In this document: positions 1 to 4,821 of the stretch, piece by piece | Numbering within the stretch: position 1 is the stretch's first letter | Layout of the letters: each line of letters opens with the position of its first letter | IMG/VR virus record: IMGVR_UViG_2531839474_000008 | Length of the DNA stretch: 4,821 bases | Reading direction: 5' to 3' (one strand) | Origin: a virus | Taxonomy: Duplodnaviria > Heunggongvirae > Uroviricota > Caudoviricetes | Made by a program: the position numbers and the translations under genes | The notes under the pieces: model-generated | What the model was told of the DNA's origin: nothing | Database searches by the model: none | Seen by the model: only the letters and a program-made list of their open reading frames with translations

Positions 1-1829
1 CTGAGATCCAGCTGCCAGCGGGAAATACTGATGCGCAGCGCCGCCAGCGCATAAACGAAGCAGTCGAGTGCCTCATTGCGTCGCTTTTTGCTGTCCCACA
101 GTATTTTTTTCCTGCCATCCACCCATTTTTCGACCTGCTCTTCAGCAGTCAGCTGCTGCGCTTCGGTCAGATCAAAAATATCCGGGTTATTCGGGAAGTG
201 AACGGCACCGGGAAGCGGTTCATCCCCTTCCGGCGTCAGTGTGAAGCGGTTATAAATCTGCTCTTTCGCGGTATCCGTACCGATTTCGGTAAGGTAAACC
301 CCGTTTTTGTTTCGCTTACGTGGCATGCTGGCCACCGGCTTTCCGTAGACGGATGCCCCTTTAATGAGGATCACCCGGAACAGCCCATGTTTTTTCGAGC
401 GTTCATACACAATGGTCGGGTCAATCCCGCCAGTATCCCAGCAGATACGGGATACCGACATTTCTGCACCATTCCGGCGGGTATAGGTTTTATTGATGGC
501 CTCATCCACACGCAGCAGCGTCTGTTCATCATCGTGGCGACCCATAATAATCTGCCGGTCAATCAGCCAGCTTTCCTCACCCGGCCCCCATCCCCATACA
601 CGCATTTCGTAGCGCTCCAGCTGGGAGTCGATACCGGCGGTCAGGTAAGCCACACGATCAGGAACGGGCGCTGAATAATACTCTTTCCGCTCTGCCATCA
701 CTTCAGCATCCGGACGTTCGCCAATTTTCGCCTCCCACGTCTCACCGAGCGTGGTGTTCACAAAGGTTTTACGTTTTCCCGTATCCCCTTTCGTCTTCAT
801 CCAGTCTTTGACAATCTGCACCCAGGTGGTGAACGGGCTGTACGCCGTCCAGATGTGAAAGGTCACACTGTCAGGCGGCTCAATCTCTTCACCGGATGAC
901 GAAAACCAGAGAATGCCATCACGGGTCCAGATCCCGGTCTTTTCGCAGATATAACGGGCATCAGTAAAGTCCAGCTCCTGCTGACGGATGACGCAGGCAT
1001 TATGCTCACAGAGATAAAACACGCTGGAGGGGTCATCCGGCGTCCATTTGAGGCCAAACGGCGTCTCTTTATCGCCAAATTTAAGGTACTGCTCCTCCCC
1101 GCAGTGCGGGCAGGCAACATGAAAACGCATAAAATGCGGGGATTCACTGGCTGCACGCTCAATCTGACAGGTGCCTCTCACTTTGGGCGTGGAGCCACGG
1201 ATGGACTTTGGCCAGACCGAGCCTTCAATACGCTTATCGCCCAGGAACGTCGGAGAGCCTTCCTGTTCAATATCCTCATCAAAGGCAGCAAGTTCATCAT
1301 AACCCGCCACATCCACCGACTTTTCACGGTAGTTTTTTGCCGCTTTACCGCCCAGGCACCAGAAGCCACGACCATTGGTGAAACGCTTCATGGTGAGCGT
1401 GTTATCCCGGTGCTTTTTGCCATACCACGGAGCCAGCGCCAGCAGCGACGGAATATCACGGATGGTTGGCTCAACGTGAGTTTTCATGAAGTTCTCGGCA
1501 TCACCATCCGTCGGCAACCAGATAAGTGTGTTGCGTTGCTTATGCTCTATGAAGTAGGCATAAACACCCAGCAGCATTTTGGAATAACCGACACGGGCAG
1601 ACTTCACCACATTCACCTCACGGATGTAGTCGCTGCCCATCGCATTCATGATGGCCCGCTGAAAGGGCAGTGTTTCCCAGCGCCCTTCCTGGTATGCGGA
1701 TTCTTTCGGGAGATAGTAATTAGCATCCGCCCATTCAACGGCAGTCTGTGGCTCCGGCCTGAACAGTGAGCGAAGCCCGGCGCGGACAAAATGCCGCAGC
1801 CTGTTAACCTGACTGTTCGATATATTCAC
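1..1829 (-). CDS. A: Terminase large subunit gpA, partial; about 609 codons present, C-terminal end lies beyond the window
   Basis: Hand translation of the minus strand from the GTG at 1829..1827 gives MNISNSQVNRLRHFVRAGLRSLFRPEPQTAVEWADANYYLPKESAYQEGRWETLPFQRAIMNAMGSDYIREVNVVKSARVGYSK... and stays open to position 1, ending ...EALDCFVYALAALRISISRWQLDLS. It is collinear with lambda gpA as recalled, with a few substitutions, and includes the P-loop-like KSARVGYSK. The start overlaps the Nu1 3' end by 26 nt as in lambda. It is absent from the ORF track only because there is no stop inside the window. Confidence 0.95.
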   Translation of the reverse strand, partial: MNISNSQVNRLRHFVRAGLRSLFRPEPQTAVEWADANYYLPKESAYQEGRWETLPFQRAIMNAMGSDYIREVNVVKSARVGYSKMLLGVYAYFIEHKQRNTLIWLPTDGDAENFMKTHVEPTIRDIPSLLALAPWYGKKHRDNTLTMKRFTNGRGFWCLGGKAAKNYREKSVDVAGYDELAAFDEDIEQEGSPTFLGDKRIEGSVWPKSIRGSTPKVRGTCQIERAASESPHFMRFHVACPHCGEEQYLKFGDKETPFGLKWTPDDPSSVFYLCEHNACVIRQQELDFTDARYICEKTGIWTRDGILWFSSSGEEIEPPDSVTFHIWTAYSPFTTWVQIVKDWMKTKGDTGKRKTFVNTTLGETWEAKIGERPDAEVMAERKEYYSAPVPDRVAYLTAGIDSQLERYEMRVWGWGPGEESWLIDRQIIMGRHDDEQTLLRVDEAINKTYTRRNGAEMSVSRICWDTGGIDPTIVYERSKKHGLFRVILIKGASVYGKPVASMPRKRNKNGVYLTEIGTDTAKEQIYNRFTLTPEGDEPLPGAVHFPNNPDIFDLTEAQQLTAEEQVEKWVDGRKKILWDSKKRRNEALDCFVYALAALRISISRWQLDL

Positions 1830-2349
1830 TCAGCAACCCCGGTATCAGTTCATCCAGCGCGGCTGCTTTGTTCATGGCTTTGATGATATCCCGTTTCAGG
1901 AAATCAACATGTCGGTTTTCCAGTTCCGGAAAACGCCGCTGCACCGACAGGGGGATCCCGTCGAGAATACTGGCAATTTCACCTGCGATCCGCGACAGCA
2001 CGAAAGTACAGAATGCGGTTTCCACCACTTCAGCGGAGTCTCTGGCATTTTTCAGCTCCTGTGCGTCGGCCTGCGCACGCGTAAGTCGATGGCGTTCGTA
2101 CTCAATAGTCCCTGGCTGGAGATCTGTCTCGCTGGCCTGCCGCAGTTCTTCAACCTCCCGGCGCAGCTTTTCGTTCTCAATTTCAGCATCCCTTTCGGCA
2201 TACCATTTTATGACGGCGGCAGAGTCATAAAGCACCTCATTACCCTTCCCACCGCCTCGCAGAACGGGCATTCCCTGCTCCTGCCAGTTCTGAATGGTAC
2301 GGATACTCGCGCCGAAAATGTCAGCCAGCTGCTTTTTGTTGACTTCCAT
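1804..2349 (-). CDS. nu1: Terminase small subunit gpNu1 (cos-binding, winged helix-turn-helix N-terminus)
   Basis: The 181-aa ORF MEVNKKQLADIFGASIRTIQNWQEQGMPVLRGGGKGNEVLYDSAAVIKWYAERDAEIENEKL... ends ...LSEYIEQSG, essentially the lambda Nu1 sequence as recalled. ATG start at 2349..2347 and TAA stop at 1806..1804. It sits immediately downstream of cosB. Confidence 0.95.
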   Translation of the reverse strand: MEVNKKQLADIFGASIRTIQNWQEQGMPVLRGGGKGNEVLYDSAAVIKWYAERDAEIENEKLRREVEELRQASETDLQPGTIEYERHRLTRAQADAQELKNARDSAEVVETAFCTFVLSRIAGEIASILDGIPLSVQRRFPELENRHVDFLKRDIIKAMNKAAALDELIPGLLSEYIEQSG

Positions 2350-2373
2350 TGTTCATTCCACGGACAAAAACAG

Positions 2374-2488
2374 AGAAAGGAAACGACAGAGGCCAAAAAG
2401 CCCGTTTTCAGCACCTGTCGTTTCCTTTCTTTTCAGGGGGTGTTTTAAATAAAAACATTAAGTTACGAAGAAGAAGAACGGAAACGCC
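2374..2488. repeat. cosB: cosB gpNu1-binding elements: R1 (2374..2389) and R2 (2415..2430) as a perfect 16-bp inverted repeat, R3 at about 2473..2488, and an AT-rich putative IHF bend region between R3 and R2
   Basis: The plus strand at 2374..2389 is agaaaggaaacgacag and its exact reverse complement ctgtcgtttcctttct sits at 2415..2430. A third copy of the CGTTTCC core, gaagaacggaaacgcc, lies at 2473..2488. This arrangement matches lambda R1/R2/R3. The IHF site is not pinned to exact bases. Confidence 0.75.
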
Positions 2489-2526
2489 TTAAACCGGAAA
2501 ATTTTCATAAATAGCGAAAACCCGCG

Positions 2527-2538
2527 AGGTCGCCGCCC
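2527..2538 (-). other. cosN: cosN 12-nt cohesive-end sequence (GGGCGGCGACCT on the minus strand), flanked by the terminase nick sites
   Basis: The plus strand at 2527..2538 is aggtcgccgccc, the reverse complement of the lambda cohesive end GGGCGGCGACCT. It is flanked on the right by cgtaacctgtcgg, the reverse complement of the lambda right-end terminus. Confidence 0.8.
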
Positions 2539-2737
2539 CGTAACCTGTCGGATCGCCGGAAAGGACCCGCAAAATGATAATAATTATCATCTACATGTCA
2601 CAACGTGCATCTACGCCATCAAACCACGTCAAATAATCAATTATGACGCAGGTATCGTATTAATTGATCTGCGTCAACTTAACGTAAAAACAACTTCAGA
2701 CAATACAAATCAGCGACACTGAATACGGGGCAACCTC

Positions 2738-2932
2738 ATGTCAACGAAGAACAGAACCCGCAGAACAACAACCCGCAACATCCGCTTTCCTAACCAAATG
2801 ATTGAACAAATTAACATCGCTCTTGAGCAAAAAGGGTCCGGGAATTTCTCAGCCTGGGTCATTGAAGCCTGCCGTCGGAGACTAACGTCAGAAAAGAGAG
2901 CATATACATCAATCCAAAGTGATGATGAATAA
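2738..2932 (+). CDS. Small basic hypothetical protein, 64 aa, with an Arc/MetJ/CopG-like ribbon-helix-helix pattern; possibly YlcI/YnfO (DUF3950) family
   Basis: ATG at 2738 with a GGGG Shine-Dalgarno-like run about 9 nt upstream (acgGGGcaacctcATG) and a TAA stop. The protein MSTKNRTRRTTTRNIRFPNQMIEQINIALEQKGSGNFSAWVIEACRRRLTSEKRAYTSIQSDDE has a basic N-terminal arm, a beta-strand-like NIRF followed by P, a helix (NQMIEQINIALEQKG), a GSG turn and a second helix (NFSAWVIEACRRRL), parallel to the Arc FNLRWP...G.S... pattern. It uses three AGA codons and is more AT-rich than the terminase genes, as expected for a moron. The family name is tentative and from memory. Confidence 0.7.
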   Translation: MSTKNRTRRTTTRNIRFPNQMIEQINIALEQKGSGNFSAWVIEACRRRLTSEKRAYTSIQSDDE

Positions 2933-3199
2933 ACATCCCGGTTTCTTCCACCATCGCACCGGAAAAGCGACTATGAGGGTAACCCTGCGTCTGTCAGCAC
3001 AGTAAAACCCGGTGTGCATCGTTTTTGATTATTCCCGCACACTCACGCAGAAGGAATTCCCCGTCGGGCTACGGCCATGGTTAATGCGGGAATACGGCGA
3101 CGATACAGCGCAGCTAAAAGGGTAATGGACAGAAAGAGCGGTTTATTTCATTCCACAGGATTCTGAGTGCCCCCCTCCTCCAATAGGCTGAGCATCCAC

Positions 3200-3291
3200 C
3201 TATATAGTTTTAATTTTCATCAATCCATTTAACTATCGTTTAATTGTTGTCACATAGGATTCTGCCGTTTTTAACAATGCAGGATAATAAG
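3200..3291 (+). promoter_or_regulatory. Putative bor promoter and ribosome-binding region
   Basis: AT-rich sequence directly upstream of bor. A strong Shine-Dalgarno AGGA sits 7-8 nt before the ATG (gcAGGAtaataagATG). There is a candidate -35-like TTGTCA at 3247..3252 with weak -10-like ttaaca/taacaa 17-19 nt downstream. Lambda bor is known to be expressed in lysogens from its own promoter, but the exact hexamers here are not convincing. Confidence 0.3.
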
Positions 3292-3585
3292 ATGAAAAAA
3301 ATGTTGTTTTCTGCCGCTCTGGCAATGCTTATTACAGGATGTGCTCAACAGACGTTTACTGTTGGAAACAAACCGACAGCAGTAACACCAAAGGAAACCA
3401 TCACCCATCACTTCTTCGTTTCGGGAATTGGACAGGAGAAAACTGTTGATGCAGCCAAAATTTGTGGCGGCGCAGAAAATGTTGTTAAAACAGAAACCCA
3501 GCAAACATTCGTAAATGGATTGCTCGGTTTTATTACTTTAGGCATTTATACTCCGCTGGAAGCGCGTGTGTATTGCTCACAATAA
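3292..3585 (+). CDS. bor: Bor outer-membrane lipoprotein (serum-resistance lysogenic-conversion protein), 97 aa
   Basis: MKKMLFSAALAMLITGCAQQTFTVGNKPTAVTPKETITHHFFVSGIGQEKTVDAAKICGGAENVVKTETQQTFVNGLLGFITLGIYTPLEARVYCSQ, with a lipoprotein signal peptide and LITGC lipobox. It is near-identical to lambda Bor as recalled, and lies on the strand opposite the late operon, directly after Rz, as in lambda. The ATG at 3292 with its AGGA Shine-Dalgarno is preferred over the TTG at 3244 used by the ORF track. Confidence 0.93.
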   Translation: MKKMLFSAALAMLITGCAQQTFTVGNKPTAVTPKETITHHFFVSGIGQEKTVDAAKICGGAENVVKTETQQTFVNGLLGFITLGIYTPLEARVYCSQ

Positions 3586-3595
3586 TTGCATGAGT

Positions 3596-3613
3596 TGCCC
3601 ATCGATATGGGCA
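3596..3613. terminator. Stem-loop between convergent bor and Rz (7-bp stem tgcccat/atgggca, 4-nt loop cgat); weak bidirectional terminator candidate
   Basis: A perfect 7-bp inverted repeat at 3596..3602 and 3607..3613, lying 10 nt after the bor stop and 3 nt after the Rz stop. There is no clear U-tract on either strand, so intrinsic terminator activity is uncertain. Confidence 0.25.
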
Positions 3614-3616
3614 GCT

Positions 3617-4078
3617 CTATCTGCACTGCTCATTAATATACTTCTGGGTTCCTTCCAGTTGTTTTTGCATAGTGATCAGCCTCTCTCTGAGGGTGAAATA
3701 ATCCCGTTCAGCGGTGTCTGCCAGTCGGGGGGAGGCTGCATTATCCACGCCGGAGGCGGTGGTGGCTTCACGCACTGACTGACAGACTGCTTTGATGTGC
3801 AACCGACGACGACCAGCGGCAACATCATCACGCAGAGCATCATTTTCAGCTTTCGCATCAGCTAACTCCTTCGTGTATTTTGCATCGAGCGCAGCAACAT
3901 CACGCTGACGCATCTGCATGTCAGTAATTGCCGCGTTCGCCAGCTTCAGTTCTCTGGCATTTTTGTCGCGCTGGGCTTTGTAGGTAATGGCGTTATCACG
4001 GTAATGATTAACAGCCCATGACAGGCAGACGATGATGCAGATAACCAGAGCGGAGATAATCGCGGTTACTCTGTTCAT
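3617..4078 (-). CDS. Rz: Rz inner-membrane spanin (i-spanin), 153 aa
   Basis: [153 protein letters not shown] has an N-terminal signal-anchor transmembrane segment and a coiled-coil periplasmic domain. It is near-identical to lambda Rz as recalled. The ATG at 4078..4076 overlaps the endolysin TGA stop (ATGA) and follows a GGGG Shine-Dalgarno-like run; the ORF-track start at 4090 is an in-frame GTG four codons upstream. Confidence 0.95.
3676..3858 (-). CDS. Rz1: Rz1 outer-membrane lipoprotein spanin (o-spanin), 60 aa, embedded in the +1 frame of Rz
   Basis: [60 protein letters not shown] has a lipoprotein signal with a VVGC lipobox and a proline-rich mature region. It matches lambda Rz1 as recalled and lies wholly inside the Rz coding sequence in a different frame. 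Confidence 0.9.
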
Positions 4079-4578
4079 TGCTGACCCCACAAACAGATTT
4101 CACGCTCAATCTCACGACGAGTCATGAGACCTTTCCATTGCTTACCGCCAGCATATGTCCAGCGACGTAGCTGATCACATGCGCCTTTGATATCGCCCTG
4201 GTTTATTTTGCGAAGAAGCGTCGATGTTCTGAAATTGCCAGCACCCACGTTGTAAACGAATGAGTAAAGAGCGCCGCGCATTGTTTCCGGTATATCGACT
4301 TTGATGTACGGGTTAATTTGTCTGGCGACCGTGGCAAGGTCTTTATTCAGGAGGGCTTTGCATTCTGCTTTGGTATACGTTTTACCGAGCATGATGTCTT
4401 TTCCTGTATGCCCGTGACATACAGTCCATACACCAACAATATCTTTGTATGGTATGTAGCTGACACCTTCCAGACCATCGTTACCACTCGGTCCAGTGAT
4501 TAACACAGATGCTATAGCAATAGCCCCGCCACTTATCGCCGCTATTACGCTATTTCGTAGTGCCGGTGACATTGCCAT
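4075..4578 (-). CDS. R: SAR (signal-arrest-release) endolysin, T4-lysozyme-like glycoside hydrolase (GH24 type), 167 aa
   Basis: [59 protein letters not shown]... has an N-terminal Gly/Ala/Ser-rich weakly hydrophobic segment (residues about 9-30) typical of SAR domains. The catalytic triad spacing E37-x8-D46-x5-T52 matches T4 lysozyme (E11/D20/T26) and phage 21 R. A GAGGA Shine-Dalgarno lies 8 nt upstream of the first ATG. The start overlaps the holin 3' end by 29 nt. It resembles the 21-like and DLP12 RrrD lysozymes as recalled. Confidence 0.93.
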
Positions 4579-4753
4579 TCAATCTGTCCTCGCGCTCTTT
4601 GCGCTTGTAGTACCAGTTGATGCCAAATGTGCCGACAGTACAAAGAATACCAATAATGACAGCCCAGTCATTCAGGGAGAGAATGCCACCCATCGCAGTC
4701 AGTCCTCCGAAGCTGTAACTGAACCATTCTCTGATTTTGTCCATACGGTACAT
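4550..4753 (-). CDS. S: Class II holin with two transmembrane domains, pinholin-like, carrying a dual-start motif (M1 and M4)
   Basis: The 67-aa protein [67 protein letters not shown] has two predicted transmembrane segments (a Gly/Ala/Ser-rich first segment, [17 protein letters not shown], and a second, [20 protein letters not shown]) and a charged C-terminus. It sits directly upstream of, and overlaps, the endolysin gene. The M-Y-R-M-D-K N-terminus resembles the phage 21 S dual start M-K-S-M-D-K. The protein itself is not one I recognise by sequence. Confidence 0.85.
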
Positions 4754-4821
4754 GCTCTACCCATTCATTGAGGGGATTTGCTCTATGTGGATTTGCCCCT
4801 ATATTTCCAGACACCTGTTAT

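Follow-up and report, generated by a model that had tools for sequence, protein, structure and literature searches.

The window, a 4,821-nt stretch of viral DNA (IMGVR_UViG_2531839474_000008) analyzed at its full length, carries, we are highly confident, the 434-type allele of a variable moron slot that reaches from the lysis genes to cos in lambda-like phages, an allele that would differ from the long allele by recombination at a repeated boundary motif. In the window, the bor start codon lies about 753 bp from the cohesive end, and ylcI is the sole recognized gene between the two. This arrangement is already known from the right end of phage 434; it is ordinary and about as common as the allele of lambda.

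The window is a segment of a lambda-like phage or prophage in the orientation opposite to that of the lambda map (Table 1). E. coli prophages and phages, PhiR34_1 among them, gave its best matches, at ~98.6 to 98.8% over positions 1 to 4532, and no record identical over the whole window was found among the sequence matches. The last ~50 nt (4771 to 4821) match the ends of a multicopy IS3-family element (IS2-like terminus TGGATTTGCCCCTATATTTCC), and this terminus lies ~20 to 35 bp upstream of the pinholin start codon. The insertion sequence may separate the lysis genes from the late promoter, which would suggest that the prophage is defective.

Table 1. Features of the window and the lambda homology blocks returned by BLAST (lambda coordinates are those of NC_001416)
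Feature	Window position	Strand	Details
Terminase large subunit	to ~1830	-	
Nu1	1804-2349	-	
cosN 12-nt cohesive-end sequence	2527-2538		AGGTCGCCGCCC, reverse complement of lambda GGGCGGCGACCT
cosN nick	between 2538 and 2539		
Homology block 1, conserved right-end block	2539-2949		lambda 48502-48092; 395/411 identical, no gaps; holds cosQ, ylcI, and a junction repeat copy
cosQ, packaging-termination subsite	2562-2568	-	GGGTCCT (+ strand AGGACCC)
ylcI-like gene	2738-2932	+	64-aa YlcI/YnfO family protein (DUF3950)
Junction 12-mer	2938-2949	+	CCGGTTTCTTCC; single copy in the window
Boundary stem-loop, weak	2938-2962	+	CCGGT-N15-ACCGG; left edge of the module upstream of bor
Spacer	2950-3004		diverged counterpart of lambda 47019-46975
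Conserved element, ~108 nt	3005-3112		lambda 46974-46865; 82% to lambda, 92.6% to ev099
Homology block 2	3005-3115		lambda 46974-46865; 82%
Allele-specific block	3116-3237		122 bp; same block upstream of iss/bor in L008, L009, and L011
Homology block 3	3238-4078		lambda 46809-45966; 94.9%
bor-proximal leader and ribosome-binding site	3238-3291	+	lambda 46809-46753; RBS annotated at the homologous 434 position
bor (= iss)	3292-3585	+	97-aa outer-membrane lipoprotein, homologous to lambda bor
Rz/Rz1	3617-4078	-	
SAR endolysin	4075-4578	-	
Pinholin	4550-4753	-	start codon at 4753

The bor ATG (3292) and the right cohesive end (2539) are separated by 753 bp in the window and by 1750 bp in lambda (NC_001416; bor at complement(46459..46752), genome end at 48502), a difference of 997 bp, and window position 2539 aligns with lambda 48502. 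An earlier note on this DNA had put the interval about 1 kb shorter than that of lambda, taking bor to lie ~1.75 kb from the lambda right end, and both figures proved correct. It had also proposed an alignment to the lambda right arm. A BLAST comparison of the window with lambda 45000 to 48502 returned three homology blocks (Table 1) and placed the boundaries at lambda 48091/47020 and at 46864 to 46810. The net 997 bp is the sum of changes of -1072, +10, +1, +67, and -3 bp (window versus lambda). Lambda 48091 to 47020 is missing from the window (-1072 bp), the spacer has 55 nt in the window versus 45 nt in its diverged lambda counterpart (+10 bp), 1 bp is added inside the 110-nt homology block, the allele-specific block of 122 bp stands in place of an unrelated 55 bp in lambda (46864 to 46810; +67 bp), and the bor leader is shorter by 3 bp. 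Most of the length difference traces to one segment, the 1,072-bp ybcW-ybcV cassette of lambda, and the second, smaller change is the 122-for-55-bp replacement upstream of bor. Both ybcV (DUF1398) and ybcW are absent from the window, where no BLAST block covered lambda 46975 to 48091 and no DUF1398-like open reading frame (ORF) was found.

Both cosN and cosQ are intact, and the window has the cosN sequence of a lambda-type packaging site with the cosQ heptamer at the lambda spacing. We placed cosQ from the homologous position annotated in phage 434 (OL657226, locus positions 24 to 30), which is identical in lambda; bases 1 to 12 of the 434 record are annotated as the cohesive end. Together with the three-block alignment, these intact sites support the earlier proposal that the window differs from lambda by an internal indel and that the flanks at the packaging site are conserved. 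That proposal had the lambda match next to cosN extending over roughly 100 bp (2539..2660); the match is real, but its extent is 411 bp. The 16 mismatches within it fall at 2555 to 2614 (9 mismatches), at 2673, and at 2914 to 2942 (6 mismatches). Its most diverged portion is the cos-proximal 76 bp, which holds 9 of the 16 and in which cosQ is unchanged. Also in this flank is a promoter-like site on the minus strand at 2574 to 2601 (GTGACA, a 16-nt spacer, and TATCAT), a consensus match only, at 10 of 12 positions, that adjoins cosQ and is directed at cos and Nu1. A 13-nt inverted repeat at 2636 to 2668 (ATCAATTATGACG / CGTATTAATTGAT, 7 nt apart) is identical in lambda and lies ~70 nt upstream of ylcI; it could be a candidate operator if YlcI binds DNA.

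The YlcI-like protein matched Pfam PF13132 (E = 2e-20; 72.8 bits versus a curated cutoff of 25) and the NCBIfam model YlcI_YnfO_N (NF041551; E = 1.6e-9; 37.6 bits versus a cutoff of 30). Its lambda homologue, complement(48109..48303), is identical at 62 of 64 residues and is intact, and it goes without annotation in NC_001416. The records of lambda imm434 (OM418626) and of 434 annotate the gene as a coding sequence, and in DLP12 it bears the name ylcI. The earlier note had described this ORF as ribbon-helix-helix (RHH)-like and as what a deletion had left behind. The second description did not hold, because the ORF lies inside the 411-bp conserved flank and is encoded by lambda too. The first could not be confirmed: Pfam gives only DUF3950, and searches of the PDB with ORF 2738 to 2932, by sequence and by fold, returned no RHH protein. 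AlphaFold2 predicted a basic unstructured N terminus followed by two helices, at low confidence (pLDDT of 60 from one sequence and of 65 when 16 close homologues were added). This predicted topology is compatible with an RHH monomer, and the RHH label is a guess. YlcI proteins labeled Staphylococcus aureus are contaminants and do not mark natural hosts. Our search of the literature found no work on the function of YlcI, YbcV, YbcW, or the intergenic element.

We then compared the window with named systems. The right end of phage 434 (OL657226, 47241 to 47993) also has an interval of 753 bp, identical to that of the window at 748 of 753 positions and without indels. Like the window, 434 has cosQ, the DUF3950 gene, and a bor/iss-like lipoprotein gene, as well as Rz, Rz1, and the SAR endolysin gene, and the two are 96.8% identical over window positions 2539 to 4573. 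It differs by five substitutions in the interval, in the holin region beyond 4573, and in being without the terminal IS element of the window. The only 434 annotations in the interval are the DUF3950 gene, bor, cosQ, and consensus-pattern features (CII site and RBS), with no terminator or promoter feature between the DUF3950 gene and bor. The 434 genome was published in 2022, and the morons of phages 21 and 434 differ from those of lambda (Feiss et al. 2022, PMC9119081). Lambda and DLP12 share with the window cosN, cosQ, ylcI, the 108-nt element, bor, and Rz/Rz1, at the identities given above and in Table 1, but they carry the 1,072-bp ybcW-ybcV cassette and another 55-bp block upstream of bor; the order in the cryptic prophage DLP12 is borD-ybcV-ybcW-ylcI-nohD. 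A further allele, of the ev099/Qin type (ynfO-ydfO), has a long YlcI variant and a DUF1398 gene without ybcW. It resembles the window in the cos-proximal block up to 2900, in the stem-loop motif, and in the 108-nt element, but differs in the YlcI C terminus (77 aa), in the ybcV-like gene, and often in having KilA-N or Rha downstream instead of bor. Lambdoid phages are mosaics in which modules are exchanged at short conserved boundary sequences (Susskind and Botstein; the "morons" of Hendrix). The slot is like these cases in having alternative cassettes between conserved flanks and a short motif at the joints; the difference is that the role of the motif in the window is read from its position, and from sequences alone.

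The 1,072 bp present only in lambda hold lambdap79 (47738 to 47944, YbcW) and lambdap78 (complement 47042 to 47575, YbcV; Pfam DUF1398, E = 2e-46). The two genes lie on opposite strands, and a copy of the stem-loop motif that belongs to the cassette follows them. The cassette is bracketed by a 12-bp direct repeat, imperfect in that 10 of 12 positions match. In the long forms, CCGCGTTCTTCC lies 5 nt past the ylcI stop codon and CCGGTTTCTTCC lies 10 nt past the ybcV stop codon, and the two copies are 1,072 bp apart in lambda, in PhiR26_1, and in L010, a prophage of E. coli AL.H8. The search for microhomology at the junctions that the earlier note had suggested was thus rewarded with a 12-bp repeat at the joint, and an in-register match of at least 10 of 12 within 12 nt either side of both breakpoints arose by chance in 23 of 20,000 shuffles. 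The most informative comparator was L010, where window positions 810 to 2949 match L010 1 to 2140 at 98.0% and window positions 2938 to 3112 match L010 3201 to 3375, the stretch after ybcV, at 99.4% (174/175). Both alignments overlap on exactly the 12-mer. As in a microhomology-mediated deletion, the long form has the repeats on either side of the segment and the short form has one copy; however, the flanks are not otherwise parental, the 36 nt to the left of the junction having six differences that are fixed between the sampled short and long alleles. The 12-mer of the window matches the distal repeat in sequence and follows the context of the ylcI side (ACATC). A crossover would fall within the first 3 nt (CCG), or within TTCTTCC with subsequent correction, and exact identity at such an inferred crossover is only 3 to 7 nt.

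The cassette (lambda reverse-complement 413 to 1480) was also found, at 89% identity, in L171, a prophage with a DUF1441-type small terminase, and copies of it occur in up to 13 places in the genome that carries L171. There it begins just past the position of the proximal 12-mer and finishes within the distal 12-mer; a complete motif stands to its left, and the stem-loop after ybcV is a third variant, GTCCGGC...GCCGGAC. Compared with L171, the ylcI-proximal copy of lambda looks like a full motif that has degenerated and lost its pairing (CCGCG TTCTTCC CTCCGA ACAGGAC). We also considered the 12-mer as a general linker and rejected this, because the genome of phage 434 has a single exact copy and its matches with two mismatches are at chance level (8 observed versus 3.9 expected).

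Next, we examined how often each form occurs. Counted as BLAST places at at least 80% query coverage rather than as curated alleles, the short interval was present in 25 phage records and, among 5,426 complete E. coli genomes, in 951 (about one in six), and the lambda form was present in 34 phage records and in 954 complete E. coli genomes, the latter number being inflated by K-12 laboratory strains. Among the 22 full-length phage records listed, 434 included, the 753-bp interval was 98.8 to 99.6% identical. From IMG/VR and annotated collections, we gathered 127 loci with a search pattern that fixed one stem arm of the 108-nt element. These loci display many gene arrangements in the slot; 26 loci have the short ylcI-motif junction, 14 have the long junction, and 27 have a third type in which the long YlcI variant is directly followed by the DUF1398 gene, as in ev099 and Qin. 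The ylcI 3' ends of all 26 short loci differ from those of all 14 long loci at six positions in the last 36 nt before the junction, and the preceding 240 nt are nearly identical between the two alleles.

Several additional arrangements were seen. Further slot alleles occur in L008 and L009 (E. coli NMBU_W05E18 and S103EC); one allele lacks ylcI and has only ~480 bp from cos to iss, and another has a TonB-family gene and a small ORF instead (L008/L009). In L107, a short-form locus from IMG/VR, an insertion of ~1.3 kb that begins TGAACCGCCCCGG lies in the spacer between the stem-loop and the element (at ~3000), and its start resembles what we take to be an IS629-type terminus. A scan of contigs added no wider taxonomic diversity, its 36 hits being Escherichia genomes or contaminants from lambda control DNA. 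Lambda sequence was found in assemblies labeled Pseudomonas, Kitasatospora, Cohnella, Flavobacterium, and others (L135 to L170), on contigs of 48 kb or of the 3.5 kb typical of sequencing control DNA; these are contaminants and not natural hosts.

We propose the following model. The window's allele runs cosN, cosQ, ylcI, boundary stem-loop, spacer, 108-nt element, and bor, and in the alternative allele of lambda, DLP12, and many other prophages a self-contained 1,072-bp cassette separates ylcI from the conserved element. The two alleles would differ by recombination at the motif CCG(C/G)(G/T)TTCTTCC, the cassette having been either lost between two copies or gained at a pre-existing ylcI-motif junction, and the 122-for-55-bp replacement upstream of bor would be a separate event. 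The mechanism may have been slippage or annealing at the microhomology or else relaxed homologous recombination of lambdoid phages with prophages, of the type that Red-beta promotes. In experiments, lambda and DLP12 often recombined across precisely this region, with stimulation close to cos (De Paepe et al. 2014, PMC3945230). The alignments indicate that the difference is an old presence/absence polymorphism of the cassette and not a recent deletion in the window's genome, because the short and long alleles consistently differ in the last 36 nt and because the cassette is found as a unit in an unrelated phage context. A single clean deletion from any sampled long form would not give the window sequence, and a deletion private to the window's genome is excluded by 434, by the phage records, and by the 951 E. 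coli genomes. That the length difference is an artifact, either of a misassembly that collapsed a repeat or of misremembered lambda coordinates, is so improbable as to carry almost no weight, given that the lambda coordinates were confirmed in NC_001416, that the same interval is found in the independently sequenced 434 and 434B, in many phage isolates, and in the complete genomes, and that the sole repeat at the junction is 12 bp long.

The direction of the change is harder to assign. If a lambda-like ancestor lost ~1 kb between the 12-bp repeats, the short form would be derived. Deletion between short direct repeats is a common mechanism, the long forms hold both of the copies that it needs, and the module after ybcV in L010 would make a suitable parental right flank for the window (174/175 over 2938 to 3112). 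However, the product should then keep the long-type ylcI 3' end (ATTAAAAGTGATGAAGAATGA), whereas all 26 short loci have ends of the type ATCCAAAG...GATGA(A/G)T(A/G)A, and the degenerate proximal copy is more easily explained if the ylcI-motif junction came first. We hold a derived short form to be possible, but only tentatively. We see about an even chance that the short form is instead ancestral, with the lambda/DLP12 lineage gaining the cassette by illegitimate or short-homology recombination at the motif after ylcI. The cassette travels as a unit elsewhere, next to the DUF1441-type terminase region of L171 and in up to 13 places in that genome; the motif bounds the bor-upstream module on the left without exception behind several different neighbors; and the ylcI-proximal copy in the long forms is not only degenerate but also not self-complementary. 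Against this, a donor with the exact left joint was not found among the sampled loci, the ylcI 3'-end differences would need cotransfer or later divergence, and the argument is one of parsimony only. From the degeneracy of the ylcI-proximal copy in the long form, we lean slightly toward the short junction as the older state and toward a gain of the cassette in the lambda/DLP12 lineage. The "deletion or replacement" of the earlier note stands as an indel and as a replaced block upstream of bor, but deletion is only one of two possible directions.

Between ylcI and bor lies a 175-bp module made up of the stem-loop, the spacer, and the 108-nt element. In 119 of the 127 loci, the stem-loop precedes the element by no more than 140 nt, with several different left-hand neighbors. 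Its arms are CCGGT/ACCGG in 72 loci and CCTGT/ACAGG in 37, are mismatched or shifted in 11, and are CCGGC/GCCGG in L171. Its position is always either the left margin of the bor-upstream module or directly past the ybcV stop codon, and its motif is unique in the 434 genome. The 108-nt element itself occurs in 127 Escherichia phage or prophage loci in many different gene neighborhoods and contains a 10-bp inverted repeat (3030 to 3039 and 3085 to 3094). Lambda has a double compensatory change in this stem (CCCGGA/TCCGGG), and ~7 other stem variants are transitions that leave the stem paired, through G-U, on the minus strand alone, the strand with the sense of late transcription in lambda; this is weak evidence, in that one arm was fixed by the search pattern, the variants are related by descent, and the z-scores are unremarkable. 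Folding of 2995 to 3130 as RNA gave weak z-scores (-1.49 for the plus strand and -0.06 for the minus strand). Alifold and pair counts were suggestive for the minus strand but biased by the fixed stem arm of the search pattern. In an Rfam scan of the whole window (E <= 1), the interval had no match, and the only three matches were microRNA-like and attributable to chance. The element has a 37-aa ORF with a GTG start in the window (3012 to 3125) and an annotated 54-aa ORF in ev099. We rejected it as a conserved gene, because lambda has a frameshifting 1-nt deletion there and no Pfam or NCBIfam hits were found, and a site variable among all four bases at codon position 1 further disfavors a coding reading. 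The paired changes in the stem-loop arms, the G-U-preserving stem, and boundaries kept across neighborhoods hint that the module could be a functional unit, either a structured RNA of the late transcript or a recombination-prone linker for cassette exchange, and we regard this as unlikely.

Finally, we looked at bor and its expression signals. The Bor protein matched Pfam Lambda_Bor (E = 6.4e-31; 106.7 bits versus a cutoff of 25), and its N terminus, MKKMLFSAALAMLITGC, includes the lipobox LITGC. HK630, which is identical to lambda over the interval, has a promoter annotated in the element in the bor direction (TGGACA-N15-TACAAT, equivalent to lambda 46908 to 46882). The window has CGGCCA and TACGGC at that position (3072 to 3098), so the hexamers are not conserved. 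Because they are replaced, bor of the 434-type allele must use another promoter, possibly one in the 122-bp block at 3116 to 3237. A consensus scan of 2400 to 3700 found no plus-strand promoter for bor or ylcI at at least 9 of 12 positions, and its observed counts were close to those expected from shuffles (3 versus 2.5 promoter-like and 4 versus 1.7 terminator-like sites).

Taken together, these comparisons make the "missing kilobase" a standard allele of a well-known mosaic region, and as such it matters little. For annotation, ylcI exists in lambda even though NC_001416 omits it, and prophage comparisons should treat ybcW-ybcV as an optional cassette. Only the conserved noncoding module that separates ylcI from bor is new here, and it merits a mention rather than a claim. 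The window's phage goes without two accessory genes, and the expected consequence would be no effect on DNA packaging or on bor. With its breakpoints mapped exactly and a 12-bp repeat at the joint, the slot is a tidy example of how accessory cassettes may come and go beside the packaging site.

Follow-up and report, generated by a model that had tools for sequence, protein, structure and literature searches.

The window, by which we mean the whole 4,821-nt stretch of viral DNA that was analyzed, covers the lysis-to-packaging junction of a lambda-type prophage, and the displayed strand is the one opposite to the late operon (Table 1). The gene of interest, ylcI, lies in this junction with the cosN cohesive-end sequence on one side and the bor/iss lipoprotein gene on the other, which is the slot that the first-pass annotation had assigned to it, and the extent, strand, start codon, length, and quoted protein sequence of that annotation were all exact. 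It is read in the same direction as bor, it diverges from the Nu1 gene, and it is on the strand opposite to Nu1, Rz, lysozyme, and holin, confirming the earlier statement that it runs against the late operon. Its description as AT-rich with rare AGA codons also agrees with the sequence: the G+C content is 44% in the ORF and 44% in 2350–3300, compared with 54% in 1–2349, and AGA accounts for four of the nine arginine codons. In position and composition the gene has features of a moron, namely a slot between the lysis and packaging modules, an opposite strand, and a deviating composition. The 12-mer at the cos position is the phage lambda cohesive end, which places the end of the mature lambda-type genome between 2538 and 2539, and the alignment of the window with lambda stops at 2539, corresponding to lambda 48502. 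A long near-perfect hairpin is found at 2371–2433, between cosN and the Nu1 start, at the position of lambda cosB, and a search of Rfam with this hairpin returned only spurious, subthreshold miRNA matches.

Table 1. Features of the lysis-to-packaging junction, with positions in the window
Feature	Position	Strand	Basis or remark
Large terminase gene, truncated			Precedes Nu1 in the feature order of the window
Small terminase gene of the Nu1 type, leading the packaging/head operon	1804–2349	-	Pfam Phage_Nu1, E = 3.9e-101; nohD in L001
cosN, 12-nt cohesive-end sequence aggtcgccgccc, reverse complement of GGGCGGCGACCT	2527–2538		Read from the sequence
Interval from the cos cut to the ylcI start codon, 199 bp	2539–2737	+	Homologous to lambda 48502–48304
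ylcI-type CDS, DUF3950 or YlcI/YnfO family	2738–2932	+	ATG start, 64 aa
Conserved inverted repeat, about 100 nt, forming an imperfect hairpin, 3' of ylcI	3012–3111		BLAST and alignment
bor/iss lipoprotein gene, next same-strand gene after ylcI	3292–3585	+	Pfam Lambda_Bor, E = 1e-30; iss in L001
Rz/Rz1, lysozyme, and holin genes		-	Late-strand lysis genes

Occurrence of ylcI in phage lambda and in E. coli prophages

Positions 2539–2949 of the window align with lambda 48502–48092 at 96% identity, and the lambda homologue of ylcI occupies 48113–48304 on the minus strand, with 97% amino acid identity. It follows from this alignment that the ORF begins 200 bp in from the right terminus of a lambda-type genome, and, since lambda DNA enters the cell right end first, ylcI could be the gene that an infected cell is able to express first. 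The homologue is unannotated in NC_001416, in which the last CDS ends at 47944, as it is in many other lambda records, and for this reason the ORF at 48113–48304 falls outside the coverage of the genome-wide CRISPRi essentiality screen of annotated lambda genes. The lambda designation "orf-64" was considered for the ylcI gene and rejected, as orf-64 is lambdap73, which lies upstream of S.

In K-12 the gene is named ylcI in the DLP12 prophage (b4589) and ynfO in the Qin prophage, and it is annotated in thousands of genomes, so that the label "orphan" given to it earlier needs correcting. The K-12 ylcI gene has the same position between cos/nohD and bor as the gene in the window, from which it differs by a single synonymous change over the first 47 codons, whereas the ybcV–ybcW (lambdap78/79) insert of about 1.1 kb that is found in DLP12 and in lambda is absent from the window. 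Of 5426 complete E. coli genomes, 5035 contain DNA matching 2350–3300, in which ylcI is annotated beside iss/bor, and the number of matching places per genome has a median of two and a maximum of 15. The window gene is by its sequence YlcI/YnfO, a protein of lambdoid prophages; being already named and extremely common, it is not a new entity. The earlier view of a unique, horizontally acquired oddity is not supported either, since this is among the most widespread of lambdoid genes and is part of lambda itself. A search of the literature on ylcI, ynfO, and DUF3950 found no functional study and no binding experiment.

Codon differences between phage contexts have synonymous to non-synonymous ratios of 19:4 and 12:5, and the YlcI protein is under purifying selection; the gene is strongly conserved between phage contexts, whereas its flanks are mosaic. 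Transcripts have been recorded in uninduced cells in two cases: the convergent ybcW–ylcI pair is an excludon in RNA-seq of an uninduced K-12 lysogen (PMC12288877), and a 228-nt DUF3950 gene appears in an RNA-seq table for an uninduced O157:H7 culture (PMC7709258), both of which are in line with the earlier suggestion that the gene could be active in the lysogen. If the ORF were a functionless passenger, it would be the antisense transcription across the junction that matters, for example by insulating the terminase genes from lysogen read-through, and this account would be consistent with the excludon classification in K-12 and with the antisense orientation that is kept in all mobile-element contexts. 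It is nevertheless a very improbable account, given the strong purifying selection on the protein sequence and the conservation of the protein motifs across genera at 33–60% identity.

Records of the family in unrelated taxa have a different source. About 35 of the 80 "species" matches (L091–L121, L126, L127, L130, and L136; P0001–P0120) are lambda DNA, in taxa that include Streptomyces, Cohnella, Algoriphagus, Pseudomonas, a Brevibacillus "plasmid," and the Arcanobacterium hippocoleae "plasmid unnamed1" (CP136411.1; 3,566 bp), and the contigs concerned are about 3.5 kb or 48.5 kb long. Four of the approximately 3.5-kb contigs were tested and are 99.8 to 100% identical to lambda 45042–48488, and a fifth, of 2.6 kb, matches the lambda right end at 98.9% identity. 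Sequencing-control DNA assembled into genome contigs would fit these matches. Such contigs swell the family by hundreds of "YlcI" proteins that are frameshifted and give it unexpected hosts, such as "YlcI/YnfO [Staphylococcus aureus]," and they probably explain the mentions of ylcI/ynfO in Arcanobacterium and Metarhizium papers. Variant tables from K-12 resequencing (PMC4330922 and PMC12844343) list low-frequency ylcI "polymorphisms" at positions 580302 and 580437, which could be due to cross-mapping of reads from ynfO or from lambda control DNA rather than to mutations.

The DUF3950 family and its predicted fold

The window protein scores 72.8 bits (E = 2e-20) with the Pfam model PF13132 (DUF3950), which has a cut-off of 25 bits, and 37.6 bits with the NCBIfam model NF041551 (YlcI_YnfO_N), which has a cut-off of 30 bits, so that the DUF3950 membership first suggested from the letters alone is confirmed by profile search. 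It also matches PHROG 949, for which the function annotation is empty. An exhaustive search placed the family in 143 clusters among 1.8 billion cluster representatives, and members with 33–60% identity are found across the Enterobacterales. The divergent genuine members share the motifs IRF(P) and NFSAWV-x-[ED]-AC, both of which are present in the window protein, and in 46 sequences R16, F37, S38, and V41 are invariant and I15, F17, I25, N36, W40, A44, and C45 are at least 90% conserved. The Pfam DUF3950 model has 30 columns that correspond to residues 21–49, and it leaves out the conserved IRFP strand.

The predicted layout consists of a basic arm (residues 1–12), a β-strand (13–17, RNIRF), helix A (19–32), a GSGN turn, and helix B (37–60). 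An AlphaFold2 model of the monomer, made with a 21-sequence alignment, has a pLDDT of 68 with residues 1–18 extended and helices at 19–32 and 37–60, and its shape looks like that of a ribbon-helix-helix (RHH) subunit without its partner. The top ranks of a Foldseek search with no significant match were taken by StnY/CopG, NikR, HicB, Arc, and ParD. Profile comparisons lean in the same direction: the family profile aligns in register with the CopG-family protein 9kkd among PDB sequences (E = 0.61), PHROG gives weak HicB-like and Arc-like matches (Arc-like E = 0.21), and hhalign against 21 Arc-family sequences pairs RNIRFPNQMIEQINIALEQKG with QFNLRWPKEVLDLVRKVAEENG (p = 7.5e-4, probability 25%), a register that sets RNIRFP and helix A opposite the QFNLRWP and helix A of the Arc family. 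Matches to uL16 that came from a PDB sequence search with the single protein were rejected as spurious. In the family alignments the conserved NFS that starts helix B coincides with the phosphate-binding turn at the start of RHH helix B, a turn that is a hallmark of this fold, and the residues expected to be important for DNA binding (I15, R16, F17, and N36-F37-S38) are kept in the phage-borne YlcI.

None of the Pfam RHH models reached its threshold with the window protein, a Pfam scan of 21 members at E values up to 10 gave no recurrent RHH family (RHH_6 at E = 0.092 in one of the 21), and none of the fold and profile scores for RHH is conventionally significant. The earlier reading of the protein as an Arc-like RHH protein is thus upheld as the best hypothesis by the AlphaFold2 monomer, the Foldseek ranking, and the Arc alignment, but not by any Pfam RHH match above threshold, and RHH is probably the fold of YlcI, being the best supported by these models though not proven.

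Relatives in phages, satellites, and chromosomes, and their upstream DNA

In Stx-type phages, which have an HNH/TerS/TerL module, ylcI again separates the lysis genes from the packaging genes, is read from the opposite strand, and starts 42 bp from the start of the HNH gene. Homology of these phages to the window starts precisely at the ATG and continues through the downstream block, so that on the upstream side their DNA is unrelated to that of the window, whereas the YnfO (Qin) and YlcI contexts have the lambda-type cos-proximal upstream region in common. A survey of contexts outside Escherichia covered 39 species-level divergent loci in the Enterobacterales. In 18 of the 39 the gene order is that of a PICI-type satellite, with a P4-type integrase, AlpA, the DUF3950 gene on the opposite strand, DUF4222 and others, and a D5_N primase; four further loci have the gene beside an integrase in another type of island that is without alpA, and the others are chromosomal. 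In all of the mobile-element contexts the DUF3950 gene is divergent from a long operon and convergent with the genes that precede it. In Salmonella enterica subsp. diarizonae and arizonae (L133 and L135) a member of the KTVTKNIRFSY type lies between a gene of the IpgD/SopB family and a PipD-like Peptidase_C69 gene, an arrangement that resembles SPI-5 (sopB, orfX, pipD).

The same survey bears on the proposal that YlcI is an orphan antitoxin of the RHH class, left over from a type II toxin–antitoxin pair. No same-strand partner or toxin gene is conserved in about 40 phage, satellite, and chromosomal loci, so that the earlier observation of no partner toxin in the window holds well beyond it, and this argues against a toxin–antitoxin pair. 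The tail after helix B is short and variable, with no conserved toxin-binding segment, and the PADLOC defense models gave nothing for the window protein. The orphan-antitoxin option of the first-pass annotation is therefore largely refuted by context, and we regard it as the least likely of the readings considered here.

A different role is suggested by the position of the gene in the phages. YlcI could be a packaging factor, and not a transcription factor, that works with the small terminase or with the cos region, for example by occupying DNA beside cos or by binding TerS, and so modulates or blocks the initiation of packaging or protects the prophage cos in lysogens. Such a role would agree with the constant location of the gene where the packaging genes begin, which holds for two unrelated systems: in one it is 200 bp from cosN and divergent from Nu1, and in the other it is 42 bp from HNH-terS-terL. 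A Rosetta-stone hint in the same direction is given by two proteins, P0251 and P0193, in which DUF3950 is fused to a small-terminase HTH. Against this, the slot between lysis and packaging genes is a general moron slot in which bor also sits, and in the Stx-type phages the HNH gene separates ylcI from the HNH–terS region, in which HK97-type cos sites are expected. Furthermore, the stand-alone satellite members are found at promoters and not at packaging genes, and the fusion genes have upstream repeats that are typical of autoregulated repressors. Taken together, these points make the packaging role an unlikely one.

The fusions are of interest in themselves. In P0251 (L003, 8001–8363, and also in L004–L006) and in P0193, DUF3950 is joined to the N-terminal HTH of a Terminase_2 small terminase, which scores 45.4 and 29.1 bits, respectively, against a cut-off of 26.1, and the remainder of TerS is absent. 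Many independent samples contain the P0251 fusion. The host element is an E. coli island with integrase, AlpA, primase, TerS, and capsid genes, in which a second, stand-alone DUF3950 gene adjoins the fusion; by eye, the P0251 HTH is closer to the TerS of the adjacent prophage than to that of the island itself. Four GTT[TA]AACAC repeats lie upstream of the fusion gene in L003. As seen at 8641–10881 of this locus, the satellite-like island apparently sits within the packaging genes of an Stx-like prophage, and beside its integrase are a 61-aa N-terminal fragment of TerS, an 89-aa ORF resembling the TerS C terminus, and a 93-aa ORF. The DUF3950–HTH fusion may be a packaging-interference or decoy protein.

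The upstream DNA of the satellite genes has a regular organization. The 200 nt upstream of a satellite DUF3950 gene, which form the intergenic region that it has in common with the divergent replication operon, contain two to four exact GTG-N6-CAC sites, compared with 0.034 in shuffled sequences, and these are at fixed positions of approximately -99, -76, and -30 from the DUF3950 ATG. The -76 site abuts a conserved CACGTCAA and is within the spacer of a leftward promoter-like TTGACG-18-TATGGT, the -99 site is just downstream of the -10 box of the same element, and the -30 site comes after a TATAGT box ahead of the DUF3950 gene. In satellite locus L141, for example, the candidate operator sites in the 200-bp intergenic region are GTGCATATACAC. 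Farther out, at about -145 to -160 from the DUF3950 start in L131–L169, there is a conserved G+C-rich hairpin, GCCCGG...CCGGGC, followed by TTCGCTATTT; it separates the operator cluster from the gene that opens the leftward operon, its loop often holds a further GTG-N6-CAC, and it may be a leader structure, a terminator, or a target of antitermination.

The six central bases of the candidate operators vary by locus and track residues 11–14 of the protein, in the region of the predicted strand. Proteins with the tetrad TTKG go with cores of the CA[CT]ATA type, those with xYKG go with TTAAA-type cores (GTGTTTAAACAC being the candidate operator for xYKG as opposed to TTKG), and KK-containing tetrads go with TGCGCA or G/C-rich cores. 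Mismatches between cores, out of six positions, are 1.39 for loci with the same tetrad and 3.64 for loci with different tetrads, and none of 5000 permutations was as extreme (n = 29), a covariation that could be accounted for in part by the co-inheritance of the gene with its neighboring DNA. Two island types have the TTKG strand and its operator in common and no other neighboring protein. The placement of the sites over both promoters, together with the covariation of their cores, is the geometry of an autoregulated repressor, and from the sequence evidence this points to satellite DUF3950 members being repressors of the divergent promoters that also control their own genes.

No GTG-N6-CAC site is found near ylcI in the window or in the lambda, K-12, or Stx-type contexts, and the two upstream types of the phage clade, lambda-type and Stx-type, have no motif in common. 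The interval 2539–2737 must hold the ylcI promoter in lambda-type phages, and no σ70 consensus promoter was found there on the plus strand upstream of ylcI. The best σ70-like site of the region, GTGACA-16-TATCAT at 2574–2601 with 10 of 12 matches, is on the minus strand, which is the late strand, facing cos and Nu1, with its -10 box within a perfect palindrome, ATGATAAT-A-ATTATCAT, at 2574–2590; this site may be due to chance. Interleaved inverted repeats occur at 2636–2676, and the inverted repeats of the window either show no conservation between contexts or have no counterpart in the unrelated upstream region of the Stx-type phages. Two candidate operators were rejected. The heptamer GACGCAG has four copies in the window compared with 0.53 expected, including an inverted pair at 2645–2675, but is not conserved in the lambda, K-12, Qin, and Stx-type contexts; and GTGCATCTACGC at 2604, which is similar to the satellite operators, was dropped because the YnfO context has GTGCGTGGAGGC in its place despite an identical protein N terminus.

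On the other side of the gene, the hairpin of about 100 nt is located between ylcI and bor and accompanies ylcI in the Stx-type phages too, with copies at 3012–3111 in the window, 46865–46974 in lambda, 4480–4580 in L007, and 11860–11960 in L003. RNAalifold predicts 34 pairs, of which only one is compensatory (TATTCCCGCA/TGCGGGAATA in the window versus TATTCCCGGA/TCCGGGAATA in lambda), and single-sequence folding of the block on both strands was not significant (z = -0.46 and +0.33). The block is not a canonical terminator, and an Rfam search of the whole window gave subthreshold miRNA noise only and no match for this hairpin. A small ORF at 3012–3125 was considered as a partner gene and rejected, as a hand count against the Stx-type copy gives one synonymous to six non-synonymous differences and the lambda copy has 1-nt indels, and it is probably non-coding.

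A proposed role for YlcI and its relation to known regulators

We favor the reading, with a probability of roughly 0.55, that YlcI acts as an RHH dimer that binds DNA and is a sequence-specific transcriptional repressor or regulator, by analogy with its satellite relatives. As judged from its sequence and contexts, the phage-borne protein is most likely an RHH regulator that binds DNA and is produced by the prophage, with a target that is possibly in trans. YlcI would dimerize into an RHH domain of the Arc/CopG type, in which the paired N-terminal strands (RNIRF, including the invariant Arg16) would occupy the major groove, and further contacts, with the DNA backbone, would come from the very basic arm KNRTRRTTTR. 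The gene is transcribed from the strand opposite to the late operon, which allows its expression in the lysogen or at an early stage of infection, and upon induction the head-on late transcription would be predicted to silence it. Repression or regulation by YlcI would then be sequence specific, as it appears to be for the satellite members that diverge from the replication operon. Dimerization, DNA binding, and repression by YlcI are each inferred.

The occurrence of the family both in lambdoid phages and in the PICI-type satellites that parasitize them raises the possibility of cross-talk, in which the helper phage would use YlcI in trans to repress resident PICI-type satellites, or the satellites would sense YlcI, for example by forming heterodimers. 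Action in trans would fit with the phage copy having no cognate operator beside it, and the strong conservation of ylcI amid mosaic flanks is also compatible with it. However, none of the satellites found has the phage-type strand residues TTRN, and the E. coli satellite in L003 has other strand residues and other repeats (TGGTACGTACCA and GTTTAACAC), and we consider such cross-talk slightly less likely even than the packaging role. A broader speculation, which we hold to be about as unlikely as the packaging role, is that the DUF3950 proteins are the missing repressors of the AlpA-type satellites, acting at GTG-N6-CAC operators over divergent promoters, and that the copy found in nearly every lambdoid phage, lambda among them, is a trans-acting homologue by which helper phages and satellites would manipulate one another or the start of packaging.

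The regulator reading of YlcI concerns one of the commonest prophage genes of E. coli, which belongs to the best-studied phage, lambda, and yet has no described function, and the assignment of the protein to the RHH class leads to a concrete and inexpensive experimental test. For the satellites, the analysis predicts specific operators and a repressor for a large integrase–AlpA–primase group in the Enterobacterales, in which the activator AlpA is the only element of control described so far; activation by AlpA is the description given for Gram-negative PICIs (bioRxiv 10.1101/2022.09.08.507074). The relation between strand residues 11–14 and the operator core would amount to a readable recognition code that can be tested by residue swaps. 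What is added here is that the lambda gene is unannotated, that the antitoxin reading can be set aside, and that an operator–repressor model can be drawn from the satellite relatives; the gene itself is known, and what is new lies in the satellite operators and in the assignment of the fold, both of them modest leads.

Among known systems, the Rpp protein of E. coli PICIs is comparable to the DUF3950–HTH fusion in being a satellite protein that has a TerS-like DNA-binding domain and a dimerization module (PMC6739421), though Rpp consists of a winged HTH and a coiled coil and resembles Nu1, whereas the fusion has an RHH-like domain and a Terminase_2-type HTH; as a relative of YlcI itself, Rpp was rejected because of its different fold (PMC6739421). 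Arc and Mnt of phage P22 (Pfam PF03869) are, like YlcI, small phage proteins with a basic arm, a strand ending in R-[FW]-P, a helix A, a G-x-S/N turn, and a helix B. The sequence-profile relationship between them and YlcI is not significant (probability 25%), and the Arc and Mnt genes are in the immI region with known operators, whereas ylcI is at the lysis/packaging junction without a recognizable operator. Compared with CopG/StnY, NikR, the N-terminal domains of PutA, TacA, and HicB, YlcI is without a ligand- or toxin-binding extension or a partner gene. For the satellite DUF3950 members only, a functional analogy can be drawn with the Stl-type master repressors of SaPIs, which are larger HTH proteins and whose genes likewise diverge from the replication operon, with operator repeats over both promoters.

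Follow-up and report, generated by a model that had tools for sequence, protein, structure and literature searches.

The closest described relatives of the locus examined here are the lysis regions of lambdoid phages. In phage 21, lysis is governed by a five-gene module encoding an antipinholin, a pinholin, a SAR lysozyme, an i-spanin, and an o-spanin (PMC12315714). Lambda carries a class I holin of 107 aa (PF05106) and an unrelated endolysin, the transglycosylase R, and the stop codon of R overlaps the Rz start by 4 nt, just as the endolysin and Rz genes overlap in the DNA described below. In the DLP12 prophage of K-12, the genes follow the order essD-rrrD-rzpD-rzoD-borD-ybcV-ybcW-ylcI-nohD. 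Mosaics among lambdoid phages have been reported to show abrupt borders that lack a diverged “shoulder,” as well as homeologous exchange in the flanks (Martinsohn et al., PMC2327257), and a paper on co-transfer in these phages (PMC9836094) contains nothing specific on endolysin or spanin linkage.

The stretch of DNA analyzed here, hereafter the window, is 4,821 nt long and represents the end of the late region of a lambdoid prophage. From high to low coordinates it contains the end of an IS2 element, a holin gene, an endolysin gene, Rz/Rz1, bor, a ylcI-like gene, cos, Nu1, and A. The late genes are all encoded on the minus strand, and bor and the ylcI-like gene are encoded on the plus strand (Table 1). 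The initial annotation had flagged the overlap between the stop codon of the endolysin gene and the start codon of Rz as a mosaic join between a 21-like holin and endolysin and a lambda-like arm consisting of Rz/Rz1, bor, cos, and terminase. The point of divergence from lambda is real and falls exactly where the Rz gene begins, yet it is ordinary and already known; the endolysin/Rz boundary is a module boundary that is both old and well known, and its interpretation as a new recombination event is rejected.

Table 1. Features and boundaries located in the 4,821-nt window, in order of increasing coordinate
Feature	Position	Strand	Remarks
Terminase large subunit A, N-terminal 609 codons, GTG start	1-1829	-	Runs off window
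Nu1, terminase small subunit, lambda specificity type	1804-2349	-	PF07471, 336 bits
Lambda-type cos	2350-2538	-	cosN at 2527-2538; cosB with inverted R sites at 2374-2430 (inverted repeat I1)
ylcI-like DUF3950 gene	2738-2932	+	PF13132; 62/64 aa to lambda homologue
Boundary of phage-21-like block (3004-4488) and lambda-like block (1-2949)	2950-3004		Between bor and ylcI
bor/iss lipoprotein gene, 21/Iss allele	3292-3585	+	PF06291; convergent with Rz
Rz (i-spanin), 153 aa	3617-4078	-	PF03245, 183 bits
Rz1 (o-spanin lipoprotein), 60 aa	3676-3858	-	PF06085, 72 bits; +1 frame of Rz
Endolysin/Rz junction	4075-4090	-	ATGA overlap at 4078-4075; seven-genome alignment
SAR endolysin, 167 aa, R21/RrrD type, GH24 lysozyme	4075-4578	-	PF00959, 155 bits
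Crossover interval, Emek-type/21-type alleles	4418-4488	-	All compared sequences identical within the interval
Class II holin, 67 aa, dual start M1-Y-R-M4	4550-4753	-	PF16080, 75.1 bits
IS2 right terminal 34 nt	4788-4821	-	Remaining IS beyond window end

At the flagged junction, the endolysin TGA (4077-4075) and the Rz ATG (4078-4076) are read from a shared minus-strand ATGA. An ORF-finder start for Rz at an upstream GTG (4090) was set aside, the ATG at 4078 being preferred by homology to the 153-aa Rz of both lambda and phage 21. In BLASTN comparisons, lambda (L001, PV340536) matched the window at 94.9% over 3238-4078 and at 97.8% over 1-2949, and no lambda match was found above 4078. The switch relative to lambda that had been proposed at the ATGA is therefore exactly placed, with the lambda match beginning at 4078, and when the comparison was divided into bins of 50 and 60 nt, lambda passed from no alignment to 49-50/50 identical positions precisely at the junction. 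An alignment of seven genomes over the 90 nt surrounding the junction gave the same picture: lambda is unrelated upstream of the ATGA and almost identical downstream of it, while the window, phage 21, and PhiR34_1 agree base for base. The lambda mismatches nearest the junction fall at 4074 and 4067 and include Rz codon 2, which is AGC in lambda and AAC in the window; as initially described, Rz thus begins with MNRVT here and in phage 21 versus MSRVT in lambda. These two bases are the variable positions nearest the junction, and both are of the 21 type rather than the lambda type.

What phage 21 does at the same point decides the matter. Had a lineage-specific recombination event fused a 21-like holin and endolysin to a lambda-derived arm of Rz/Rz1, bor, cos, and terminase at the ATGA, the similarity to lambda that starts at 4078 would be accounted for, along with the lack of lambda counterparts for the genes upstream and the presence farther on of Nu1, A, and cos sequences that are lambda-type and clearly not 21-type. 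However, the joint pattern of such a fusion was not found at the endolysin/Rz boundary, for lambda starts at 4078 and phage 21 does not stop there. Phage 21 (OL657228) is identical to the window over 3946-4488, a span that crosses the junction, and the two align as one contiguous match of 97.1% over 3004-4573, which takes in Rz, Rz1, bor, and the 287 nt upstream of bor. Since the bases at 4074 and 4067, the Bor protein, and the bor upstream region are all 21-type, and the real change from 21-type to lambda-type DNA lies at 2950-3004, a local fusion at the ATGA is very improbable, and the join as first placed does not stand. The junction is thus an intact inheritance from a 21-type arrangement that is widespread, and it is at the Rz ATG that lambda and 21 begin to differ.

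The genes immediately downstream of the junction were compared individually with their lambda and 21 counterparts. The window Rz is identical to the lambda protein at 152/153 residues and to the phage 21 protein at 150/153. At the DNA level it matches each of these phages at 459/462 positions and PhiR34_1 at 462/462, with differences from lambda at 4074, 4067, and 3854 and from phage 21 at 3945, 3930, and 3917; the phage 21 and lambda Rz genes differ from one another by 6 bases. Because three Rz bases depart from lambda and three others from phage 21, a derivation from lambda rather than from 21 is not assignable, and the Rz sequences constitute one shared allele family. A transmembrane domain (TMD) occupies Rz residues 1-27, and Rz1, which bears a lipobox-like VVGC and matches the phage 21 protein at 60/60 residues and the lambda protein at 59/60, lies wholly within Rz in the +1 frame, as in a two-component embedded spanin.

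The adjoining bor gene is less ambiguous. Bor matches phage 21 at 96/97 residues as opposed to 89/97 for lambda, and it is identical to RefSeq WP_000738423.1, which is named Iss. The 5′ third of the gene is 99% identical to phage 21 DNA versus 85.7% for lambda, and for the 287 nt upstream of bor the values are 95.5% and 77.6%, respectively. From these comparisons, bor is the 21/Iss allele and not the lambda allele. It was also considered whether the deposited phage 21 sequence might carry a laboratory patch of lambda DNA from Rz to bor; this is unlikely, given that phage 21 has non-lambda DNA in the 5′ third of bor and in the region upstream of it, and that the Rz genes of the two phages differ at the 6 bases mentioned above.

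Beyond bor, the 21-like block, which extends from about 4488 down to 3004, gives way to lambda-like, clearly non-21 DNA. The phage 21 match ends at 3004, the long lambda match ends at 2949, and PhiR34_1 is continuous through the interval. This switch is common to PhiR34_1-type phages and many prophages. Lambda differs here in that some 1.1 kb of other DNA separates bor from ylcI, and phage 21 has other genes downstream of bor together with its own type of cos and terminase. The ylcI-like gene takes its name from the annotation of the homologue in K-12 DLP12. The cos and terminase sequences are in turn of lambda specificity by cosN, by the R sites of cosB, and by Nu1 type: cosN is an exact copy of the lambda 12-mer, GGGCGGCGACCT; cosB is 96.8% identical to lambda as compared to 65.1% for phage 21; Nu1 matches lambda at 179/181 residues (98.9%) but the phage 21 small subunit at only 94/181 (51.9%); and A matches lambda at 604/609 residues (99.2%), its DNA being 98.1% identical to that of lambda as against 69.4% for phage 21. 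The near-identity to lambda asserted in the initial annotation thus holds for Nu1, A, and cosN, and for Rz and Rz1 as well (99.4% DNA identity), but it fails for Bor.

The window also proved to have a close relative along almost its entire length. PhiR34_1 aligns with positions 1-4573 in one piece at a uniform 98.3%, an outcome that had been named beforehand as contrary to the mosaic reading, and it is 100% identical over 3523-4488. The gene order from endolysin to terminase A is the same in PhiR34_1, Turner, mEp332, PhiR68_2, and E. coli prophages annotated rrrD-rzpD-iss-nohD; all of these differ from the window in having an S21-type holin and a 21-type endolysin N-terminus and in lacking the upstream IS2. 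Coverage of 80% or more of the window was also reached by nine further isolated phages, and 1,027 of the 5,426 complete E. coli genomes attain this level for the whole window. A 400-nt junction probe was contiguous in 3,511 of these 5,426 genomes, or about two thirds, and an equivalent probe for lambda’s own R/Rz junction was contiguous in 1,542, making lambda the minority junction type. The lysis region of phage 434 is of the same kind, at 97.2% identity, and DLP12 shares the endolysin/Rz junction type and the gene order, with identities of 93% over 3238-4573 and 98% over 1522-2949. DLP12 differs in its S21-type essD holin, its lambda-like borD allele, its retention of ybcV and ybcW, the GTG start of rzpD, and its truncated terminase region.

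In E. coli genomes, the places matching the junction region have a median number of 2 and a maximum of 12, and it is conceivable in principle that collapsed repeats led to the misjoining of reads from two co-resident prophages. Yet the junction is base-identical in the independently sequenced phages 21 and PhiR34_1 and is matched at 100% in complete E. coli genomes, leaving an assembly artefact with next to no probability.

A different question is why so many phages part company at the same base. In a spread sample of phage hits, matches beginning exactly at 4078 were found for lambda, HK630, DN1, HK620, HK97, HK544, HK542, mEp043, and mEpX2. Salmonella phage Emek displays the reverse pattern, being 96.6% identical from 4786 down to 4072 and diverging within 6 nt of the junction; past 4072 it has a 31-codon ORF (orf30) followed by a P22-type Rz, and only the heptanucleotide ATGAGCA is common with the others at this node. 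Because many phages start at 4078 and Emek ends no more than 6 nt away, chance does not account for the agreement with the gene boundary. Not every relative breaks there, as Salmonella phage 101962B_sal5 and a prophage of E. coli strain IGC_RcoliRes_1.1 cross the node at 93-94% identity and lose similarity at 3831, inside Rz.

The common 7-nt ATGAGCA could also mean that exchange takes place at a short conserved linker. Carried further, this idea would make the endolysin/Rz boundary a recombination hotspot, at which an ATGA(G/A)CA linker, comprising the stop/start overlap and the initial codons of Rz, repeatedly and independently swaps endolysin modules among lambdoid and P22-like phages by homologous or microhomology-mediated exchange, in place of random joints sorted by selection. 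The divergence points of at least three upstream or downstream partners (lambda R, the R21-type R, and Emek orf30) fall within these 7 nt, many phages begin their matches exactly at 4078, and the mechanisms discussed for lambdoid phages include exchange at short conserved flanking sequences (PMC2327257). On the other hand, 7 nt is far below the lengths at which homologous recombination is efficient, random joints surviving only where both genes and their translational coupling remain intact would be expected to give the same pattern, and most of the phages with a breakpoint at 4078 may stem from one or two ancient events. A hotspot is accordingly rated as rather unlikely, albeit less so than a local fusion.

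The form of the border and the sequences around it were also considered. The lambda-side border is abrupt and without a diverged shoulder, which, in the framework of PMC2327257, points to an illegitimate or short-linker origin, in contrast to the homologous or homeologous look of the exchanges within conserved blocks. The 3′ end of the endolysin gene contains the ribosome-binding site of Rz, and the phage 21 record annotates an i-spanin ribosome-binding site just before the ATG; with the site located in the last endolysin codons, each endolysin allele supplies the ribosome-binding site of Rz. A search of the window against Rfam recovered no RNA family, a scan for repeats recovered only the cosB inverted repeat, and a scan for promoters and terminators recovered none at the junction, so that no hidden RNA or repeat element is present there. 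Over the whole window, promoter-like and terminator-like sequences were in slight excess only (5 versus a shuffled expectation of 3.7, and 6 versus 2.7, respectively).

Upstream of the junction, the endolysin is a true R21 orthologue, in keeping with its initial description as a 21-like SAR lysozyme. It possesses the lysozyme domain, a weakly hydrophobic, G/A/S-rich N-terminal segment at about residues 6-33, and the Glu-Asp-Thr catalytic triad (E37, D46, and T52), features of R21-type SAR endolysins. All 151 of its residues after position 16 are identical to PDB 3hde (E = 4.7e-108), and overall identity is 159/165 to phage 21 R and 163/167 to the lys product of Emek. No lysis protein of the window received an above-cutoff name from NCBIfam.

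It is inside this gene, the first 29 nt of which overlap the holin gene, that the junction specific to the window lies. Emek is 99% identical to the window over 4579-4786, 100% over 4489-4578, and 93.8% over 4079-4417. Phage 21 shows the opposite trend, at 77.6% over 4489-4578 and 100% over 4079-4417, and phage 21 and PhiR34_1 together range from 75 to 78% in the former interval and are 100% identical in the latter. These values place an endolysin-internal crossover at 4418-4488, with Emek-type sequence at 4489-4786 and 21-type sequence from 4417 down. Emek thus shares with the window the leader upstream of the holin, the holin, and the first 90 nt of the endolysin at 99-100% identity, and differs in its endolysin body, in the orf30 that follows it, in its P22-type Rz (59.7% aa identity), and in its packaging genes. 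Phage 21, for its part, shares the endolysin from codon 17, Rz, Rz1, bor, and approximately 290 nt beyond at 95-100%, as well as the ATGA junction, the gene order, and the Rz1-in-Rz overlap, and it differs in the first ~16 endolysin residues and in its holin. A combination of this holin, R, and Rz at above 96.5% identity was absent from the 5,426 complete E. coli genomes, and in the best genome, STEC719, the holin-R-Rz-iss block is joined to a terminase of the HNH/P27 type. The hybrid endolysin, with its Emek-type SAR N-terminus and 21-type catalytic body, is therefore, together with an HP1-family holin, a recombinant not seen above that threshold in this set of genomes. Scans of species-representative genomes for exact copies of the IS2/holin-leader junction and of the 101-nt recombinant segment of R gave no hits.

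The holin itself had been called 21-like on the strength of its 67 aa and two TMDs, and this description survives only in part. The class II, dual-start layout is present: a G/S/A-rich, weakly hydrophobic segment at about residues 11-27 precedes a strong TMD at about 29-48, a profile resembling S21 in a simple hydropathy calculation, and the protein ends in a basic tail, KRKEREDR. This is a likeness of layout and not of homology. Against PF04971 (Phage_holin_2_1, the S21 pinholin family, to which the holin of phage 21 belongs), the window holin scored 19.5 bits, below the cutoff of 26, as compared to 121-122 bits for S21 and K-12 EssD, and a BLASTP comparison with phage 21 S (S21) gave E = 0.27. 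Judging from its profile match, the holin falls outside the S21 pinholin family and within the HP1-type class II family PF16080, and the phrase “21-like arrangement” can be accepted as an analogy, though it does not describe family membership. Its amino acid sequence is 100% identical to the holin of Emek, a Salmonella P22-like phage, and to those of ST104, SE1, PS119, and E. coli prophages with WP_000286100.1; its DNA is 96-99% identical to that of ST104, SE1, PS119, and others. A pinholin function, which would entail small heptameric holes and the exit of TMD1 from the membrane, is suggested by its pairing with a SAR endolysin and its S21-like hydropathy.

A second window-specific junction lies at the upstream end of the lysis genes, where the right end of an inserted IS2 abuts the holin leader at 4787/4788, leaving 34 nt before the holin ATG; phage sequence of the Emek type is found again from 4786. 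The window includes no more than the end of the element, which carries the terminal inverted repeat of IS2, a member of the IS3 family; the 34 nt match the right end of K-12 IS2A at 33/34 positions and an IS copy in E. coli CV839-06 at 34/34. It is conceivable that IS2 in this position uncouples the lysis genes from the late promoter, and the cassette may consequently be silenced.

Taken together, the observations are very probably best explained by a population-level module boundary at the ATGA of 4075-4078, which was inherited intact in its phage 21 version and whose flanks were later reshuffled. Downstream of the ATGA, lambda, 21, 434, DLP12, and thousands of E. coli prophages have an Rz-Rz1-bor block in nearly identical form, and upstream of it, alternative and unrelated endolysins (the lambda transglycosylase R or an R21-type SAR lysozyme) are attached at the same base. 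The arrangement could have originated when illegitimate or microhomology-mediated recombination replaced the endolysin gene in the distant past, and selection would presumably have kept a joint that left both genes whole and preserved the stop/start overlap. The conserved Rz-bor block and the endolysin body may subsequently have served as substrates for homologous or homeologous recombination that reshuffled the flanking modules. Two such events can be seen in the window, one being the crossover at 4418-4488 that brought in the Emek-type holin and SAR N-terminus, and the other the switch at 2950-3004 to a lambda-type cos and terminase. As predicted from family membership, lysis would proceed through triggering of the dual-start holin, release of the SAR endolysin from the membrane and its activation, and disruption of the outer membrane by Rz/Rz1.

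Beyond correct annotation, the significance of these findings is small. Their useful products are a module map of the window, the placement of the holin outside the S21 family, and the assignment of bor to the Iss/21 allele, together with the positions of the junctions peculiar to the window sequence, at 4418-4488 and at the IS2 insertion, and the placement of the 21/lambda switch. More generally, a “mosaic join” that is defined against one reference, in this case lambda, can mistake an old, population-wide boundary for a local event.

The lysis cassette is itself composite, with its crossover falling within the endolysin gene (R). The holin and R codons 1–30 are of the type found in Emek, a Salmonella P22-like phage, and the remainder of R is of the phage-21 type. 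Among 5,426 complete E. coli genomes, none carried the resulting combination of holin, R and Rz at more than 96.5% identity. At the endolysin|Rz node, the only sequence common to Emek and other phages is ATGAGCA. Emek also possesses a 31-codon ORF, orf30, sitting exactly at this node (3209–3304 of the Emek sequence, corresponding to about window position 4072), and no match to it was found in Pfam.

Features of the window
Feature	Position	Description
Inverted repeat, 26 nt	2374–2430	cosB, between cosN and Nu1; 85% complementary
Boundary of phage-21-like and lambda-like blocks	2950–3004	
bor, 21/Iss allele	3292–3585	protein identical to RefSeq WP_000738423.1
Crossover within endolysin gene	4418–4488	Emek-type allele versus phage-21-type allele
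IS2 right terminal 34 nt	4788–4821	closes the window; 33/34 to K-12 IS2A

Upstream of the cassette, IS2 is inserted 34 nt 5′ of the holin start codon. This insertion lies in the late-transcript leader and may separate the lysis genes from Q/pR′.

The bor product, named “increased serum survival lipoprotein Iss” in RefSeq, differs from lambda Bor, with 89 of 97 residues identical; in the DNA, most of the divergence from lambda lies in the 5′ third of the gene and the region upstream of it. Where the phage-21-like block meets the lambda-like one, the 55 nt of the boundary are matched by PhiR34_1-type genomes only; lambda and the cryptic prophage DLP12 possess approximately 1.1 kb of other DNA at the site, including ybcV/ybcW-like ORFs. 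Within the lambda-like block, the cosB inverted repeat probably corresponds to R sites, which bind Nu1 and lie in opposite orientations in lambda cosB; it is also overlapped by a hairpin resembling a terminator.

The same holin-R-Rz-iss block occurs in E. coli STEC719 (4501–6110 of that sequence, with 97.0% identity to window 3177–4786), but there its neighbours are a terminase of the P27 family and an HNH endonuclease rather than the lambda cos, Nu1 and A of the window, and the region downstream of bor is therefore a further exchange node.

Follow-up and report, generated by a model that had tools for sequence, protein, structure and literature searches.

The window, a 4,821-nt stretch of viral DNA, comes from a lambda-like prophage and represents its late-region junction. 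Its features are listed in Table 1. The holin open reading frame lies on the minus strand and runs from an ATG at 4753–4751 to a stop codon at 4552–4550. The endolysin, Rz, Rz1, cos, Nu1, and the visible part of terminase A are all intact. The Rz reading frame can be extended upstream to a GTG at 4090 according to the list of open reading frames.

Table 1. Positions of the lysis genes and neighboring features in the window.
Feature	Position	Strand	Remarks
Holin gene, long form, 67 aa (MYRMDK...)	4550..4753	-	PF16080, phrog_20 holin; start at Met1
Holin gene, short form, 64 aa (MDKIRE...)	4550..4744	-	Start at Met4; aligns with the MDK/MEK starts of the family and with Met4 of S21
SAR endolysin, GH24 lysozyme, R21 type, 167 aa	4075..4578	-	SAR domain at about residues 9–28, catalytic Glu37
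i-spanin Rz	3617..4078	-	ATG overlaps the endolysin stop as ATGA
o-spanin Rz1 lipoprotein	3676..3858	-	Inside Rz, in another reading frame
bor	3289–3585	+	
DUF3950 open reading frame	2738–2932	+	Between bor and cos; ordinary lambda-like context
Lambda-type cos, […GGGCGGCGACCTCGCG…]	about 2480–2560	-	Upstream of Nu1; ordinary lambda-like context
Lambda-type Nu1	2349–1804	-	Terminase A beyond
C-run/G-run pair CCCCT-caatga-A[T]GGG	4760..4775	-	Just upstream of the first holin ATG; G-run is a Shine-Dalgarno-like tract
IS3-family insertion sequence, last ~35 nt	4787..4821	-	Context, outside the lysis cassette

From about position 4532 downward, which corresponds to endolysin codon 16 and beyond, the DNA was 99.4% identical to R, Rz, and Rz1 of phage 21. 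A mosaic joint lies at this position, inside the SAR-domain codons, with the holin and the first 15 or so endolysin codons of the PS119 type above it and the phage 21 type below. Among related viral loci, the endolysin body behind the same holin was of the R21 type in some and of the PS119 type in others, which suggests that the conserved SAR region often recombines. Judged by these sequence matches, the cassette is a natural hybrid with the holin standing at the position that S21 has in phage 21. With R, Rz, and Rz1 of phage 21 behind it in nearly identical form, the holin naturally takes the place of S21 before R21.

An earlier note on this DNA had placed a holin at 4550–4753, and the open reading frame proved to be real. 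Its product showed 100% identity to gp13, which the Salmonella P22-like phages PS119, ST104, SE1, and SPN9CC carry as their annotated holin. Emek and about 30 further phage records have the same protein, in several cases under the label "class II holin". The product matched PF16080 (Phage_holin_2_3, the HP1 holin family) with 75.1 bits against a cut-off of 28.8 (E 4.4e-21, residues 5–53), and phrog_20 "holin" with an E-value of 3.5e-25; no NCBIfam model matched either the window holin or S21. As is typical of PF16080, the gene encodes a small membrane protein (67 aa) and is located directly upstream of a GH24 lysozyme gene, which is followed by Rz and Rz1. The protein is almost certainly a holin, and it is very probably a two-TMD member of the HP1 family.

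The PS119 record (AJ011581) contains the annotated holin, the 29-nt overlap, and the endolysin N-terminus MAMSPALRN, all as in the window. The two cassettes differ from about endolysin codon 16 on: the rest of the endolysin and Rz/Rz1 are of the PS119 type in PS119, whereas those of the window are of the phage 21 type. The upstream insertion sequence and a G-to-T change in the leader are found in the window alone. The holin gene with its junction was present in 82 of 5,426 complete E. coli genomes. The gene is already known, and the holin reading of the earlier note is correct but not new, because the protein is identical to long-deposited annotated holins and the type member of the family has been published as a pinholin. 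Literature searches on the PS119, ST104, SE1, and SPN9CC holins found no experiment on the window holin or its close relatives, only the HP1 paper and reviews in which the SPN9CC endolysin is mentioned.

The membrane topology of the holin was investigated by hydropathy (Kyte-Doolittle scale) and by structure modeling. Only two uncharged hydrophobic segments were found, W10–L27 and W30–Y49, fewer than the three or more TMDs that the earlier note had named as speaking against its reading. The note had also described the first segment as rich in Gly, Ala, and Ser, and the composition agreed with this; the letters that it quoted are residues 11–27. TMD1 contained 50% Gly/Ala/Ser/Thr and was weakly hydrophobic, with a Kyte-Doolittle mean of 1.02, compared with 1.34 for TMD2. 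The values for S21 were 0.52 for TMD1 (55% Gly/Ala/Ser/Thr) and 1.50 for TMD2. In the alignment of 46 diverse family members, TMD1 had the lower hydrophobicity of the two in 38. An AlphaFold2 model based on this 46-member alignment showed helices at residues 3–21 and 27–60, with a moderate pLDDT of 68.6 that was highest over the second helix. Two helices and a charged C-terminus (KRKEREDR) are the features of a class II holin. From the positive-inside rule, we infer an N-in/C-in orientation. The stretch ahead of TMD1 (MDKIRE) carries four charged residues, compared with two in S21-68 (MDK).

The relationship to S21 was investigated with family profiles. The holin scored 19.5 bits against PF04971 (Phage_holin_2_1, P21 holin S), below the cut-off of 26, and only residues 25–54 were covered. 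A profile of 46 family members was aligned with S21-71 end to end over 59 columns, with an hhalign probability of 96.5% and an E-value of 8e-10. In this alignment MY-RMDK was placed on MK-SMDK, and T42, N46, Y48, K50, and E53 of the holin were placed on T51, N55, Y57, K59, and E62 of S21; T42 and N46 are invariant in the family. By the sub-threshold PF04971 score together with the profile–profile match, the holin is a distant homologue of S21 outside PF04971.

S21 of phage 21, which belongs to PF04971 and comprises the S21-68 pinholin and the S21-71 antiholin, resembles the window holin in size, in having two TMDs with a Gly/Ala/Ser/Thr-rich TMD1, and in the charged C-terminus. Both have a dual start of the form M-x-x-M-D-K with one extra positive charge, and both stand at the same position ahead of essentially identical R21, Rz, and Rz1. 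The differences are that the two proteins are only about 27% identical when aligned by profile, that the periplasmic loop has 2 residues in the window holin and about 7 in S21, that the N-terminus of the window holin has an additional Arg8/Glu9, and that the holin stop and endolysin start overlap by 29 nt in the window and by 1 nt in phage 21. S21 from which TMD1 has been deleted is still lethal and triggers early. Lambda S (S105/S107) shares the dual-start principle, with a positive residue only in the longer product. In contrast, it belongs to class I, has three TMDs, forms micron-scale holes, and works with a soluble endolysin, and it has no sequence relationship to the window holin.

The type member of PF16080 is Hol of Haemophilus phage HP1 (TCDB 1.E.7). 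It shares with the window holin the Pfam family and an overlapping SAR lysozyme gene downstream. Overexpression of HP1 Hol kills E. coli without lysis and without release of β-galactosidase, and deletion of hol blocks the release of HP1 phage; the partner is a SAR lysozyme, and the authors concluded that HP1 Hol is a pinholin (PMC7312051). HP1 Hol differs from the window holin in having 78 aa and a single start, and its topology on overexpression was an unusual C-out one (PMC7312051). The lack of a dual start and the C-out topology of HP1 Hol suggested that the members of the family need not all behave alike. Complementation or leakage assays of hole size have been carried out on HP1 Hol and on S21.

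A pinholin serves only a SAR endolysin, while a large-hole holin serves either kind. The nature of the partner enzyme was therefore of interest, and the earlier note's expectation of a SAR endolysin downstream was borne out. The window endolysin has a GH24 domain (PF00959, E 1.4e-45) after an uncharged, Gly/Ala-rich N-terminal stretch of at least 20 residues (about 9–28), which lies ahead of Glu37. It matched PDB 3HDE, the phage 21 lysozyme structure, with an E-value of 5e-108, and 3HDF and 4ZPU with E-values of about 1e-107. The endolysin of SPN9CC, the holin of which is identical to that of the window, has been reported with a SAR domain (PMC8532960).

The out-of-frame overlap of 29 nt (4550–4578) described in the earlier note applies if the endolysin starts at the ATG at 4578; with the second ATG, at 4572, the overlap is 23 nt. 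The ATG at 4578 has GAGGA 8 nt upstream and is used in the GenBank record of PS119 (167 aa), and the ATG at 4572 is used by RefSeq in E. coli 55989 and gives 165 aa, as in R21. The two ATGs of the endolysin, 6 nt apart (M-A-M), were considered as a second dual start; this was rejected, as relatives vary at this place (MAI, MSL, MSM). Coupled translation of holin and endolysin, suggested in the earlier note, might at most be inferred from the overlap; the endolysin has its own GAGGA, and among relatives the spacing of the two genes ranges from −29 to +7 nt.

Prophage relatives were collected by scanning one genome per species, which yielded 72 prophage loci; viral contigs had given near-identical loci only. 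A GH24 lysozyme gene adjoined the holin gene in 61 of the 67 loci that have a downstream open reading frame. All 61 of these partners, from prophages of many genera, had a SAR-type N-terminus, with 15 or more uncharged, moderately hydrophobic residues ahead of the catalytic Glu; P22 gp19, a soluble enzyme used as control, scored negative. Complete viral loci with near-identical holins (97–100%) gave the same picture, with a SAR lysozyme and the −29 overlap in 73 of 73, although these are non-independent observations. A family member beside a soluble GH24 lysozyme was found in none of the 61 prophage loci and in none of the 73 viral loci. Six loci had no GH24 neighbor: two were disrupted (L194, L207), two had a spanin-like gene next (L223, L225), one had another open reading frame (L224), and in the last (L233) a soluble-type amidase adjoined, but its holin was a marginal match over residues 34–52 only.

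The N-terminus of the holin has two in-frame ATGs, at 4753 (Met1) and at 4744–4742 (Met4), with Arg3 between them, in agreement with the earlier note. In 19 close homologues (60–99% identity), M1, R3, M4, and K6 were invariant, and residue 2 was Y, Q, or H. Start codons in the prophage set were counted over distinct intact holins. In the nearest clade, 27 of 28 keep two ATGs 1–3 codons apart with Arg or Lys between (MYRM, MQRM, MRM, MIRM, MKM), at identities down to about 45%. These holins came from Citrobacter, Raoultella, Yersinia, Serratia, Providencia, Morganella, Erwinia, Izhakiella, Limnobaculum, Arsenophonus, and Vibrio. A single start was found in one close relative (L171) and in remote members such as those of Acinetobacter. 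By our estimate, no more than a few percent of genes should have an in-frame ATG at −2 or −3 codons by chance. Judged from this conservation, the dual ATG is more than a chance occurrence. Most members of the wider family begin at the MDK/MEK equivalent to Met4, which suggested that Met4 is the genuine, ancestral start and that Met1 with its basic residue was added to it and has been maintained by selection.

The sister clade (Pantoea, Pseudescherichia, Atlantibacter, Kalamiella; loci L200–L227) was different in charge. Two ATGs, 2–4 codons apart, were kept in 20 of 22 holins, and the extension was acidic or neutral (Asp or Asn; MSIDMSK, MSNMSK, MFNMSK), with no basic residue. Such an extension is at odds with the classical rule, under which the antiholin owes its character to an added positive charge.

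The region upstream of the holin gene was also investigated. The 3′ end of the IS3-family element lies 33 nt upstream of the first holin ATG; its terminal repeat is one that we take to be like that of IS2, and its transposase reads toward the holin. The element separates the late-promoter region from the lysis cassette. The junction of insertion sequence and holin was found in none of the 5,426 complete E. coli genomes searched. Position 4763 (minus strand) is T in the window and G in 80 of 80 viral loci and in E. coli 55989. This G-to-T change is located in the G-run, which is the likely ribosome-binding tract and also the 3′ arm of a putative hairpin. The holin coding sequence itself is intact. 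The insertion sequence 33 nt upstream and the change in the ribosome-binding tract have probably altered the expression of this copy, and the gene may be poorly expressed or silent.

The canonical leader allele, CCCCT-caatga-AGGGG, forms a 5-bp hairpin, and similarly placed C-run/G-run pairs were found in relatives and in phage 21. Such structures are said to tune the choice of start in lambda S and S21. In the MFE folds of most relatives the G-rich tract was held in a hairpin, and the G-to-T change at 4763 weakened the local fold from −10.5 kcal/mol (canonical) to −4.7 kcal/mol. A hairpin sequestering the Shine-Dalgarno tract is nevertheless not claimed: visual inspection suggested conservation and compensating stems, but the shuffle control was not significant. 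When only the 5′ flank was shuffled, pairing of the G-rich tract was almost the same (mean 0.53 vs. 0.50), with p ≤ 0.05 in 5 of 41 sequences. Single-sequence z-scores were only −1 to −2.2. The hairpin is unproven and cannot be told apart from an effect of base composition, as the G-rich tract pairs almost equally with a shuffled C-rich flank.

The pathway put forward in the earlier note, a pinholin acting with a SAR endolysin, agrees with the family membership, the full-length homology to S21, the conserved dual-start motif, and the invariable SAR partners, and all predictions that the note made at the level of sequence were confirmed. The full mechanism, in which an HP1-family class II holin with a pinholin/antiholin dual start is paired with a SAR endolysin, is considered probable. 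The pinholin and dual-start reading is well supported by homology and context. By homology, translation from Met4 would give the 64-aa active holin, and translation from Met1 would give the 67-aa form. Both termini of this two-helix holin would lie in the cytoplasm. In the long form, Arg3 would keep the first helix, which is weakly hydrophobic, within the membrane, and this form would thereby act as an antiholin and delay triggering. At a critical concentration the first helix would leave the bilayer. The second helices, with the conserved G35, G41, T42, and N46, would then assemble into small holes, and the membrane potential would collapse. Depolarization would release the membrane-tethered SAR endolysin, which would refold, become active, and degrade the wall. 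Rz and Rz1 would then disrupt the outer membrane.

Three other explanations were weighed against this mechanism. If the protein were a class II holin of the canonical large-hole kind, with a SAR endolysin as its partner by happenstance, it would release soluble endolysins too. Two-TMD holins are not all pinholins, and class II topology alone is no proof of one. SAR endolysins are also served by large-hole holins, for example Lyz of phage P1 by LydA. In addition, TMD1 of the window holin is more hydrophobic than that of S21 (1.02 vs. 0.52), and the four charges in MDKIRE would have to cross the membrane with the translocated N-terminus. The SAR endolysin gp61 of phage N4 was complemented by either kind of holin (bioRxiv 10.1101/2025.11.12.688109). 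However, the absence of any soluble GH24 neighbor from the 61 prophage and 73 viral loci would be unexpected in such mosaic cassettes, the homology to S21 is full-length and family-wide, and HP1 Hol did not release β-galactosidase (PMC7312051). A large-hole holin is thus considered quite improbable. It is also unlikely, though a little less so, that only Met1 or only Met4 is used, in which case the other Met would be an ordinary residue or part of an untranslated leader and no antiholin would be made. The studied family member, HP1 hol, has no dual start, one close relative and the remote ones have a single start, and the MSIDMSK type of the neighboring clade has two ATGs without a positive charge between them. 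Gene callers also differ, with models of both 64 aa and 67 aa. Against a single start, M1, R3, and M4 are constant around a variable residue 2, the motif is kept in 27 of 28 holins of the clade, and it aligns with the experimentally established dual start of S21; the wider family mostly begins at the Met4 equivalent, which speaks for Met4 as a start.

The third explanation concerns this copy rather than the family. The gene could be a silent remnant of a decaying prophage, cut off from its late promoter by the insertion sequence, with a mutated ribosome-binding tract and no current function. The closeness of the IS3-family end to the ATG is consistent with this, as are the G-to-T change, seen in 0 of 80 viral loci, and the junction, seen in 0 of 5,426 complete E. 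coli genomes. Yet the open reading frame is intact and its product is identical to that of plaque-forming phages, and the rest of the lysis cassette, cos, Nu1, and what the window shows of A are intact as well. The insertion sequence reads in the same direction as the holin, and Q-modified polymerase can read through insertions, as is well established. A silent remnant is accordingly regarded as rather doubtful, while being the most plausible of the three. The dual-start pinholin with its SAR endolysin partner remains the preferred reading.

The results suggested that the correct annotation of the gene is an HP1-family class II holin, probably a pinholin/antipinholin with a dual start, and that of its partner a SAR endolysin. 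Beyond correct annotation, the locus is of little importance. The family-wide survey provides comparative support for HP1-family holins as dedicated partners of SAR endolysins, and the dual start appears as a conserved trait of the enterobacterial branch. Because the dual start and the SAR partnership are conserved, gp13 of PS119/ST104 would be a convenient second model beside S21 for studying how N-terminal charge controls pinholin triggering. A bolder interpretation, to which only a small probability is given, is that PS119-type holins form a second lineage of dual-start pinholins in enterobacterial phages. Their antiholin logic would perhaps be unlike that of S21, given the four charges ahead of TMD1 and the acidic or neutral extension of the sister clade, and lysis in this copy could have been re-tuned or silenced by the insertion sequence and the change in the ribosome-binding tract, for example toward prophage domestication.

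A longer variant of the holin, with 89–92 aa, was observed in HK225 (92 aa; L236:1054–1332) and in proteins P0042/P0047. It has the same second TMD and C-terminus. At the N-terminus it has an extra Gly/Thr-rich segment and a dual start of its own, MTRM. The gene is followed by a SAR lysozyme gene, with an overlap of 29 nt.
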